From IMG/VR virus record IMGVR_UViG_3300036970_000191: 64,000 nucleotides of DNA; one strand, written 5' to 3'. Below the pieces are notes generated by a model. It did not search any database, was not told the origin of the DNA, and worked only from the letters and a program-made list of their open reading frames with translations. Made by a program: the position numbers and the translations under genes. This document shows, piece after piece, positions 1 to 64,000 of this stretch. Source of the stretch: an uncultured virus (IMG/VR IMGVR_UViG_3300036970_000191). Its lineage: Duplodnaviria > Heunggongvirae > Uroviricota > Caudoviricetes. The number at the start of each line of letters is the position of its first letter. Within the stretch, counting starts at the first letter, position 1.

Positions 1-1
1 C

Positions 2-517
2 AATGAAGGGACGGGGAATCAGATCATTGAGCAATCGAAAGTTCTGTCGGTGATTGTTTCTTTGTCGACGCTGATTCTGGGCAACATGACTTCGCTTCGT
101 GCCAGTCGGTTGAAAAAGGCTGACATTGATAACCTGGTTGAAGCCGGATTCATTGCAAAGCACATCGACAACCCGGATTCATTTGACATCACCCCAGCAG
201 GTGAAGTCATCTTCACCAATGTTCGTGAAGAGCTGGAAACCTTCTTTGGTACCAGTGAATCCGGTCCTGATTACGAAGAGGTGTCTTTGGATGCACCAGG
301 TCCTATCGAAGAGATCGATGAACATGGCCATGTTCATGGTACTGCTGTGACTGGCGATGTGGTTTCTCCTGTACAAGAAGAAGCCGTGCCTGTTGCTGAA
401 GTCGTCAATGAGCAAAGTCCGGAGCCTGTACGGGGACCACTGCTTGGTCGTATGCGCGATCCCTTTGGTCGAACCAAGTCAACCGTCGCCGTCATTCGAA
501 ATAACTGGTCGCGCTAA
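2..517 (+). CDS. Hypothetical protein, 5'-partial (frame open from window start)
   Basis: Frame is open from position 2 to TAA at 517; acidic low-complexity C-terminal half. Confidence 0.7.
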   Translation, partial: NEGTGNQIIEQSKVLSVIVSLSTLILGNMTSLRASRLKKADIDNLVEAGFIAKHIDNPDSFDITPAGEVIFTNVREELETFFGTSESGPDYEEVSLDAPGPIEEIDEHGHVHGTAVTGDVVSPVQEEAVPVAEVVNEQSPEPVRGPLLGRMRDPFGRTKSTVAVIRNNWSR

Positions 518-605
518 CGCGAGTGACTAATGGCTAAGTCATGTGGCTGGGGATGAATCCCCAGCCACAGAGCCGATCTTTTTCATTGCTGTTAAGGAGA
601 CGACC

Positions 606-1427
606 ATGGAACCCATTGTCATCAAGGGGTTGGAAAGTTCTTGGGGAAACCCATTTGCCAGCAGGACTTTCTTTGATTTATTTGGCATCGACTTAAAGGC
701 TCTTTTTAAAGAGTACGTCGATTTTTTCTCAAAGAGACCACAAACGAAAAATCTCCTTTCTGAAACCACGTTGTACGTCGCTGAAAATTGCGACCTGAAC
801 AACGATCAAGAGTTTGAAAAGGTTACAGATTTCTTCGTTAAAAGAAATTCGTTCTGGTTGGATGAAGGTAGTCTTTGTAACCTTTGGGCATATGAAGTTA
901 CGCTTCGGTTAATCAAAGCGGGCGATTACAAACCCATCGACGATGCTTGTGATGATTTTTTGGAATATACACACAGGCTGCGCAGCACGGCAACCGGAAA
1001 GAGCATTATTGAGAAGTTCATGCTGGCCGATGGTGGATTCGCGAAGCGTTATAAGCTTCCGGATCACGATAAAGATTTTGACATACCGGGCTTCTCTACT
1101 TTTCGTTACCCTGGTCGGTTTTACATCATCGATGAAAACTGCAATCACCATTCTTCATCGGCAGCTACTTGCGATGGTTTCTTTCTGGACCATTCAGGAG
1201 CACTGATTGAAGCGTACCCTAATCTTTATCGGTACTTGTACGTTTACACGATGCTTTCAGATTACCAGTTTAGGTATGGCTATGACTATCCGAAGTTGAT
1301 TCATGTCAAGGATATGGACGAAGAGAAATCTGTAGAAACAGATGATCCTCTAAAGCCTTATTATGACTATGGCAAAAGGCTATCGGTCACCTGCGATCTT
1401 TTCCCGAATATCGTCGCAGTTTTATGA
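606..1427 (+). CDS. Hypothetical protein
   Basis: Long ORF; ATG 606 preceded by AAGGAG; followed by a terminator. Confidence 0.75.
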   Translation: MEPIVIKGLESSWGNPFASRTFFDLFGIDLKALFKEYVDFFSKRPQTKNLLSETTLYVAENCDLNNDQEFEKVTDFFVKRNSFWLDEGSLCNLWAYEVTLRLIKAGDYKPIDDACDDFLEYTHRLRSTATGKSIIEKFMLADGGFAKRYKLPDHDKDFDIPGFSTFRYPGRFYIIDENCNHHSSSAATCDGFFLDHSGALIEAYPNLYRYLYVYTMLSDYQFRYGYDYPKLIHVKDMDEEKSVETDDPLKPYYDYGKRLSVTCDLFPNIVAVL

Positions 1428-1450
1428 CGGTAGTTGTTCGTTCAAGTAAG

Positions 1451-1484
1451 GGGTCGATTCAAATTGAATCGACTCTTTTTTTTT
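1451..1484 (+). terminator. Intrinsic terminator
   Basis: GTCGATTCAA/TTGAATCGAC stem followed by a T9 tract. Confidence 0.8.
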
Positions 1485-1491
1485 AAGGAGG

Positions 1492-1902
1492 ATGTTCGTG
1501 TTTGATTTAAGGGATACTGCTCTCTTGCCATTGATCGTATTAAACGTCATGGTGGTCAGCTTTTATGTTTTTCATTACGTGCATGAAAAGCATAAAAGAG
1601 ATGACCTGCAACTTAAGTTTTATTACCTCGCCCTTAAGGGGAATATCGACGAATTGTCCACAGCGGACATTCGTTCGTTGTCAAAGGAGATCTGGAATCT
1701 TAACCAGCGCTATGTCAGGCGAAATATTTCACACAGAAGTGATTTACTCTACGAGATCCATCCTGAAGTGGCAAATGCCATTCGCATTGAGCTGAAGCGC
1801 TACATGGCCAAAGTACCTGAACATCATCGGGTTGGCTACACACTTTATGGTTTCTTGCAAAGGAGTATTTCGTGGCCCACTTACAACGACATCCATGGCT
1901 GA
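1492..1902 (+). CDS. Hypothetical protein with N-terminal transmembrane helix
   Basis: AAGGAGG immediately upstream; hydrophobic LLPLIVLNVMVVSFYVFHY. Confidence 0.7.
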   Translation: MFVFDLRDTALLPLIVLNVMVVSFYVFHYVHEKHKRDDLQLKFYYLALKGNIDELSTADIRSLSKEIWNLNQRYVRRNISHRSDLLYEIHPEVANAIRIELKRYMAKVPEHHRVGYTLYGFLQRSISWPTYNDIHG

Positions 1903-2267
1903 GCCTCATCGCCCTTGTTCTTGAAACAACGGCAACGGGTCTTTTGTTAACCGGCATTTTGCAGCTCATCAAGGACATTCCCTATCAGCCCGGCGAAGCC
2001 TTTGTGTTGGGTGGATGTATAGGCGCACTGGACATCCTGTGGAGAATTGCCAAGAGTCGCTATGAGACTGTTCCGTTGGTTTATGGCGATCGCTTTTGGT
2101 CATTACTGCAATGGCCAGGGATAGTCATCGGTGCCTCGGTACATCTAAGGACTTATACCAACCTTGATTTACTGGCGTGTACCATTCTTTCCCTGGTGAT
2201 TGGAACCGCGATTTTAATGACGAGGCGACTGATCTTTCTTGAAACAACGTGTGGTAAAAAATACTGA
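1872..2267 (+). CDS. Membrane protein (about 4 TM segments)
   Basis: Four hydrophobic stretches; ends just before the hairpin at 2279. Confidence 0.65.
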   Translation: MAHLQRHPWLSLIALVLETTATGLLLTGILQLIKDIPYQPGEAFVLGGCIGALDILWRIAKSRYETVPLVYGDRFWSLLQWPGIVIGASVHLRTYTNLDLLACTILSLVIGTAILMTRRLIFLETTCGKKY

Positions 2268-2278
2268 TGTACCCCCAA

Positions 2279-2308
2279 CCTACTCAGTGCCCTTTGGCAC
2301 TGAGTAGG
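2279..2308. terminator. Hairpin between convergent genes
   Basis: CCTACTCAGTGCC-cttt-GGCACTGAGTAGG, a perfect 13-bp stem. Confidence 0.7.
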
Positions 2309-2329
2309 GGAGGATTTGTGCTTTGTGGA

Positions 2330-2677
2330 CTAGGGGTGTCGGTGGTAATGGCGGGTGCGACCGACGTGTTGCTTACCTTCATCGCAATTACTTTGCTCAA
2401 TGGTTTTTCTGGCACCAAAGAACCAAATGCAAATGGCGAAAAGGTAACTGCCCGTACCCACCAAAATAGAGGTACCTCTGGTCTTTAACTGAGTGGGATC
2501 GTCGAGTTTGTAGAAGTAAAACATCATACAAAGCCCAGCGAACGCGATCAGTTGCAAAGACCAGTCGGCGCTAAGCGCCGTGGTGTCTATTGATCGAGAG
2601 TAGCGGATCACCAAAGCCCAGATCACAAGCGCTGTGCTAAGGACGATTCCTGCGTATTGCAGCAACACAATGTTCAT
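2330..2677 (-). CDS. Small membrane protein (3 TM), holin-like
   Basis: Three hydrophobic segments and a charged C-tail; ATGA overlap with the upstream gene. Confidence 0.65.
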   Translation of the reverse strand: MNIVLLQYAGIVLSTALVIWALVIRYSRSIDTTALSADWSLQLIAFAGLCMMFYFYKLDDPTQLKTRGTSILVGTGSYLFAICIWFFGARKTIEQSNCDEGKQHVGRTRHYHRHP

Positions 2678-3009
2678 GGGAGGCGCTCCCCTTTGTCAAC
2701 ATACTTACCAAAATGTCGCGCTGTCCATTCAGGTGCCATTGACACCATGAGGGAAAACACGGAAGGACCAGCTCCAGACAACAAGACAGCCAATGCAGAC
2801 AACTCGATACTGGGGATGTCAAGACCCATACGCTTTGCTGCAAAAAGGCTGAAGAAGATACCGGAGATAAGGGCAGATACCCCTTTTACCCACGTAAGGC
2901 TTGGGCCGAAATGTTCGTCGATTTTGCTTGGGACCATAATGGCATATACGGTACCAAGCACAACCGCCACAACAACGAGGGCCCAAAGTGCCGAAACTTC
3001 AATTGGCAT
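2674..3009 (-). CDS. Small membrane protein (3 TM), holin-like
   Basis: ATG 3009 preceded by GAGGTG; three hydrophobic segments. Confidence 0.65.
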   Translation of the reverse strand: MPIEVSALWALVVVAVVLGTVYAIMVPSKIDEHFGPSLTWVKGVSALISGIFFSLFAAKRMGLDIPSIELSALAVLLSGAGPSVFSLMVSMAPEWTARHFGKYVDKGERLP

Positions 3010-3075
3010 AAGCACCTCTAATTTAGAGTGGTGGTGTGGGTGTGGCGTTGTGTGGTCCGATCGGACCACACAGCG

Positions 3076-4944
3076 TTATTGTTCTTCAACCCAACCCTGT
3101 GGTTCAACAGTACAATATACCTCAAGGTTTGGTACATACTCGGCACCTGCGTTGGTGGCAAAGAGGACCATCAGGTGTGCAGGGTCGACGGGCGTTGGAT
3201 GCTCTAAGCTAAAGACAGTCTGTGGCGTAAGGATCGAGAGCGTCTTGTTGTCTGGCGATACCGTAATCTGCAATTCATCTCCGATTTGTAGCAGAGGGCT
3301 GATGCCGTTGATATAGCCGCCGTCCACCGCATACAGGCCGATGCCGCCTTCTACAACAGTCATTCTCGCAGCAGGACCAGTCAACGCGCCGCCCATCGCA
3401 GCGAGTAGATCGTTACTGGTGGTCAGATAAATGTTGAGTGCGCCTTGGGTCATCGCAGGTACTTTTAGATGGAATACCTTTCCGTACGAGGCTGGGTCTA
3501 GGGTAAAGAACCCTGTTGCGTAAGCATCTGGGGCACCGTTGTTGTCAAAATCAAAGCCCGCTTGACTGTAGGTCAATAGTCCGTTGCTATAGGTCGCTTC
3601 GACAAGTTCAACGTTCTCTGGCAACCACGGTTCGTCAACGCTAGGTGCTGGCAACTGGCTGTTCTTGGAGAATTCCATGGTCACTGGTTCGAAGTCGTTG
3701 CTCGTGACCAATTGAACGATCATCAGATGCGGGTTTTGCAGTCCAAGGACTGCTGCGCTGTACGGAACCCCTTCGATGGTCGAGCCGAACGAAGTTTTAC
3801 CATAGGCCAGAGGGATCACCGTGCCATTGGGAAGCGATACGGTTACGCCTGGATAAGCGTCATCGATATACATGGTGACAGACTTATGATCTCCGGTTCC
3901 AGAGAAAACCAGACGACTTGCAGGGGGTTCATTCGGAAAATTGGGTCCTTCCACAACCGCCACATAAACAATCGTCGAAGACTGAATATCGGGTACCCGG
4001 ATGCTACCGTTGATTTCTCCAACGGTGGAAACCAGTGGCACGAACATCATGAACCCTTTATAGGCTGCACCCCAGGCACTGACGGTACCGTTTTGCGGTA
4101 CAATGGACGGGGCATCGTAAACGCAATTGAGGTATACATCGGTGACGCTGGGTTGCGGCAATTCTACAAACGCGATGTCAAGGATGGGCACCGGACGAAT
4201 CTGCGACACCATCAGTTTGGTTTCCTGAGGGTCGAAGTTCAGGTAATTTTCCGAGATGTCAAGGGTGATCGCATAGCCATTGATGACAACCACCGCTTTA
4301 AGCTCAGCGCCCACATAGGTCAAACCAAAGCTGACCGTGCTATTGGCAGATGGCTGCGGGAGTACCACGCCGATGTCTGTAGTACCAGAATAAACCCGAG
4401 CGTACCAGAGTCCATCGTGAATCCAGACACGTAGGGCAAGTTGCGATCCATTTTCATCATCGGTGACCTGAGCCGGATAAAACCCTGCCTGAATCCAGTA
4501 CATGTACTGGGGGTTTTCAGGCAAGGTAAAGGTGCAGCCGCCTTGTTGTGGGTATGCGATTCTAGCAGCCTCAACAGGTGGGTCGGTGGGAATCGTACCG
4601 CCGGTAAACACCCATTTACCCTGGTAGTAGCTGGAGTTTAGAGAGGTCCATGGGTCAGGGTCAACCAAACCCAGATGTTGCATAATCTGACGAATGCGGG
4701 CAGACAATGTGGTCAGTTGATTGGTTGCCAGACCCATGTCGTTTTCCATCTGGGTCAATTGACCCTCGACCTCTTCAACTCTTGAAACCATTTGTTGCAA
4801 GCGCTGGTTAATGGGCGAGTCGGGTAGATTCAGGGCCAGGTTGGGTACCTGAGCGGCTTGAAGCATTTGTCCTGATCCAAACAGGGTCAACATTTCAGTT
4901 CCACTTAGTGGAACGCCGCCGTTGGTTTGGGGTGTATCAGTCAT
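3076..4944 (-). CDS. Putative tail fibre / receptor-binding protein
   Basis: N-terminal coiled coil (RLQQMVSRVEEVEGQLTQMENDM) followed by beta-rich domains; adjacent to the LamG fibre gene. Confidence 0.55.
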   Translation of the reverse strand: MTDTPQTNGGVPLSGTEMLTLFGSGQMLQAAQVPNLALNLPDSPINQRLQQMVSRVEEVEGQLTQMENDMGLATNQLTTLSARIRQIMQHLGLVDPDPWTSLNSSYYQGKWVFTGGTIPTDPPVEAARIAYPQQGGCTFTLPENPQYMYWIQAGFYPAQVTDDENGSQLALRVWIHDGLWYARVYSGTTDIGVVLPQPSANSTVSFGLTYVGAELKAVVVINGYAITLDISENYLNFDPQETKLMVSQIRPVPILDIAFVELPQPSVTDVYLNCVYDAPSIVPQNGTVSAWGAAYKGFMMFVPLVSTVGEINGSIRVPDIQSSTIVYVAVVEGPNFPNEPPASRLVFSGTGDHKSVTMYIDDAYPGVTVSLPNGTVIPLAYGKTSFGSTIEGVPYSAAVLGLQNPHLMIVQLVTSNDFEPVTMEFSKNSQLPAPSVDEPWLPENVELVEATYSNGLLTYSQAGFDFDNNGAPDAYATGFFTLDPASYGKVFHLKVPAMTQGALNIYLTTSNDLLAAMGGALTGPAARMTVVEGGIGLYAVDGGYINGISPLLQIGDELQITVSPDNKTLSILTPQTVFSLEHPTPVDPAHLMVLFATNAGAEYVPNLEVYCTVEPQGWVEEQ

Positions 4945-4989
4945 ACTGAAGATTCCTTTTTGCTTGAGTGTTGCGATCCGTTGAGATCG

Positions 4990-5014
4990 GGGAGGTTAAG
5001 TGTTTTAACCTCCC
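4990..5014. terminator. Hairpin
   Basis: GGGAGGTTAA-gtgtt-TTAACCTCCC. Confidence 0.55.
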
Positions 5015-5032
5015 TTTATAAAGCCAACCGGG

Positions 5033-5134
5033 TTACAGCGTGGTCAGCCATTTTTGAATGATTGGGGCAATGATGGAAAGTGGCCCGTAGCCTTTGACAG
5101 CAGTAGCGCTGCTACCGGCTATCGGTTCAGGCAT
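5033..5134 (-). CDS. 33-aa small ORF or gene remnant (MPEPIAGSSATAVKGYGPLSIIAPIIQKWLTTL)
   Basis: GGAGGTG just upstream of the ATG; below the ORF-track length cutoff. Confidence 0.35.
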   Translation of the reverse strand: MPEPIAGSSATAVKGYGPLSIIAPIIQKWLTTL

Positions 5135-5236
5135 TCGCACCTCCATTCTCAAAAATCCCCAGAATCAGGCAGGGAACACCACCCGGCGAGGGTACTTGAG
5201 CAGGCGCTGGAGCGTGGCTTACACGATGTCCCTCAA

Positions 5237-7066
5237 TCAAAAGGAATAGGGCGCGCTGGGGGGCACAAAATTGCTGTCGTATCGGCAGATATCCTTGTCG
5301 ATCCTCATTTCAGCAATACAGCCGTCCAGGAAGCCATTGGGACCGTCCCAGCCGTTTGAGCCAATCCAAGTCCCGCCTGCGGAAAACCAAATTTCCTGCG
5401 AACTGGATGTAGACGCATCAAGCACGCCGTTGATAAACATGCGAATGGTGGTATTCGATCGCGTGATGGCGACATGACGCCATTCATTAAGCGGCAGAAC
5501 ACTGGCCGACCGCAGTAGAGGTGTGCCAAGGCTGTTCCCACCGAGATCAATCCTTCGTTCTGCGCCGGGGATTTGCTCTCCCACCACCATCAGAAAGTTA
5601 GAACCAGTAGTGAAGTTTGACAAGCCGCTACCCAAGATAGTACCGAAATTCCTCGTTGCCGATGCCAGCTTTATCCAAAACTCCAGGGTAAAGTCATAAG
5701 TCCCAAAATTGAAAACTGACGAAGGGCCACAGTAAATGCCACGCTGGTTTGAGTTTTTGGTAAGAGACAATCCAAAAGGCCCAGGCCCAAAGTTGCATCC
5801 ATCCGGGTTTTCCCACCTGGTGCGTTCACCCAAATCGGAAGTGTCCCCGTCGAGATGCATCAGCAATGCCACAGAACGCGGAATTGCGGTGCCTGCGGTG
5901 CCACTCCCAACCGACGGCTCAGTCCATTCTACATCAAAGTCCGTCGCGCCTTTCTTCGCCAAAACCTGGCCTGCCGATCCACCGACAGGCAACAGACGAC
6001 CATTTACCTGCTGCTGAAGGGCTTCATCGGCCGCAACACGGGCTGCCGTTTCATCCGGCAAGAATCCCGTCGCTTCAGTGAACAGTGGCTCAACAATCAC
6101 GTCGATCACTGTCAAAAATTTTGTCTGCGGGTTTTCAATCGGATAATCAATGTTTTGGCTCTGATACGTCAGTCCAGCGTGCTCGATTCGCACGTTTGTG
6201 TCGGTGAAGAAAATATCTACAGGAAGGCTGGCATTATGCGGAAACACAGTTGACATGCTCATGCCGCCGCCTGAACGACGCATCATCGATACACTTGTAC
6301 CATTAGCGGACACACGCAAAAAATCTCCAGTGCCCCACGGTCCGCTGGTGTAGCTCCCGCTGCTGTCCATCCAGACATCAAAATCTGCACCCGTGACTCG
6401 CAGACTTGCTGCGTAGTCGAACATTAGCCCTGCACAATTCAAACCATAAAAACTGTTCAGCGTGCCACCCGTATAATGCAGTAAGCTGTTTTCATACGTA
6501 CCATTGCTGACAACCGGCGGATTTTTACCGGGTGTGTAAATCTCATCAACGCGCTCAAGCGAGGCATCATAAAGGTTCTGGTAACTAGCGACTGCAAGAT
6601 CAATGGCTTCTACCGTAGAACTCGGTCTGTTTTCAATATTGCTCCAGTTCAAGGAGATGTTCTGGCTTTCAAAATCGCTGATGAAGAAGACTTCAGCATC
6701 GTGTCCAGTAAAGGCTGGGCGATAGCCATAAAAAGCACTGTTGCTGGTGACATCGGGATCATCTGAAGCATCGATCACCAAGAACAACTGGGCATAGTCT
6801 GGATTGGACTGAATGTACTGATCGCGCTGGGCAATGTCATCAAAGATCTTAAAGATTCTTTTGTCGTGAAAGAATGTCGCGATCAGTTCCTGGGTCAGGT
6901 CGGCATTGCCAACTCGCAGGGGGTTACCCGCCATGTCCGTGATGTAGAGGTCTGCAATCGGGTCAGTGGACGAATAATTCTTGATAAAATAAATGGAGTC
7001 GGGGATCCATTGTGTCGGGACAGCGTTTAGGCGAATGAAGTTCACCTTGGAAATTTGAGCTACCAT
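5237..7066 (-). CDS. Tail fibre protein with C-terminal LamG/ConA-like domain
   Basis: Fibre linker LPVGGSAGQVLAKKGATDFDVEW; LamG motifs LLMHLDG, DFTLEFWI, WRHVAITR, MFING and G.I.EMRI.K..CRY..NFVPP. Confidence 0.8.
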   Translation of the reverse strand: MVAQISKVNFIRLNAVPTQWIPDSIYFIKNYSSTDPIADLYITDMAGNPLRVGNADLTQELIATFFHDKRIFKIFDDIAQRDQYIQSNPDYAQLFLVIDASDDPDVTSNSAFYGYRPAFTGHDAEVFFISDFESQNISLNWSNIENRPSSTVEAIDLAVASYQNLYDASLERVDEIYTPGKNPPVVSNGTYENSLLHYTGGTLNSFYGLNCAGLMFDYAASLRVTGADFDVWMDSSGSYTSGPWGTGDFLRVSANGTSVSMMRRSGGGMSMSTVFPHNASLPVDIFFTDTNVRIEHAGLTYQSQNIDYPIENPQTKFLTVIDVIVEPLFTEATGFLPDETAARVAADEALQQQVNGRLLPVGGSAGQVLAKKGATDFDVEWTEPSVGSGTAGTAIPRSVALLMHLDGDTSDLGERTRWENPDGCNFGPGPFGLSLTKNSNQRGIYCGPSSVFNFGTYDFTLEFWIKLASATRNFGTILGSGLSNFTTGSNFLMVVGEQIPGAERRIDLGGNSLGTPLLRSASVLPLNEWRHVAITRSNTTIRMFINGVLDASTSSSQEIWFSAGGTWIGSNGWDGPNGFLDGCIAEMRIDKDICRYDSNFVPPSAPYSF

Positions 7067-7281
7067 ACCTCACCTCCCCAGGAGTTTCCAACCAAGGCAT
7101 CGCGGTTTTCATCGATGTATTCCTGGATTGCTTCCTGGATTTTTGCCCGATTTTGGATTGCCACATACGTGGCCAGAGCTTCTAGACTGACTGTTCGGGA
7201 AGTCATTGATAACGTCAGTCTTTCATCGCCTGTTAACGGGGTTCCGCCGGTGTCGGCGGCTTCGATGGTTTCGTCTGTCAT
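7060..7281 (-). CDS. Small protein co-transcribed with the tail fibre gene
   Basis: Overlaps the fibre start; its 3' end supplies the GGAGGTGAGG RBS. Confidence 0.65.
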   Translation of the reverse strand: MTDETIEAADTGGTPLTGDERLTLSMTSRTVSLEALATYVAIQNRAKIQEAIQEYIDENRDALVGNSWGGEVW

Positions 7282-7424
7282 GACGATGTGCCCTTTGGGT
7301 TGATGTTAAAAAACGCTCGACATATGATGAACGGGCTATTGATTGCTGTGTAAAAATATACAGGGTTGAGTGTTAACTTAGCCCTATGTTTTAAGACCTA
7401 AGGGGTCGTTATCAAAGGGGTCTT

Positions 7425-7727
7425 TTGGAGGACCTGATCGTGAAAGAATTGGTGGTTTCGCCAGAGCACATGTGTGGCGTCAAGATTGGTTGCCATTCGA
7501 TGTTTGAGTTGGTTGCCCTGGCACTTGAGTACAATCGGTCGCATGACACGGACGTGAAGGTGATTGCCCATACAGAGCACCTGAGTATTGGAGACATTAT
7601 GCTCTTTAAGGAAATGTTCTATACGGACATTTGGAATGAACTGGCGAATGAACAACGTCTGGGTCGTGGGCTTAACCCTGAAAAGAAATGTTGTATCTGG
7701 GTTATTGAGCAAATGTTCTCGTTATAA
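7425..7727 (+). CDS. Hypothetical protein
   Basis: ORF at the head of a + strand cluster; start uncertain (TTG 7425 or GTG 7440). Confidence 0.5.
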   Translation: MEDLIVKELVVSPEHMCGVKIGCHSMFELVALALEYNRSHDTDVKVIAHTEHLSIGDIMLFKEMFYTDIWNELANEQRLGRGLNPEKKCCIWVIEQMFSL

Positions 7728-7774
7728 AAAACGCTAGGGTGGTATCATGTGTCATCAACCAGGGAGTCATTGAC

Positions 7775-7957
7775 ATGAACGCTAAACAAGTGAAAAAGAT
7801 TCGCCGTGTAGCCAAGGCAGCTTGCGTGAAGTACGGGATTGCAGTCGGTACCACGTATAAACTTGGTAACGACAAAGGGCAGATCGTGCTTGGGGACTGC
7901 ATGCGTAAAAACATCAAGGTGCTGAAGAAACACGGGTTTAAACTTGATGCAGTCTGA
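7775..7957 (+). CDS. Small basic protein
   Basis: AGGGAG RBS; MNAKQVKKIRRVAKA. Confidence 0.6.
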   Translation: MNAKQVKKIRRVAKAACVKYGIAVGTTYKLGNDKGQIVLGDCMRKNIKVLKKHGFKLDAV

Positions 7958-8016
7958 GACTGTGTCTGAAAATGGTTATGCTTATACACCATTGATGTGA
8001 TCTCACCATTAAAACA

Positions 8017-8065
8017 CCTCCTCATCCCAGTCGCGATGACTGGGATGAGGAGGGTATGTTTTTTC
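8017..8065 (+). terminator. Intrinsic terminator
   Basis: CCTCCTCATCCCAGTC/GACTGGGATGAGGAGG 16-bp stem followed by a T tract. Confidence 0.75.
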
Positions 8066-8089
8066 ATAGTATTATCGGAGGATTGCTAG

Positions 8090-8527
8090 TTGACCAACAG
8101 CGAAGTCATCTGTCGAAAAAGACCTGACCTTAAAATGATCGCTATCGTTAAAAGCCTGATGCGTTTCTATGGCTTTAATACCAGGGATGTGTCTTGGCCA
8201 TTGCTGGTCTATCAAGGCGATGATGATCTGGCCAGTTATCACGAGGGTTACATTGACCTTGGTTATCTTTCAACAGAAGAAGACCTGGTTCACGAACTGG
8301 TTCATCATTATCAGGCAGATCAGTCAAAACCTTCGTATCTCTTGTTGACTGGTCATCAAAGGCTCATTGCCTGGTCAAAAGATCCTCGTGAATACGAGGC
8401 GCGGTTCATTGCGCTTGTTTACACCAGACCCGACCTGACCGTTGAGGAAATTCGTTTGCTCATCGATCAAGAAAATAAGGCCATCTGCAATGGTGACCTT
8501 AGTGTTGTAAAAACCGACCATCAATAG
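8090..8527 (+). CDS. Zincin-like (HEXXH) metallopeptidase domain protein
   Basis: LVHELVHHYQ ... DPREYEAR; GGAGG RBS before the TTG. Confidence 0.7.
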   Translation: MTNSEVICRKRPDLKMIAIVKSLMRFYGFNTRDVSWPLLVYQGDDDLASYHEGYIDLGYLSTEEDLVHELVHHYQADQSKPSYLLLTGHQRLIAWSKDPREYEARFIALVYTRPDLTVEEIRLLIDQENKAICNGDLSVVKTDHQ

Positions 8528-8575
8528 TGGTGGTCTGTTTTCCCATTAATATCCATCCTTGACAAGGAGTTTTTT

Positions 8576-9070
8576 ATGTCAAATGCTGTCATTGCCAACG
8601 TCCTGCTTGACGTACTGGCCAACAATCGCCGTATCGACTTCATGGACATGCTCATGCACCATGTTCGTCCATACGTGTTTAAACCGTTTCTTCTGGGCGA
8701 TGAACCGATCCATGGACTCAAGCCATATCTGGTCGGCTCAATGGCCCGTAAGGGCGCTCGTGCACGCTCGATTTATCGACTGCCCTCCATTGTACTGCCC
8801 ACCTTTGATTACGACGTGGTCAATCAAAGGGATTCTGCATACACCAGACAAGTGGTCTCGATGTGCTGGAAAGTTATCACGTATTTGAAGTCGCAGGGTT
8901 TTGGTGATCAATACGAGACTGTAATTATTGATTACCGAAAGAATCGTTATGTACTGATCTCGATCGAACCTGAGTTTGCCAGCGAGATCATCAAGGCCAT
9001 CGGTGGATCACCCTCAACAAATGTGGTGAGTCACCGTATCTTTAACCACACATCCAAAAAGGAGGAATGA
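8576..9070 (+). CDS. Hypothetical protein
   Basis: AAGGAG RBS; stop overlaps the next start. Confidence 0.7.
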   Translation: MSNAVIANVLLDVLANNRRIDFMDMLMHHVRPYVFKPFLLGDEPIHGLKPYLVGSMARKGARARSIYRLPSIVLPTFDYDVVNQRDSAYTRQVVSMCWKVITYLKSQGFGDQYETVIIDYRKNRYVLISIEPEFASEIIKAIGGSPSTNVVSHRIFNHTSKKEE

Positions 9071-9432
9071 TGAAATCGCCGATCTTTCCTGTGCCTGGGT
9101 GCCAGAATCGTCGGTCATTGGTGATTAAGCCTGACGGTACACCAAGACAGATTCAACTGGCACACGACCCTATCACTGGAGAAGATGTACATTATCAGAG
9201 CATGGAGCCTGGAGACACGTTTGTCGAAAGGCTTGTCTTTGACGATTACCCTTTTCCTGTTCTTAGGGCAAGACGTTTTACGGGTCATCCAAAGGAGCGC
9301 CCGTTTGAAATCCCTCAGCTTTATGCCGAGGACATGACGAGTTTCCTTAACGACTGCGCCAGCGCAGTCACTGCTTTCATCTACGCGCGTTCAAACGCGA
9401 TTTTGTCATTGGGAGAGAAACATGTGGCCTGA
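9067..9432 (+). CDS. Hypothetical protein
   Basis: AAGGAGG RBS; operon context. Confidence 0.7.
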   Translation: MMKSPIFPVPGCQNRRSLVIKPDGTPRQIQLAHDPITGEDVHYQSMEPGDTFVERLVFDDYPFPVLRARRFTGHPKERPFEIPQLYAEDMTSFLNDCASAVTAFIYARSNAILSLGEKHVA

Positions 9433-9739
9433 CATCAATGTTTACTGGGATAAGGAACCCGTGGAATTGGTTTTTCCTGAACGCTATGCTTTTGACAGTC
9501 TTCAAGGTGGAGAAATCCCCATGAACGTCAAGATTAAGCGCTCTGAACACCATCGCTTCTTGATGGTGAACAAGACCATGTTCAGACGTGGCCTTATTGT
9601 GGGTTCAACCTACATTCACCCCAACTACGAAGGTGACCTTTCCATCTATGTCCGCAACATCACAGCGCACATGGTTGAAGTCGATAAGGGCGAAGTGTTT
9701 GCCCACATTGTCACTGTGAAAAACATGCCAGATGCATAA
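9422..9739 (+). CDS. Degenerate dUTPase-fold protein
   Basis: GLIVGSTYIHPNYEGDLSIYVRN and VDKGEVFAHIV resemble trimeric dUTPase motifs 3 and 4; no motif 5. Confidence 0.6.
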   Translation: MWPDINVYWDKEPVELVFPERYAFDSLQGGEIPMNVKIKRSEHHRFLMVNKTMFRRGLIVGSTYIHPNYEGDLSIYVRNITAHMVEVDKGEVFAHIVTVKNMPDA

Positions 9740-9748
9740 ACCTTAACC

Positions 9749-9778
9749 CCCCTGATGGCCCGTACGGGCCATCAGGGG
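9749..9778. terminator. Perfect palindrome / terminator
   Basis: CCCCTGATGGCCCG-TA-CGGGCCATCAGGGG; T tract at about 9797-9804. Confidence 0.7.
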
Positions 9779-9802
9779 AATCTCGGTCTCATCACCTTTT
9801 TT

Positions 9803-10434
9803 TTATGCCAAAGGGCATAAACCCCAAACCCCACGACTAACGCTAGATCACGCTGGGTTTTAACCCATGAACCAGTCGAAAGGACCTGCGGTGAAAGCGC
9901 TGCATCATAGCTAACTTTCTGCAAGGATCACGGTCGATAGCGGCTCGTGTCGCTAGGGGGGTTTGGTTGCAGACCCCAGGAGAAGGGGTAGCGATAAACC
10001 TGCGGAGCTAAGGGCCCTACAGGCGCTCGAGTGTCCCCTATCCCACGCAGATGCAGTGCCTTTGCGATCAACCAAGTGGCAGCCTAGGTAGTGGTGGCGG
10101 CATGGTTGATCACGGGGAAGGCAGGGGTCGGGGTGTTTCACTCTCGCAAACCATAGGGGTAATCCTGTATTTTTTTACGGGGTCGGCCGCCATGAAGATC
10201 ACACGAGCACCCCCACCCTTCGGGAAACACCACCAGACGAACACGTAAAACTTCTGGTTTCCCTGGGGTGCAAGTTCCTGGTCGTTACGATCGCTGGATT
10301 CCAACCCTTCGGGGTAATCCCGATGGATTTTTCTTCCCCCTTGGGATTTTTGTTTGTTTTTTGATCAAAAATCGGGGTTAAAACGCCCGGTTGACCAGAG
10401 CCCCAAAGCGTCGGTCAAACCGAGGCGTTTTTTT
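9803..10434 (+). ncRNA. Candidate large structured non-coding RNA (about 630 nt)
   Basis: No credible ORF; many nested stems, long-range loop pairings, a C-UUCG-G tetraloop and a 3' hairpin with U tract. Confidence 0.5.
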
Positions 10435-10451
10435 GTTTCCCTTCCTTATGT

Positions 10452-10704
10452 CGCGTGCATGTGTGCACGCACGTTATTTACATTTGCGCGCATGCGCGCG
10501 CGTTTTTTAATTTATTTATTACGAAGTAATAAATAAATAAATTTATTAAAATAATAAATAAAATATAAAATTCTTACGAAGTAAGAATTAAATATATAAA
10601 AAAATAAATAAAAATATTTATAATTCTTACGAAGTAAGAATTAAATATAACGCGTGTGCGCGTGTGTGTGCGTGTACGTGCGTAAGCGCGCGCGTGCGCA
10701 CGCG
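10452..10704. other. Origin-like element: AT-rich core with three C-GAA-G hairpins flanked by alternating purine-pyrimidine tracts
   Basis: Palindromes at 10510-10538, 10569-10589 and 10621-10643; RY tracts at 10452-10474, 10485-10503, 10650-10684 and 10686-10704. The structure is directly seen; the function is inferred. Confidence 0.55.
10569..10649 (+). repeat. 28-nt direct repeat AATTCTTACGAAGTAAGAATTAAATATA x2
   Basis: Copies at 10569-10596 and 10622-10649. Confidence 0.9.
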
Positions 10705-10818
10705 GCATAAGGAAGGGGATCATGAGTCCGATGGGGTCATGGACCAGAAAATCCACCCTGTAAAAAAATACAGCGAATCCCTGTTATTTTGTGAGTCCAG
10801 CAACATCACAACCGCATC

Positions 10819-11643
10819 ATGAAAATCATTCGAGTCAAGACCAAGAACCAACGTGTCCTGTCCGAGCTTGGACAAGCCGTGTCCAAGTGGGCCCGTGTCG
10901 TACCCACGAACGTGTATTCTTTGGAATCCCAGCAACTGCAAGCCGTCGGAGCCATGCCTCGGTCTGACATCGTCGTGATCGACCCAAGAACCATCCGCCA
11001 GTCTGAACTGGCCAGCATCGTCGCCTCTGGCGAAGACGAGAACGCAGGACACGACCTGCTCGTCGTGAAGCACCCTGACGAATCCACCACCCAACGGATC
11101 GATCGCGAAGAACTCGAGGGCGTGCTCAAGGACTCTGGGTTCAACGTGTTCAACACGACCCAGGATGTCGTGAAGTACGTTGAGAACAAACGCGATGAGT
11201 TTCAGGACGAAACCTCTGGCAGCGTGGACACGGGTATTTCCAAGTCCCAAGCGGCCACGGAGTCTCATGGGTCTACCGAAGATGACCCTGAGTTCATCGA
11301 GAAGGTTTCCCGGATCGTTCATGAAACCTTGCGGTTTTACTGCCGGTTCATCGGGGATTACACCCTCCTGAGTTGGGATCGCTGTCCCGAGGATTCTCGT
11401 CAGAGCACGCTCGATGGCGTCTCGTATCACCTGCAAAACCCTAAATCCACCCCAGCGCAAAGCCACGAACGCTGGATGGCATTTAAAAAATCATCGGGTT
11501 GGTCCTATGGCAGTACCAAGGACGTGGTGAATAAACAACACCCGTGCATGGTGCCCTATGACGATCTTCCTGAGCAACAAAAACTCAAGGACATGCTGTT
11601 TTGCGTCCTGGTCAATCTGATTGCCCGTGAGTTTAAACCCTGA
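10819..11643 (+). CDS. RyR-domain protein
   Basis: C-terminal HERWMAFKKSSGWSYG...KQHPCMVPYDDLPEQQKLKD is the RyR repeat signature. Confidence 0.8.
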   Translation: MKIIRVKTKNQRVLSELGQAVSKWARVVPTNVYSLESQQLQAVGAMPRSDIVVIDPRTIRQSELASIVASGEDENAGHDLLVVKHPDESTTQRIDREELEGVLKDSGFNVFNTTQDVVKYVENKRDEFQDETSGSVDTGISKSQAATESHGSTEDDPEFIEKVSRIVHETLRFYCRFIGDYTLLSWDRCPEDSRQSTLDGVSYHLQNPKSTPAQSHERWMAFKKSSGWSYGSTKDVVNKQHPCMVPYDDLPEQQKLKDMLFCVLVNLIAREFKP

Positions 11644-11666
11644 TATTTATTTGGAGTAACCATCGC

Positions 11667-11975
11667 ATGTCGAGTAACAAAACAACCCAGAAATTGCTTC
11701 AGGACCATCTTGAAAAAAACCCGTTTCTCGTACTGTTCGAAAATGCCGAAGAATCGAAGGAAGAAACGATTGACCCTGTTCTTTCTCGCATGCAAGAAGA
11801 ACTTGCTGAAATCACCAAGCGGGTGCGGAAGCTGCATGCGTTTCGATCAGGGGCAAAGCCTGAGCACATCAGCCAAACCCAATGGGATTTGCTCCTGACC
11901 CAGCTACACGCCATGCGCATCTATCAAACCACGCTCATCACGCGTTGTCGCTTGTTTGGCAAGAACGACGACTGA
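11667..11975 (+). CDS. crAss001_48-like helical hairpin protein
   Basis: RMQEELAEITKRVRKLHAF...LLLTQLHAMRIYQTTLITR pattern. Confidence 0.6.
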   Translation: MSSNKTTQKLLQDHLEKNPFLVLFENAEESKEETIDPVLSRMQEELAEITKRVRKLHAFRSGAKPEHISQTQWDLLLTQLHAMRIYQTTLITRCRLFGKNDD

Positions 11976-12058
11976 CGTCGTCTGGGTATAGACCCCGTTA
12001 TTTTCTCCAGTGCTGATTTGTGTTTTGTATTCAAGTCACGCGCTGGAGCAAATAACCG

Positions 12059-12988
12059 ATGAAGCAGTATCACGACATCCTGACCAAGATCAAGACCCAA
12101 GGGGTCCATAAGTCTGACCGCACAGGGGTTGGCACCCTCAGTGTCTTTGGTCATATGACGCGTTATGACTTGTCAGAAGGGTTTCCCATACTCACCACCA
12201 AGTCCATTCATTTCCCCACGCTGGTCAATGAACTGCTTTGGTTCATTCGAGGCGACACCGATGTTAACTGGCTTAAAACGCGCAAGGTGAGCATTTGGGA
12301 TGAATGGGCTACCAAAGAGCAATGTGCACGCTTTAATCGCCCAGAAGGGCAGCTAGGGCCCGTATATGGCCATCAGTGGCGTAACTTTGGTGCCAGCATC
12401 ACCAACAGTGCAGAAGAAGCCCTTATGGTTTGTAAGCAGAACGCCGCAGATGGACGTCCCACGACCTACGCTCACTATCAAGTGGATGGCGTCCCGATGG
12501 TGTACTGCAATAACGGGTTTGACCAATTGACCTGGCTGATCAATGAAATCAAAACAAACCCGAATTCCAGACGGTTAATCCTCACCGGATGGAATCCAGC
12601 CGAAGCCAACCTTGTGGCGTTACCGCCATGCCATACGCTGTCTCAGTACAGTGTTACCGATGGAAAGTTGTCTTGTATGTTGTTTCAGCGCTCTGCCGAT
12701 ACATTCCTAGGCACGCCTTACAACATTGCAAGTTATGCCCTGCTGACACACCTCCTCTCCAAGGTGTGTGGATTGGGTGTGGGTGAGTTGGTCTATGTGA
12801 CCGCTGACACACACCTCTACAGCAACCACATGGAGCAGGTGGATGTGCAATTGTCTCGTGTACCCGACCAGTTGCCCATCCTAAAGCTTGATGCCGAGGT
12901 GAACGATTTGTATTCGTTCCAAGCCCATCATATCGTGCTCGATGGGTATCGACCTCAAGCGAAAATCCCTGCGCCTGTGGCGGTGTAA
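12059..12988 (+). CDS. thyA: Thymidylate synthase
   Basis: DRTGVGT, ELLWF, GPVYGHQWR, ALPPCH, QRSAD, PYNIASY and HLYSNH motifs; C-terminal PVAV. Confidence 0.97.
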   Translation: MKQYHDILTKIKTQGVHKSDRTGVGTLSVFGHMTRYDLSEGFPILTTKSIHFPTLVNELLWFIRGDTDVNWLKTRKVSIWDEWATKEQCARFNRPEGQLGPVYGHQWRNFGASITNSAEEALMVCKQNAADGRPTTYAHYQVDGVPMVYCNNGFDQLTWLINEIKTNPNSRRLILTGWNPAEANLVALPPCHTLSQYSVTDGKLSCMLFQRSADTFLGTPYNIASYALLTHLLSKVCGLGVGELVYVTADTHLYSNHMEQVDVQLSRVPDQLPILKLDAEVNDLYSFQAHHIVLDGYRPQAKIPAPVAV

Positions 12989-13023
12989 TCCAACAAACCC
13001 CACGGTTGGCTACCCTAGTCCCG

Positions 13024-13068
13024 TAACAGACTCTGTGGCCACACGGCCACAGAGTCTGTTATTTTTTT
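13024..13068 (+). terminator. Intrinsic terminator
   Basis: TAACAGACTCTGTGGCC/GGCCACAGAGTCTGTTA 17-bp stem followed by a T tract. Confidence 0.8.
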
Positions 13069-13114
13069 ATGCTTACTCACTATCAAGTGGATGAGTCATT
13101 TAAAGGAGAGTCTC

Positions 13115-13579
13115 ATGCCAAACCGAGGCATCATTCTTCTGCCTGCACCTGCTGACAGACGTTTTGCAGAGGCATGGAAGTTTCTATCTTCCATCGGCTT
13201 TGAACCCAGTAACCTATTGGTTCAGTTGTTTATTCAACGTGAACTGGGCAATGACCGTACCCACCATCAGGACAAAGTGGTGCATGACGTTTTGTTTTAC
13301 ATGCAACTGATGGACCATGATTACCGTACACATGGAGATGAGCTTACGGTTGATCAATGGAACCTTGCCAGAAACTGTCACATGGCTTTGGTGCTTGGCG
13401 ATCCATGTGTAGAGGACGTTGTGGGTTCTTTTGTTGAGATCGCATGGAATGCAATGACGTTTAATAACCTCTACATTCGCCACCTCAACACAGTGAATGC
13501 CTTTCACATCAAGAACAGTTACGAATGTTTCACGGTTCCCGCCGGAAGCATAGCCATTATGGTGGAGGCATTGCCATGA
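13115..13579 (+). CDS. Hypothetical protein
   Basis: AAGGAG RBS; promoter-like motif at about 13062-13090. Confidence 0.7.
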   Translation: MPNRGIILLPAPADRRFAEAWKFLSSIGFEPSNLLVQLFIQRELGNDRTHHQDKVVHDVLFYMQLMDHDYRTHGDELTVDQWNLARNCHMALVLGDPCVEDVVGSFVEIAWNAMTFNNLYIRHLNTVNAFHIKNSYECFTVPAGSIAIMVEALP

Positions 13580-14148
13580 ATCAAAAAGGTTTCTGTGCCG
13601 AGCTTATCATCGCATTACCGCCAAGGCAAAGTAACGATTCGGTGCTACACAAAAACATCGAGAAGTTCTATGCCGCCAAGGAGATATACGACTTTTTGTT
13701 CCCAGGGTTTGAGCTAGAGCTGCTTTACTACCTGGTGTTCAAAGACATGATGACGCCCGATCAATTGCTTTGTTACATGGCAGATTCGCTGCAAAGCATC
13801 TTCGATGAAATCTTGGAGACGCCAAGTGAAGATTTGTTGGCCCCTGTGGGCTGTAGCGCCAATGACATTAGCCTGATCGAAAAGATCTCCAGCGGCGAGT
13901 TATGCGCCTATAACGTCCTGGATGATTTCATTGAGTCACTGGAGGTGTTCTACCGTAACCTTTTCATCGACTTAAACTTCGACCTCTACTCGGTCTCCTG
14001 GGAGACTGACGAAGAACAGGGAATCATACGGTACAACATTCCTGAGGTTTATAGCCCCATGTCTGATACAGGCGATAAACCCAAATCATCACCCTATCTG
14101 TACCGCTGGCTTAGTCGCCAGCGGTACAGACAAGTGTCTCGTTTTTAG
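13576..14148 (+). CDS. Hypothetical acidic protein
   Basis: GGAGG RBS; ATGA overlap with the upstream gene. Confidence 0.7.
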   Translation: MNQKGFCAELIIALPPRQSNDSVLHKNIEKFYAAKEIYDFLFPGFELELLYYLVFKDMMTPDQLLCYMADSLQSIFDEILETPSEDLLAPVGCSANDISLIEKISSGELCAYNVLDDFIESLEVFYRNLFIDLNFDLYSVSWETDEEQGIIRYNIPEVYSPMSDTGDKPKSSPYLYRWLSRQRYRQVSRF

Positions 14149-14969
14149 TAGCGTCCACCCAAAGCCAGTTTTATGAGCTTTGAGGTGGTGTTGAAGTCAC
14201 CAAGCCTGGTCATGCCCTGCCAGGTTTCTTCAAAGTACGTGTCGTAGTTCTCTTGGGCATCAGAATAGCCTTCAACGACACTGCGATAAGCACCCAGTTC
14301 CTGACCGGCTTGCAACACGCCCTGATCCATCGTGATGACGTTTCTGTTGTAGACATCCGCCTTCACGGCGTATTCACACAGCTTACCAAACGCGCGGTAC
14401 ATCGTCTTTGGGATGTGTCCGTAGTCTTCAGGGTTTTCAAGCCAGCAACGCAGGAACATACGAGGAGGCAAAGAAATGTTGTCGAGCACCAGGACCTGGT
14501 TTTCCCCCACCAAGGTTGCTCTGGCGGTTGAAGTCAAGGGAATGGCCGTGTTTGACCACCACAGACCAGCCATGGTTTTCCCCATGAAATCGCCGTTTGG
14601 ATTGGCAGCAAAGTTCATGTTCGGCGTGGCCAGTCCATAACTGATCGACAGGACTGAAACGATGGAACGGTTGTTGGTTTTCTCTTTGGGAATTGTATAC
14701 ACCGCAGAGAAAGAATCGATCATCTCCCGATCGGCGTATTCAAGTTCAATCACCGATTCTGTTCCACCAATCAAGTTGCTGTCGGTGACCACAACCGGAA
14801 AGATGACCTTTGAACGAATCTGATCGTCCAGAGACGTTGGTCCTCGGTAACGGCCATCAAAGCTTGACAGGTAAGTGGCTTCTAGAATCTGAATGGGGAT
14901 GTAGCGTTTGACGTAAGTCAACGCGTAGGAAACCGGATTGTCCACGACGAAAACTCCTTGGTTTGACAA
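14145..14969 (-). CDS. Conserved phiKZ-like protein (probably virion-associated)
   Basis: Lone minus-strand gene at a conserved position; YALTYVKRYIPIQILE and AVKADVYN motifs recalled from phiKZ-like phages. Confidence 0.65.
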   Translation of the reverse strand: MSNQGVFVVDNPVSYALTYVKRYIPIQILEATYLSSFDGRYRGPTSLDDQIRSKVIFPVVVTDSNLIGGTESVIELEYADREMIDSFSAVYTIPKEKTNNRSIVSVLSISYGLATPNMNFAANPNGDFMGKTMAGLWWSNTAIPLTSTARATLVGENQVLVLDNISLPPRMFLRCWLENPEDYGHIPKTMYRAFGKLCEYAVKADVYNRNVITMDQGVLQAGQELGAYRSVVEGYSDAQENYDTYFEETWQGMTRLGDFNTTSKLIKLALGGRY

Positions 14970-15028
14970 AAAACCGAAGCGATGTTAAAAAGTTCCACAC
15001 GTCTTCATGCTTTGTATAGGAGGGACGT

Positions 15029-15430
15029 ATGTTTCTAATCGCAATCGATGGTAGGGGTGTGTTAGAACCGCTCTATAGCATGTTTCATGGTCAAGAGCAT
15101 TACATTCCCCTTTACCTTGAACATAGGATCAGTCTGGTCAGTAACCTGCCCTTTAAACCCAGGGTAGAAAGATTACCCGAGCATTTGCTGGGCTTTGACC
15201 AGTTTGATACGCGCCTTTTTTCCCTGTACCGAAACAGCATCATGGCCGTCTGGTTTGATGCCGAATGCCAGATCTCGGTACACAACAACGACATTTTTGT
15301 CCACGTGGACACGGAGTACCCGTATGGATTACAAGCGCGTCATTTTACCCACGGGAATGTACACACGTGCCATGGCTTCGCGTTATCGCCAAAGGCTAGG
15401 CATCCGACAGGCTCAGCCAGTCAACGATGA
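15029..15430 (+). CDS. Hypothetical protein
   Basis: AGGAGG RBS. Confidence 0.6.
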   Translation: MFLIAIDGRGVLEPLYSMFHGQEHYIPLYLEHRISLVSNLPFKPRVERLPEHLLGFDQFDTRLFSLYRNSIMAVWFDAECQISVHNNDIFVHVDTEYPYGLQARHFTHGNVHTCHGFALSPKARHPTGSASQR

Positions 15431-15827
15431 GTGGTCGAGTCGCTTTAATGAGATCGCCTGCTATATGGTGCATGAACACCTCAAGCACTATCAGGCCTGG
15501 AACGGTCCGACCATTTCCTACACCCATTACGTCGCTGGAATCTTTGGCCACGAACCTCTTGAAGAAGCGCTTTTGTTCGACCTCTTACAGGAACTTGATT
15601 ATGAGATCCTGTTTTTCGTCAAGAAGTTCTTTAGACACAGCTCGCCGTGGACCATCTGGCATGCCAGCTTGTTAAATGGCGATGTACTGATTGAACCCAT
15701 CGGTGATTATCGCGCCATCTGTTGGGAGCTGGAAAATCCCGATTGGTCAGCGGAGGCAACGGTATGGAGCGAAACAGAGGTTATGGCCAAAGCGATCGAG
15801 AACATCTCAAGAAACGGTTATACCTAA
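15324..15827 (+). CDS. Hypothetical phiKZ-like protein
   Basis: GGAG then ATG 15324; W..W...GDYRAI.WE motif. Confidence 0.6.
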   Translation: MDYKRVILPTGMYTRAMASRYRQRLGIRQAQPVNDEWSSRFNEIACYMVHEHLKHYQAWNGPTISYTHYVAGIFGHEPLEEALLFDLLQELDYEILFFVKKFFRHSSPWTIWHASLLNGDVLIEPIGDYRAICWELENPDWSAEATVWSETEVMAKAIENISRNGYT

Positions 15828-16741
15828 ACGCCAACACACTGTTTTTTAAACTACATGGCCTTTTGCCAGACAGTGGGTATCACAGTGTCATGGTGACGGA
15901 TGTGGTCATGTTTGCGTTCACAGGTTACCTTAACCCAAGGTGTCTTCTACTGCGTGCTTTGCAGGAGGAGTACGGGCATGAATTGGCTTACGGACACATC
16001 GACCAGGCGGCTTGTCTTTTTGAAAAGGTCCTTGGTTACGCATTACCCAAGTGGAAAGATTGGCAACTAGAGTCAATCGTCATCACAAGCGATGGAGACA
16101 TCCAATTGGACGTTTATCAAACCCAAAGCGAACACCGCAGTGCATCGACCAGACTGCGACTGTCACGGGCGTTTAATGTCGCCAACCACGACCCTCTTGA
16201 GAGAAACCGGAATCGATACGAGGTTGCTCGACAAACATTTTGCTTCGATCTCACCGCGTTTCTAGAGCAACACCGAAGCGAGTCTATCATTGGCCTAACC
16301 TCGCAAGGCATCTCGTTTGAAGACCTTCTAAGGGGAGCCACTCGCCTGTGTTTGATTTACGAACAAAGCGATCTTAGGAACCATGTGATCAGTAGCGACT
16401 TCACGCCTTCTGATTTTCTGGAGGTTTATGCCAAACCCAGGGCGAACAACCCTTCGATCAGCAGTTCGTTGGAAAACAGCATTTTTGAACACTACGTTCA
16501 TTTGGCGATCAGCATGGCCAACTGTTACTACTGGATCTTCAGACGGCTCATTGCGGTCATGCAAATCACCGATGAAATGTTGGCATCCGCTCTTGTGAGG
16601 GTGAGTTTTGAACTCAAGGCCATTGAAGAGGAACTGGCCTATTGTGACGTGATCCGACTCGAATGGGCCGACAATTACGGAGGATACAACGATGCGTCGT
16701 TTCACCAAGACACTCGATTGTTTCGGAGTAATCAACTTTGA
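15722..16741 (+). CDS. Hypothetical protein (start uncertain)
   Basis: Long ORF in a tightly packed cluster. Confidence 0.6.
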   Translation: MGAGKSRLVSGGNGMERNRGYGQSDREHLKKRLYLNANTLFFKLHGLLPDSGYHSVMVTDVVMFAFTGYLNPRCLLLRALQEEYGHELAYGHIDQAACLFEKVLGYALPKWKDWQLESIVITSDGDIQLDVYQTQSEHRSASTRLRLSRAFNVANHDPLERNRNRYEVARQTFCFDLTAFLEQHRSESIIGLTSQGISFEDLLRGATRLCLIYEQSDLRNHVISSDFTPSDFLEVYAKPRANNPSISSSLENSIFEHYVHLAISMANCYYWIFRRLIAVMQITDEMLASALVRVSFELKAIEEELAYCDVIRLEWADNYGGYNDASFHQDTRLFRSNQL

Positions 16742-17132
16742 AGAACTGGTCTCTGAGGCAAAGCCGGTACGGGGGCAGATTGCATTTTTGCTCGAGTGCC
16801 CCTTTGACAAACCCAGCATTCTTTCGCGTTACAATGCAATTGATTGTATGATCTGCCCAAACACCTGGGTAGAGGTCGTGCTAAGCGACCTCTTAAATTG
16901 CAGTGAGGAGGGTTTTTACCTCATGGCAAATGATCACAATCCAACGGCCGAAGACTTTGAAAGCATGTTTTCGTTTTACCAAGTCCTTCGGGATTACTTT
17001 TACCACCACCGATTGCCAGAGTTTCTGCTCTATGACATTGATGTTGATCTACATCAATATTTCTGGAATGAAAATGGCTACCTTGTGGTTGCCTACGTGG
17101 ATGTGAACCATGGCCACCCACTATGCCATTGA
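16692..17132 (+). CDS. Hypothetical acidic protein
   Basis: GGAGG RBS. Confidence 0.65.
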   Translation: MRRFTKTLDCFGVINFEELVSEAKPVRGQIAFLLECPFDKPSILSRYNAIDCMICPNTWVEVVLSDLLNCSEEGFYLMANDHNPTAEDFESMFSFYQVLRDYFYHHRLPEFLLYDIDVDLHQYFWNENGYLVVAYVDVNHGHPLCH

Positions 17133-17436
17133 CGGTCGTTTCTTCATCACCATGCCCAGGGAGATTGTAAGCTGGCTTGTTTATAATCTTTATGCCCTGT
17201 CAAAGGTCAACTTCGATTTGCACGAGATTGACACCGACCTCATGGTGATCGAGGAATACGACGTTCAACTCATCGACCAATGTTTGTGTTTTCTGTTTGA
17301 AATCACAAACCGTCAAAACGGACTCTATCGTCTGAAAGAGATCCAAAACTCAATCGACTTTATTCTTGAAGTCACTGATCCCAAGGAGACCTTAGATGAA
17401 CCCGACTGGTCAGGGATACCGCATTGCTATTATTGA
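17110..17436 (+). CDS. Hypothetical acidic protein
   Basis: Overlapping operon context. Confidence 0.6.
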   Translation: MATHYAIDGRFFITMPREIVSWLVYNLYALSKVNFDLHEIDTDLMVIEEYDVQLIDQCLCFLFEITNRQNGLYRLKEIQNSIDFILEVTDPKETLDEPDWSGIPHCYY

Positions 17437-17884
17437 CGTGTCGCATCGCGTCATCGCGTTATACGAAGCTTTTGCGTGCCTGAGTGAATCCAAATACAGC
17501 GTTGAAGAGGCCATCGGCATTTTGTTTGCTTGCGCCACTCAGCCAGATCGCATTCATGAACATGTCAAAAACTTTGTGGAAGAAAATGCCTGCTTGCTCG
17601 ACGAGGAAAACAATCCTCTCAACTCCGAGTACGCGATCACAAACCTGTACAAAGCGGTCGCCGTGTTTTGTATGACTTTGGTCACAGAACTCGACCGCTT
17701 AGGATTATGGAGCCCAGGTGATGAACCCGATCAATGGGTATTCTCCGACGTCATGCACGACTACAGCCTTAGGATCAAACGGACCACGTCCCAGTTTTAC
17801 CTTGACCAATCGCAGGTCAGCTCGCCTGGTTCTCGGAGACCGCCTACTTTTAATGGACCTGGCGGATTTAAACCGAATTTTTAA
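17396..17884 (+). CDS. Hypothetical protein
   Basis: AAGGAG RBS. Confidence 0.65.
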   Translation: MNPTGQGYRIAIIDVSHRVIALYEAFACLSESKYSVEEAIGILFACATQPDRIHEHVKNFVEENACLLDEENNPLNSEYAITNLYKAVAVFCMTLVTELDRLGLWSPGDEPDQWVFSDVMHDYSLRIKRTTSQFYLDQSQVSSPGSRRPPTFNGPGGFKPNF

Positions 17885-18176
17885 CCACGGTGAGTTTTAT
17901 CACGATGGTTATTGTCCGCCCATCGCACTCGTGGATGATCTAGAACACCCTTGGTTTGTACTGGCCACCACCTACCTGTGCTGTTTGTTCAGAGGTGAAG
18001 CCAGTAACCCTGTGCTTCTGGACATCGCCGATGATCGCCGTTCACTGGTAAAGGGTAAACTCGATGCAATCTATCGCAGAAATCTGGACGTGACTGCCCT
18101 TCAAATCGACGTTCACCCTCAAGCCGTTTTCTTCACCCCCCTTCTTGACGCCATTGTGCTGGAGTACCCACTATGA
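17718..18176 (+). CDS. Hypothetical protein (start uncertain)
   Basis: Stop overlaps the next ATG. Confidence 0.5.
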   Translation: MMNPINGYSPTSCTTTALGSNGPRPSFTLTNRRSARLVLGDRLLLMDLADLNRIFNHGEFYHDGYCPPIALVDDLEHPWFVLATTYLCCLFRGEASNPVLLDIADDRRSLVKGKLDAIYRRNLDVTALQIDVHPQAVFFTPLLDAIVLEYPL

Positions 18177-18580
18177 ACATTCAAACCGCTGCCGAGTACA
18201 TCGGCAAAACCATTGATTTCTCGCTGTATGGTTACATCACCTCAGGAAGGGCCTTTACAGGCGCTAAGGTGGTTGGACTGGTTGATGGCCAGTCCGCTTC
18301 ATCAATCGAGGATGTACAAAAGCTCCACACGCTGATTTACCCAAGCCTGCCCGTGGGCACCACAAACAACGCCTTCTCGTATTATTACCTGAAGGTTAAG
18401 TTGCCTTCAGGAACCGAGAATGTCATTGGCTTGCCTTGGATCGTAGAAGACAGCGTTTCATTTAGGCAACAACAAACCCTGACGCTTGTGGTCAGCGACG
18501 CAAATGATCTACTGCGTGATCGGCTAAGAAGCTTTCTGTTGTCCAATAACGTGACCAAGTTCAACCTGGAACTCAAATAA
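18173..18580 (+). CDS. phiKZ gp49-like conserved protein
   Basis: H..IYPSLP.GT, Y.YLKVK and VIGLPWI motifs; immediately upstream of the DNA polymerase gene. Confidence 0.7.
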   Translation: MNIQTAAEYIGKTIDFSLYGYITSGRAFTGAKVVGLVDGQSASSIEDVQKLHTLIYPSLPVGTTNNAFSYYYLKVKLPSGTENVIGLPWIVEDSVSFRQQQTLTLVVSDANDLLRDRLRSFLLSNNVTKFNLELK

Positions 18581-18681
18581 CCTATTATATGACACAATGC
18601 TCAACCGTGTCCCACCTCAAAGGAGCAAGCCCTCTCTAGGCTCTTTTGAGTTTTCCAGGTGTTCCTGCCTTTGAAACACCG

Positions 18682-18729
18682 CACTGACTCGTACGGCGAA
18701 AGCCGTACGAGTCAGTGTCTTTTTTTTTT
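18682..18729 (+). terminator. Intrinsic terminator
   Basis: 16-bp stem, GAAA loop, T10 tract. Confidence 0.85.
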
Positions 18730-18790
18730 GTCCTTTTTAACCGCTGATGGACATGTTTTGTAAACACGTCATTGCATGAAGGACAACGAC

Positions 18791-20968
18791 ATGAGTGTTG
18801 CTGGATTTTTCTCATTGCCACAAGGCGAGTACAAACGCAAGATTGACCCGGTCCAGGCGTACGTCGAACAAAGTGCTTTTTACATCGCCAAGAAGACAGG
18901 CGTCCCCATCGAGGAAGCAATCGAATATATAAAAAGCGAAATCGCTTCAGGTCGAATCGACCTGTACAAGGTCAAGGCCCCCAGACTTGCCCGAGACAAA
19001 AATGGTGATCGTCGTAAAGACATGACCACCATGTACCACTTTATCCAGGACGTGGTTCAGGACAATTTGCTAATCACACCCAGCATGACCTGCTATCTGC
19101 GTCCAGATCAGAAACCTTCTTTGCTTGCCGCCTACATCAAGCAAAACGTCATGAAGCGATCTGCTGCCAAGAAGCTCATGTTCAAATATGAGATGGCGCA
19201 GAACTATGAAGAAGCCTCGATTGCTGACAATGCTCAGAACTCCTTTAAGATCAAGAACAATGCGCTCTCAGGAACGCAGGCCGTAAAGTCCACTGTACTT
19301 TACAACCGCTCCGCCCACTCAAGTCTGACCAGCGTTTGTCGAAGCATCACTTCAGTCTCAAACGCCAACAATGAGAAGTTTCTGCGAGGCAATCGCCATT
19401 ACTGGTCCCCAGAGATCACGCTGTATAACCTCATTGCCCTGGCCAATGATGCCAAGCATCATCGCCTGCAAGAAGCCATCGATCGGTATAACCTGCACGT
19501 TCCCACGGTCAATGACGTGGTAGAATGCGTCACCTATTCCAGCCAGAACTACTGGTCAAACTGGAATGAAACCAAGCGTCTTAAAGAGTTTATCCAAACC
19601 CTTTCCGACACAGAACGGGCATTCATTGTCTACGGCGGAGATTTCTACCACCTCGCCAAACACAATGAAGATTTTGTCCGTACGCTTTTGTCCAGGATGG
19701 TTCATCTAGAGCAGATCGAACACCCTGATCCAGCATCGGTGTACAAGAAGGTCAATGAAGACGTGATCGTGATGGGTGCATTGCTTGCAGGCGACATGAC
19801 CCGTGGTGTTCAGATTGCCTCCATCATCAAGCCTGATCAAAACGGTGTTTATAAGCACCCAACGCTCAATGCCTTACTGGCAGGCAACTGCGATCAACTG
19901 CACTCAATCCTGATGGAATACGAGACATTGTTCACCGCTTTTTATCGACCCAACCTGCTACCAGCCACAGCCGGTGATGTTCCCGACATGTACCGAAAAG
20001 CAGTCCCGGTCTCTGACACTGACTCGTCAATCTTCACCACCATGTGGTGGGGTAAATTCATGACGGGCGAATACAGTTGCGATGAGGTTTCGACAAAGAC
20101 CTGTTACGTGATCACTTACTTCATCACGCAAACGGTGGTCCATTTGCTTGCCATGCTCTCTAAGAACTTTGGCATTGGCGATGACCTTATCCATGACTTC
20201 ACCATGAAGAACGAGTACGCATTCCCAGTGTTCCTACTGTCTTCATTGGCCAAGCATTACCTCGCCATGATTACGGCCAAAGAAGGTAACCTTCTGCCCA
20301 AGGTCAAGTTTGAACGAAAGGGCGTTAACCTTCGAAATTCAGCCGCTTCAGTAGACATCGTCAACAAGCTACATCAAATGGCAGATGACATCATGGTCAA
20401 GATTTATCAGGGCGAGAAACTCGACCTACAGGCTTTGCTTCATGAAATCGCCATGCTTGAAAAACAGATTTACGACGATGTTCGTTCAGGTTCCCCAACC
20501 TTCCTACGGAGCATCCAGGTCAAAGACGAAGAGTCGTATAGCCTAAAGGACAACGCCCCAGCCGTCAAGCAGCATCAGCTCTGGGAAAACGTCTTTGCCT
20601 ACAAGTATGGTTCAGCACCGGAGTTGCCTTATAAATCTGTAACGATCACATTGAAGTCTGACTCACCGACCAAGCTAACCAAGTGGATCGATTCCATCGA
20701 AGACAAGGTGCTTGCAGACAAACTCAGAAACTACACCATGCGTCATTTCCCCAATGGTCTACCAACGATTCGTTTACCCATTGCCGTGGTTTCTGAAACA
20801 GGCATTCCGGTTGAACTGTTGGATCAATCCAAATTCAGGGAAGTGGTCAAGGCCATCGTTACGCCTTTCTACATTGTACTCGCTTCGCTTGGCTTACCTT
20901 TGCTTGGAGACAAAGGAAGGTACCTTCTTTCTGACGATCAGATCAATGGTTTTGAAGGGGTGGTCTAA
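18791..20968 (+). CDS. Family-B DNA polymerase, palm/fingers/thumb half (phiKZ gp50-like)
   Basis: Motif B QNSFKIKNNALSG, motif C VSDTDS, and KGVNL; synteny. Confidence 0.85.
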   Translation: MSVAGFFSLPQGEYKRKIDPVQAYVEQSAFYIAKKTGVPIEEAIEYIKSEIASGRIDLYKVKAPRLARDKNGDRRKDMTTMYHFIQDVVQDNLLITPSMTCYLRPDQKPSLLAAYIKQNVMKRSAAKKLMFKYEMAQNYEEASIADNAQNSFKIKNNALSGTQAVKSTVLYNRSAHSSLTSVCRSITSVSNANNEKFLRGNRHYWSPEITLYNLIALANDAKHHRLQEAIDRYNLHVPTVNDVVECVTYSSQNYWSNWNETKRLKEFIQTLSDTERAFIVYGGDFYHLAKHNEDFVRTLLSRMVHLEQIEHPDPASVYKKVNEDVIVMGALLAGDMTRGVQIASIIKPDQNGVYKHPTLNALLAGNCDQLHSILMEYETLFTAFYRPNLLPATAGDVPDMYRKAVPVSDTDSSIFTTMWWGKFMTGEYSCDEVSTKTCYVITYFITQTVVHLLAMLSKNFGIGDDLIHDFTMKNEYAFPVFLLSSLAKHYLAMITAKEGNLLPKVKFERKGVNLRNSAASVDIVNKLHQMADDIMVKIYQGEKLDLQALLHEIAMLEKQIYDDVRSGSPTFLRSIQVKDEESYSLKDNAPAVKQHQLWENVFAYKYGSAPELPYKSVTITLKSDSPTKLTKWIDSIEDKVLADKLRNYTMRHFPNGLPTIRLPIAVVSETGIPVELLDQSKFREVVKAIVTPFYIVLASLGLPLLGDKGRYLLSDDQINGFEGVV

Positions 20969-20982
20969 AGGTAATAGACAAG

Positions 20983-21019
20983 CTACTGTGGATGGGGCAT
21001 AAAGCCCCATCCACAGTAG
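20983..21019 (+). terminator. Hairpin after the DNA polymerase gene
   Basis: CTACTGTGGATGGGGC/GCCCCATCCACAGTAG 16-bp stem. Confidence 0.7.
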
Positions 21020-21039
21020 ACTCCTTTAAAGTTTCAATC

Positions 21040-21070
21040 CATTTTTTACAGTTATATACTACTAAAATGA
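21040..21070 (+). promoter_or_regulatory. Putative phage RNAP (early-type) promoter
   Basis: TTTTTTACAGTTATATACTACT, identical to the copy at about 48653-48674; resembles the phiKZ early motif TATATTAC. Confidence 0.65.
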
Positions 21071-21249
21071 ACCCACTGTTGAATGTTCTGGGTTAGTGAA
21101 CATTCTGCCGATGGTCGGTGAAAATAACCCGTTGTGAATCAACGTAAAAATCTTCCGCGCATTGAAGGCTCGGCGTTAGAGAACCTTTTCCATCGGCGAC
21201 GATGCAAACATCGAGAAGGGGCGCAATGCGCCCCCCTTATTTTTTTTTT
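21070..21249 (+). ncRNA. Candidate small structured RNA (about 180 nt)
   Basis: Lies between the promoter motif and terminator 21218-21249; several stems; only very short ORFs. Confidence 0.5.
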
Positions 21250-21251
21250 AT

Positions 21252-22343
21252 TCAACGGGTTTGATTAAACAAGCGAGTGGCGATTCTTTTTACCTCAGGC
21301 TCAAGCGAAGGGGTCCAGGGGTAACTAAGGTTCATATCGGCCAGAATGTTCCGACTCAGGTTCTTCCATTCAAGCAGAATGTCTGAGGATTTTGGCAAGG
21401 TTGCATCGGGGCAATGACCAAACAAAGAATCAATCACATTCATTCGACTGATGTAGTTGATCCACCGGGTCTGAGGAACCCGCGCACGAATCGGCAATCG
21501 CAATGCCTCAAGCGCAGTGTTTTCCATCACGGGTACAGAGCCGAGAATGGAACTAAAGTCATAGGCCGTTCTGGACAGCTCATGAACCAACTGCGCATAA
21601 ACCTTGTCAATCTCCGTGTGAACGTCGTGGACAAAATAGGGCAGCTTGGTTGTGGTAAAGGCCAGGTTGTCTTTCTCTCCCCGATAATGCGTCAGGAACC
21701 GATTGGTCAGTGCCACCTGTACATGGCTGTCGAGCATTTTAGACAGCACCCTTGAGAACACGAAATTGTGAATCGAAGGCTTGGTCCCCATGTCCTTGAT
21801 CGAGTCAAACCAGACATGATATTGCGTATACAGCAAAGCAATGTCAATACCAATGACGCAATAAGGCAACTCGCTGCAACCATAGCCAATGTTACCATCA
21901 AGCGGCTTATAGTCGATGCAGTTGTAGGGGTGCTTAAATACCTTCACCGCAGGAACTTTAAACAACTCTTCTTTAAAGCGACCCAGGGGAATGTCAGCCC
22001 GATAGTCAAAGTAGATCTCCTTGACGTTGTCGGAGTAGAAGTTACCCTGACCTGCCTTTGCCCGTTGATTGCCGTCAGACAAGATACCAAACATCTGATC
22101 AACGCTTCCAACCAAATCAACCCCGTTGAAATAAATGTCGGTCGGAATATTAGATGAAGGAGAAGCCATCGCCATGATCAACTTAACCAGCAGATGTTCG
22201 TTTCTTAGATACCATTCTGGTTTGGATTGATATTCGACAGCTTTACTCAGATTGTCAACCAGCAAGCGCTCAACTTGTTTGGCATTTGGATTACGCTGCG
22301 TGATCAGGTTTGCTGGCGCAGCTTTGGTGAACAAATCAAACAT
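21252..22343 (-). CDS. phiKZ gp52-like conserved protein
   Basis: Divergent from chimallin; MFDLF start and HLLVKLI; synteny. Confidence 0.7.
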   Translation of the reverse strand: MFDLFTKAAPANLITQRNPNAKQVERLLVDNLSKAVEYQSKPEWYLRNEHLLVKLIMAMASPSSNIPTDIYFNGVDLVGSVDQMFGILSDGNQRAKAGQGNFYSDNVKEIYFDYRADIPLGRFKEELFKVPAVKVFKHPYNCIDYKPLDGNIGYGCSELPYCVIGIDIALLYTQYHVWFDSIKDMGTKPSIHNFVFSRVLSKMLDSHVQVALTNRFLTHYRGEKDNLAFTTTKLPYFVHDVHTEIDKVYAQLVHELSRTAYDFSSILGSVPVMENTALEALRLPIRARVPQTRWINYISRMNVIDSLFGHCPDATLPKSSDILLEWKNLSRNILADMNLSYPWTPSLEPEVKRIATRLFNQTR

Positions 22344-22539
22344 GGATTAAGCATCCCAGTAAAAAATAATCTCACAGGATATGATATGTGATGAAAGAGC
22401 TGGCGTTTACGCCGGTTCCCACACCCACCGGATACCCTTTACCCTGTGTTTTCTTGAATCCAAAGATTTTAAGGACACACACTATCAAAGTGACCAGAAA
22501 CCATTTGGTCTCTTTTTAACCAGCACTCGGAGAGAAAAG

Positions 22540-24414
22540 ATGCTGAAACCCAAGCAACCCCAAAACCAAGCTCAGGCCCAAGCGCAAACTCAGGCCCAGC
22601 AACCTCAGCAACAGGCCAATGTAGGGCGGGGCTTCGCTCGTCAGGGGACCTACATGGCTTCGGCTGGCGGCAATGCCATCCTGCAAGCACTTGCAACGCA
22701 TGTGCGAAACATGATCGGTACTGATCCGAACAACCCGCCCATCGACGTCGCAGTTATCGACGCAGAGCAGAACCAACTGCACTGCGGCGCTTTGGTGCTG
22801 AGCGAACTGCGTACCACGGCAAACGAGAAAGTCGCTGTTGTGTACACGGTTATGGTTGAGCCGACTGTACGGACCAGCCAAGCAATGACTCAAGAAGTCG
22901 TCTACAACGGCAAGCCTTACAACATGCCGTTGGTACTGACCGATGCGTTTAATCACACCTACTGGGATCGCGTCCAGACTCACATGGCGGCCCGTCATCA
23001 ACTGGCATCCACTGCTGACGTGGTTTCTGCTGGCATTGGCTTCATCACCAAGGAGATGTACGAAGCCTGGAACCGCAACCCTGACCAAGACCAAACCGTC
23101 AACAATGTATTCTTCGCAGCAGCCGAAGGCATTGGTTCGATCGGAGACGCCGTCAGCGGCGTGCAAAAACGCGCCAACACCGCACTGATCGAAGTGGCCA
23201 ACGGCGGTCAGACTCGCCTGCAACGCGAGTTCGGTAACCGTTCGGTGATTGGCACCACCGGCCTGCCGACCATCAGCGACGTTTCGCTGTCGATCGACAT
23301 CATCCCGCCAAAACAGCAAGGTCGTGCGAACATCGACGTGATGAACAATGGCGGCAGCCAACTGGTCACCACCCGTGGCTATCTGGAAACCGTTGTGGTT
23401 GCGCAGGACAACCGTAACACATTCTTCCGGACTCGTCGCAACACCCGCGACGTTGAGCCGCCCTGCATGGCAAACTTTGTCATCAGCGACATCGTAAACC
23501 CCACCGGCCAGATCACCATCGAAACCGTGGCCATGGGTCTGTTTGCTGCGCTGGGCATCACCGTCAATTACGCCTGGGCTGAGATGCTGCTGCCCAAATA
23601 CGGCGCAGAGAACACCCGCGACATCGGCATGCTGATGGTTGAATTCGGCGAACTCTTCGACGAGCCCAACGAACCAATCGATACTCAGTCGACCAAGTTC
23701 GATGAGCGTGTGGGCCGCGAATACATCGACATGATGTACCGTCCTGAAGTGGTCATTTCGATCGACTTCCCGGAAGCAGGCGGTATTTCCTGGGTGGGCG
23801 ACATCTTCCGTGAGGCTGCCGAATCCCCTGATCCGGCTGTTCGTCAGCGCTATCGCAGCATGCTGGCACGCACCATCAGCGACTTCACTGGCGGTCACTT
23901 CGATCCCAACTATCAAGGAGACTTCACCATCGATGCGGACCGCCGCATCCTGATCGGTTACGACACCGATTCCCATGGCAATCCGGTAGACCCTCGTTCC
24001 AAGAACGACTACCTGGCTCTGCTGACCCTGATGGGCAACAGCGATCTGCAACTGGTTCGCGATTGGGACCTGCACACTCGCCCAACCTCGACCACCGGCA
24101 TTCCGCCAGAAGTTCGCCTGACCGTTACCGACACCATTTCCAAGCGTGTCTTTAGCTCCAGTGCCCGGTACGTCACTGGCGTTCGTCGCCACCTGATTGA
24201 CCCGAACTTCCTGCAGTTGTTCGCCGTTGCTTGCAACAACGCTGGTCTGACCCCGACCCCGTCCAACCAGACCAACAGCTACGCCAGCATCAACCGGGCT
24301 GCAGGCGACCTGTACATCAACAACGGCATTGGCGCTTCGACCAACTTTGGTTCGGGCCGTTCGCCGTTTGGCGGCGCTGGTTTCTCGGGCCGCAACTTCA
24401 CGGGTCGCTTCTGA
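22540..24414 (+). CDS. chmA: Chimallin, phage nuclear shell protein (phiKZ gp54-like)
   Basis: About 624 aa; sits between the gp52-like gene and nvRNAP beta'-N; strongly biased codons; disordered N-terminus and G/F-rich C-tail; ACNNAGL near the C-terminus. Assigned by size, synteny and recalled features. Confidence 0.8.
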   Translation: MLKPKQPQNQAQAQAQTQAQQPQQQANVGRGFARQGTYMASAGGNAILQALATHVRNMIGTDPNNPPIDVAVIDAEQNQLHCGALVLSELRTTANEKVAVVYTVMVEPTVRTSQAMTQEVVYNGKPYNMPLVLTDAFNHTYWDRVQTHMAARHQLASTADVVSAGIGFITKEMYEAWNRNPDQDQTVNNVFFAAAEGIGSIGDAVSGVQKRANTALIEVANGGQTRLQREFGNRSVIGTTGLPTISDVSLSIDIIPPKQQGRANIDVMNNGGSQLVTTRGYLETVVVAQDNRNTFFRTRRNTRDVEPPCMANFVISDIVNPTGQITIETVAMGLFAALGITVNYAWAEMLLPKYGAENTRDIGMLMVEFGELFDEPNEPIDTQSTKFDERVGREYIDMMYRPEVVISIDFPEAGGISWVGDIFREAAESPDPAVRQRYRSMLARTISDFTGGHFDPNYQGDFTIDADRRILIGYDTDSHGNPVDPRSKNDYLALLTLMGNSDLQLVRDWDLHTRPTSTTGIPPEVRLTVTDTISKRVFSSSARYVTGVRRHLIDPNFLQLFAVACNNAGLTPTPSNQTNSYASINRAAGDLYINNGIGASTNFGSGRSPFGGAGFSGRNFTGRF

Positions 24415-24424
24415 TCGCTTAATG

Positions 24425-24457
24425 AAAATAGAGGAACTTCGGTTCCTCTATTTTTTT
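24425..24457 (+). terminator. Intrinsic terminator
   Basis: AAAATAGAGGAAC-TTCG-GTTCCTCTATTTT followed by a T tract. Confidence 0.85.
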
Positions 24458-24482
24458 CACCTGTGTCACAAAAGGAGGTATC

Positions 24483-26325
24483 GTGCATCAGGTCATCATT
24501 GATTTAGACGAAAGTTTCAAGAAGCTTTCTACAGCGCCCTTGATCGCCAATGATTTCAACCTGTGGACAGATGAAGGAAAGAAATCTTTCCTGTCCATGT
24601 TGGTCACGCAATACGAAGGTGACTTCTCCTCGCCGGTACCACGTTGCCGCTGTGGTAACCTCACCTCGGGTCGAAACTATGGCATGTACTGCGACAAGTG
24701 CCACACCAAGTGCGTGGACGAAGTCGAACGGGATGTAGAAGCCACCATGTGGGTCAGACCACCCATGGGCGTTCATCGTTTCATTCACCCTGCCATCTGG
24801 AAGATTTTGCAAACGTTCTTGTCGGTTCGCTCAACCAGCATGTTGCACTACATGACGGATCGGTACTATCGCGTACCCGAGACAACCGCATGGCTTGAGA
24901 AATACAAAGCTTCTGGCCTGCCCAGAGGACTCAATGCCTTTTACGAAAACTTCGATGCGATGATGGACTTTGCCATCAAGAACGCGCCGCTTCGTCGCCT
25001 GGTACAGCGTGAAGAGTTGCGTAGTTTCCTGCATCGGTACAGAAACCAGGTGTTTTGTCAACACCTCCCCATCCCAAACCCAGTTGCGTTCATCCTGGAG
25101 AAGAATGACCACGGGAACTTTGGTGATGAGAAAATGTCCGTGGCCATCAACGCGGTCTTCGACGTGGTCTTGGCCGATGGTAGACGTGATGGCGAATTGG
25201 TATCCCGCCCCTACTCCGTGGGCAGAAAGGAAGCCGCTGCTGTCTCTGCCATGGATGAACTCACCGAATACTACACGTACTTTGTGTCGAAGATCGGTGG
25301 TGAAAAGGAAGGAATCTGGCGACAGCACATCTTTGGAACAATGTTGCATTGGACAGCAAGGGCCGTTATTACGTCGATCTCGAAAGCACATGACTATCGG
25401 GAATGTCACCTGCCCTGGTCATTGTCCGTGCAGTTGTTTAAAGCGCACCTGTTGTCCAAGTTGTTAAGAGGAGGACAAAAACACGATGCGATGTCCTATA
25501 ACGCCGCCTATCGGCGTTTAAACTGGGCAGTCAACAACTACGATCCATTGATCGACGAACTGATGAAGGAGCTGATTGTCGAGTGTCCTTACATGGGTAT
25601 CCCAATCATCCTACAGCGAAACCCTTCCCTTGCACGGGGGTCGGCTCAATTGCTGTACGTGACCCAGGTTATTCCTGAACCCCATTGTAATGCCATTCGC
25701 ATGTCTGTGCTTGACCTTAAAGCACCAAACGCTGACTTAACGTAACAACGTCAAGGTCCTTTGGGTAGAAATGCCTACCGAAGAACATCCTTAATTGCTG
25801 GGAACCAACGTACGACATGTCACCACAACGCGGCTTGAAAAAGCGAACGTGAAGGTTTAAAAAGTACATGTCCAGTTGCAATCATGCAGCCGATTCCGCT
25901 CACCGAGTGATCCTTGGTAACGGAAGGGTTCAACGACTATGGGGGTCGCGCCCCTTAGGGAGAATATCCCGAAACAGGATGCACCTGACCAACACCTCAA
26001 GAGGGTGGTTGAAGGTGATGATATAGTCTAAGGCAGTTTAGTACACCCGTCCTTGTAACATCGGCATTGTAGCTGAAGTTATGCAAGGAAGGAGATGAAC
26101 TGTACGGTTGACGGCGATGAATTGAACGTCTATCTGATCGTGGATCGATTCATGCACGATCTGCTCGAACGCCTTGCGCCCATGTACAGCGCAATGGACC
26201 TCAACACCCCTCGTCAGTATTCCGAATCACTCGCTATTCCGGCACCATTGGTTTCCTCTATCGGTGCCTGGCTTCGTGAAGAGGAATTACTCTATGAACA
26301 CTTACTGAAGGAGACAGGAGAATGA
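24483..26325 (+). CDS. Non-virion RNA polymerase beta' N-terminal subunit (gp55-like), join(24483..25737,26108..26325), 490 aa
   Basis: Zn ribbon CRCG...CDKC; G..RQHIFG, ARAVI and QRNPSL motifs; splicing restores the catalytic NADFDGD. Confidence 0.92.
25738..26107 (+). mobile_element. Group I self-splicing intron, no homing endonuclease
   Basis: Exon ends in U and intron ends in G. P: AATTGCTGGGAA at 25793. Q: AATCATGCAGC at 25880. R: GTTCAACGACTA at 25928. S: ATGATATAGTCT at 26018. P1 GACU/GGUC; P10 CGTCAA (25749-54) pairs with 3'-exon TTGACG; P3 CATCC/GGATG. Confidence 0.93.
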
Positions 26326-26358
26326 ACGCATGTACAGCCAGTCTGGGTTGTTTGACCC

Positions 26359-26979
26359 ATGGCTAACATCATCGCTGGCGACCATCTGACCTTCGATGCC
26401 TTATGCGGTTTTACATCACCCAGTGAAAGTTGCTATGAATTCATGAACGCCAGCACGGAACGATTTCGTTCCAGGGTTCAATCAGCAGCCACAGGTTTCT
26501 TCGAAAAGACACGCGATCTTTACAGACGCGTTGACCGAGATGAACTGGCCCGTCGGGCCAAAGCCGCACTAAGGCAAGTCAATCAATTCTTCAGGCCCAA
26601 CGAAATCTCGACCCTGGAGACCATCGAAGAACTGCAACACGCGCCTGATGTCATGTTGCCCTACCTGATGGCCCAGCCATTGCTGCGCAGAATGTATCTC
26701 TCTCAGCGATGCGATGGGTATTCTGACCGGTATGAAAACTACCATGGCAATGCGGTTCATCACAATCACGCAGACTATCAAGCCGTCATGTCCGGTATCT
26801 GGCACGAAGATCCGACCGAAGGCTATGTCTGTCACATCTACGAGAATGCCATCGTGGATGAGAACTTCACCCTCTCCCTACGAGACACCAACCATGTACG
26901 GTTGTCGTGGGAGCATCTGGTCCACATGATCGAACTGGGTACGGACGATCCGACCAGCAAATACAACGCAAAACTCTAG
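26359..26979 (+). CDS. phiKZ gp59-like conserved protein (Imp3 position)
   Basis: ELQHAP..M.PYLMA.P, CDGYSD.Y and C-terminal DPTS; synteny. Confidence 0.65.
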   Translation: MANIIAGDHLTFDALCGFTSPSESCYEFMNASTERFRSRVQSAATGFFEKTRDLYRRVDRDELARRAKAALRQVNQFFRPNEISTLETIEELQHAPDVMLPYLMAQPLLRRMYLSQRCDGYSDRYENYHGNAVHHNHADYQAVMSGIWHEDPTEGYVCHIYENAIVDENFTLSLRDTNHVRLSWEHLVHMIELGTDDPTSKYNAKL

Positions 26980-27049
26980 CAGAACACTGTCACTCCCAAT
27001 CGGGGGTGACAGTTTATTTTTTGTGTCTTTTTATAAAAGGTGAAATCAC

Positions 27050-27466
27050 ATGGCTTATCCAGCCGTACCAACGCTACAGTCCAGGGGAACCGTTAAGGAC
27101 CCCAAGGCTGCGATGCTGACCCTGTTTAAATACTGGATTGCCTCAGACCCCAAGCAATCCAACATGTTCAATGTAGAGTCGCTGGGCTCTATTATCCGAA
27201 GATCAGGCAAAGATTCAGGTTCCTTGGTCCAGTTCTGCCGCACCTCGTTAGAAAATCTCTACGGTCCTTATTTTGATGAAGTAAGCGTCGTGGTTGAGGT
27301 CAAGGACCTAAAAGAGGCACCTGATAGCCTGACCCGTTACGATGTTCAATTCAGTGTTTCTGCCCTTCGAGGAACGCAGCGTTATGACCTACAAGAGGTG
27401 ATTACCGATGCGTTTAACCAATCGGACACACTGATCAACAAATTGCTAAAAGGAGCAATCACATGA
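27050..27466 (+). CDS. Conserved phiKZ-like core protein
   Basis: VPTL...G.V.DP, SD..QSN and L..LY..YF motifs; AAGGTG RBS. Confidence 0.65.
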   Translation: MAYPAVPTLQSRGTVKDPKAAMLTLFKYWIASDPKQSNMFNVESLGSIIRRSGKDSGSLVQFCRTSLENLYGPYFDEVSVVVEVKDLKEAPDSLTRYDVQFSVSALRGTQRYDLQEVITDAFNQSDTLINKLLKGAIT

Positions 27467-27762
27467 ATGTGATCGACGTTAAACGCGTGAGCTGGGACCT
27501 TTCGGTGGGTCCAATCAAAGTGGACATGATCAGCATCCCTGTCTTTGATGGTCAATTGCCGGGCCATGAATACCAAGATGTCATTACCCTAAATCAACAG
27601 AAGAAAGGGTCTGCTTCTGCGTATCGGGTAAACTACAAAAGCGAGGTGGTTTCTGAACAATCCTACGATGGATTGGTTAAAGCCATCATCAATCGCTTTA
27701 AGCATCCGCAACTCTACAGACATTACATTGTCTGCATCAACCCCTGGGGAGACGCGCCATGA
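27463..27762 (+). CDS. Hypothetical protein
   Basis: AAGGAG RBS; ATGA overlaps at both ends. Confidence 0.65.
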   Translation: MNVIDVKRVSWDLSVGPIKVDMISIPVFDGQLPGHEYQDVITLNQQKKGSASAYRVNYKSEVVSEQSYDGLVKAIINRFKHPQLYRHYIVCINPWGDAP

Positions 27763-28358
27763 TGGACGACTTTTATCAAAAGCAACGCGAACGCGAACGC
27801 GAAAAGATCAAAAAGATTTTTTCAGCTATTCTCGAAGAACCCAACCCACGAATCACCGAGGAAGAATTTCAGCGCGACTGGCTACAGTTGTTTATGTCCA
27901 TCCCCAAGGATGAAAACAACCCGGTGCCTATCCTTAAATGGGTGCACGAAGTGAGTCTGAGCCCTTACCGAGCCGTTGACGTGATCCGTGGAGGCCGTAA
28001 GACATTTGAACAAGGACGCCCTACAGTTGAAGGGGGCGAACTGCTGTTTGTCGTACCACCTTTGCTCGACAGCGATGCCATCGAGATTTCGCAGAACAAC
28101 CACGGTTTCTTTGAACTCATTATGGAGTACAAGGACCGCGCCAAACACCATGGCAGTGAAGGGGAGCGGTTTTTCCAATCCCAGATCGAACCGTTGTTCA
28201 AAAAGAGCAAGAACGCCAGAACCTTTCAGGACGAGATGAACAAAATCGCTGTAGGTTACGGCTACCCACCGATTGGAGTCAACGCGAACGATGGATCTAC
28301 TGCACCACAAACCCAAGAGCAGCAAGAAGTCACGATCACCCGTCGAGCAGACTTTTAA
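27759..28358 (+). CDS. Conserved phiKZ-like protein
   Basis: ITEEEF...WL.LF, W......PY..VDV and LFVVPPL motifs. Confidence 0.7.
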   Translation: MMDDFYQKQREREREKIKKIFSAILEEPNPRITEEEFQRDWLQLFMSIPKDENNPVPILKWVHEVSLSPYRAVDVIRGGRKTFEQGRPTVEGGELLFVVPPLLDSDAIEISQNNHGFFELIMEYKDRAKHHGSEGERFFQSQIEPLFKKSKNARTFQDEMNKIAVGYGYPPIGVNANDGSTAPQTQEQQEVTITRRADF

Positions 28359-29475
28359 GCGAAAGATTAAAATCGTTGCCACTTCAGATCAACACACCGG
28401 ACACAACAGCACACCGACCTTCAAAGTGCTTGCCGCATTGGACGGCGCTTATCGGGAAAGCGTGCTGATTGAAACAGACATCGCCGTGCTCAGCGGCGAT
28501 TTCTTTGACCATGATCTGAGCATGGCTCAGCCCGAAGTAGACCTGATCTACAATTGGATTTTTCGCTTCCTGACCCAATGCGCTTTACACCAGGTTAAGG
28601 TGAGGGTGCTTGAGGGCACACCATCACACGATGCCAAGCAGCCCAGGTGGTTTGTTGAAATCGCGCAGAGCCACAAAATCCCAGTGGATTTAAAGTACAT
28701 GAGTTCGCTTGAGATCGAGTATCTACCCGATTACGACATGACGATACTCTACATTCCCGATGAGTATCGTCCCCGCTGCGAAGACACCAAGCAGGAAGTC
28801 ATTGAACTGATGGCGACCAAGGGCCTTGAACAGGTGGACATGGCGGTCATGCACGGCTGCTTCCCCCACCAGTTTCCAAAGTTCCTGCATTCACAAATCG
28901 ACTCGCATGATCCCGACTTCTATCTGTCGATCGTCCGGCAGTATATCGTCATTGGCCACGTTCACACGTTTAGCCAGTATCGGCGCATACTCGCGCCAGG
29001 TTCGATTGAAAGGACGTCTCATGGTCAGGAAGAGCCAAAAGGACATCTCGTACTTGATCTTGATCTTGATCTTGATCACCCCAAGCGTTCAAAGGTTGAG
29101 TTCATCGAGAATCGACTGGCGATGCGCTACGTCACGTTTAACCTCAATGACGAATCGGTCGTTCAACACCATTATCGCTTAAACGCGCTTTTAAACGACT
29201 TGCCTGCAGGCAGTTATGTTCGTTTGCGTGGTAGCGTGAATCATCCATTCGCAGCGTCTTTAAAGGAACTAAAAGACACTCACTCACTATTTGTCTGGAG
29301 CTTCAAGAAAGAGGATGAGGAAAACAAAGTCCAGGAACTCACCCTAGACAGCGTAAAGGAGGAACTCAAAGCTCTTCCATCCATCACCCCAGACAACCTC
29401 TTTGAATTGATCGCTCAGCGGGTCAACCACGACCCCAAAGTCCTCGAGATCCTAAAGGAGTGCATGAATGTCTAG
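28291..29475 (+). CDS. sbcD: SbcD/Mre11-like metallophosphoesterase nuclease (gp65-like); start uncertain
   Basis: SDQH, GDFFD, LEGTPSHD, MHG, GHVH, PGS and E..KG motifs. Confidence 0.85.
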   Translation: MDLLHHKPKSSKKSRSPVEQTFKRKIKIVATSDQHTGHNSTPTFKVLAALDGAYRESVLIETDIAVLSGDFFDHDLSMAQPEVDLIYNWIFRFLTQCALHQVKVRVLEGTPSHDAKQPRWFVEIAQSHKIPVDLKYMSSLEIEYLPDYDMTILYIPDEYRPRCEDTKQEVIELMATKGLEQVDMAVMHGCFPHQFPKFLHSQIDSHDPDFYLSIVRQYIVIGHVHTFSQYRRILAPGSIERTSHGQEEPKGHLVLDLDLDLDHPKRSKVEFIENRLAMRYVTFNLNDESVVQHHYRLNALLNDLPAGSYVRLRGSVNHPFAASLKELKDTHSLFVWSFKKEDEENKVQELTLDSVKEELKALPSITPDNLFELIAQRVNHDPKVLEILKECMNV

Positions 29476-30316
29476 TCGTGCCTTGGCGCAACGGGAGGTG
29501 GGGCAATACCCCCTCTCGATTGCCACCAGTCTGGCGTTAGAGGGTGCGTTTGGCGTACACCCAGACCACCCCACAGAAACGCAAGCCATAAAGGAGTACA
29601 AGGAGATCTGGATCAATTGCAGGACCCTTGTACGTAACATCGATGGTGCCATCCACCGTGACGAGAAGCAGCGTCCAAAAGTCAGCGACTATTACCATTG
29701 CCTGGTCTCTGAGATGACGATCATCCGTAACCACCTAAAGACTTCGTTAACCGATTTTAACACGGTCTTTTATGTGATGTCGTACAAATCGCTACCTCAC
29801 TTTTGGCCACACGCGGTCTTTAAAGAAACCATCACGGAAAATCAACGCGAGTATGCGGAACTTGAAAACGCGGTCATGACCATGCTCCACGAAGACCACC
29901 TCAAGGAGCGACATGGTGACATGGACATCGTCTTCTACGACACGCACATCAACCGTGTTCAGGAGAAAGCAATAGCATTAACGCATTTTCCCATTGATCT
30001 ATTGCTCACGGTCGCTTGTCGGTTTGAAGCCCTGCTCGAATCCCACACGGGTAAACTCAAAACGCCGCTTGAATGGAACACCAAACTCAAGGATGGTCGA
30101 GACCACCCAAGGATTCCTTTTGACCGCTGCATGCTGCAAATCTTCGGAGACAGCTCGGGCATTATCAAGCCACAGAAGCTGGACATCCGAAAAAAGATCC
30201 TTGAGATCGCTGAGAAAAACAAGTGGAACGCCGGTACGACCAAAGACCGTGTCTTGCTGTGCGTTAAACTTGCCAAAGAGCCTGTGTTGTATGACCTGGT
30301 TCGTCGCCTCTATTGA
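29468..30316 (+). CDS. phiKZ gp66-like conserved protein (possible nuclease fold)
   Basis: R..G.YP.SIATSLA.E, IWIN.RTL.RN, TH.P.DLL and LLESHTG motifs. Confidence 0.7.
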   Translation: MSSRALAQREVGQYPLSIATSLALEGAFGVHPDHPTETQAIKEYKEIWINCRTLVRNIDGAIHRDEKQRPKVSDYYHCLVSEMTIIRNHLKTSLTDFNTVFYVMSYKSLPHFWPHAVFKETITENQREYAELENAVMTMLHEDHLKERHGDMDIVFYDTHINRVQEKAIALTHFPIDLLLTVACRFEALLESHTGKLKTPLEWNTKLKDGRDHPRIPFDRCMLQIFGDSSGIIKPQKLDIRKKILEIAEKNKWNAGTTKDRVLLCVKLAKEPVLYDLVRRLY

Positions 30317-30370
30317 GGTTGTTTTTTACACCGTTAACCCATTGTTTGTGATTTAAGGAAGGTGACCCAC

Positions 30371-31090
30371 ATGTCCACTAAACGAAACGTGTCCGTACTG
30401 GACAACCAGGCTTATCAACTCCAGGCAGAAGTCATGCGTGGGGGAAAATTCAACCCAACCTTGCGTGTGCGTGCCCGAGCAAAAGCTTACAACGGCTACG
30501 TCAACGATTCGTGGTACGAACTTGTTGCCCGTACTGGCATTGAACACGACAAGAACCACGGTAACATCATTGCCGAAATCCACCCAAGGACCTTTCGGGG
30601 TCTGCTGGCAGCGATTCGTAAACTTGCCAGTAACCCAGGCCTTGATGAAAAGTACACCGTCACCAACGCAAACTTTGTCTTCCTGGGTGGAAAGCGTTCT
30701 GAGAAACAACGCATCACCTCCAAAGTTGGTGTGGGTCGAAACGACAAAGGCGTCCTTGGCATCATGATCATCGACATGCTTGATGACACCCGTCCCAAGA
30801 TCCACTTCCCCTTTGGTTACAACCCCACTGCCCGTGGCCGTTATAGCCTGCTGCTAAAGGGTGGTAACGAAGACGCCGTTGAAAGCTCAAACCTGGGTGC
30901 ATTGGGTTGGGTTGACATGATCGAAGATCAATTGAACATCGAGATGGAAAAAGCCCATCACTACGCCCTTGAAAATGCCAAAGACGGAGATCGTTCTGCT
31001 GGCAATCAGAACAAGCGCCGCGATGATGACGACAGTTCCTACGAACGCGTCTCAAGCGAAGTGGCCGCAGACGAAGACCTGCCGTTTTAA
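30371..31090 (+). CDS. chmC: ChmC-position protein (gp67-like), putative nucleic-acid-binding
   Basis: Directly upstream of the gp68-like gene; basic beta-rich body with an acidic tail ending DEDLPF. Assigned by synteny. Confidence 0.55.
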   Translation: MSTKRNVSVLDNQAYQLQAEVMRGGKFNPTLRVRARAKAYNGYVNDSWYELVARTGIEHDKNHGNIIAEIHPRTFRGLLAAIRKLASNPGLDEKYTVTNANFVFLGGKRSEKQRITSKVGVGRNDKGVLGIMIIDMLDDTRPKIHFPFGYNPTARGRYSLLLKGGNEDAVESSNLGALGWVDMIEDQLNIEMEKAHHYALENAKDGDRSAGNQNKRRDDDDSSYERVSSEVAADEDLPF

Positions 31091-31195
31091 TCAGATACTT
31101 TCATGATCAGAACCGTGTACCCACCAAGGGTACACGGTACTTGACTTTTTATTGGTTATACACCATCTAGGTGTACATGTGACAGGAGAGGACAC

Positions 31196-32728
31196 ATGAG
31201 GTTTAAATACAACGAGGGTGACGAAAAGGTTATTGTAGAGCATCGCGGCGATATCCTGATCTTCGTACTCACCGCTTCGTTTAAGAAAACCGACCATGTT
31301 AGGCTCGGAGAACCTTACCGCGATCTGAACAAATGGTTTTCAGAGCAAACCCAGGAGATTCAACAGGCGTTATTCGACGTCTACCGAAAAATCTCATTGG
31401 CCTATACAGAGGTGGCCAACCCAAACGCATTGGCTGAACTGATTCATGTTCAGGTGCAAGAGCTTTACCGTTACGTGACATACGAGAGCATCTCCAGTTA
31501 CGTGGACCGTACACCGCTGACAGCGCCGCCTGACTTGAAGACCGCGCACAGTCCAAACGACCGTACCCCGGCCAGAACCTATCTGGTCAAGGATTACTGG
31601 GAGTTGGTTAAACTGGCTTTGGCCCTGCGCGCAGCCCTTCCAATCTTCTCAAGGTACATCGACATTGTTTCTCGTATTTCCGGGATACAGTTTAAGGAGC
31701 GCGAAGCGGCTTTGCTTCTTGAAGGCACCTGGATCATGACCTCTGAAGCGGTTGAGCGATTACGTGTGTTCATCGCCCACTTGGCCCCGGTGGACGATCT
31801 CCCCCCAACCGCCATTCATGGCGGCATGTCCAAGGGGATATTTCCTGAATGGATGCTCGCCATGACATTGATCCGTCGGGTTGCTGTCGGAGAGATCGAC
31901 AGCTCCTTGGACAAGGGTAGCCTGGTTGCCAATGTCTACGGGTACATTGGTACCACGTACAAAGGCATGTTGACTCGGTTTGGCGGTCAGATCGGTAACT
32001 CCTCAAAGACTTCCGATTACAACACCGACGACAACAGTCTGTTCCTGCGGTCAAGGGTCAAGCAGGACACGGCAACCGTGGACATGGTTGCGGTCGAGGT
32101 AAGTCTTGAGAACGCGCTGGCCTCAGCGCAGATGATCGATCCGGAGATAACCATCCACGACCTACTGCCCTTTGAGAACACCGCCGCCGTATTCCCCCCA
32201 GGCACGATTGGGGAGTTTCATGTGGCGATTTGCAGTTGGGTGTTTAACCCAATTGTACCGGGCCTGTTGATGAGAACCATCAAACAACAGGACCTTCTAC
32301 CCAGAGCAATCATCACGGCCACTCGGGCATTGCTCTGGAAATGGGGACACCATGAATTGTCGTTGCTGCTCTCAGCGCCCTTTAAGGAACAAGACGATTC
32401 TTACTACTGGGGCTTTGTGTCTAGTTCGCCAAGGTTCCCAAGTGATCTGTCGGAAAAGATTCGTCAGGCGGTACCCTTTAACGCCAAGAAACCAATCCCA
32501 GATCGAAACAAGAAAAAGAAAACCAGTCGGGAAGTCAATTATGCTTACGACGCCATCGCCAACGTCAAAGACACGGTACCCATGGGTCTTTGGCAGGTGA
32601 AGGTACCCGATGGGTTTTCTCGCCCTGAGTACGTCGACATCAACGGGAACATGTCGACCCCACCGACCATCCATCGGTTACTCGCCCAACTGTTCCTGGA
32701 CATTGCCAAACGGAGTGAATCACAATGA
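31196..32728 (+). CDS. Non-virion RNAP promoter-specificity subunit (gp68-like)
   Basis: 510 aa; RTYL..DY.ELV.LAL.LRA..PI; synteny. Confidence 0.75.
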   Translation: MRFKYNEGDEKVIVEHRGDILIFVLTASFKKTDHVRLGEPYRDLNKWFSEQTQEIQQALFDVYRKISLAYTEVANPNALAELIHVQVQELYRYVTYESISSYVDRTPLTAPPDLKTAHSPNDRTPARTYLVKDYWELVKLALALRAALPIFSRYIDIVSRISGIQFKEREAALLLEGTWIMTSEAVERLRVFIAHLAPVDDLPPTAIHGGMSKGIFPEWMLAMTLIRRVAVGEIDSSLDKGSLVANVYGYIGTTYKGMLTRFGGQIGNSSKTSDYNTDDNSLFLRSRVKQDTATVDMVAVEVSLENALASAQMIDPEITIHDLLPFENTAAVFPPGTIGEFHVAICSWVFNPIVPGLLMRTIKQQDLLPRAIITATRALLWKWGHHELSLLLSAPFKEQDDSYYWGFVSSSPRFPSDLSEKIRQAVPFNAKKPIPDRNKKKKTSREVNYAYDAIANVKDTVPMGLWQVKVPDGFSRPEYVDINGNMSTPPTIHRLLAQLFLDIAKRSESQ

Positions 32729-34209
32729 GTCGTTTCCAGATCAAGAATTTCGTGATGCTGCAGGTGCCTCCCAGCATCCCCATGCACACCAGACCCTACG
32801 AAGCACGCGGTAATGGGTCGGCTCTGGACAGTCTCTACCAGACCATGGACGAGAGAACTGCCCGCGCACAAACCGTGACCGCTGGTGACCTGGCTGGATT
32901 CGCCAGCCAAATTCTGTCCCCATCAGCCCGACCCGAACGTGAGGTCTGGGTCCCCAATGGCTGGAATGAAAAGCGGTTTCGCTTCCTGCTCGAAGTTGAA
33001 TGTATCTCTGAATCGGGTACACTCAGCTATGTCATCACCGGGTACACCAGTAACGCTGAAATCTCCTATTCGGGCATCATTTCCCCCGAGATGGACCTTT
33101 TCTTCAACAACCTCATGATCTTCCGCTACGTGAATATCAATGACCCGCGTAGCGGTCAGTTCATTCGGGTCAAGAAACTGATGAGCTGCAACCAGATCAT
33201 TGTTTCCCGTGATGACTATCAGAACTACGATGGGCGGGCTCCGCTAAGCCGTCTGTCTCGCCCCAACTACAAACTCTCAATGACCCCAGCCAATGTACTG
33301 GGTCTACTGGAGGTGAAGAACAGTTCTTTTCCTGTACTTGACACTCGCGCTTGGGCAGGTGCAGGCACCGGTGTCACCCTGGTCAACCGTCGAAACAACC
33401 TTGCCAGCTTCTACCTGGCACAAACGGCACAGTCGCTGTACACGGGTGTTGCGGACACCCAGTATCATTCGAATGGCTATAATGACGAAGATCAACGCGA
33501 GCGCCAAATCTTCTCAAGGGCGCGTGAGGCGGCTCAGCGTTTTGAACCCAATCCCTGCGAAGACCATTTCCTGCTTGCACTGTCTCGAACAGACTATGCA
33601 GATCGTGGCTACGTCTCCTTTGCAGCCATGACCGAGGTCTTTGGTCGGGACTTTGACACTTGCTGTAATGTCGTCATGGGCGAAACTTTCATGACTGGCT
33701 CTAGCGGCATGACCGCGCATGAGATTCGTTTCGGATCACATGACGTGGTGAGCTGGGACAGTCAATTGAAAGAAACGGAGATCGCCAGTTATTTGGCACA
33801 GGCTGTACCGACCATGATGATCGAGTGCCTGATGGCGCAAGTCACCTTCAATGCAACCAACATGGTGCATGAGTTCGGTATCTCGGGTTGTCGTAGTCAA
33901 ATCGAAGTCGTCGACTCAAAAATGTTGCTTGCAGACATTGACGACGTTGCGCTGATCCAGATGTTCGCTGACCGCTTCATTGATTACATCGCCAATGACA
34001 TCAGTTACAACGATCGCATCGGATACAGTCTTTCGATGTCGGTTGAAATGGCTGGTGAAACGCGCATCAGCATTCAGCTTGAAGGTGGTCACGAGTACCA
34101 TTACTACACCCCTTCTTATTGCGACAACCTCTTCCCACCCACGTTAACCACTGAGAGCGATCGTCTGGATAATCTTGCCCAGGACATCAGTCGTCTCGTG
34201 AGAATTTAA
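32725..34209 (+). CDS. picA: PicA/Imp1 nuclear import factor (gp69-like)
   Basis: RPY, PNGW.E.RFRF.LEV, ITGYT and P.YCD.L..P motifs; follows the gp68-like gene. Confidence 0.7.
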   Translation: MSRFQIKNFVMLQVPPSIPMHTRPYEARGNGSALDSLYQTMDERTARAQTVTAGDLAGFASQILSPSARPEREVWVPNGWNEKRFRFLLEVECISESGTLSYVITGYTSNAEISYSGIISPEMDLFFNNLMIFRYVNINDPRSGQFIRVKKLMSCNQIIVSRDDYQNYDGRAPLSRLSRPNYKLSMTPANVLGLLEVKNSSFPVLDTRAWAGAGTGVTLVNRRNNLASFYLAQTAQSLYTGVADTQYHSNGYNDEDQRERQIFSRAREAAQRFEPNPCEDHFLLALSRTDYADRGYVSFAAMTEVFGRDFDTCCNVVMGETFMTGSSGMTAHEIRFGSHDVVSWDSQLKETEIASYLAQAVPTMMIECLMAQVTFNATNMVHEFGISGCRSQIEVVDSKMLLADIDDVALIQMFADRFIDYIANDISYNDRIGYSLSMSVEMAGETRISIQLEGGHEYHYYTPSYCDNLFPPTLTTESDRLDNLAQDISRLVRI

Positions 34210-34222
34210 GGAGTAACCACCC

Positions 34223-35437
34223 ATGAATGAACTGCTTGACTTTTACCGCAAATTTCTTGAGGACGGCCTGGGTCGCGTCATCGACGAAGACTACACCGTC
34301 AACCTGGTGGCCCAGGGAAAGGATGACCCGAAAAAGGTCATTGTGCGCCCGGACACCATCAAGGTAAAACGACTGGTCCTTCCCGTCGAAAAACTCCTGC
34401 GCGGAAACACCGCCAGTTGGGAGGGATACATTGCGTTCCATCCACTGTGCGAATCTCTGGCCCGTGGGGAAAGTCCCGTACTGCAATGGACCAAGGAGAC
34501 CGTGGTCAAACGCCTCAACATGATCGTGGGCATTTGTCTCTTGGAACTTGCACAGATCGCTGCCTCCAGCGACAAAGAACTGTCCCCGGACATGGCACGC
34601 GTACTCTTGCCACTTAAGGACATGAAAGCTGACTCTCCCGAACATTTCTCGGAAGTCATCGCCAAGGCCATCCAGGCCAGTCCGTCGGCGCTGGTCAACA
34701 TCTACCTCAAGCGAGATGGAAAAATCGGCGACCAGAACTATCGCCGTGTGGCCACCGTGAGCTTCCCGTTGCTTGAGAAACTCATGGGCAATGACGAGAA
34801 GGTCCATGGCGTCAAGTTGCGTAAAGCCGACCGCAAGAACCTCATCGAGTTGTACAAGATCGTGTTCCCCAAAGCGGATGTCGAACACAGCTATTCCACA
34901 GGGAGTAACAATGACGTAGCGCCGTATTTCACGGCACTGATCACCGCCTTTGAGATGCTGATTCGTTCGACCAACGCGATCATCGACACGTTCTCAACCG
35001 TCAGCCTGGACCTCGCGGCTCGTCGAGTCGACATCGGTTTCATGGACCTGTATCAGGCAGCTTGCCACAAATACATGTCCATTCCTCAACTTGAAGGAAA
35101 TGTCGGCGACACCGATACCCCAGTGGCTGAGGGAACTCGCATCAATCGAGATGTTCGCGTGGATCAAAAGGAGTCGGAAAAATCTCCGTCGCTCTTGGAC
35201 CGACTCTCCGATCGTAACCATGGCAGTCGCTTTGGCGGTAGCCGCTTTGGGGATCGTGAAGAAGGTGGTCGTTTCGGAGGAGGTCGCTTTGGCGGTGGCC
35301 GCTTTGGCGGCGGGAACACCAGTCGCTTCCCTTCACGCTTTCAAGACGAAGACCGCACGGCAACCTACGCCAGTGGAGATTCTCCTTCCGGTCGATTCGG
35401 TGGTCGATTCGGTGGCGGTGGTCGCTTTAACCGCTAA
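34223..35437 (+). CDS. gp70-like protein with an RFGG-repeat C-tail
   Basis: RLVLP, FHPLCE...RGES.V and YS.GS...VAPYF motifs; low-complexity tail. Confidence 0.75.
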   Translation: MNELLDFYRKFLEDGLGRVIDEDYTVNLVAQGKDDPKKVIVRPDTIKVKRLVLPVEKLLRGNTASWEGYIAFHPLCESLARGESPVLQWTKETVVKRLNMIVGICLLELAQIAASSDKELSPDMARVLLPLKDMKADSPEHFSEVIAKAIQASPSALVNIYLKRDGKIGDQNYRRVATVSFPLLEKLMGNDEKVHGVKLRKADRKNLIELYKIVFPKADVEHSYSTGSNNDVAPYFTALITAFEMLIRSTNAIIDTFSTVSLDLAARRVDIGFMDLYQAACHKYMSIPQLEGNVGDTDTPVAEGTRINRDVRVDQKESEKSPSLLDRLSDRNHGSRFGGSRFGDREEGGRFGGGRFGGGRFGGGNTSRFPSRFQDEDRTATYASGDSPSGRFGGRFGGGGRFNR

Positions 35438-35451
35438 ACATTAACCTCACA

Positions 35452-35492
35452 GGTGCTGACCCCTACACGGAGTCAGCACCCATTCTTTTTTT
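35452..35492. terminator. Terminator between convergent genes
   Basis: GGTGCTGAC/GTCAGCACC stem followed by a T tract. Confidence 0.7.
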
Positions 35493-35829
35493 ATCTCGAT
35501 GTGGTCCTAAAGCCAGTTGCAAATTCATCCATCTGCGGATTGTCGACCATGAGGATCTGGTTCTTTAACCCATCATACATCAACGGATCTTCAATGCCAT
35601 TGATGTAGGCGATGAAGTAATGGTATTGATCAGGCACCTTCATGTGCGACAACAGACCAAAGAAGTCCCCAGTGTAACGAAGTGCCGTGGTCGGTTCAAC
35701 CGAAAACGTTGCCACTTCATTCTGATTGGCAATGTGTGCATTGTTTGCCACCATTGCACGTCTAAAGGTCGGTAAATTGAACACGGTGGGCGTGTTGTCA
35801 AGAACCCGATCGGCAAGTAGTGTAGCCAT
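35491..35829 (-). CDS. Small conserved protein, possibly T4 gp53/LysM-like baseplate subunit
   Basis: RY.GDF.GLL....VP...H.....ING...P; GAGG RBS. Confidence 0.55.
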   Translation of the reverse strand: MATLLADRVLDNTPTVFNLPTFRRAMVANNAHIANQNEVATFSVEPTTALRYTGDFFGLLSHMKVPDQYHYFIAYINGIEDPLMYDGLKNQILMVDNPQMDEFATGFRTTSR

Positions 35830-35892
35830 ATTGACCTCAGTGTTTTTTGGATTACATACTATCACATTGAACCCATTGGCAGGAGCTTTACC

Positions 35893-37986
35893 ATGGACGA
35901 TAAACCGTCATCCATACTCGACAGTGAATACCAGATCCACCCCAAGTTGACTGGTGTCATGGGACTTAACCCACTGCTTCGTGAGTCATCGGCCCCACGG
36001 CTATACATGTTCTTTGGCCAGCTTAGCCAAGCCATGACCACCAAGGGCGTTACACCAAACATGTTCTCAACATTTGCTGAGGATGAGTTTGGTAAATACA
36101 CCTTCTCGGTCAAAATGCCGCATCGCGGTGAAGTGTACCGGGTCATTCGAAAATACCCAACCACGGACTATGGCTCAAAGAGCGTTCAGTCACCGCTGAC
36201 GCTTGCCATCTACCAGAACCTTGAAAGTGATATTCGTGAATTTGATGTTCTGGAATTGCCGCTGTATCACACCATGCACCAACACTTTGGCTACAGCTTT
36301 GTGGGTCGCGAAGCGCTTAACCGGATTCGTCCACAAGGCGTATTGCGCAAAGGCGAAGAGGTGCTGGGTTGTCCTGGGGTCTGGGAAGATGGCACGTTCT
36401 GCTATGGCACCGAAACCAACCTGGCTTTGATGACGCTGCCCGATGTCATTGAGGACGGGGCTTTGGTGTCTGAAGAATGGCTTGAAACCCAGCAGGTGGA
36501 GTGCTTTGGTAAACGGGTCATTCGTTTTGGCCGTGATGAGATCCCGATGAACATTTACGGGGATGATCGAAACTACAAAATCATTCCTGACATCGGCGAT
36601 CGTATTCATGAAGATGGCCTTTTGTTTGCCAGTCGAAAGGTGGACCCGTTGTTGGCGTGCGTACAATTGCTGCCACGTAATCTAAGGCACGATCGTATTC
36701 TTCCAACCGATCGACTGACTTACGCCATCCCAAATGCCGAGGTCGTCAATGTCACGGTGTTAAAGGGCCGTGGTAACACACCCTCTATACCAGAGGAAAT
36801 GGAAACCCAGCTTCGCCGTTATTACGACAAAGCCCGTGATTTCTACAAACAGATTTACGACACGGAGATCGATCTATACCGAAACTTTGGCAACAAGATC
36901 CGCTTCACACCAGCACTGCATCGTTTGTTTGTTGATGCCAGGGCTTATCTGGAAACCTACAATGGTACCAGTAATGTTGAACCCCGCTACGGTAAACTCA
37001 AGGTCAATGACTGGCTTGTGGTGGTGGATTATCGCTACAAACTCACGCCAGACATTGGCTGGAAGATTTCCGACTCCCAAGGGGCCAAAGCGGTTATCGT
37101 GGCCAAACGACCCAGAAGGGAAATGCCTACGGACATGCACGGCAATGTGGCTGACGTCGTGATGGACCCAAACTCCACCGTGAAGCGAAGCAACGTGGGT
37201 CGGACCACGGAGCAATGGATCAAAGCATCGCTGATCTATCATGGCAATGTCATTCGTGGCATGCTAAGCGAAGGCAAAGATGAAGAAGCCTGGGAGTACC
37301 TGCTTGGGTACATGAAGATTCTTTCTCCAGCGCACCATCGCCTACTGCTTAATCCGGAATTGGACAAAAAGCACGAGTTGTCCAAGATCCGTCGCAGAGG
37401 CATTCGTTGCTATGCCCCAACCGACAATCCAGTCGCTTACTACCAGGCCATCGATCAACTGGAGAAAGAAGGCTATGGACTGCCCATTGGTCCAGTCAGT
37501 TACGTGGGCAACAGCGGTAACCGCGTCACCACCAAACAGGAGATTGTGATCGGTCCCGTCTACATGTATCTGCTGGAGAAAGATGCGAGGACATGGGCTG
37601 CCGTCACCAGTGCCAGACTTCATCCAAGCTACGGCACACCAACCAAACTGGGCGCTTCAGATAAACACCGTTCGCCTGGTAAAGAGAGCGCCACCAAGAC
37701 ACTGGGTGAAACCGAAGAACGTCTGTATTACGCAGCGTGCGGTGGCTATGCCGTGTCTCAGGTGATCGAGCGTTCAAACAACCCCTTGGCTCATCGCAGT
37801 GCGGTTCGAAACGTACTCAAGAGCAAACACCCCACCGACATTGTGGACAGCGTCAATTGGAACGAAGTTCCGGTGACTGGTGGACGACCCCTACAATTCT
37901 TGACCCACATGTACAACTGCATGGGTATTGGTTTTGAAATCCCCGAGGAGAACCGTCGTGTCGACTTCTTACCCCCAGGCTACTGA
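35893..37986 (+). CDS. Non-virion RNAP beta C-terminal subunit (gp71-73-like), intron-less
   Basis: SA.R.YMF..Q, IEDG, G.KISD.QG.K, AD.VMDP....KR.N.GR, Y...L.K and GETE motifs. Confidence 0.9.
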   Translation: MDDKPSSILDSEYQIHPKLTGVMGLNPLLRESSAPRLYMFFGQLSQAMTTKGVTPNMFSTFAEDEFGKYTFSVKMPHRGEVYRVIRKYPTTDYGSKSVQSPLTLAIYQNLESDIREFDVLELPLYHTMHQHFGYSFVGREALNRIRPQGVLRKGEEVLGCPGVWEDGTFCYGTETNLALMTLPDVIEDGALVSEEWLETQQVECFGKRVIRFGRDEIPMNIYGDDRNYKIIPDIGDRIHEDGLLFASRKVDPLLACVQLLPRNLRHDRILPTDRLTYAIPNAEVVNVTVLKGRGNTPSIPEEMETQLRRYYDKARDFYKQIYDTEIDLYRNFGNKIRFTPALHRLFVDARAYLETYNGTSNVEPRYGKLKVNDWLVVVDYRYKLTPDIGWKISDSQGAKAVIVAKRPRREMPTDMHGNVADVVMDPNSTVKRSNVGRTTEQWIKASLIYHGNVIRGMLSEGKDEEAWEYLLGYMKILSPAHHRLLLNPELDKKHELSKIRRRGIRCYAPTDNPVAYYQAIDQLEKEGYGLPIGPVSYVGNSGNRVTTKQEIVIGPVYMYLLEKDARTWAAVTSARLHPSYGTPTKLGASDKHRSPGKESATKTLGETEERLYYAACGGYAVSQVIERSNNPLAHRSAVRNVLKSKHPTDIVDSVNWNEVPVTGGRPLQFLTHMYNCMGIGFEIPEENRRVDFLPPGY

Positions 37987-39994
37987 TGTATTGCCCGTGA
38001 TCAAGGCCAGGGACATCCTTTTGATGTCCACTCGGCAAGTCTGGTCACTGGGTACAGGCGTACACACCGTGGTCTTTGACAACGGTGAATCGCTAACCAC
38101 CACCATCCGACGGACCATCTTTTCACGATACTGCTGGTCTTCGTTGTTGCTTTACCCATCGTTGCCACTCTTGCCCAAGTATCACATGGGCAAGCGTTCT
38201 TTGTCCAAGGACACGGCCAAGGAAATCATGGCCATGATCCAGATGGACATCATCGACAACAACCCTCAGCACACCAAGGCATTCTCCGAAGAAATCTGGG
38301 CCAATGACTACGCTGCGATCAACGAGATCTATAACGATTTCACCGTGCAGCTTGAGGCGTACGTCACCAGCATCTCCGCCAGAGATTTTGTTAACCTGCT
38401 GAAAAACCCGACCATTGAATCCATCAACGAGAGGATTCAAAAGAGCAGCCTCATCACCGAAGAGCACATCAAGGACGCTCACAGCAACATCCTAAAGACC
38501 ATCAAGACCGACCCCACCCTGCAGGGCAACCACTTCGTCAATGCGGTGCGCTCAGGCGTACTCAAGTACGATCAAGTCCTGCAGATCGTAGGTCCGATTG
38601 GATTTAGGGCGGATGTGGATTCGCGGATTTTCTATCCACCGATCAAACATGGTTACGGTCATGGCCTGACCAACCTTTACGAATCCATGCTCGAGTCTCG
38701 CTCGGCATCACGATCCTTGTTCTTTCAGAAGAAACCGATGGAGCAATCTGAATGGACCAACCGGATTGTTCAACTGATGACGGCCATCATCCAAAACCTG
38801 CACGAAGGAGATTGTGGCACCAGCAATTACCTGTTGATTCACCTGACCAGCCGTAACCGTTTCCTGGACGCCATCGGACAGTATTATTACGACGATGAAA
38901 ATGGCGGTGTTCTTAAGCCCATCATGCCTGAGGACACCCACCTGATTGGTAAATCGGTACGCATTCGCAATGTGCTGGTTTGTGGTCACCAGGATCGCTA
39001 CGGCGTTTGTGAAACCTGCTTTGGTCAGTTGAGCCGATCCATCCCGGCAAGAACCAACATTGGTCATGTGGCTGTTACCATTTTGCTGGGTACGGTGGGA
39101 CAGTTTATTCTCTCCACCAAGCACCTTGACAAGACGGCAACGGCTGAACGGCTGACCCTTCCCTTAGAGAGTCGGTTCTATCTACAGACCGATGAACGAA
39201 TGGATTCAGCATATCTGTCATCGAACCTCTTGGGCAAGGACTTCTACATCACGTTTGACCCAGAGGAACTCAAGTACCTCATGGACATTCAATACGTTGA
39301 CGATGTGAGCGTGCTTCGTCCTGAGCGTCTTTCTTCCATCACCAAGATCTTCGTGGAGTTTGTCACCAAATACAGCATCGAAACCAAGGTTGTGTCCCTG
39401 GGTGGTTCAGCCGCCAATCCCGTACTCTCGATGGACTTTATCTCGTACATCCGTCGGGTGGGCTGGGGACTTTGTGATCAAGGTCGAATCCGTGTGGACA
39501 TGCGTCAGTGGGATTACAGCAAACCCCTCTTGACTTTGCCCATGGTACAGTTTAGTTCACCAGCCTACATGAAGTCCATCCAGGTGTTCATCAAGGGCCG
39601 CGATGAGAAGTCTGACCAGTATTCTTCGGTGACAGACTTTGATGACATGGGTGCTGCCCTGATGGCTCTTAACGATCTGGTGGGCTTGAAGCTTCGGGTG
39701 AACATCGCCCACTTGTCCGTGGTTCTACTGGCCACAAAGATCCAGGACCCTGTGACCATGGACTACCGTCCACCATTACCAAAAACCGGGGGTACACCCA
39801 TGAAGTTCTCTGACCTCATGATGTACCGTTCACTGTCAGCGGCCAATGCCAATGCCGGTCACCTTAAACTGGCGTTTAGCAAAGAGTCGTTCATGTGCAC
39901 CAAACGCCCACCCCATCCACTAGACTGGATTGTGATGCCCAATGCCCGCGAAAATGTTCCTGTACACCCATCACTTCGTTATACGCGGTTTTGA
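37928..39994 (+). CDS. Non-virion RNAP beta' C-terminal subunit (gp74-like); true start probably near 37991-37997
   Basis: ESRSA, GDCGT, Zn ligands C.HQD.YGVCETCFG, and Q..LSTKH. Confidence 0.88.
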   Translation: MVLKSPRRTVVSTSYPQATDVLPVIKARDILLMSTRQVWSLGTGVHTVVFDNGESLTTTIRRTIFSRYCWSSLLLYPSLPLLPKYHMGKRSLSKDTAKEIMAMIQMDIIDNNPQHTKAFSEEIWANDYAAINEIYNDFTVQLEAYVTSISARDFVNLLKNPTIESINERIQKSSLITEEHIKDAHSNILKTIKTDPTLQGNHFVNAVRSGVLKYDQVLQIVGPIGFRADVDSRIFYPPIKHGYGHGLTNLYESMLESRSASRSLFFQKKPMEQSEWTNRIVQLMTAIIQNLHEGDCGTSNYLLIHLTSRNRFLDAIGQYYYDDENGGVLKPIMPEDTHLIGKSVRIRNVLVCGHQDRYGVCETCFGQLSRSIPARTNIGHVAVTILLGTVGQFILSTKHLDKTATAERLTLPLESRFYLQTDERMDSAYLSSNLLGKDFYITFDPEELKYLMDIQYVDDVSVLRPERLSSITKIFVEFVTKYSIETKVVSLGGSAANPVLSMDFISYIRRVGWGLCDQGRIRVDMRQWDYSKPLLTLPMVQFSSPAYMKSIQVFIKGRDEKSDQYSSVTDFDDMGAALMALNDLVGLKLRVNIAHLSVVLLATKIQDPVTMDYRPPLPKTGGTPMKFSDLMMYRSLSAANANAGHLKLAFSKESFMCTKRPPHPLDWIVMPNARENVPVHPSLRYTRF

Positions 39995-41468
39995 CCACGT
40001 CGAGCGCAGTTGCATTGAGGAGTACCTAAAGGGGTTCGTGCAGTACAACAAACACGTTGATCGTTCTGGACGGGTACACGTCGAGAAGGTCTGCGTGTAT
40101 GCGGCTTCAAACAAAGGTCGCACGGAGTACCGCATTCATCGCAATGCCCTGCCAGAATTCAAGAAGTTCTGGCAGGAGCGTCGAATGGCGGAAATCCCCT
40201 GTGAAGAGATGTCGTTGTACGAACCAAAACTGACCACCTTTGAAATGAAGGAGATCCCACTGCGTGACACCCAGGTACCCGTCTATGAGTACCTGATCAA
40301 TGACCCCACCCGAGGCAAGCTCGTTCCCTTGCAAACGGGTCAGGGTAAAACCTTCACGTTCCTTAAAGCCATCACGACGCTTGGCGTGTTGTCTTGTGCC
40401 ATCATGCGACCCAAATACATCGAGAACTGGTTGCTGGCATTGTACGGAAAGGATCGTGTCACCAACATTGATCCAGATGACGTGCTGGTGGTTGCAGGCA
40501 GCGCACAATTGATCGCTTTGATCGAAGATGCGATGAACGACAACCTAAGCGCCAAGTTCATTCTGATCAGCAACCGTACGATCCAGAACTACATCAAGCA
40601 CTACGAGGAAGACGGCGACATCTCAGACATCTACGGTTGTAATCCCGTGGACCTGTGGAAAACGCTTGGCGTAGGCGTGGTGGGTCGGGATGAAGGTCAC
40701 CTTGATTTTCATTTCAACTTCAAGCTCGATTGCTACATGCACGCGCCCATGTCGATCACCCTCTCGGCCACATTCAACGCCGAAGACATCTTCCTCAACA
40801 AGATGCAGTCGATCCAGTTCCCGCCCTTTGCACGAGCGCCTCGGGTCAAGTGGATCAAGATCTGCGATGTACTTGGATTGGCCTATAGCCTTCGTTACCC
40901 AACCAAGATCCAATACAACCTTCGTGGTCGAAAAGACTACAACCATTCGAGGTTTGAAGAAACACTGATGCGTTCACGCAAGGGCTTTGCAGCATGGCTT
41001 GATTTGATTGCCGATGTTGTAGATCGCGAATACATCCGTCTCTATAAACCGGGCATGCGCTACATGGTCTTCGTCACCCGCGTGGACATGGCGCAAGCGG
41101 TCACGGAACATCTACAGTCGCTTAACCCAACGCTTGCGGTGAGAAAGCTTTCTCAGGGCGAAGTGCTCGAGGAGATTGTCAAGGCCGATATCGTGGTCAC
41201 CACCGTTATGTCGGGTTCCACGGCGATTGATGTTCCCGGTTTGATTGGTGCCCTACTGACCACATCGGTTGGGGCAAAGGAAACCAACATCCAGTTGCTG
41301 GGTAGGGTTCGTTATCCAAAGGACTTTCCTGAGATCAGACCGCGCTTTGTTTACCTCTACTGCGACACCATTTCCCCATCGATGTCGTACCACCAGTCCA
41401 AGCTTAAGTATTTCTCAGGCTTGGTACATTCCCACAGTTCCCGACACAGCGGCGTAACCCTTCAATAG
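39942..41468 (+). CDS. SF2 DExH helicase (gp75-like)
   Basis: LQTGQGKT, DEGH, LSAT and QLLGR.R motifs. Confidence 0.9.
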   Translation: MPAKMFLYTHHFVIRGFDHVERSCIEEYLKGFVQYNKHVDRSGRVHVEKVCVYAASNKGRTEYRIHRNALPEFKKFWQERRMAEIPCEEMSLYEPKLTTFEMKEIPLRDTQVPVYEYLINDPTRGKLVPLQTGQGKTFTFLKAITTLGVLSCAIMRPKYIENWLLALYGKDRVTNIDPDDVLVVAGSAQLIALIEDAMNDNLSAKFILISNRTIQNYIKHYEEDGDISDIYGCNPVDLWKTLGVGVVGRDEGHLDFHFNFKLDCYMHAPMSITLSATFNAEDIFLNKMQSIQFPPFARAPRVKWIKICDVLGLAYSLRYPTKIQYNLRGRKDYNHSRFEETLMRSRKGFAAWLDLIADVVDREYIRLYKPGMRYMVFVTRVDMAQAVTEHLQSLNPTLAVRKLSQGEVLEEIVKADIVVTTVMSGSTAIDVPGLIGALLTTSVGAKETNIQLLGRVRYPKDFPEIRPRFVYLYCDTISPSMSYHQSKLKYFSGLVHSHSSRHSGVTLQ

Positions 41469-41507
41469 GGTTACCCTTTTTTCACCCATCCTACCAAGGA
41501 GTGCATT

Positions 41508-41813
41508 ATGAAACGCCAATACAAGTTTAATGAAGGTATTGACCAAGCCACCAAAGAGAAGTATCTTAAGGTCATGTGCGGTCACGTCGACATGTACATG
41601 CGCGATGTCCATCACATCGGTGACGTTAAGATTGACCAAATCACCATCACCGACCATCGCGGCAGTACAAACATCCACATCCACGCCGACCGCATCGAAG
41701 TTTCGATGGAGACGTTTGTTACGGACGACCCCCTACCCAATAAAGGCGAGGAACCAAAGCCTGATTCATTGAACGACTTTTGCTGGACCGGCGCTGGGTC
41801 GCTCTGGATCTAA
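41508..41813 (+). CDS. Hypothetical protein
   Basis: AAGGAG RBS. Confidence 0.65.
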   Translation: MKRQYKFNEGIDQATKEKYLKVMCGHVDMYMRDVHHIGDVKIDQITITDHRGSTNIHIHADRIEVSMETFVTDDPLPNKGEEPKPDSLNDFCWTGAGSLWI

Positions 41814-41816
41814 CAC

Positions 41817-42146
41817 ATGAAAACCATCCCCCCAGAACTACTCGAAGGCTTTAGGATACTCTCCATGACTTCCGACTGGATGCAGGCACGTTACCCCTAT
41901 GCGGGAATTGCCTTATCCGGTTGGCAAGACTGGGAGCTTTCGCCTTACTGGGTCAAGATCATTCGTGACGTAAGACGCGGTAAACTGGTCATTCGGATCA
42001 ACTCCCCTTTTGGGGTGGTGAAACAACATTACAACCTCAAGACCTTTGAGGCGGTGATGTCCGTTAAAGACCCAAAGACCGACAAATGGAAGGAAGTCTT
42101 TAGGGACACACTGCCTGAAGACAAACGGGTTATTTTAACCGCATGA
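41817..42146 (+). CDS. Hypothetical protein
   Basis: Follows the previous gene by 3 nt; ends before a hairpin. Confidence 0.6.
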   Translation: MKTIPPELLEGFRILSMTSDWMQARYPYAGIALSGWQDWELSPYWVKIIRDVRRGKLVIRINSPFGVVKQHYNLKTFEAVMSVKDPKTDKWKEVFRDTLPEDKRVILTA

Positions 42147-42157
42147 TGGCATAGGTC

Positions 42158-42189
42158 TGTCTGGTACCGCCCGAGGGCGGTACCAGACA
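42158..42189. terminator. Hairpin between convergent genes
   Basis: TGTCTGGTACCGCCC-GA-GGGCGGTACCAGACA. Confidence 0.75.
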
Positions 42190-42199
42190 TGAAGCTTTG

Positions 42200-42805
42200 C
42201 TAGACATCCAGAAAATCGAAGTCTCCTCCAGAATCGCTCTGGTTGACCCGACTTCTTTTTTTTGCCATCTCGGTTTCTCGTCTTTCCCTAGAGAGGTTGA
42301 TCCGTTGTCTTCTCAATCGCTCTTCCACCTCGTAATAAGGCAGAGCAATGAATTGATCAAAGGTCAAGCCGTATACCTCCTTGATTTGGTTGACCCGATA
42401 CTCTTCAAAGCGAATGGTCATTCGGTTTTGGCTGACCACATCTTCTTCTGGAAAGTATTCCATCATCTGACCCATGGCCACATCCAAAATCGCATCGCGA
42501 TCAAGAAACTCTTCACCGGGAACCGAAGGCAACTGAATGCCCAGGAAACGATCGAGATAGTAATCAAGCAAGAACACTTTTTTACGATCACGAGTCAGCT
42601 TAAAGCACCAATCATTTTGCCGTATGTATTCCTTTAAACACTCGAACTGATAGTCAAAGACGTCTTCATGGGTTTCAAAGTCGTAATGACCATCAAGTCC
42701 GAGGTTAAGGTCGGCAATGTGCTTTCGATTGGCCCAATCCCTTTGCTCTAGATCATATTGATCGACGTTGTTTGCCGTCGACCCAAGCGATGTTGAAGAA
42801 GGATA
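42200..42805 (-). CDS. -1-frame extension of the gp77-like gene (gp76-like); probably made by programmed frameshift
   Basis: Frame is open 42859-42200 with no ATG/GTG/TTG until 42577; entered at the T8 run. Confidence 0.7.
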   Translation of the reverse strand, partial: YPSSTSLGSTANNVDQYDLEQRDWANRKHIADLNLGLDGHYDFETHEDVFDYQFECLKEYIRQNDWCFKLTRDRKKVFLLDYYLDRFLGIQLPSVPGEEFLDRDAILDVAMGQMMEYFPEEDVVSQNRMTIRFEEYRVNQIKEVYGLTFDQFIALPYYEVEERLRRQRINLSRERRETEMAKKRSRVNQSDSGGDFDFLDV

Positions 42806-44235
42806 AAAAAAAGCTGCAGCGCATCCACCGGGATCAGGCGAGGATGTTTCTTTTCTTCCTCAGTCATGGGTCCTTCGCAGTTTGGACAACGATGCTTGGG
42901 CGTACAAACCACGGTCACAGCCGTACGGTCAATGAACTCACGAACGCCCTTCATCAGCGCTTTCATGATGTCATCGTCAGTTGCCAGATCCGACAGGCTG
43001 TCGTCAATGGTGTCACGGTCCTTGATGGAAACGACACGGCCATCAGCTTCGGTGTAGTTGATCGCATGGATCAGGTGGCCATATTGACGCGAAGTGGTCA
43101 GGCGCGAACGGTTTAGAATCTGACGTTCACGGAACTCTTCAGAGACACTGTCGTCCATAAAGGCATCCACCGTTTCAACGATGCCTTCGATCCAGCGCGT
43201 CGCATTCTCGATGTAATCGGACATAGAAGCATTCTGGAAGTTAACCGTGACCACGTCACCAACCCGATACGATTCCTTGCTGTCGCTAAAGATCGCCTGA
43301 TAAGCCTTGATCTCATCAACGGTACGTTTCTTCTCGATACCTTCTGACATGTACTGACGTTGAAAGTCCGTCAGCTTGTTCGTGTCAGACATCACCATCG
43401 CCCATGGCATCAGCACCGATTTCTCAATGTATTCACAAGCCGAAGGGTTCTTCGTACAAGGACGTTTAACCACAAAGCCCTTGACGTAAATGACACTGGC
43501 CACCCAAGCACTTAGTGCATACAGGTCACTGATCTTGATCAGATCAGCAAGGTTATCCACCGAGTTGTCCTTAATGTTCGTGTCCACCACATGGTCCATG
43601 ACCAGTCGCAGAAAATGCTTGGCCATATACGCCGTGGTTGAGGACAGGGCAAGTCCTGTGGTCAGGCGACCCAATTTAACCCGTTCCATGGCCACGAGGG
43701 TTTGAAGATTGGCCAAAGCTTCATCAGAGACAGGCTTGATGGTGAGCCAGAGACCAGAACCAAACAGCGGGATGGTTCTGTACTGACCCAGACCCAGCAG
43801 GTAACGCAGGCGAAGTACGGCCTTCTCACCAGAAACGGTACCGGTTGCACTGGGCTTTGCCACCACATCGTCAATAGTCCCCGTGATGCGTTGTCCCTGA
43901 TGGGCAACACCAAGGTTCCACTCGCCATCTTTACGGTTCACCGCATCCAGAAAGACGCCCTGGCGCACACGCAAGCGCTCAGCTTTCTCAACGGCATCAA
44001 ACCAGCGCTTGGATTCCTCACCCCGACCAACGGCGTAATGGGACCACTCTTCAAGTTGGGTTTCAAGGGTACGGTCATCCATGCGAAACATGGGCACACC
44101 GGTTTCTTTCTCGCGACTTTCTTCGACTTCCTTGAAAGCCTCCACGGGCATCAGCACATTTTCATTGGCCAGAGAAACAGTGTTGGTCTCCACTTGTTCC
44201 GTCACGTTTGTTTCCACAGTGTTGTTCTCACTCAT
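42748..44235 (-). CDS. gp77-like protein; putative tail/baseplate assembly chaperone
   Basis: IPL..SG.W.T.KP, IY..GF...RPC, CPNC and C-terminal LFFIL; synteny. Confidence 0.7.
   Translation of the reverse strand: MSENNTVETNVTEQVETNTVSLANENVLMPVEAFKEVEESREKETGVPMFRMDDRTLETQLEEWSHYAVGRGEESKRWFDAVEKAERLRVRQGVFLDAVNRKDGEWNLGVAHQGQRITGTIDDVVAKPSATGTVSGEKAVLRLRYLLGLGQYRTIPLFGSGLWLTIKPVSDEALANLQTLVAMERVKLGRLTTGLALSSTTAYMAKHFLRLVMDHVVDTNIKDNSVDNLADLIKISDLYALSAWVASVIYVKGFVVKRPCTKNPSACEYIEKSVLMPWAMVMSDTNKLTDFQRQYMSEGIEKKRTVDEIKAYQAIFSDSKESYRVGDVVTVNFQNASMSDYIENATRWIEGIVETVDAFMDDSVSEEFRERQILNRSRLTTSRQYGHLIHAINYTEADGRVVSIKDRDTIDDSLSDLATDDDIMKALMKGVREFIDRTAVTVVCTPKHRCPNCEGPMTEEEKKHPRLIPVDALQLFFILLQHRLGRRQTTSINMI
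42805..42812 (-). promoter_or_regulatory. Slippery site CTT TTT TTT (X XXY YYZ = T TTT TTT)
   Basis: A8 on the + strand, in the correct codon phase, within the overlap of the two frames. Confidence 0.7.
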
Positions 44236-44689
44236 CGGTTTTCTCCTGGGTTACGGGTTGATCCTGTTTGACTTTTTCAACAAGTTGGTCACGGATGGTT
44301 GCCAGTTGCTCCATCGGCAATGACAACAGGGCGGTTTGTTTGTTGGCGATGTCAATGTATCGGGCATTGATTTCCATCACCAGTCCAGTGGCTCGATCGG
44401 TGTCGGGAACCTTCCCTTTATAAAAGACAACCTCCCCATCTTTGCCTTTACCGCTGTGCATGGCAGCCGTTTCATTGATCTCGTTGACAATGGCTTTCAC
44501 GTCCAGCGTAATGCTTTTGATCAGCGTGGCGGTTTCTTTTTTCAACCCTTCGTCCATGAGCGGACCAAACTCTTTGGCAAACTCACTGTAACCACGAATG
44601 GGCTCGAGGTTTTCAAGACAGGTATCATGTTTGGCGACTAGACTGTCCCAAGTTTCAACAGTCTTTTTCGCAGATGGCTTTTTGGACAT
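44228..44689 (-). CDS. Hypothetical helical protein
   Basis: AAGGAG RBS; overlaps the gp77-like start. Confidence 0.7.
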   Translation of the reverse strand: MSKKPSAKKTVETWDSLVAKHDTCLENLEPIRGYSEFAKEFGPLMDEGLKKETATLIKSITLDVKAIVNEINETAAMHSGKGKDGEVVFYKGKVPDTDRATGLVMEINARYIDIANKQTALLSLPMEQLATIRDQLVEKVKQDQPVTQEKTDE

Positions 44690-44771
44690 ACAGACTCCTT
44701 AAATCGTATGTAAAACGGACGGCTTTGTCGTACGATGAAGCCCCTTCATATTTTATTACGGAGCAAGTTTC

Positions 44772-45593
44772 ATGCTCAAAGACCTCGAAGATTCCTTCTA
44801 CCGAATCCTGCCTGCCCCAAGGGCAGACTTGATTGTCAAGGCAATCAATGAACTTGAGTCGGTGAATTTCGAAAATGGCGTTGCCGAAGTCTATCAACTT
44901 TGGTCAGGTTCACCCATCAGCGACACCGCGCAGATGATCGATGACACTGAAGTCATTTTAAGAACCGCACATCGAATGCTCCTGCACCGCTATGGGATCA
45001 GTCTAAGTGAAGAATCATTGTCTTCGCTGGTTGAAACCAATGAACGCATTCGCTACATCGGTACCTCTATGGAACACGAGATGTATAGGGAAGTGCTCTT
45101 AAAAGAAAACGACGCGATTGACACCACCGCCGAACTACTCGCCATGCCCTTTGGGGAAAACTGGACCAGGCATTCAACCAAACTTGCTGTGGTCAGCGAA
45201 GACTTTATTCAAAGGGTCAAAGAGATTCATGATGTTGACCCCGATGAAGAAGCGGTTGTCCCCATGGATGTTTCTTTGCTTCGAAAGTACGTCAGACGTT
45301 TCCCACGACGCGTTGCAGAGAATATGGTGAGAGACCTTGGTATGCCCCCTGGCACGCCCGTAGAGGCCACTGTAAGTCAATACAAGGCCTACCTCAAGGG
45401 TCTGTGTCCAGACAACCCAAAAGACGCTGCCATTGAGTTTCTGGGCATGGTCATACTCTCAGGCGAAGGCTACGATCAACTCAGTCGAACGACCGCCGAT
45501 GAACTGGCCAAGTTTTACACTGACCCTGAGTTTCTGCTCAAGCTACCCAATCAGATTTCCATGGCCTTAAACGAGATCCCCAGAAATGGATAA
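44772..45593 (+). CDS. gp79-like conserved protein
   Basis: GGAG RBS; lies upstream of the vRNAP subunit gene. Confidence 0.65.
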   Translation: MLKDLEDSFYRILPAPRADLIVKAINELESVNFENGVAEVYQLWSGSPISDTAQMIDDTEVILRTAHRMLLHRYGISLSEESLSSLVETNERIRYIGTSMEHEMYREVLLKENDAIDTTAELLAMPFGENWTRHSTKLAVVSEDFIQRVKEIHDVDPDEEAVVPMDVSLLRKYVRRFPRRVAENMVRDLGMPPGTPVEATVSQYKAYLKGLCPDNPKDAAIEFLGMVILSGEGYDQLSRTTADELAKFYTDPEFLLKLPNQISMALNEIPRNG

Positions 45594-46884
45594 GCGCACT
45601 TACCTGATTGAATCCATCCAGGCCAAAGCGCATTTAAAGAAGCGCTGGGTCTTTGATGCCTTTGGCGTGGTGACAAGACAAACCCTTGAAACCTACGGCA
45701 AAGAACCTTTTGCCTACCAACTCTTCTTACTGACCAGCGATTCTGATGCACTGGGTTATTATGACCCCGTGGAAAGAAAAGTCATTGCGCTAAGCCAGCA
45801 AGCCACCCCGTTGCTTACTTTTAAAGAAAAGATGACGGTTCATCCCATGGAGTTGCCCAACGTCAAAGAAGAGATACAGACCACCTACGGCAACGTATTT
45901 CTAAACGCCGTGTTGTTCTGCTACCCTTTTCACGATAAGATTCCCTTTCAAAAAGGAAAGATCAAGATTGGTCCAATTGAATCTCAAGTGGCCAAGAAAC
46001 TCAGTCGTGATCCCGTGGGCGATGAACCAAAAGACCCTAACGTCTTTTATGTCTCGGAGCACTTGAAGTTTCAAAGGGCACTCTTGTACATAGATCAGTT
46101 CAGTGTCCTGGCATCCCCTTCGACGTCCTACAAGTCACAAATCCCCTTGCCTTCGGTCATGGCCCTTCGAGACAAACTGGTCAAAGAAAGCGGTGACAAG
46201 ATTCAAGACCCGGTCGTGCTCGCGGGTATTGAAAAGCAACTCACCGACAAGATGAAGGAAGAGTACGAAGGCGATCCGGTCATGGATGCGGCCATGTCAG
46301 GAAAGATCCTCGACCTCTGCCTTAAGAAGAAATACGGCATCTATGGTCTTGAAGCAGGCTTTGGTGAGGAAACCGTGATCACGCGTTCGTTGTCTGAAGG
46401 TTTTGACCCCGCCATGATGCCAGCTTACGTCAACGCTGCCCGCTCCGCTTCTTACAGCCGGGGTGCCCAGACGGCCTTTGGAGGCGTGGAAGTAAAACGG
46501 GCAAACCGTGCGTTTCGTTCGGTCAATATCATTGAGGACGATTGCGGGAGCAAAGAAGGCGTTCCGTATATTGTTTCAAGCATCCTACCTTTGGTTGGAC
46601 GGTATTACATCGAACCCACCAGCAAGAAACCCGTCCTCATCACCGAGGAGATGTCCAACTCCGCCATGGGCACTACGCTCATGATTCGAAGCCCATTGTT
46701 ATGTAGGACAAAAGGTCTACATTTCTGTAAGACCTGTTGTGGTACCAAGCTTTCCATGCTTCCAAATGGCATACACACCGTGGTCAGCGCCATCGGCAGT
46801 ATTTTCATGAACTGCTTCATGAAAGCTATGCACGGTAAAGTGTTGTCAACCCAGAAGTACGATTTCAAAGCCAGAATTCAATAG
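45586..46884 (+). CDS. Virion RNA polymerase beta' C-terminal subunit (gp80-like)
   Basis: SL.EG, N.AR..SY.RG..TA.GG, DDCG, RSPL.C, FC..C.G and MKAMHG motifs. Confidence 0.88.
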   Translation: MDKRTYLIESIQAKAHLKKRWVFDAFGVVTRQTLETYGKEPFAYQLFLLTSDSDALGYYDPVERKVIALSQQATPLLTFKEKMTVHPMELPNVKEEIQTTYGNVFLNAVLFCYPFHDKIPFQKGKIKIGPIESQVAKKLSRDPVGDEPKDPNVFYVSEHLKFQRALLYIDQFSVLASPSTSYKSQIPLPSVMALRDKLVKESGDKIQDPVVLAGIEKQLTDKMKEEYEGDPVMDAAMSGKILDLCLKKKYGIYGLEAGFGEETVITRSLSEGFDPAMMPAYVNAARSASYSRGAQTAFGGVEVKRANRAFRSVNIIEDDCGSKEGVPYIVSSILPLVGRYYIEPTSKKPVLITEEMSNSAMGTTLMIRSPLLCRTKGLHFCKTCCGTKLSMLPNGIHTVVSAIGSIFMNCFMKAMHGKVLSTQKYDFKARIQ

Positions 46885-46894
46885 GAGAAATCCC

Positions 46895-47527
46895 ATGGCA
46901 CAACCCCCCGTGCAAAAGACCCGTAACCGTTCACGCAAGCCGAGTGTCAGTGTGGAACAACCCATTGTTGACGATCAGGTAGATCTGAACGAACAGGAAA
47001 CCCCCGAAGCCCAGGTACAGCCTGATCCACCTGCCCCTACGCTGGCCACCTTGTCCGTACTTGAGCAGGTTTGTCAGAAATATCAGATGGACCCCACCAA
47101 GGCTCCGCTGGCACTGATCAACCTGTGCAATGACCTCAACCGTTATTGCAACACCATGTCGACCCGAGCAAACACAACGCCTGAGTCCATCGCCAGTGGC
47201 TATCAACTGCTGCAACAAATCTATTCGTCTGCAACGAGTCAACCTGACCCTCATGTCAGCCAGATTTGCATCGATGCCGTCTCGGTGTACTTCTCCACAC
47301 GCGAACACGACGTTTTCTCTGCACGACTGATTGGACGGTTCCCAGCCAACCAACCGCGTAACAGCCATCTGGTCACCATGGTCTCTGCACTGACCCGTTT
47401 CTTTAGTGTTTCGGCCAAGGTTTCTACCCGTCGGGAAATCGCCAAGTACGTTGACATGGCCACACTGGCCCGTTACCTGCCAACCGACGTACAACGCAAC
47501 AACGTCACCAGCTACGTGAACAACTGA
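46895..47527 (+). CDS. Hypothetical protein
   Basis: AGGAG RBS; followed by a hairpin. Confidence 0.7.
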   Translation: MAQPPVQKTRNRSRKPSVSVEQPIVDDQVDLNEQETPEAQVQPDPPAPTLATLSVLEQVCQKYQMDPTKAPLALINLCNDLNRYCNTMSTRANTTPESIASGYQLLQQIYSSATSQPDPHVSQICIDAVSVYFSTREHDVFSARLIGRFPANQPRNSHLVTMVSALTRFFSVSAKVSTRREIAKYVDMATLARYLPTDVQRNNVTSYVNN

Positions 47528-47537
47528 TTAACGTGCT

Positions 47538-47573
47538 TATTCACAGGACTCTCGCAAGAGAGTCCTGTGAATA
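47538..47573 (+). terminator. Hairpin with GCAA loop
   Basis: TATTCACAGGACTCTC-GCAA-GAGAGTCCTGTGAATA. Confidence 0.75.
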
Positions 47574-47701
47574 TTAAATTACCTTGATTCTAATTTTTTT
47601 ATAGTCACTCACCATTTAGATGAACCCACTCGTTTAAGTCCTCCCCCTTAGACATTCCATGTGAGTGGTATCCCTTGGGGAGTTTGTTTAGGAGTTTTAT
47701 C

Positions 47702-48055
47702 ATGGGCAAGTTTATTCGTGTTACCAGCAACGAAGGCTTCACCAACGTCCGGCATTTTGAGGGGGCACTTTATGTGCCGTTCGAAGATGTGGACTGCGAT
47801 GTCTGCGCCGCCGTCGGCGGGTACTGCGGCAACTGCAGCGGGCACTGCTGGTCGGAGGTTCACGACCTCCCTCCAGAGGAGCCTGCCTACAACGTGGCAG
47901 TTGAACACTGCCCCCACTGCGGTGACGCGGGGTACTCCCACACCCTCACCGAGGCGGAGTACGCTGCGGAGGAACGGCGTTACTCCTCCGCATGGGAGGA
48001 TTGCCCCGTCGACGGCTGCGGTGCCCCACGCGGGCACTCCGTGACCCCGTTGTAG
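47702..48055 (+). CDS. Cys-rich metal-binding protein
   Basis: AGGAG RBS; CDVC...CGNCSGHC, CPHC and CPVDGC. Confidence 0.75.
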   Translation: MGKFIRVTSNEGFTNVRHFEGALYVPFEDVDCDVCAAVGGYCGNCSGHCWSEVHDLPPEEPAYNVAVEHCPHCGDAGYSHTLTEAEYAAEERRYSSAWEDCPVDGCGAPRGHSVTPL

Positions 48056-48177
48056 GAAGCAAGCTGGCTGACTGACTACAGTCCGCAGAAATAAGGCCGC
48101 TGTGTTACTCAAGGGTCTTTTAACGAGGGTACTAAAAACAGTACCCTTTCTCACTAACGTACATCAGGAGAAGAATA

Positions 48178-48264
48178 ATGTACGTGTTCATCGGTTTTGA
48201 CCAGTACCCCTGTGGGGCCTGTGTATTCTGCGGTGAGAGCGAAGTCTCTTGCCGCTGCAACTAA
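48178..48264 (+). CDS. 28-aa Cys-rich microprotein MYVFIGFDQYPCGACVFCGESEVSCRCN
   Basis: AGGAG 7 nt upstream; terminator 48268-48324 directly downstream. Confidence 0.6.
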   Translation: MYVFIGFDQYPCGACVFCGESEVSCRCN

Positions 48265-48342
48265 ATAGATTGGGCTGACGAGTTAATCTTATACTCTGTC
48301 AGCCCAATCAGCTTTTTCTTTTTTTGCAAAGGAGTCGGCAAA

Positions 48343-48570
48343 ATGCAACAGGACATTATCCCTACCCTAGAGGTAGCCATGATGTTTGATCAGGTTTGCT
48401 ATTGCTTGGAGCAAGCATTCAACTACGAAGTCCCGCCTGGGCTGTATCGTCAGGCTCTGGACAAGCACCTGCCATTCTTTGACCATGTTGAAGATGTCTC
48501 GATCATGGTCAGCAACATGTTGTCTAATCGCTTGCGTTCAAAGCAGGAAGTGATTGACATTCAGGTATAG
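48343..48570 (+). CDS. Hypothetical protein
   Basis: AAGGAG RBS; hairpin 48586-48626 downstream. Confidence 0.65.
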   Translation: MQQDIIPTLEVAMMFDQVCYCLEQAFNYEVPPGLYRQALDKHLPFFDHVEDVSIMVSNMLSNRLRSKQEVIDIQV

Positions 48571-48649
48571 TTAAAAACCATACATCACTCTTTACCACGA
48601 GGCTTTTTAGCCCGTGGTAAAGAGTGTATATATTTTCCTATCTAACTTA

Positions 48650-48681
48650 CATTTTTTTACAGTTATATACTACTCAATTGA
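48650..48681 (+). promoter_or_regulatory. Putative phage RNAP (early-type) promoter
   Basis: 22-nt identity with the 21042-21063 motif. Confidence 0.65.
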
Positions 48682-48752
48682 GTAGCCCGCTTGTTAATCT
48701 TCCGACAAGCAACCATGGGGCCAATAGGAAGTCCTTTTGAAAGGAGAAAATC

Positions 48753-49280
48753 ATGGAAGCCGTAAATAGCCTCGAGGAACTCATGGAGTTCCTCAACAAA
48801 TGGGGGTATGCCCCCCCGCCAGCATGGATGCTGGAAGAGTGTGACTGGTGGGCCCGCAAGGCTTACCAGTCACAAACTGGTAAACCTGGGGCTGATGGCC
48901 TGCCCCAAGTCCACATTCGCTTCCTCACGGAGGAGGAAGTGGAACAGGGCCATACTGAGGGAGGATTTTACATCCCTCAGTGGGGTATGGTATTGGTAGA
49001 GGCCGCGCGTGAGACCATGGAGAACTTCCTGGTCCACGAGCTGACGCACTGGCACCAGCAGTGCGTCAGCAACACCATGGGCGTCCTGCTGGAGCAGGGC
49101 GAGGACGCCTATGTGGACCTACCCCACGAGGTACAGGCCAGAATGGCACAGGCGATGCACCTGGCCCAGAGCCTCGACCTGGGTTCGCCGCTGGTGGCTT
49201 TGGCCTACGATGCCACCACGTGGCATGTCTGGGAAGGGGCACGCCAACTGCGGGCGAAGCACCGGCCCCCCCAGCAATAA
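48753..49280 (+). CDS. Zincin-like (HEXXH) metallopeptidase domain protein
   Basis: LVHELTHWHQ ... YVDLPHEVQAR; AAGGAG RBS. Confidence 0.75.
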   Translation: MEAVNSLEELMEFLNKWGYAPPPAWMLEECDWWARKAYQSQTGKPGADGLPQVHIRFLTEEEVEQGHTEGGFYIPQWGMVLVEAARETMENFLVHELTHWHQQCVSNTMGVLLEQGEDAYVDLPHEVQARMAQAMHLAQSLDLGSPLVALAYDATTWHVWEGARQLRAKHRPPQQ

Positions 49281-49289
49281 TCCCCCTTT

Positions 49290-49319
49290 CCCTCAATGGA
49301 GCCTAGGCTCCATTGAGGG
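49290..49319. terminator. Perfect palindrome between convergent genes
   Basis: CCCTCAATGGAGCC-TA-GGCTCCATTGAGGG. Confidence 0.75.
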
Positions 49320-49332
49320 GTGTACAAATCCT

Positions 49333-51081
49333 TTAAACACACGCGTTCTTTTTTTCCAAAAAACCCTGCAGTAGTTCATCTGGAGAGGGTAACAAAAGTC
49401 CCTGCGTACAGGTCAGCAAAGCATTGACTTCCCCACAGACAAAATTGACCCCGAATCTTCTTCGAGTCAATTCGTCCATGCTCTCAATGCGATACAACTC
49501 ATACTTCGTCGTCTCCTTGCTGATGTTAAGGTTCTTTTGCGCCGTTGGGTAAGTGGCAGTCACGTCGATGTCTGCGTTATTGAGGAACACGCTTGAGACA
49601 ACCCCATTAAACGAATGAAGGTTATAGTGTTCGTTCCCGTAAGACAAAGACTTGTTTCCATCGTCAATGCCTTTAAAGACACAGGCCCCCTCATGACACA
49701 TGTTCTGTGCCGAGAGTGTAACGATCCAGTCTTCTGTGGAAACTACGTATTTATCCAGATCAGTTTCAACGATTGGTGGCCGACTGGCAATCACCTTATT
49801 GTGCTCAAGACAAAAGAAGTGCATGTCATCAACGATCTTGAGTGGATTTTGTTTAAAGTCCTCAAAGCGCGAGTTGTCGCACAGCGAGACAAAGGTTTGA
49901 GACAAGTCACGGGTCTTCTTGTCCAGTGCCAAGAGCACCAGCGTGTCCATGATGGCATAGACGCAGTATTCGATGGGATAATTGCGCTGCATCTCCTTGT
50001 GCCACAGCAGCCCCTCTAATTTGTCGACCTCGGCAAAGTTGAGTTTACCATAACCAAGGTTACGCTGCGTGACACCCTCAAGCGTGTAATTGGGTTCATT
50101 GCCTTTGGCGGTCCGAATGGTTTTATACACGGCCATCGAATCGACAATGAAGAAAGAAGCTGGGAATGTCACCTTGTGCCAACGATCATAATCAGCCAGT
50201 TTCTTTTCCTGTCCCTTGGCAGTCACCTGTATCTTTGCACCTTCCTTGTACCGAAAGAAACGATAGTGGCTTGGGACACTAGGGTCGCTAAAGACGTCGG
50301 CTGGATCAAAGCCTTCTGCTTCGAGTGCCTGCTGCATTCTTGGAACGTCGTAATGGGAGTTCCAGATGGAGACCAGATCGGGCTGCCATTTGTGAAAGAG
50401 GTTCAAAGAAGACTTTACGCAAAGTGCCGCAGAAGGTTCTGTGCTCACCACAACATTCTTGATTTGAAGCAACTCAAGAATATCGGCCAGCAACAACTTT
50501 GTTTTCTCAACCACCTTTTCCACAGGGTCAATCAGACCACGCCCTTCAAAGAACGCTTCATTCACCACCAGATGCGTTGTGTCCCCAAAGGTGTTTGAAA
50601 CCATCAGGATTTCATCCGTCCCCCTTACCACATCCACTTCGATGTCCATGGCCCCAACAGTTGCCTTTGGCGTGCAGTGTTCAGGCCACTTCTTTTTATA
50701 AAGGCCCTTGATGATCCCGTCCACCGGCAAATCAAAACCGTACAGATAAGGAGAACGCGCCAGCATCCTTGGGTTCTTTGCATTGCCATAATCCTTAAGG
50801 GCAACTGCCGCCATCCTTGCCATGTCCCACTGGGTACTGGTGTACTTCTGCAGCTTGTGGATGTCCTCCCATTCTTTTTTTTCCTTGTGATCCCGGTAAC
50901 CTTCCTTGGTCACATAGAAGTCTCTTTTAAAGTTCTCGTACATGACCGTGGCAGGTTCCACATCGCCATTGTCGTAATAGCGATGTTCCTTGACAAACAC
51001 CATGTCCGAGCGCCCAGTCTCCTTGTTGAGGCAATACACCGCACGCTTGCAATCACGCCCAATCAATTTTCGTTCTGACAT
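49333..51081 (-). CDS. Family-B DNA polymerase exonuclease + motif A half (gp82-like)
   Basis: ExoI DIE, ExoII WNSHYD, ExoIII Y...D, and PolB motif A DIDVTATYP; AGGAGG RBS. Confidence 0.85.
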   Translation of the reverse strand: MSERKLIGRDCKRAVYCLNKETGRSDMVFVKEHRYYDNGDVEPATVMYENFKRDFYVTKEGYRDHKEKKEWEDIHKLQKYTSTQWDMARMAAVALKDYGNAKNPRMLARSPYLYGFDLPVDGIIKGLYKKKWPEHCTPKATVGAMDIEVDVVRGTDEILMVSNTFGDTTHLVVNEAFFEGRGLIDPVEKVVEKTKLLLADILELLQIKNVVVSTEPSAALCVKSSLNLFHKWQPDLVSIWNSHYDVPRMQQALEAEGFDPADVFSDPSVPSHYRFFRYKEGAKIQVTAKGQEKKLADYDRWHKVTFPASFFIVDSMAVYKTIRTAKGNEPNYTLEGVTQRNLGYGKLNFAEVDKLEGLLWHKEMQRNYPIEYCVYAIMDTLVLLALDKKTRDLSQTFVSLCDNSRFEDFKQNPLKIVDDMHFFCLEHNKVIASRPPIVETDLDKYVVSTEDWIVTLSAQNMCHEGACVFKGIDDGNKSLSYGNEHYNLHSFNGVVSSVFLNNADIDVTATYPTAQKNLNISKETTKYELYRIESMDELTRRRFGVNFVCGEVNALLTCTQGLLLPSPDELLQGFLEKKNACV

Positions 51082-51192
51082 GACTAAAACCTCCTGATCA
51101 TCTAATGGATAACATCCAATGGTTTTTTTCAATCACCGTTGGCACGGGTTATTCGTATGTATTTATTCCCCCCACATGACAGGTACGTGAAC

Positions 51193-52476
51193 ATGGCCAC
51201 AGTGTCCATCTTAAACACCCTTTCTACTGAGAACCTGGCCGTACAAGATGGCCTGTTGTTCAAGGAACTGGTTTCTTCGATCAACTTTCTGCGCACTGAC
51301 GGCACATACACCACCAGCGCCATTTTGGAGTCTGGTATCTCTGACAGGCTCTACACCAGAACAAAAATGAAACTCAACGTATTGGTGAACGCAAAGGCTG
51401 GCTTTGGCGCTTACATCATTCTGCCCACCATCGACAAGAACCACCCATTCATCGATGAAGTCTACCGCCGTTTCTTCCACAGTCGTGAAGGTTTTGCCTG
51501 GGTTCAAGGGGCCAAGAAGGCAGGTTTCATCGATCCCAAACGTGGACAGGTCGGCGGTATCTTCAGTGAAATCGCCATGGACATTCACATGGGAGTTTCC
51601 CTGTTTCAGGACAAACGCTTCACCGACGAGGAACTCGCTTCAATCATTCTGCACGAGGCAGGACACGCCTATACTTACTTCCTAAACCTTGGCACCACTG
51701 TGATCAGTGGATTGGCAGCAGGTCAGGCAGCAAGACAAGTCATGAATGCAGACGATTACGTCACGCGTAAAAAGGTCATTGAAGAGGCTGAACGTGCACT
51801 GGGTATTGAAGTCCCCAACTCTGAAGAGTTGGCCAGAATGCGCGCTGACAAATCTGCCGATGGCATTCAGATGGTGATTCTCACTGAAACCTCTGAGAAG
51901 CAAAAGACCGAAACAGGTCACCGGGTTTATGAAATGCGTGCCTGCGAGCAGATTGCAGATGAATTTGCTGTGAAGCATGGTGCTGGTCGATCCTTGGTCA
52001 CGGCGCTTGATAAACTCGGAAGGATCTATGGATTCGACTCGACCTATCGTTCGATGCCCATGCACATTATCGTTGAAATGATCAAAGTCCTGGGGTTCTT
52101 GTTTGTCCTGTTCTTTGGCCAATTCGTCGTAGGTTTCTTCCTGATCCTGGTTATTCTCTTGAACAACCCAATGGAACGCGCTTACGACAAACCTGAGCAA
52201 CGCGCGCGTTTGATCCGACAACGGCTGGTTGATCAAATGAAAGACCAAACCCTGGACAAAGCCAAGATCAAAGAGCTGCAGGACGATGTACAGGCTGTAG
52301 ATGCCGTGATCGCCGGTGCTAAGGATAAATCAGGACTGATCGAATTGTTCTGGGAAAACTTCATGTCCGAAGGGGCCAAGTCCTCCAGACAAATCGCATT
52401 CAACAAGCGACTCGAAGAACTGCTTTACAACGACCTGTTCTCTGAAGCAGCCAGCTACCGAACACAAAACGCCTGA
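51193..52476 (+). CDS. Virion protein with HEXXH peptidase motif and a TM segment (gp83/84 region)
   Basis: ILHEAGH, E..ADEFA...G, a long hydrophobic segment, and YD....R; STE near the N-terminus. Confidence 0.75.
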   Translation: MATVSILNTLSTENLAVQDGLLFKELVSSINFLRTDGTYTTSAILESGISDRLYTRTKMKLNVLVNAKAGFGAYIILPTIDKNHPFIDEVYRRFFHSREGFAWVQGAKKAGFIDPKRGQVGGIFSEIAMDIHMGVSLFQDKRFTDEELASIILHEAGHAYTYFLNLGTTVISGLAAGQAARQVMNADDYVTRKKVIEEAERALGIEVPNSEELARMRADKSADGIQMVILTETSEKQKTETGHRVYEMRACEQIADEFAVKHGAGRSLVTALDKLGRIYGFDSTYRSMPMHIIVEMIKVLGFLFVLFFGQFVVGFFLILVILLNNPMERAYDKPEQRARLIRQRLVDQMKDQTLDKAKIKELQDDVQAVDAVIAGAKDKSGLIELFWENFMSEGAKSSRQIAFNKRLEELLYNDLFSEAASYRTQNA

Positions 52477-52525
52477 TTTTCATTTTTAAACCCCTTACCA
52501 AACCAGAAATGAGGAAGAACCTTCC

Positions 52526-53002
52526 ATGAAAGACATCCCCGTCATTGCCGCCATTCGTGACATCAACACTTACCTAAAGGACCGTTCCGATCAAGATCGT
52601 CGCGTACTGATTGCCATCGGACTAGGTCGCGCCATCAGCTATCGCACACCACTGCCTTCAATGCCAGTGGCATCCATCGAACAACACTTTCAAATCCAAT
52701 GCGAACCTGCCATTCGTGACTTCGTCAGCCGGATCAATGAGATGTATGTCATCGATCACGAGATGGTTCGGTCCACGGCGAAGATGCTTTACGTGTTCCG
52801 TTACAACCTCACCTACGACCCCTACACGGTCGCCAATGCGCTAGATCGACTGGCCGCGTTCCAAGAGGGTGTTGTCCCTGAGGCATATCGTGGTATGCTG
52901 AACACCGTCACTTCCAGTCAGGAAATGGTTGACAAACTGGCCAACGTGATGGTCCTGTTCCAATCCCAGATTGAACAAACCGAAGACAGTAACAAGGAGT
53001 AA
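52526..53002 (+). CDS. Conserved virion-region protein
   Basis: GAGG RBS; operon context. Confidence 0.65.
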   Translation: MKDIPVIAAIRDINTYLKDRSDQDRRVLIAIGLGRAISYRTPLPSMPVASIEQHFQIQCEPAIRDFVSRINEMYVIDHEMVRSTAKMLYVFRYNLTYDPYTVANALDRLAAFQEGVVPEAYRGMLNTVTSSQEMVDKLANVMVLFQSQIEQTEDSNKE

Positions 53003-53005
53003 GAC

Positions 53006-56000
53006 GTGGATCTTTCCAACCTGAGTGTGAAAGATCTCTCTAGCCGCATCAAGCGGCTAGAGGAGATCGAACGTGTTCTAAATGACAGCAATCGCACCAA
53101 ACTAAGTCGTCGTTTGGCGGTTGAACAATACCGTGGTGATCTGGCAGAATACAATGTCGTTTCTCTAGAAGAACCCAGCGCGCTAAAGAAAGTGGTTGGT
53201 ATCGCACTGGCCTTGCTGGGCATCACCCTGATGGCAAAGATCTGGGCCTCGGCTTCTGATGGGGGTTCAGGAAACGGGAAGAGTTCTTCTGGTGGGTCGG
53301 CGTCCACTGCCAAGGCTGTTACGACATACAACGATGTGTCGTCTATTCTCAGCGAAGAAGAGCTAAAGCAGGACAAACAAAAAGCCGACAAGTACCTAAA
53401 GGATCAGGTTTTCACTGACCCGGCAACCCAAAGCCAGTTCATCACTGAGTTCTGGAACAGTTATAAAGGCGGTGGCAACTATTACGTTGGCGCACTGCTG
53501 CTTGGCAAAGTGGGTAAAGGTCTTCCCTATCGAGAGGTTTATAAGAAACCAGAGGAGTTCAAGAAGCACATCGCGGCTTTTGAAAAGTCTGTTTCTGCCC
53601 TAGAGGCCATGGTGGACTATGTTGTTACCATGCCTGGTATTATTAAGGGCCAGTTGGATACAAACGGAATGTCCGACAAAGTTAAAATCGATGTAGCCAA
53701 TAAAACAAAGGCGGTCTTGGATACACTCAAGGCAGGTTTTTCTGTTATTGCCGACACACCTCACGAAGGTGAAGCTGACGATTCGGAAGTCGTCAAGAAT
53801 ATGCTTAACGTTGTGCGTGAGTCATTGGTGGCCGTCAGCGATAACTTTAAGCCCAAGAACGACGCCTCTTTGGACGACATCAAGAAAGCTGCCGATGGTC
53901 TAATGAAAATCTTTGGCACTGACGGCACGAGCGACGCTACAAAAACGTTTGACGCTTTCATCGCCAGTTACGAGAAACATGTCCTTGGCTCGACCAACAC
54001 CCAAAAAAGCATCAATGATGCCGTGGCAGAACTGACCAAGATGCAGAACGATGCGGAGATCGCGGCCAAGTTGAAACTGGGTCAGTCCGCAAGCGACCCC
54101 AGTGACCCTAACAAAATCTATTCATTTTACAACAACACCATCAAGACTGTTGGGTTCATGGCAAAGACCTGCGCTCGCTTGGTCTCAATTTTCGCAAACC
54201 TCGACAAGATGTTTGTCGCAAGCGAGAAGTCGTTTGCCTCCGCCAGTCGCGTGGTAAAACACGTCAACGATCTGATCAAATCGGAGGCAGGGACCAAAGA
54301 GAACATCGGTAAGCTTTCGGTTGCCCGAGAATCTTTCGACCCTTATGAAATCGCATCGACGCAGCTTTATTCAATCGTACCTCGTCGGCAGATTTCAATC
54401 GAATCAAATGGTGCTGCTACGCCGCAGGGCCAGTTTGATGAGTTTGAGTTCTCCAACTGGATTGACAACGTTTCTCAAAAATGGATCGGTAACGACGTCT
54501 CGCTTAGCTGGTCCACCGAGTCACTCAATCAGGTTGCCGAGTATTGCCGTGCTGTAGGCATCGAAACCCAGTCCAGCTTTGAAGACACGTTTTATTCTCG
54601 TGGCCTTGCCCTTGAAGACCTTTCCAAAGCCAAGAAGTTTGGCATCCTGCTGGCCATTCTGGCAAGCTTTGGAGGCTTGTTTGCGCTCTGGAAACACTTT
54701 AGGAACAAGGATAGCGGCAACTCTGAATCGGTAGGCTCGGTTGGAGAAACGGTTGCTGCAGTGGAAACCAACGTGGCCAAGATTGCCGAAGGTTCAAAAG
54801 ACCTTGCCGACCAGATTCGCCACATGAAGTTCACTGGTCCTGAAGCTGAGCGCAACCTAAAAACCGTCAAACACCTTAGACAAGGTATTCAAAAGCTTGT
54901 GGGTACCAAGGGCAGTGAAGAAGACGAAATCAAGATGATCGTCGAATTCTTCGATGCCGTGGGTAAAGGCAAGGTCAACGCGATCTACCTTAAAATGGCA
55001 GAGAACGAATACCTTGGCGCGCTAGGCTCACGGTTCGTTGCCGCAGGTCCCTTTGGTAAAGGCAATACGGACAAAGAGGTTTACAAGAAGTTCTTTACGA
55101 TCTGTAATACGCTGGCGTCATACCTGCCAAAGCTGTCGCATCGCGCCATTGCAATCTCCGAAGCCTACGTCAAGAACCTCACGAAGCTCTCAACCACCAC
55201 TCAGCTTGACAAAACCACCCTTGACGAATGCAAGCAAAGCTGGCAAGCTGCACTGGACACCAATAAGTCTGAGCTAGACGGTTTTCTAAAAGCGCTTGAA
55301 GAAGCAGAGCAACTGTGTCAGCTTGATCCAAAGGCACAGGAACTCAAAGACCAACACGTCCGTATCCGTGAAGTGATTTCTGTCATTCGAGGTGAATTTG
55401 AACGACTCGATTCCTCGAAGATCACGGACCAGAACGTCATTGCTGATGGGGTTAAAACCCTCTCAGAATGTTCAAACGAAATGAAAAACTTCGTGGAGAC
55501 TTGGAAGGAGATTGGTACCAAGTCCCACTCCTCAGGTGGCCTTGATCTTGAAACGCTGGAGAAGTGCAGTAAACAAATCAAAGGCGCTGAAGAATCAATC
55601 AAGAAAATCGGCGAACTCTTTGCTGAAGCCAAAACCAATACCCCCGATCTGCTCAAGGATCAAAAAGATGCCGACCTCGTCAGCATCATGGGCAATGGAA
55701 CCAATGGGGCTGTAAACGGGCTGCTGGGCCTTAGCAACATCAGTCAAGGCGTTGTTCGTAACATCGGTAACTTCTGCGACAAAATGGACCATATCAAATC
55801 GGCGACTGAAGATTTGGTAAAAGCCATGAATGTTCGCAGTGGTGCATCCACTGAATCGATGGACAATCGTTTCTCCAGACTGCGTCTACCGCCAGGATTG
55901 TCGCTGGAAGTCTTTGAAGACGACAGCTACATGAACATGACCGATGACAACTACCTTGAAAGCTTCGAGCTACTCAGCAGTGACCTCGATCGTCTGGATC

Positions 56001-57154
56001 AGGATACACTCGAAGTTGAACACTGGGTGGAACGCATTCGGCTAAGACGCTCAATCAGTCAAGAAGATGCTCGCTACATCGAACAATTCTGTCCTGGACT
56101 ACTGACCAACAAACGGCCATTGGCCACCTTCACAAAGTTCCCCTCTGGCACCAACCTGCAAATCTCCCTTGAAGAAGGCGGTGCTTTGGCAACGGGGATG
56201 AAAGTCGCCGTATTTGCCGCACTGGCAGCCTTGGTGGTTCGTGGGGCCATGTGGATGAAGAAGCGTTTTGAAAACTCTTCCAACTCTCTTGCCGCCATCA
56301 AGAATTACCAAGAAGAGATCGAGAAAGCCACCAAGCGCACAGACGCTCAATCCGTTTCGCTACGGCAACTGCTTGAAGGCGATCAAATCGCTGATCGGGA
56401 ACTCGACCTCTCGGATGGCTTTAAGTTCAGAACCAAGGGTGGTGAATCCGCGATTCATGACCTGCGCGATGAATGTATCCGTAAGGAAATGGCCAATCGA
56501 AACTGGGACAAAAATGCCAGGATGGAAAGCGCCATTGATCCTAAGGGCGAGATCCACAAAATGTTCATGCCTGTACAAACCTTTGTACTTGAGAACATCG
56601 AAGTGCTCACCAAGTCTCTTGATCAAGTCAAATCGCAAGTGAAAGGGGGTTCCGGGACGGTTTCTCAGACCAGCGCTACCTCATGGAAGGGTATTGAAGC
56701 ATTGCAACGCGAGGTCGGTGGCGGAAACATCATTGGCATCGTGGCTTGCGCAGATGCAATCAAAGCCATGGTTGACAATGCTGGCGGGGCCCAACCCAAT
56801 ACCAAGGTCGATTCGCTGACCTACGCTGATCTCGACAAGAAACGCGTAGAACTCATGAAGTCGTTTAAAGACATCGACAAATCGGTGATCAATAAACTTG
56901 ACAAACTACTCGATAAAGCCAAAGGGTTGGAATCCTCTGCCGCTGCTGGTAAGGGCGATGATGCCCAACGCCAAGCAGCCAAGGATTCCGCCAAGGCCGC
57001 TCAAGAGGACATTAAATCGCTGCAATCTTTGGTGGCCGCTCATTCGGGTGCAACCGAGATTTACAAGCAGTTTTACGAAGCTTTCCTGGCAGGACTCAAC
57101 CGTTATGGTAAACTCATGACCGAGATCCAAAAGAAAGCCACTTCGGCCAAATAA
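53006..57154 (+). CDS. Large head/internal protein with multiple S/A-x-E prohead-protease-type sites
   Basis: 1382 aa; SLE, ARE, SIE, STE and ALE clustered in linkers; three hydrophobic segments. Confidence 0.7.
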   Translation: MDLSNLSVKDLSSRIKRLEEIERVLNDSNRTKLSRRLAVEQYRGDLAEYNVVSLEEPSALKKVVGIALALLGITLMAKIWASASDGGSGNGKSSSGGSASTAKAVTTYNDVSSILSEEELKQDKQKADKYLKDQVFTDPATQSQFITEFWNSYKGGGNYYVGALLLGKVGKGLPYREVYKKPEEFKKHIAAFEKSVSALEAMVDYVVTMPGIIKGQLDTNGMSDKVKIDVANKTKAVLDTLKAGFSVIADTPHEGEADDSEVVKNMLNVVRESLVAVSDNFKPKNDASLDDIKKAADGLMKIFGTDGTSDATKTFDAFIASYEKHVLGSTNTQKSINDAVAELTKMQNDAEIAAKLKLGQSASDPSDPNKIYSFYNNTIKTVGFMAKTCARLVSIFANLDKMFVASEKSFASASRVVKHVNDLIKSEAGTKENIGKLSVARESFDPYEIASTQLYSIVPRRQISIESNGAATPQGQFDEFEFSNWIDNVSQKWIGNDVSLSWSTESLNQVAEYCRAVGIETQSSFEDTFYSRGLALEDLSKAKKFGILLAILASFGGLFALWKHFRNKDSGNSESVGSVGETVAAVETNVAKIAEGSKDLADQIRHMKFTGPEAERNLKTVKHLRQGIQKLVGTKGSEEDEIKMIVEFFDAVGKGKVNAIYLKMAENEYLGALGSRFVAAGPFGKGNTDKEVYKKFFTICNTLASYLPKLSHRAIAISEAYVKNLTKLSTTTQLDKTTLDECKQSWQAALDTNKSELDGFLKALEEAEQLCQLDPKAQELKDQHVRIREVISVIRGEFERLDSSKITDQNVIADGVKTLSECSNEMKNFVETWKEIGTKSHSSGGLDLETLEKCSKQIKGAEESIKKIGELFAEAKTNTPDLLKDQKDADLVSIMGNGTNGAVNGLLGLSNISQGVVRNIGNFCDKMDHIKSATEDLVKAMNVRSGASTESMDNRFSRLRLPPGLSLEVFEDDSYMNMTDDNYLESFELLSSDLDRLDQDTLEVEHWVERIRLRRSISQEDARYIEQFCPGLLTNKRPLATFTKFPSGTNLQISLEEGGALATGMKVAVFAALAALVVRGAMWMKKRFENSSNSLAAIKNYQEEIEKATKRTDAQSVSLRQLLEGDQIADRELDLSDGFKFRTKGGESAIHDLRDECIRKEMANRNWDKNARMESAIDPKGEIHKMFMPVQTFVLENIEVLTKSLDQVKSQVKGGSGTVSQTSATSWKGIEALQREVGGGNIIGIVACADAIKAMVDNAGGAQPNTKVDSLTYADLDKKRVELMKSFKDIDKSVINKLDKLLDKAKGLESSAAAGKGDDAQRQAAKDSAKAAQEDIKSLQSLVAAHSGATEIYKQFYEAFLAGLNRYGKLMTEIQKKATSAK

Positions 57155-57163
57155 AGCAAAGCC

Positions 57164-57196
57164 TGGATAGACGGGGGCCTAGGCCCCCGTCTATCC
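57164..57196. terminator. Perfect palindrome between convergent operons
   Basis: GGATAGACGGGGGCC-TA-GGCCCCCGTCTATCC. Confidence 0.8.
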
Positions 57197-57205
57197 TTAA
57201 TCTAT

Positions 57206-60139
57206 TCACACTCGGTGAGGAACAAAAACGTAATCGATGTCGTTGATGACACGCAACGATTGGGTGCCTGTCACCACAAGGCGTTTACCCACCACAGGAC
57301 GAACCGATTTGTCAATGACCGTGACCACGTAGTGTTTATCCTCAAACAAACCTGCGATACGGGCACTTAAAATGTCCGTGGAGAAAGCCTCTTTTAAAGC
57401 AATCTCAACATCGGTCTTTGAGATCACGGTCTGCTTTAGCACCGCATCAATAACCCGTCCAGCCCGATCACACAGACTTTGTTTTAGCGAAGGGTTGTCA
57501 TAGACGCTCTGACTGACATCAAAGGTCAGTGTCAGTCTTTGTTCTGATCGAATGGTTTCTGGATCGCCAACACCCGTGATCACTTTCACTTGTCCAAAGT
57601 TCTTCTTTGGGTGAAAGTAAAGTTTGGTTTGATCAATGAGTCGACCAGAAAGATCTTCAAGGTCGTTGTCAATCCATTGGACCACCCTTGTCAAACAATC
57701 TTCGTAGTAAGAAGACGTACCCACGTCATCGGCATACCGGTAACAGGCGTCCAAAAGGAACATGTCGATCTCACGCAACTGACCGATCACGCCACCATCT
57801 GGAATCGGCTGCTGGTTATTGTCAAGAACGAAGTCTCCAGCACGATGTTTGTACACCGGATCACCAGCGCTATCAAAAACCGGATCACCCTGACTGTGCA
57901 GTTTACGCAGGCTCACTGCACCACTGACTTCGTCGTAATCGATGATCGGCAAACCGGTGGCATCCGTTTCATAGACGTCGCTTTCATAAAGCATGGGAAT
58001 GTCCACGGGATAGCGCAGGTATTCTTGAACCCCGCCGATGGTTCTCATTCGGGTCCAAAGCCGACTCAAACGTCGACCAAAACGAACGTATAGCTTTTCA
58101 TGAGACAGGCCGTAGTAAAGAGAACCCTGTTCGTAGTTGCTCAGGCTTGACGTCTCAACCAGTGCGTCAATCGCGCTGTTGATGGTTGTGTTGGGCACAT
58201 AGTCCTTGATGACGTAGATCAGGTCAAACTCTGTGTTTAGTGACAGGCTAGAGCTTTCTGTCCCAAAACTCATGCGATCGTCTTCATCCACATCAAAGCG
58301 GGTTGGAATGTCAAAGACAAACAACCATTGACCATCCAATGGCTTTTGCGTGGAAGGGTCGAATGGTCCTTTTAGTTCCCCTTGAATGTAATGTCTGCCA
58401 TGACTGTCGGTGTAAGACAACTGCGCTGCAACATCGCCTGCTCGAAGTGCTGTAGGCAAACCGTCGGTTGCCATGACCACGCCTACCCGATAACCAGTGC
58501 CATCGGGTTTTACACCAACAATGCTGCCGGTTGTTGACGTGTTGATCCCAAGCGAAAGGTTCTCGTCTACAAAATCAACCCCCTCAACCTCAGGGTGCGT
58601 CATGTCAAATGCGCTTAAACGCATGCGATCATAAGACGTGTCCACCACGTAATGAAACGGCGTGAAGAGGTAGTTTGCCGTGTTGATTCGATTGGCCAGA
58701 TCACTTGGGGTATAGACCGAACGATCGTCAAGCAGGTCCACATCCATCTGATCGATTCGCTTAAGACCGCTGCTGGTTTCTTCAAACAAGACGTTTGGTT
58801 TAATGACCACTCGTTCACCAACGCGAACGATCCCTTTGCCATCGATCTCTTCTTCAAGTCGAGTCAGCCACGGCAATACGGTCATGTCCATACCGTTGAC
58901 CAGATCGCCGTTGGTTGGAGCAGGTTGATCGCGCGTGGCCACAAAGACACGGTTGGTGACGTTGTCAATATACTTCACCACATCAAAGCCCAATACCGCT
59001 GCACTTTCCTTAAGCTGCAATTCGGTGATCGGCATGCCCATGGCATTGCCCGTACGATTAATGACCCGATCACGCATCTGGACAAAGGTCAAGCCCTTGG
59101 TCCCCCCTTGAATCTTGTACGGGGAAACAATCTTGAATGAACGCATGGTCTGTAGGGGTGTGGAGTACAGGTCAAGCGGTTCCACGCTCTCCATCAGTTT
59201 AACCCTAAAGTCCTCTGCCGTCAGGTTGCTGAGGTTAAGGTTAATGGGTCCTTTGGTGCTGTAGATGTCTACCCTGACATCTTCTTTGATCAGTCCATTG
59301 GCAAAGTAAATCTGGGGAATGTTTACCACGAGGATACCGTTTTGTACCCTCAGACATGCCGTGGCATTGTAGGGATCGTAGACATCATCCACGTGGGTGG
59401 TCTTGATCTCTATCCAGTCAATGGCGTCGCTGGCCCGAGTGTAAACACGAGCATAGTAGAAATAATCCGTAAAGGAAAACTCCTTTCGATAACCCGCCAG
59501 ACTGTTTAGGTTGACGTAGTTGGTCGACAGCCGCAATTGTTTCATGTCAATCGTAACGGCCAGTTTCTTTTTGCCAGCAACGTAATGAATGTTCCAGCTT
59601 AGCCGATTGGATTTTAGGACATCAAACGGAGAATCCACGGAAACATCATAAACCACTGAAATGTTGTCCTGGGGCAGCACCCGAATCTCAATGGGATATT
59701 GCGTACAAAACCAGTGGTCTTCCACCACAACTGAGGTGAACCTTGGAATAACCAGCTTTCTTACGCCATTGGCATTGGGCACCAAGACGGCCCTTGAAGT
59801 GACTTCGTCCAAATCCAGCAGCAACACAAAGGTGCCGGTGGCAGGCGAACTAAAGCGATCCAGAAAGTCCTTGTCTGCCATGTGTCGATACAGGTCAACC
59901 ATCTTAAGCGTTGCAGACTTGTACAAAGGGCGAGTGGCGTTTTCAACCGCCAGGATCGTACCTGCGCTGATTGAGCTTGCCATTTCCGTCACCAAGGCAA
60001 CCGGATTTGAAGCTTCAACCAATCCAAGTTCACCACCTGAACGTTCGTTAAGATACTGCAATGCCAGGCGGGTCAGTGCCCGTGGATTTATACGCGACGA
60101 AACAATCCGTTCCGCCAGATCAAATGTGGCCATGTGCAA
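57206..60139 (-). CDS. Baseplate wedge-like structural protein (gp87-like)
   Basis: About 977 aa; SNP....E, LYRHM.D.D and D.Y.TKG motifs; synteny. Confidence 0.7.
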   Translation of the reverse strand: MHMATFDLAERIVSSRINPRALTRLALQYLNERSGGELGLVEASNPVALVTEMASSISAGTILAVENATRPLYKSATLKMVDLYRHMADKDFLDRFSSPATGTFVLLLDLDEVTSRAVLVPNANGVRKLVIPRFTSVVVEDHWFCTQYPIEIRVLPQDNISVVYDVSVDSPFDVLKSNRLSWNIHYVAGKKKLAVTIDMKQLRLSTNYVNLNSLAGYRKEFSFTDYFYYARVYTRASDAIDWIEIKTTHVDDVYDPYNATACLRVQNGILVVNIPQIYFANGLIKEDVRVDIYSTKGPINLNLSNLTAEDFRVKLMESVEPLDLYSTPLQTMRSFKIVSPYKIQGGTKGLTFVQMRDRVINRTGNAMGMPITELQLKESAAVLGFDVVKYIDNVTNRVFVATRDQPAPTNGDLVNGMDMTVLPWLTRLEEEIDGKGIVRVGERVVIKPNVLFEETSSGLKRIDQMDVDLLDDRSVYTPSDLANRINTANYLFTPFHYVVDTSYDRMRLSAFDMTHPEVEGVDFVDENLSLGINTSTTGSIVGVKPDGTGYRVGVVMATDGLPTALRAGDVAAQLSYTDSHGRHYIQGELKGPFDPSTQKPLDGQWLFVFDIPTRFDVDEDDRMSFGTESSSLSLNTEFDLIYVIKDYVPNTTINSAIDALVETSSLSNYEQGSLYYGLSHEKLYVRFGRRLSRLWTRMRTIGGVQEYLRYPVDIPMLYESDVYETDATGLPIIDYDEVSGAVSLRKLHSQGDPVFDSAGDPVYKHRAGDFVLDNNQQPIPDGGVIGQLREIDMFLLDACYRYADDVGTSSYYEDCLTRVVQWIDNDLEDLSGRLIDQTKLYFHPKKNFGQVKVITGVGDPETIRSEQRLTLTFDVSQSVYDNPSLKQSLCDRAGRVIDAVLKQTVISKTDVEIALKEAFSTDILSARIAGLFEDKHYVVTVIDKSVRPVVGKRLVVTGTQSLRVINDIDYVFVPHRV

Positions 60140-61240
60140 TCACACCCCTTTTACCAAAGCGTTGTAGACCGTCTTCTCCACCCACCATTGCATTTCCATG
60201 GTGGAAGGTTCGATCCTTGGATAACAACAGAAATTAAAATGCCGATAATAAGCCATCGGAATCTTTTGCATGCGACTTTCCCGATTTTCATCGGTCATGT
60301 CGGCATTGAACATCTGCACCACGCGATTAAACTCAATCACCGTGATGGGGTCATTGTACTCAGCCCCAATGCACGAGAATTGAACCGACACCTGATCAAC
60401 ATCAGGGTTAACCGGCTTTGTTGAATCGTAATTAAAATGCGCCCCTTCATTGCTAAACACTGGTTGAGCTGCGCCACAGGCAGCAATCTTTTGTACCCGT
60501 GTTTTGGTCGCATCCAGAACAATTCGGTAGATTCGACATTGATAATCGATGTACCGGTAAATCAAAGCCTCAACCCTTGGCATAAACTGCCCCAGGTAAA
60601 CCAAAGAACCATACCTTGTCCAGGTTGAGAACAGGTGGGTGATGGGGTCATTGAGCGCGTTTTGAAAGTTTGCCGTTAAGCTAAACTCCCCATTGATCTT
60701 GTAGGTGCCATCGTACATCATCCATTGCTCGCGCATGTTGCCCTGCTTGGATTTGTACACTTCAACCGAAGAGTCAGGCCAACCAGAACAATTGATGCAC
60801 AGGTTGCTAAGCAAGGTGATAAATGCGTTTTTAGGGTCAACCAATGGACAATCTCCACCCGAAGCATTTTGTCTTTGCCCCACTGGATCAAGATACGCCC
60901 GAATCGCTCTCCACATGCTGGTTCTTTCAGATGTGGTCATTTGTGCAAACCTACGATCAGCCACCAGATTATCGTATGACAGATTAAGGCTTGGTCGCGT
61001 GAAAAAGATTAGGCCATAATGATCCGTGTTGGGATGCACTGGAAATGGCGTGCCTAGGTGGTTAAGGCCCCACATCGATGCGGTGTACCTGGACGCATGA
61101 CTACCGCCCCACCCTGACTCCAGTGCAATCAATGCCAATTCCCGGTCAAGGTCACCGTCTTTTAATTTTGCTTTGTCTGAAGGGGCAGCGCCCGTTTCAA
61201 ATGAGGTTGAATCGAAGATAGGATCGGACTGATCTACCAT
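60140..61240 (-). CDS. Virion structural protein (gp88-like, tail-tube-like fold suspected)
   Basis: G..FFTRP.LNL, LSN.....SGWPD, DY..RIYR..LD and YP.I motifs. Confidence 0.7.
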   Translation of the reverse strand: MVDQSDPIFDSTSFETGAAPSDKAKLKDGDLDRELALIALESGWGGSHASRYTASMWGLNHLGTPFPVHPNTDHYGLIFFTRPSLNLSYDNLVADRRFAQMTTSERTSMWRAIRAYLDPVGQRQNASGGDCPLVDPKNAFITLLSNLCINCSGWPDSSVEVYKSKQGNMREQWMMYDGTYKINGEFSLTANFQNALNDPITHLFSTWTRYGSLVYLGQFMPRVEALIYRYIDYQCRIYRIVLDATKTRVQKIAACGAAQPVFSNEGAHFNYDSTKPVNPDVDQVSVQFSCIGAEYNDPITVIEFNRVVQMFNADMTDENRESRMQKIPMAYYRHFNFCCYPRIEPSTMEMQWWVEKTVYNALVKGV

Positions 61241-61265
61241 TTCATTTACTCCCTGGGAAGTTCAA

Positions 61266-62369
61266 ATGCTTGAAAAAATCATCATGACGCCCCTGATGGC
61301 AGTCGGTCGACTCACTGACCTGCTCCGTTCGGCACGCTCAAGTTCGCTGGTGGACTACACCAAAGCCACCCGGTCTGAACCCATCACACTGATCGATGAC
61401 ACCTTGATTTCACTCGATCAACTCCCCGACATTCTGCAATCGGTTAACTCGATCTACGCTGGTTATTACCTGCAGGCCATTGCCCTGAGCGTGAACGTGG
61501 GTAAAGTTGACGTGGTTCGTTTGCTGGAGAAAGTCAACCCAGCCCGCGATCCGCTGGAAGCTGGTGGTTGGCTGATCGAAGCAGGATTGTCTGCCGAGTC
61601 ATATCATTATCGCCTGCCCGGCAAGGATGCCCGTAAAGGTGCCGTGTCTTTGGAAGGCCATCTGGGCGCTGCTGACGACTGTTTACCAGATACAGCGGCA
61701 ATCAACCAAAAGTCACTGGATGTACTCTCAACCTCAACCAACCTCTCGGTTGGCAAGATGTTCAACGTAGAGATCAACAGTGAAGGCAACAGTGCCAGCA
61801 TCCCCGTCTCGGTTCGACTGATGTCTGTTCCCATTGACCCATCGACCCTCAACAACATTTTGTCCTATGCCCAAAAAGACAATTCCATGAAGGAACGTTT
61901 TTATGGCATGAAGTCAGGTCGCCTAAGCTTCATCAAAGATGGCATTTTGTGTCGTGACCTGATTCGCGAACATCGCAAGACCCTGATCAACGACCGTTCT
62001 GGTGTTTACGCGGAAATCGTTAAACGCGCAAACAAGAACAAGATCAGCGGCATGCTGTCGATGAACCCATCAGTTGCCACGGCAAGCAACATCGTCCTGA
62101 TGTCCTCTGACACCGCAAGACAACTGGAAGTTGAGATCGGTGGTCGTCTAAAAGACGCTTCGCTGCGTCAGCGGATGTTTGACAAAACCTACCTGATGAT
62201 TCTGGTGGTGATCGACCCTGACTACAAAATGGTTCGTTTCTATTACGATGGTATCTCGACCCACACCGAGCTTTCGTTTAACGACGTGAAGAACCTGAAC
62301 AAGAACGGTGCAATGGACGTGGGTGAAGTCCTGCGTACGCTGCAACTGGGTCAATCGCCACGCTTTTAA
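61266..62369 (+). CDS. Head protein (gp89-like)
   Basis: SL..Y....R.EP, YYLQA and NL.VGK motifs; internal SAE/SLE; synteny. Confidence 0.7.
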   Translation: MLEKIIMTPLMAVGRLTDLLRSARSSSLVDYTKATRSEPITLIDDTLISLDQLPDILQSVNSIYAGYYLQAIALSVNVGKVDVVRLLEKVNPARDPLEAGGWLIEAGLSAESYHYRLPGKDARKGAVSLEGHLGAADDCLPDTAAINQKSLDVLSTSTNLSVGKMFNVEINSEGNSASIPVSVRLMSVPIDPSTLNNILSYAQKDNSMKERFYGMKSGRLSFIKDGILCRDLIREHRKTLINDRSGVYAEIVKRANKNKISGMLSMNPSVATASNIVLMSSDTARQLEVEIGGRLKDASLRQRMFDKTYLMILVVIDPDYKMVRFYYDGISTHTELSFNDVKNLNKNGAMDVGEVLRTLQLGQSPRF

Positions 62370-62384
62370 GAGGATTTAAATCAG

Positions 62385-63281
62385 ATGGAAATCGCAAAAT
62401 ACCTGGCAGACCTCATGCCGCAACTGTCTCGTCGTCAAATGGACGAGGACCTGGACCGTGTCATTGGGCAATTCGAAGACGACCTGATCCCAACCATCCA
62501 TTCTGCCGATGAACTCTTTGGCAAGAAACCCTTTAAGCACCCCTGGAACAAACGGTTCGACGATGTCTTCAAACGCGAAGCACCAAAGCACCGTGATGGA
62601 AACTACCTGCACTACATGGAAAAGTCCATCCCAGACATCATGGAGAACCTTTCTTCTTTGGGCCGACTGATTGATCGCTCTGAAGAAAAGATCACCCGTG
62701 AAATGATCACCGTACTCAACATCAACATCCTGCAGTTGATCGAAGCGGCTGACTTCATTGCCCGTTACATGAGTCGTCTGCTCAACGCCACTCTGGCCCG
62801 TGAGATTGCCGCGTACGAAGGGACCACCGAGGACAAGGAAATCAGCAAACCCTTGTTGATCTGGCTGGATAAAAACCGCGACATCTTCATCCGTGCCTTT
62901 CACATCCTTGCAACTGAGCATACGGCATTTAGCAAACGGCTAAAAGAAGTGCCGGATGTTGTGGTCAATGAAAAGACCGTGGATCAGCAGGTGGCAACGC
63001 TTGGCAATGAGCGGGTTGATCCGCTGGCCCTGGGACTGGTTCCCGTGCGGTTTAACCCCTTCTATCGAATCGGTATGGTGATCGGCGAATGGCAAGCCCA
63101 AAGGCTACTGGCCACTCGGGCTGAACGCGATGTGATCAACCTGCGTTTGATTCGACTGCAGCAGCTACAAGACCAGACTTCCAGCAAGGACCCTCAGTAC
63201 AACCGTGACATCGAAACGCTTCAATCCCGATTGGAGAAGCTCGATTATCGGATCAAGGAAATGGAAGAGGACTATGTCTAA
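62385..63281 (+). CDS. Head protein (gp90-like)
   Basis: NPFY.IG....EWQ motif and a C-terminal coiled coil; synteny. Confidence 0.7.
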   Translation: MEIAKYLADLMPQLSRRQMDEDLDRVIGQFEDDLIPTIHSADELFGKKPFKHPWNKRFDDVFKREAPKHRDGNYLHYMEKSIPDIMENLSSLGRLIDRSEEKITREMITVLNINILQLIEAADFIARYMSRLLNATLAREIAAYEGTTEDKEISKPLLIWLDKNRDIFIRAFHILATEHTAFSKRLKEVPDVVVNEKTVDQQVATLGNERVDPLALGLVPVRFNPFYRIGMVIGEWQAQRLLATRAERDVINLRLIRLQQLQDQTSSKDPQYNRDIETLQSRLEKLDYRIKEMEEDYV

Positions 63282-63810
63282 CCAAAGACCCGCTTACATC
63301 GCCATGACGGACGGACCGTTCTTCATGACGCCCACCGTACCACACAGCTTCCCCAAGGTCATCGACGGATACAAAGACCTCAAGAAAGCCTGTGCCAGGT
63401 ATTCCAGCTCCATGTTATGTGATGTCTGGGAAAACGACCTTGAAATCTGCCGACATGCACTGTTTTGTTTCGGCGATTTCAACCGTTGGATAGACTATCA
63501 TTTGAACCAAGTGGCATTATCGGATTGGTGCTTTGCCTTCCTAGAGGACACCATCCGCTTCATCCGCACGGGACAAAGAAGGTATTCGGTCCATTCGCTA
63601 GAATCCTTCATTCGACCAGACACCGACGTACAGGTCTCAAACGAACTCCGGAAAAATCGTTTGAAATCGCTCTCGTGTTTCTGGGAAGCCAAGGACAACC
63701 CATTTCCCGATAATTACATCGGACTTTGGTGTTCTCATGAAAATGGTCTGCGTGACTTGGTCACCACGTTATCCGTCTTGTTTACGGGTCGACGTGTCCA
63801 AGCCGTTTAG
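63274..63810 (+). CDS. Conserved virion-region protein (gp91-like)
   Basis: F.EDT..FI.TG.R and W.....G..DL..TL..LF motifs; GAGG RBS. Confidence 0.65.
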   Translation: MSNQRPAYIAMTDGPFFMTPTVPHSFPKVIDGYKDLKKACARYSSSMLCDVWENDLEICRHALFCFGDFNRWIDYHLNQVALSDWCFAFLEDTIRFIRTGQRRYSVHSLESFIRPDTDVQVSNELRKNRLKSLSCFWEAKDNPFPDNYIGLWCSHENGLRDLVTTLSVLFTGRRVQAV

Positions 63811-63866
63811 GTCTAGCGACCAAGCAAAGAAAAAAGCTTTTTTCAACCCTCTCCATGGAGACAGAC

Positions 63867-64000
63867 ATGTCTAAATTCAATCTGCTGGGACGTTTTTCCG
63901 CTCTGGAAAGTGATGTTCCCGAATCCTCTGTTAGCGCAGCCGAAGACATTCCTCAGGACGTGCTGGAAACCGCCGTTGACACCGAAGTTGATGGTACCGA
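63867..64000 (+). CDS. 3'-partial head/inner-body protein with an acidic propeptide
   Basis: GGAG RBS; MSKFNLLGRFSALESDVPE..., with an ALE motif. Confidence 0.6.
   Translation, partial: MSKFNLLGRFSALESDVPESSVSAAEDIPQDVLETAVDTEVDGT

Follow-up and report, generated by a model that had tools for sequence, protein, structure and literature searches.

The DNA analysed here, referred to as the window, is a 64,000-nt stretch from a very divergent phiKZ-like jumbo phage of wastewater origin. The window encodes a divergent family-B DNA polymerase (PF20286) having at most 37% identity to those of GenBank phages (36.6% for the best GenBank phage), and a polymerase search in IMG/VR gave L001/G001 as the sole matches, at 35% identity. 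Our locus of interest is a gap without genes of 1.08 kb at positions 9740–10818, which is the largest of the window and three times the size of the next largest, with all other gaps being 349 nt or shorter. It is bordered upstream by the gene of a 105-aa protein and downstream by a RyR-domain gene (10819), the product of which has a single cluster, at 96% identity, in a set of 5.8 billion proteins, Logan being the only source. The neighbouring proteins gave no recognisable family and no functional lead, and no initiator gene was recognised among them. Because synteny with the IMG/VR relative G001 starts only at 14145, the gap is considered part of a variable region. The features of the gap are as follows.

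9749–9778, + strand: perfect palindromic hairpin of 30 nt with 15-nt arms (100%), local z −4.8 (+) and −5.3 (−).
9797–9820, + strand: run of eight T with ATGC, then a hairpin TTATGCC-AAAG-GGCATAA (hairpin probability 0.92).
9800–9969, no strand assigned: invariant block, with zero changes in the natural variants X2 and X12 among the differences listed.
9891–10065, + strand: branched 5′ domain of the minimum free energy fold (closing helix probability 0.85).
9958–9977, + strand: hairpin GGGGTTTG/CAGACCCC (probability 0.96).
10066–10111, + strand: hairpin with a 9-bp base, GATCAACCA/TGGTTGATC (probability 1.0).
10147–10183, − strand: copy of a promoter/operator-like module with the palindromic core CTGTA-T7-TACGG (10165–10180).
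10184–10378, + strand: 3′ part without excess folding, z −0.53 (+) and −1.21 (−).
10380–10434, + strand: strong intrinsic terminator with T7 after a long stem (local z −5.6 for 10360–10519).
10434–10722, no strand assigned: 289-bp palindrome, outside 9803–10434, with outer arms 10434–10458/10698–10722.
10513–10647, + strand: three hairpins with the core TTAC-GAA-GTAA, at 10519–10529, 10574–10584 and 10627–10637.
10740–10790, + strand: second copy of the promoter/operator-like module, with its core CTGTAAAAAAATACAG at 10758–10773.

The first of these hairpins lies just 3′ of the stop of the 105-aa gene and is terminator-like, yet its T run is 19 nt off. An 18-nt direct repeat was found at 9734/9815, and repeated modules of the gap lie at 10147–10183, 10302–10340 and, inverted, at 10740–10790. 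The sequence GATCACR was also seen four times on one strand within 360 nt.

The view that 9803–10434 contains no credible ORF was upheld. The longest ORF within 9740–10818 has 65 aa, none of nine small ORFs looked up was present in a collection of 15 billion proteins in which the flanking 105-aa protein was found, and the natural variants carried single-base indels at 9972, 10039, 10071, 10087 and 10090. A 50-aa ORF on the − strand (9772–9924) with a hydrophobic stretch was considered and rejected, being absent from the collection and having its tail altered by a change at 9790 and a deletion at 9797. With Rfam 15, covering RNase P, tmRNA, 6S, group I/II introns, known ribozymes and large ncRNAs, none of 4227 families reached its gathering score anywhere in the window, and ARAGORN found no tRNA or tmRNA gene there, in line with the initial annotation, which saw no tRNA, tmRNA, RNase P or intron hallmarks. 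At E≤10 Rfam gave zero matches between 9803 and 10290 and 30 weak matches in 9600–10900, with the seven lying wholly or partly in 10291–10434 scoring 13–34 bits against thresholds of 49.5–230. Searches by blastn gave zero matches for the gap against phages, plasmids and E. coli genomes, and zero for the upstream genes against phages. Alignment of the flanking proteins and the 105-aa protein gave no relative in IMG/VR or genome contigs, and exact 22–23-nt patterns of the gap had no occurrence in IMG/VR, metagenome contigs or genome contigs. A covariance model of 9886–10066, built on one sequence, found no match at E≤0.01 in any of five records (G001, FLC9, Noxifer, RTH11 and HPP-Temi), with a best match of 44 nt, 11.6 bits and E 0.83 that we regard as noise, and found no second copy within the window.

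The initial annotation had taken 9803–10434 to be a single GC-rich structured RNA of about 630 nt. Its GC content of 54%, compared to 50% window-wide, is a mild excess only. The motifs on which the proposal was built had been accurately placed: the ACCC-TTCG-GGGT hairpin and the ten quoted pairs of arms or loops were all recovered, with the pair GGGGTTTG/CAGACCCC including one G-T and thus being an imperfect complement. The stretch holds more inverted repeats than chance, with 98 self-complementary 6-mers, 34 7-mers and 12 8-mers against 61.8 ± 8.9, 15.9 ± 4.7 and 4.1 ± 2.7, respectively, in 300 dinucleotide shuffles. Its folding energy was better than that of dinucleotide shuffles at the full length of 632 nt (z −3.29 for + and −3.43 for −, 20 shuffles each), much of this being due to the two terminal hairpins; on the + strand the excess was not kept in the trimmed core 9822–10375 (z −1.60, 2 of 40 shuffles as good; −3.53 for −) or in the 3′ third at 10184–10378 (28 of 100 shuffles as good on +), with 9821–10164 giving −2.04 (+; 2 of 100 shuffles as good) and −2.81 (−). 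The strand signal was split, with the 5′ domain favouring + and the 3′ part favouring −.

Pairing probabilities in the full-length ensemble were determined for the nine nested stems that had been proposed. Four reached at least 0.6 (CTGCAT/ATGCAG 0.85, GGGGTTTG/CAGACCCC 0.96, GATCAACCA/TGGTTGATC 1.0 and GGGAAAC/GTTTCCC 0.63), TAGCG/CGCTA gave 0.42, and four were at 0.01 or below (GTGAAA/TTTCAC, TGCCTT/AAGGCA, GCACCCC/GGGGTGC and ACCC/GGGT), several of the proposed stems being mutually exclusive. The complements behind two proposed long-range pseudoknots are exact, at 9943–9950/10201–10208 (8 nt) and 10095–10101/10186–10192 (7 nt). By simple arithmetic, however, the odds of finding a complement within about 600 positions are p≈0.01 for a given 8-mer and p≈0.04 for a given 7-mer, and since there were a dozen loops to choose from, both are within chance. 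A perfect 10-nt complement at 9857–9866/10375–10384 could close the ends of the stretch.

The 5′ domain predicted on the + strand is branched, and the 15-bp long-range helix that closes it, 9891–9906/10050–10065, has three G-U pairs and encloses hairpins at 9938–9955, 9958–9977 and 9979–10043. Folding of 9886–10115 gave −97.3 kcal/mol for + against −83.7 for −, a difference of 13.6 in favour of +, with 11 and 7 G-U pairs, respectively. The natural variants X2 and X12 were compared with the window using a difference table in which 9800–9969 falls within the differences listed (to 9985). The upstream gene differs by 10–11% in these variants, as in X2 with 34 of 340 positions changed at 9400–9739. 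For 9740–10507 X2 has 14 changes and two indels in 768 nt, and X12 has 27 changes in 9733–10457, with at least about 20 beyond 9985 (26 if none at the contig ends). Since this gap divergence of 1.8–3.7% is similar to that found downstream, in both stretch and gene (1.4–2.7%), a recombination boundary rather than selection may explain why the upstream gene differs so much more. Within the gap, only the block 9800–9969 stands out: arithmetic at each variant's own gap rate gives about six expected changes for X12 and about three for X2, with none listed. Among the differences listed for the two wastewater variants, this part of the stretch is unusually well conserved. In X2 the 3′ arm of the hairpin at 9958–9977 has three substitutions and one deletion, all uncompensated, which by inspection lower the number of pairs from eight to five, and the hairpin at 10066–10111 in X12 carried indels at 10071, 10087 and 10090.

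At the 3′ end, the annotated hairpin with a U tract at 10380–10434 proved to be a good + strand terminator by its stem, T7 and z-score. Three + strand terminator-like sites were found in 10309–10510, two of them inside 9803–10434, with the weaker ones at 10309–10335 (within the stretch) and 10485–10510 (beyond it). Nine of the ten terminator-like sites in 9000–11500 were on the + strand, and seven of these, several being overlapping variants of one hairpin, fell in 10309–10510, compared to 2.6 ± 2.0 in shuffles. The cUUCGg hairpin at 10304–10315 competes with a hairpin at 10309–10323 that is followed by a T run and is itself terminator-like. Inspection revealed no canonical terminator on the − strand.

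A start at the TATG of 9804, a phiKZ-type late promoter motif, had also been suggested. The motif is present at that position; with 221 occurrences of TATG on the two strands of the window, it marks nothing by itself. A promoter-like T run with TATGC had intergenic copies only at 9797 and at 13062, the latter 29 nt before a gene. A second type of promoter- or operator-like element was found at 10165–10183, which is the inverted partner of 10755–10773 (19 nt, 95%) and cuts through the proposed 630-nt stretch. The motif ACCC[CT]GTA-W7-TACAG, together with a looser form, was present four times in the 64 kb, where 0.57 ± 0.67 copies would be expected. All four are intergenic and three are located 45–90 nt upstream of operon-first genes, including the module at 10740–10790, which precedes the RyR-domain gene by 45 nt. 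A − strand transcript from 10165–10183 is conceivable, since this sequence is nearly palindromic and the − strand core has the better z-score. No joints or strand switches indicating inversion of the segment between 10165–10183 and 10755–10773 were seen in the run contigs.

Six or seven RNA-labelled sequencing runs hold 12–56% of the sampled words of this stretch, and the contigs of X12, X15 and X19 were compared, setting aside X16–X18 and X20 with their small shares; the source of X12 is probably DNA. Roughly 13 DNA runs (X2–X14) contain at least half of the stretch, and the cluster of the 105-aa protein is backed by 11 contig sets. RNA-library contigs from two runs, at low depth, covered 10115–10332 in one case and 10236–10441 together with 10443–10520 in the other. 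The runs were picked for holding this stretch, and their contigs show neither strand, ends nor level; one crosses the strong terminator, and they may derive from DNA. That RNA-library contigs did not cover 9400–10114 carries no weight as evidence.

To the right of the terminator, the 289-bp palindrome stands far apart from the rest of the window. Folded as single-stranded DNA it gave a z-score of −10.93, with none of 200 shuffles as good. The four longest stretches of purine–pyrimidine alternation in the window (35, 23, 19 and 19 nt) lie in its arms, which are thereby predicted to be Z-DNA-prone, and its core at 10505–10650 has 9% GC, with 32% in the next-lowest 140-nt window. The three GAA-loop hairpins are arranged in repeat units of 53–55 nt (period 53, 2.2 copies), with GAA always on the + strand. 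The length of the palindrome was kept in X2 (118 vs 119 nt between anchors). As in iteron/DUE-type origins, an AT-rich element thus lies beside three dyad-symmetric repeats. Eleven unrelated IMG/VR contigs have similar TTAC-GAA-GTAA hairpin repeats in repeat regions that are noncoding; in one of them, L024, the repeats occupy a 530-nt gap that immediately precedes a gene for a homologue of the terminase small subunit. No link between the palindrome and replication was found: the GC skew follows the orientation of the genes, no initiator was recognised, and G001, inspected at its largest gaps and most AT-rich spots, has no comparable architecture. Two further candidate origin marks were rejected, namely a GC-skew turn near 8–11 kb, as skew tracks gene orientation, and a GATC cluster, as GATC occurs 6.7 times per kb window-wide and richer 600-nt windows exist.

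Our preferred reading, to which we assign a probability of roughly 0.45, is that 9740–10818 is a composite control region between two + strand operons and not one RNA gene. Its left part, from 9800 to about 10434, would be a noncoding + strand transcript starting after the hairpin of the upstream gene, perhaps at the T run with TATGC. Such a transcript would carry the well-conserved branched 5′ domain (approximately 9891–10111), followed by a poorly structured and faster-changing tail ending at the tandem terminators of 10309–10335 and 10380–10434, with the third terminator-like site lying beyond. Any functional RNA here would then be a 5′ domain of about 200–370 nt and not the whole 630 nt. 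We infer that the right part, 10434–10722, may act at the DNA level as a cruciform-capable element with Z-DNA-prone arms and three dyad-symmetric GAA-loop sites, which the terminators on its left would shield from + strand transcription and to the right of which the promoter-like motif of the next operon (10755–10773) stands. Such an element would fit a protein-binding or unwinding site, for example an origin of replication or some other DNA site that acts in cis. We find it distinctly unlikely that, going further, the invariant 5′ domain (approximately 9800–10111) is a new conserved structured RNA of deep-branching nucleus-forming jumbo phages, working together with the adjoining origin-like element.

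Two other explanations are improbable in our estimation, and to a similar degree. One is that the stretch encodes two or more separate small ncRNAs: a 5′ RNA, either on + from about 9804 or on − from 10183–10165 leftward to the hairpins of 9749–9820, and a 3′ RNA of about 150–250 nt on +, from about 10190 to 10335 or 10434. The resemblance of 10165–10183 to copies preceding operon-first genes, the z-score of −3.53 for the − strand core and the RNA-library contigs covering only 10115–10520 of the compared stretch are all in line with this, and the text of PMC11512511 describes intergenic and 5′UTR-derived RNAs in phiKZ-like phages. However, the palindromic motif is ambiguous in orientation and is spanned by the X19 contig, the 3′ part lacks excess structure on either strand, inspection gave no canonical − strand terminator, and the contigs are silent on strand, ends and level.

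The other explanation is a mostly non-functional patchwork, i.e. a recombination junction with duplicated hairpin modules in which only the terminators and the next promoter work, and where low divergence reflects a recent ancestry common to the downstream genes. It would account for the repeated modules and the direct repeat, for the gap being without synteny to the nearest relative, for a divergence resembling that of the downstream gene and for the modest energy z-scores, but it agrees poorly with zero listed changes over 170 nt in two variants, with a palindrome of kept length that is such an outlier, and with a gap of a size far exceeding all others. Least probable of all is one + strand ncRNA (9804–10434) of an undescribed class with two long-range pseudoknots, for although its complements are exact, its full-length z-score is −3.29, its ends could be closed, it matches no Rfam family and it ends at a + strand terminator, the trimmed core and 3′ third fold near shuffle level, four of nine stems hardly form and some are mutually exclusive, simple arithmetic puts the pseudoknot complements within chance, the X2 changes at 9958–9977 are uncompensated, the strand is ambiguous, and both a promoter/operator-like motif and a terminator-like site lie inside it.

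GOLLD and ROOL are large structured ncRNAs with phage links, defined by strong covariation, and presumably among the Rfam models searched. The locus resembles them in size class (400–800 nt), many hairpins, phage setting and a function that is not known, but differs in that no Rfam model matched 9803–10290 at E≤10 and in folding near shuffle level. In phage lambda, ori has dyad-symmetric repeats beside an AT-rich unwinding region, while the T7 primary origin and T4 oriF/oriG have promoters beside an AT-rich region. The 9%-GC core, three dyad-symmetric sites 53–55 nt apart and promoter-like motifs on both sides are similar to such origins; unlike them, the locus has no initiator gene recognised nearby and has + strand terminators on the left that would keep transcription out of the core, and we know of no counterpart to the Z-DNA-prone alternating arms among phage origins. 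Mini-hairpins with GAA loops are known from d(GCGAAGC)-type sequences, and the hairpin promoters of the phage N4 virion RNA polymerase have a 5–7-bp stem and a 3-nt loop. The three stems of 7–9 bp with a C-G-closed GAA triloop, all on one strand, are similar to these in shape only, and this phage presumably uses phiKZ-type multisubunit polymerases, judging from its family assignment, rather than an N4-type enzyme.

Closer in kind are the small RNAs of phiKZ-like phages, such as sRNA005 of 201phi2-1 and the phiKZ sRNA upstream of gp182, described in the text of PMC11512511 as intergenic or 5′UTR-derived. These are likewise noncoding, hairpin-rich, terminator-bounded and located between operons of nucleus-forming jumbo phages, with conservation by position more than by sequence (PMC11512511). 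They differ in being shorter than 250 nt with mapped 5′ and 3′ ends, compared to 630–1080 nt read from sequence alone here, and the conserved member precedes a tail gene (PMC11512511), whereas the next gene here encodes the RyR-domain protein. In the passages of the literature on phiKZ-like phages covered, no large RNA or replication origin was described, and for nucleus-forming jumbo phages the portions searched reported only short sRNAs.

We regard the locus as a good lead and not as a discovery, and a new class of 630-nt pseudoknotted RNA was not borne out. If the 5′ domain should be a conserved structured RNA, it might be an origin-proximal primer, a regulator RNA or a host-factor decoy. 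Hardly any of the noncoding biology of nucleus-forming jumbo phages has been mapped, and this gap offers a concrete place to search, whether for an origin, for a site of packaging or regulation, or for a functional RNA.

The stretch at 9803–10434, which the initial annotation proposed to be a ~630-nt pseudoknotted noncoding RNA, lies within a gene-free gap of 1079 nt (9740–10818), the largest in the window, with the second largest being 349 nt. The simplest account fitting all of the data is that this gap is a composite control region, a tentative reading to which we assign a probability of about 0.45. Its flanks are as follows.

9422–9739, + strand, gene for a 105-aa protein weakly resembling dUTPase/dCTP deaminase, left flank
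10819–11643, + strand, gene for an RyR-domain protein, right flank

The proposal that the stretch holds no credible ORF was upheld: the longest ORF in the gap has 65 aa, none of nine small gap ORFs was found in a collection of 15 billion proteins in which the flanking gene is present, and every candidate ORF carries single-base indels in natural variants. The search for known RNAs gave no Rfam, tRNA or tmRNA match. The motifs quoted in the annotation all lie where it had placed them, and inverted-repeat words are about twice as common in the stretch as in shuffles.

The window encodes a divergent phiKZ-type family-B DNA polymerase (PF20286, E 8e-211), together with a DUF7484 protein and a thymidylate synthase. 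This polymerase matched 297 phiKZ-like records, with at most 36.6% identity to those of GenBank phages (top, Burkholderia phage FLC9) and 35% to that of the sole relative found in IMG/VR (G001), and the sequencing runs having a matching stretch were nearly all wastewater or sludge metagenomes; the source is therefore an uncultured, deep-branching jumbo phage of the nucleus-forming type. Gene order is common with G001 from the DUF7484 gene (14145) rightwards, comprising the polymerase and 13 further genes, and is non-syntenic throughout the part to the left of 14145, where the gap, the RyR-domain gene and the thymidylate synthase lie. The 105-aa protein has an exact database match that comes from a 72.6-kb contig, and two allele groups, about 90% identical, were seen among its 11 cluster members.

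A near-palindromic, AT-rich motif, ACCC[CT]GTA-W7-TACAG, has three copies in the 64 kb, and with a looser fourth copy the count is 4 versus 0.57 expected by chance. All four are intergenic, with three upstream of operon-first genes. The motif core, CTGTA-W7-TACAG, often has ACCC before it, and the direction of the motif is ambiguous because this core is palindromic.

7348–7363, near-palindromic core, 63 nt upstream of the gene starting at ~7282 (− strand; start read by inspection)
10165–10180, near-palindromic core, the copy (10165–10183) falling within the proposed RNA
10758–10773, near-palindromic core, 45 nt upstream of the gene at 10819 (+ strand)
48647–48662, near-palindromic core, 90 nt upstream of the gene at 48753 (+ strand)

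Judging from sequence and placement, the motif is probably a promoter element or operator of the phage, and it resembles the phiKZ middle promoter, given as 'TACT preceded by an A-rich repeat' in PMC8244752. The copies at 10165–10183 and 10755–10773 form a 19-nt inverted repeat (18/19), extending to ~37 nt by manual alignment, with parts of the module repeated again at 10302–10340. Nine nucleotides past the former copy, a mini-ORF (10192–10209) starts ATGAAGATCACACGAG (MKITRA), matching at 13 of 18 bases the start of the RyR-domain gene (10819–10836, ATGAAAATCATTCGAG, MKIIRV); this likeness could be chance or a duplicated gene-start remnant. Four + strand GATCACR sites fall in a 360-nt segment (9846–10203), spaced by 80, 182 and 89 nt, against an average of ~0.3 per kb per strand for the whole window. 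The + strand carries nine of the ten terminator-like sites of 9000–11500; seven of the nine are clustered at 10309–10510, and several of them are overlapping forms of a single hairpin.

Beyond the proposed RNA lies the most strongly structured part of the gap, a palindrome at 10434–10722 that folds as ssDNA to −81.4 kcal/mol versus −40.5 ± 3.7 in shuffles (z −10.9). Its outer arms are 25 nt long and 88% complementary; the arms carry the four longest perfect purine-pyrimidine alternations of the window (35, 23, 19 and 19 nt; next 15 nt) and are, as judged by sequence, Z-DNA-prone. The core (10505–10650) has 9% GC, the next-lowest 140-nt window having 32%, and holds three TTAC-GAA-GTAA hairpins in 53–55-nt repeats, always with GAA on the + strand. 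The length of the palindrome is unchanged in the natural variant X2. Candidate roles for the palindrome are those of an origin, a packaging site or a protein-binding site, with its origin-like features present in form only. Searching IMG/VR for two TTAC-GAA-GTAA 11-mers 36–52 nt apart gave 15 loci on 11 contigs, four of which are named giant-virus bins, and by inspection the stem continues past the 11-mer in at least six of the 11. One locus (L024) is 72% identical to 10515–10605 over 100 nt, with its hairpins (600–720) in a 530-nt repeat-rich gap that directly precedes a homologue of the terminase small subunit (phrog_4044, E 3e-11). None of the 11 contigs has a protein in common with the window, whose ORFs of at least 80 aa gave no hit in them. 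Hairpin arrays of this type are thus found again in unrelated viruses, within noncoding regions of cis-acting elements; since tandem repeats are common, part of the count may be chance.

Over the full 632 nt, the folding z-score was −3.29 on the + and −3.43 on the − strand, and the folding signal is therefore not strand-specific. In local scans, folding was strong in hairpin 9749–9778 and the 3' terminator and strongest in the palindrome past 10434, with interior windows of the stretch at z −0.9 to −3.4.

Folding of parts of the stretch compared with shuffles
9822–10375, + strand, core without end hairpins: z −1.60, 2/40 shuffles as good
9822–10375, − strand, core without end hairpins: z −3.53, 0/40 shuffles as good
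9821–10164, + strand, 5' part: z −2.04
9821–10164, − strand, 5' part: z −2.81
10184–10378, + strand, 3' part: z −0.53, 28/100 shuffles as good
10184–10378, − strand, 3' part: z −1.21, 9/100 shuffles as good

The strand evidence is split between 9886–10115, where the + strand is more stable by 13.6 kcal/mol with 11 G-U pairs, and 10184–10434, where the − strand is the more stable; that the stretch yields several discrete small RNAs, including a − strand one, we regard as unlikely. Among described systems, the nearest are short sRNAs of 201phi2-1 and phiKZ that are intergenic or derived from 5'UTRs (PMC11512511), and for a predicted 75-nt phiKZ sRNA Northern blotting gave no confirmation (PMC8244752). 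Two runs labelled metatranscriptomic were aligned to the stretch: X15 with contigs at 10236–10441 and 10443–10520 (+10626–10649) at a depth of ~4, and X19, a wood-decay sample, with a 224-nt contig over 10115–10332 at depth 2 with two differences, plus short matches to the alternating GT/GC run that derive from unrelated sequences elsewhere. The flanking genes and 9803–10114 had no cover in either run. These contigs count neither for nor against transcription, because the runs were chosen for the stretch, the break at 10441/10443 coincides with the inverted-repeat start, one contig crosses the strong terminator, and the contigs lack strand and ends.

Differences from the window in two natural variants
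X2 (6.6-kb DNA contig), 9400–9739: 34 of 340 positions (10%)
X2, 9740–10507: 14 substitutions and 2 indels in 768 nt (1.8%)
X2, 10626–10997: 10 differences in 372 nt (2.7%)
X12, 9400–9576: 20 differences in 177 nt (11%)
X12, 9733–10457: 27 differences and 6 gaps in 725 nt (3.7%)
X12, 10716–10997: 4 differences in 282 nt (1.4%)

Divergence of 10–11% in the 105-aa gene versus 1.4–3.7% from its stop codon on suggests that the 3' end of this gene may be a recombination (mosaic) boundary. An 18-nt direct repeat (GCATAAACC..AACCCC, 83%) at 9734–9751, overlapping that stop codon, and at 9815–9832 brackets hairpin 9749–9778 and a T8 run, as if an 81-nt terminator cassette had been inserted there and left this footprint. 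Divergence in the gap about equals that of the DNA on its right. Among the differences listed (40 of 89, apparently the first by position), none fell in 9800–9969 in either variant, those of X2 cluster at 9970–9985, and the sole helix seen varying, 9958–9977, loses three of eight pairs in X2, uncompensated. Six X12 differences in 9400–9576 are outside this list, probably near the end of that contig; at least ~20 of the 27 X12 changes lie beyond 9985, or 26 of 27 if none is at the contig ends. That the gap is a largely non-functional recombination patchwork we regard as unlikely.

In the full + strand ensemble, four of the nine nested stems of the annotation were well supported and one half so, with the other four at probabilities of at most 0.01. 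Long-range pairing is dominated by a 15-bp helix, 9891–9906/10050–10065, which takes the place of the annotated GTGAAA/TTTCAC and is incompatible with TGCCTT/AAGGCA, and the cUUCGg hairpin (10304–10315) and hairpin 10309–10323 compete with each other. The complements behind the two proposed pseudoknots are exact and nothing remarkable for 7–8-mers picked from many loops. A single pseudoknotted RNA we regard as very unlikely. A perfect 10-nt complement absent from the annotation, 9857–9866/10375–10384 (GTTTTAACCC/GGGTTAAAAC, 508 nt apart), could join the two ends of the stretch and is not clearly beyond chance.

As a composite control region, the gap would receive + strand transcription exiting the upstream operon, or beginning at the T-run/TATGC, which would pass a conserved branched 5' domain and then a loosely structured tail. 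The gap may hold a functional RNA, which would then be this 5' domain and not the whole stretch. Tandem terminators would halt transcription ahead of the DNA-level palindromic element, and the next operon would begin downstream of its own promoter-like motif.

Follow-up and report, generated by a model that had tools for sequence, protein, structure and literature searches.

A quasi-palindromic intergenic element with three C-GAA-G hairpins between alternating purine–pyrimidine arms in an uncultured phage: a possible origin-like DNA site

What might a non-coding element of about 290 bp do for a phage, if it consists of GC-rich alternating arms on either side of an AT-rich core with three hairpins? 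Such an element was found in a 64-kb stretch of DNA from an uncultured virus, a nucleus-forming jumbo phage (IMG/VR record IMGVR_UViG_3300036970_000191; 64,000 nt, hereafter the window). It lies in a non-coding gap of 1.08 kb, with genes for nucleotide metabolism and replication next to it; thymidylate synthase is at a distance of 1.3 kb and a DNA polymerase at 8 kb. An earlier note had described the core and its flanks. The outer inverted repeat, the contigs that bridge the element, and the counterpart with an inverted core in the relative L213 are new here.

The AT core (10504–10650) has a length of 147 nt and an AT content of 91.2%. All of its 13 G/C bases are located inside the three C-GAA-G hairpins, in agreement with the earlier description. 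Hairpin 1 (10510–10538, plus strand; ATTTATTTATTAC-GAA-GTAATAAATAAAT) has a perfect 13-bp stem, and the stems of hairpin 2 (10569–10589, plus strand; AATTCTTAC-GAA-GTAAGAATT) and hairpin 3 (10621–10643, plus strand; TAATTCTTAC-GAA-GTAAGAATTA) are perfect over 9 and 10 bp, respectively. The differences between the stem of hairpin 1 and those of hairpins 2 and 3 are paired and compensatory. CGAAG starts at positions 10522, 10577, and 10630, which reproduces the previously reported loop spacing of 55 and 53 nt. The spacers are (TAAA)n-like and A-rich on the strand bearing the GAA loops. The 53-nt unit with hairpin 3 shows 83% identity to the unit before it; with repeat-plus-spacer units this similar to each other and spacers of low-complexity AT sequence, a CRISPR-like mini-array or repeat decoy was considered and rejected.

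Both flanks are purine–pyrimidine alternations of the lengths that had been read from the sequence, namely 23 and 19 nt on the left and 35 and 19 nt on the right. Like the core, these tracts and the outer arms are given without a strand. Tract Z1 (10452–10474) is built of CG and TG/CA steps only, Z2 (10485–10503) includes the palindrome GCGCGCATGCGCGC, Z3 (10650–10684) has only two TA steps, and Z4 covers 10686–10704. The left outer arm of an inverted repeat (10434–10458, 25 nt) is 88% complementary to the right outer arm (10698–10722), with which it pairs. The whole segment of about 290 bp is therefore a quasi-palindrome centred on hairpin 2, the symmetry centre of the element at approximately 10578.

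Alternating runs of at least 14 nt occurred six times in the window. Four of these belong to the element, and the remaining pair measure 14 and 15 nt. All four runs of the element reach at least 19 nt and lie inside 253 nt, the longest being 35 nt. As a chance model, 300 first-order Markov simulations of 64 kb each were performed. The longest simulated run had a mean of 15.6 nt and never exceeded 24 nt; runs of at least 19 nt appeared in 25 of the 300 simulations, none of which contained more than two. Of all 100-nt frames in the window, only those at the AT core attain an AT content of 75%. Elsewhere in the window, the longest stem at a CGAAG or CTTCG measured 5 bp, as compared to 9–13 bp in the element. 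The element is present in a single copy in the window, and the hairpin half-site ATTCTTAC is concentrated there (four of its five window matches; six of seven in L213). This confinement points to a dedicated site rather than a general promoter or terminator motif. A restriction-site decoy was also rejected; outside the element, CGCG and GCGC show no marked avoidance (observed/expected ratios of 0.85 and 1.0).

The element is not an assembly artefact, a possibility that the earlier note had raised, because contigs from two other, independent studies bridge it at the same length. In this contig comparison, the stretch 10521–10625 was skipped as a repeat, and low depth in that bin carries no meaning. 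A depth spike with loose ends at 10638–10754 in X8 looks like the contribution of unrelated GT/GC-repeat contigs. The X2 contigs break near the element and are uninformative, and the RNA runs X15–X20 gave small shares only (0.08–0.14), which are no sign of expression.

The same arms–core–arms architecture was found between the same orthologous genes in L213. The comparison covers 22 kb of this relative, and the element is a single copy there. The DNA polymerases of the two phages are 64% identical, the flanking orthologs share 35%, 48%, and 57% identity, and the non-coding DNA around the element is no longer alignable. The ATTCTTAC-loop-GTAAGAAT core is identical in five of the six hairpins of the two phages, and all six have perfect stems, although the outer stem positions differ in sequence. 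The closing C–G pair and the GAA triplet are invariant and remain on one strand within each element. Perfect stems together with an invariant, one-stranded GAA are more readily reconciled with a folded single strand than with a symmetric site in duplex DNA. The two phages have outer arms of different sequence, which nevertheless pair in each of them. The hairpin spacing in L213 is 40 and 46 nt, as compared to 55 and 53 nt in the window, so the helical phasing of about five turns proposed previously is not conserved.

Inspection of the strands revealed an inversion. On the gene-sense strand, the window contains GAA loops and A-rich spacers, whereas L213 contains TTC loops and T-rich spacers. 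The motif GCATGCGCGC in Z2 is common to L213, where it stands on the opposite strand, and the unit composed of GCATGCGCGC and a T-run is likewise flipped. The core of L213 is therefore inverted relative to the genes, which implies a function independent of the orientation to them. This argues against a promoter, terminator, or 5'-UTR role and favours an orientation-independent DNA site. We conclude that the element is most likely a cis-acting DNA site of this kind, and not a transcript signal.

The neighbourhood of the element contains features reminiscent of transcription signals. To the right of the element, after 37 nt, comes an AT-rich motif (TGTAAAAAAATACAG, 10759–10773, plus strand) that precedes the ATG at 10819 by 46 nt and may be a phage promoter, as judged from its letters. 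With up to three mismatches it has seven matches, as compared to 1.9 expected. L213 has a similar AAAAAATAC..CGAA, placed between its element and the orthologous gene. According to the relevant part of PMC7598289, early promoters of jumbo phages are AT-rich motifs that differ from phage to phage, measure about 10 nt and are situated near −10. Directly left of the element, a hairpin with a T-run (10411–10433, plus strand) is terminator-like. Both inner arms of the window carry the intrinsic-terminator sequence pattern: Z2 with the TTTTTT directly after it on the plus strand, and the first 14 nt of Z3 with the adjoining AT run on the minus strand. Together with their T-runs, they are among nine terminator-like sites in 9500–11500, where 2.2 were expected.

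These signals raise the alternative that the element is a symmetric regulatory or insulator region, placed upstream of the promoter that serves the downstream nucleotide-metabolism genes. The hairpins would serve as operators of a dimeric regulator, the GC-rich arms and T-runs would prevent read-through, and supercoils generated by transcription would be buffered by the Z-prone arms. The AT-rich motif of the AAAAAATAC type, found 16–37 nt past the element and before the orthologous gene in both phages, is in line with such a role, as are the terminator-like inner arms and the second terminator-like site just upstream. We nevertheless consider it unlikely. In L213, the core and the conserved terminator-like unit are inverted relative to the gene flow, and this unit faces transcription that is not expected to exist. 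An invariant asymmetric GAA triplet would be needless for a symmetric duplex operator, and the half-site is found at no other promoter in the window or L213. No gene for an initiator, primase, helicase loader, DNA-binding protein, or regulator was identified near the element, which counts against a regulatory region and also against the origin-like site considered below. The conserved N-terminal domain of the downstream gene had no homologues outside its own cluster. Its AlphaFold model (pLDDT 61.7) resulted in generic flavodoxin/CheY-like Foldseek matches with a TM value of about 0.5; this low-confidence model says nothing useful about DNA binding.

How far the element extends beyond these two phages bears on its role. 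It was absent from all five complete chimallivirus genomes examined, which contain no comparable alternating tracts and not one pure A/T stretch of 30 nt. It was also absent from the contig of a 35%-identity relative. That contig was the only one retrieved from IMG/VR with the DNA polymerase as a probe, and the prokaryote genome contigs contained none. Thymidylate synthase as a probe yielded 80 unrelated loci with at most 54% identity, and the best chimallin match had 25% identity. The 274-aa downstream protein had no relatives in IMG/VR, and GenBank phages matched it via the C-terminal RyR domain only. A megablast of 9000–13000 against GenBank phages gave no match. The element was absent from IMG/VR, where none of the loci with the 111 hairpin matches had two hairpin copies, and from 185,579 prokaryote genomes. 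Paired TTACGAAGTAA occurred at 20 IMG/VR loci, where the printed stretches looked like tandem-repeat arrays, and triple TACGAAGTA occurred at 28, none of which had an alternating run of at least 16 nt within 400 nt. The search of relatives thus located the architecture at a syntenic site in L213, but not in the chimalliviruses or the 35%-identity relative. Because of this absence, the element cannot be a family-wide chimallivirus origin, and an essential origin here would have to be lineage-specific.

A patchy distribution is also compatible with a selfish or self-maintaining palindrome that brings the phage no benefit, either as a non-autonomous element with terminal inverted repeats or as a symmetry kept by intra-element recombination. 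Besides its absence from other chimalliviruses, the 25-nt terminal inverted repeats with 88% complementarity constitute a MITE-like hallmark, and the two phages carry the element in opposite orientations. The arm sequences diverge while the symmetry stays, as arm-to-arm conversion predicts. For a mobile unit, however, the copy number is low: one in the window, one in the 22 kb of L213, zero two-hairpin copies in 185,579 prokaryote genomes, and no two-copy locus in IMG/VR. The ends show no target-site duplication. Moreover, the element has kept the same intergenic gap and an exact hairpin core at 35–64% protein identity, which indicates long vertical retention under selection. A selfish palindrome is thus quite unlikely in our assessment.

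A packaging-initiation (pac) site, or another single-copy landmark (terminus-generating or injection-pause) for a terminase or virion protein, would share many of the observed properties: it would be single-copy and non-coding, have repeated sites in an AT-rich stretch, and tolerate either orientation. An unrelated jumbo phage has a partly similar module of hairpin, AT stretch, and alternating tract, which occurs once in its 301-kb contig, within a structural-gene block and with no skew change. No terminase gene was found nearby in the window, and the contigs of the two studies run through the element, although contigs cannot show ends. We regard a pac-type function as very unlikely. The earlier note had suggested an origin, a packaging site, or a nuclear-shell anchor; a single-copy site acting at the DNA level, be it origin or packaging site, agrees with the inverted core in L213, and nothing observed speaks for or against a nuclear-shell anchor.

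For the orientation-independent DNA site, our leading explanation is an origin-like unwinding and initiation site. It is a tentative one, possible but short of probable. Two origin hallmarks are present. The AT-rich unwinding region is unique in the window (147 nt at 91% AT), and the requirement of at least three repeated sites corresponds to the three dyad-symmetric repeats, which are candidate binding sites with a half-site confined to the element. The picture that we infer involves core opening, hairpin extrusion, Z-DNA formation, protein binding, and a link to replication. The easily unwound AT core would offer three dyad-symmetric sites, (A)TTCTTAC-GAA-GTAAGAA(T), and would be opened by negative supercoiling or a site-specific protein. 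The GC-rich alternating arms may bound the spread of the bubble and also absorb negative superhelical stress as Z-DNA. The opened A-rich strand could then fold into C-GAA-G mini-hairpins, which a phage replication protein (initiator or primase) might recognise. The GC skew, suggested previously as a check on the origin, did not help. The cumulative G–C maximum in the 64-kb window is located at 10742, on a flat 8–17 kb plateau. The third-codon-position skew, for its part, mostly tracks the direction of the genes, and the right arm is G-rich in its own right. Owing to the plateau, the gene orientation, and the G-rich arm, the skew adds little for an origin.

The torsional behaviour of the element was estimated with rough energetics. 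The tracts consist almost wholly of CG and TG/CA steps, and by this estimate they would be Z-prone, as ascribed to the flanks previously, at a sigma of about −0.04. The approximate B–Z thresholds are at sigma values of −0.036 to −0.046 for all tracts and −0.038 to −0.044 for Z1. Core melting is roughly estimated at −0.041 to −0.059 and hairpin extrusion at −0.049 to −0.069. For the supercoil switch envisaged in the earlier note, the tracts are Z-prone as supposed, but by these rough thresholds the Z transition would come first and would compete with core opening rather than simply promote it. The arms might therefore damp the opening rather than trigger it. As designed hairpins, the arms fold no better than dinucleotide-matched shuffles (z −1.6 to +1.5), and this interpretation was rejected. 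The kept feature of the arms is alternation combined with GC-richness.

Our literature search, in the portions of papers that it covered, contained no paper defining an origin, a packaging site, or a cis-acting DNA landmark for nucleus-forming jumbo phages. Compact and conserved, the element offers a concrete candidate that lends itself to cloning. It unites, in one symmetric unit, three features prone to non-B DNA, namely mini-hairpins, a core that melts easily, and Z-prone tracts, and would be a natural test case for the use of superhelical stress in phage DNA. Its value is bounded by the fact that the phage is known from metagenomes alone, and the element is not common to the model chimalliviruses.

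The folding results lead to the first of the known systems. The predicted single-strand fold of the element has an energy of −81.4 kcal/mol in the window (z −11.6) and −50.4 kcal/mol in L213 (z −8.3). The outer repeat forms a 20-bp outer stem in the window fold, and hairpin 1 as DNA has −7.5 kcal/mol (z −7.0). Both folds greatly exceed their shuffles in stability and are closed by outer arms that covary; they could be attributed to a structured non-coding RNA gene, or to an N4-kind hairpin promoter from which short RNAs of the arms are made. The symmetry would let either orientation transcribe an arm, and the template-strand C-GAA-G belongs to the N4 promoter loop class. The assignment to this class in the earlier note was correct: C-G(A/G)A-G is present in the N4 virion-RNAP promoter hairpins, according to the sections of PMC4496689 that deal with them. 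The same sections describe a 5–7-bp stem, a GC-rich heptamer centred at −11, and a single-subunit vRNAP, with a hairpin that forms by extrusion under negative supercoiling and is stabilised against SSB (PMC4496689). The element and these promoters share the 3-nt G(A/G)A loop closed by a C–G pair. In contrast to N4, the stems of the element are 13, 9, and 10 bp long and AT-rich, the closing pair alone being G–C, and their orientation to the genes is not conserved (inverted in L213). N4 relies on a single-subunit T7-like RNAP, whereas the window phage has multisubunit RNAPs: the window encodes beta-like subunits of such an enzyme, and no N4-like RNAP was detected among the 44 scanned ORFs of the 64 kb. 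No other such hairpin precedes any window gene. The best Rfam score was 33.5 bits as compared to 230 required, with all 14 listed matches far below the gathering threshold, and the tRNA/tmRNA search returned none. We therefore judge an RNA gene or N4-kind unit to be highly improbable.

Replication signals provide a closer parallel for an origin-like site. C-GAA-G mini-hairpins are reported at replication initiation sites, where they resist SSB binding, in the part of PMC13037366 that treats them. There, ssiA of RSF1010 is given a C-GAA-G loop (CCGAAGG) that acts once the origin is opened, and the G4 origin has related mini-hairpins (PMC13037366). The element resembles ssiA/ssiB of RSF1010 oriV, the signals of primase RepB', in the C-GAA-G mini-loop hairpin. 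In the RSF1010 origin, GC-rich and AT-rich segments adjoin repeated sites, and the two ssi signals are placed on opposite strands, with separate 20-bp iterons. Our element differs in that it has three hairpins, whose GAA loops all share a strand in each of the two phages; this counts against two-strand priming of the RSF1010 type. It also has no separate iterons, no primase was identified, and its arms are strictly alternating purine–pyrimidine. Lambda-type origins, broad-host-range plasmid origins, and herpes simplex oriS/oriL have dyad-symmetric repeats, an AT-rich stretch, overall palindromy, and replication genes nearby; their initiators are known and initiation has been mapped. The repeats, AT stretch, palindromy, and gene context of the element are alike in this general comparison. 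To our knowledge, no description of those origins includes long, Z-prone alternating arms at both flanks, such as those of the element, next to which no initiator gene was identified.

Finally, a simpler design that is partly similar exists in low-GC jumbo myophage sequences of IMG/VR (L062, L068, L108, and L234). These have a C-TTC-G hairpin with the stem (T/A)GATC(T/A)TAC, then an AT-rich stretch of 60–80 nt and a GC-rich alternating tract of 30–35 nt. They were found with hairpin identity as the search criterion, so the likeness is not evidence of homology. One member shows a compensatory stem change, CATAC/GTATG for CTTAC/GTAAG. A 54.6-kb contig and the 301-kb contig each contain the module once; a second alternating run in the latter (37069) had no hairpin and no AT core. 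In contrast to the element, it has one hairpin, one arm, and no overall palindromy; AGATCT repeats fill its AT stretch, and it ends in TACGCGCGTATAATA. These phages, the best covered of which has an estimated genome of about 420 kb, are unrelated to the window phage, with matches limited to thymidylate synthase and a lectin-like domain. A bolder proposal can be formulated from this comparison, unlikely as we hold it to be: in a lineage of nucleus-forming phages, the element would represent the first candidate for a replication origin, a torsion-gated switch with a flippable quasi-palindrome, and its one-hairpin version would point to a recurrent design in very large phages. The Z-prone arms would determine the superhelical threshold and confine the bubble, the three C-GAA-G mini-hairpins would act as single-strand initiation signals for the phage priming machinery, and the quasi-palindrome could flip its orientation without loss of function. 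The unrelated low-GC jumbo phages would then use a one-hairpin, one-arm version of the same logic as a single-copy landmark.

The element is real, and as a cis-element it is both conserved and unusual. Its four alternating purine–pyrimidine runs (10452–10474, 10485–10503, 10650–10684 and 10686–10704) were confirmed, with lengths of 23, 19, 35 and 19 nt. Only six runs of at least 14 nt occur in the 64 kb, and the two outside the element measure 14 and 15 nt. In 300 Markov simulations, no sequence contained more than two runs of at least 19 nt, and no run exceeded 24 nt. The AT core (10504–10650; 147 nt, 91.2% AT) is the sole AT island of the window. As the earlier note had claimed, all 13 of its G/C bases lie within three palindromes, which form C-GAA-G hairpins with perfect stems of 13, 9 and 10 bp; the remaining CGAAG/CTTCG sites of the window have stems of 5 bp at most. 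A 25-nt inverted repeat (10434–10458 and 10698–10722, 88%) encloses the whole element, making these approximately 290 bp a quasi-palindrome centered on the loop of hairpin 2.

Folded as a single strand, the element closed a 20-bp outer stem with local hairpins inside it, yielding −81.4 kcal/mol as compared with −42.4 ± 3.4 kcal/mol for the shuffled sequences (z = −11.6). The AT-rich hairpins folded singly were far more stable than shuffles (z of −5.9 to −8.7), and the alternating arms showed no gain (z of −1.6 to +1.5). What is kept in the arms is alternation and GC content, not a designed hairpin.

An assembly artefact was ruled out, since Logan contigs from two other studies cross the element collinearly. 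In the public metagenome run X3, a 10.2-kb contig covers 9000–10520 and 10626–11673, with 105 contig bases between them against 105 window bases; the X4 contig, 6.6 kb long, spans 9000–10507 and 10626–12500, with 117 against 118 bases; the bases between, including the loops, were skipped as repeat, and the comparison supports the length, not the loop orientation. Contigs of two or three compared runs diverge or stop at 11673 and restart at 11747. This 73-nt diverged stretch of equal length marks a locally hypervariable site where a small crAss001_48-like gene starts. At least part of the window DNA was present in at least 20 public metagenome runs from 14 studies, mostly wastewater, and seven of the 20 runs listed contained at least half of the words sampled from it.

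The window comes from a nucleus-forming jumbo phage, a chimallivirus, with genes for a nuclear-shell protein (22381–24414, phrog_4795), two multisubunit RNAP beta-like subunits (35893–39994) and two DNA-polymerase family proteins. Megablast of 9000–13000 against GenBank phages gave no match, and the chimallin reached a best identity of 25%, to Serratia, Klebsiella and Erwinia phages; all sequenced isolates are distant.

A counterpart element was found in L213, a metagenome contig of a relative (22 kb examined), the DNA polymerase of which is 64% identical to that of the window. It lies at ~1549–1792 between orthologs of the same genes (identities of 35% for the upstream gene, 48% for the N-terminal half of the downstream gene and 57% for thymidylate synthase), and has the same architecture, with a left 20-nt alternating run, an AT core and a right 30-nt alternating run. 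The alignment of the flanking non-coding DNA was lost. The L213 core holds three perfect hairpins, ATATTCTTAC-TTC-GTAAGAATAT, ATTCTTAC-TTC-GTAAGAAT and TATATTCTTAC-TTC-GTAAGAATATA. The exact core ATTCTTAC-loop-GTAAGAAT is common to five of the six hairpins in the two phages, and the half-site is nearly confined to the element (four of five matches in the window, six of seven in L213). None of the hairpins departs from the closing C-G pair or from GAA, and the outer stem positions change in pairs. The outer arms differ in sequence, with pairing kept in both phages (L213 fold z = −8.3). The hairpins of L213 are spaced by 40 and 46 nt, versus 55 and 53 nt in the window; phasing on one helical face is thus not kept.

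On the gene-sense strand, L213 shows TTC loops and T-rich spacers (8A/11T and 8A/14T), and the window shows GAA loops and A-rich spacers (20A/10T and 22A/9T). A GCATGCGCGC-plus-T-run unit common to both phages lies on opposite strands. These reversals indicate that the core is flipped with respect to the genes. The loops of each element agree in strand: in both phages, all three lie on the A-rich one. Acting as promoter of the downstream gene, as terminator of the upstream genes or as a 5′-UTR RNA element depends on orientation to gene flow, and the two arrangements could not both fill any of these roles unless the element works symmetrically; for a site that functions as DNA, orientation does not matter. 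A regulatory or insulator region of symmetric build would fit the position kept in both phages just upstream of a AAAAAATAC-type motif, as well as the terminator-like inner arms, but is weakened by the inverted core in L213. Coherent loops, the invariant C-G/GAA and paired stem changes would be needed by a folded single strand, not by a symmetric duplex operator. An RNA gene or an N4-type promoter does not pass the Rfam and stem tests or, within the 64 kb, the polymerase test. Most plausibly, the element acts at the DNA level.

The element sits in a 1.08-kb non-coding gap (9740–10818) between co-oriented genes, with a terminator-like site just upstream (10411–10433) and the AT-rich motif TGTAAAAAAATACAG 37 nt downstream. 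This near-palindromic motif recurs (seven matches at up to three mismatches versus 1.9 expected; none of 100 shuffles reached seven), with copies at 7349–7363 (+), 10165–10179 (−), 10759–10773 (+) and, weaker, 2252–2266 (+), and at 1496–1510 in L213. Copies on both sides of the element are divergently oriented, and the motif is a candidate phage-specific promoter. A second intergenic motif, TTTTTTACAGTTATATACTACT (21042–21070 and 48653–48681, 93% identical; weaker at 47595–47623), may be another promoter class. The ~700 non-coding nt at 9740–10430 are GC-rich and highly structured, with twin CCCTTCGGG hairpins (10216–10224 and 10305–10313) and a long hairpin (9748–9779). An Rfam search of this stretch (E up to 1) returned nothing worth noting, and it did not align to L213; it could house a non-coding RNA. 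Directly after the right outer arm, in which AAGGAAGG looks like a ribosome-binding site, a 13-codon ORF begins (10723–10764). The equivalent place in L213 holds an unrelated 25-codon ORF, with TCATGA at the junction in both phages, a resemblance that may be coincidence. In the downstream gene (10819–11643; L213 1904–2647), the N-terminal domain is an orphan conserved in both phages (48% identity, ~150 aa), and the C-terminal domain fused to it differs: the window has a RyR domain (PF02026), L213 a phrog_419/nucleotide-pyrophosphohydrolase-like domain.

The inverted repeats, flipped orientation and patchy distribution also suggested a selfish palindrome. However, the element is single-copy without target duplication, was not found in 185,579 prokaryote genomes or in IMG/VR, and has retained one site across deep divergence. 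A packaging or other landmark site is possible. Our leading reading, held tentatively and with every functional step inferred, is an origin-like unwinding and initiation site, favored because of the inversion, the single-strand-type conservation and the mini-hairpin precedents. The AT core would open, mini-hairpins on the A-rich strand would mark the site of action for initiation or priming proteins, and the GC-rich Z-prone arms would delimit the bubble and link it to torsional stress. By a rough calculation, Z-DNA would form at sigma −0.036 to −0.046, the core would partly melt at −0.041 to −0.059 and the hairpins would be extruded at −0.049 to −0.069. With the Z threshold reached first, the arms would at equilibrium flip first and relax the domain, and would be no less a buffer than a trigger.

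Of the GC-skew signal to be expected at an origin, the cumulative G−C maximum did fall at 10742, the element's right edge, but on a curve that stays flat between 8 and 17 kb. The right arm itself is G-rich, third-codon skew mostly follows gene orientation, and we give the skew little weight. The same architecture, sought in chimallivirus relatives, was absent from all five complete genomes examined (Eowyn, RAY, pEa_SNUABM_37, SA002 and PS119XW). A single 18-nt run in RY phase is present in two of them, and SA002 has one in the opposite phase; two of these runs were inspected and had ordinary surroundings. A pure A/T stretch of 30 nt is missing from all five, and the contig of a 35%-identity relative has no alternating run of 18 nt or more. 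Any origin role would therefore be confined to one lineage. Among the window genes near the element, none could be recognised as an initiator or primase. A limited open-access search, which is no proof of absence, found no literature defining a chimallivirus origin or packaging site; two transposon-mutagenesis preprints, in the portions available, mention origins only as plasmid parts.

The 15-mer hairpin core matched 111 IMG/VR loci, three of which (L062, L068 and L108) have a similar layout; a fourth, L234, was found via the shared TACGCGCGTATAATA (four of 26 loci, the others being those three contigs). Their module comprises a C-TTC-G hairpin, 60–80 AT-rich nt packed with AGATCT repeats, a GC-rich alternating tract (30–35 nt) and TACGCGCGTATAATA; the hairpin was the search key, and its identity carries no independent weight. 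The contigs, all fragmentary, come from low-GC jumbo myophages and encode tail sheath and baseplate proteins (CheckV completeness 5–10% for those of 22–55 kb, 71% for the 301-kb contig); these phages and that of the window are unrelated. In the 54.6-kb and 301-kb contigs the module occurs once, and it lies between two large structural genes in a co-oriented block without skew change; in L234 it shows a compensatory stem change. That hairpin, AT stretch and alternating tract recur together in one single-copy unit is only suggestive. Separately, multiple C-GAA-G hairpins with differing stems cluster in short intergenic regions of IMG/VR L272 and L299 (also L276, L293 and L294), resembling N4-type early-promoter clusters. 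In further loci a unit containing TACGAAGTA is repeated in tandem, and tRNA-like sequence flanks the array of L294. C-GAA-G and related mini-hairpins are described as unusually stable, poorly bound by SSB and present at the G4 complementary-strand origin, RSF1010 ssiA and the N4 early promoters (PMC13037366, PMC4496689).
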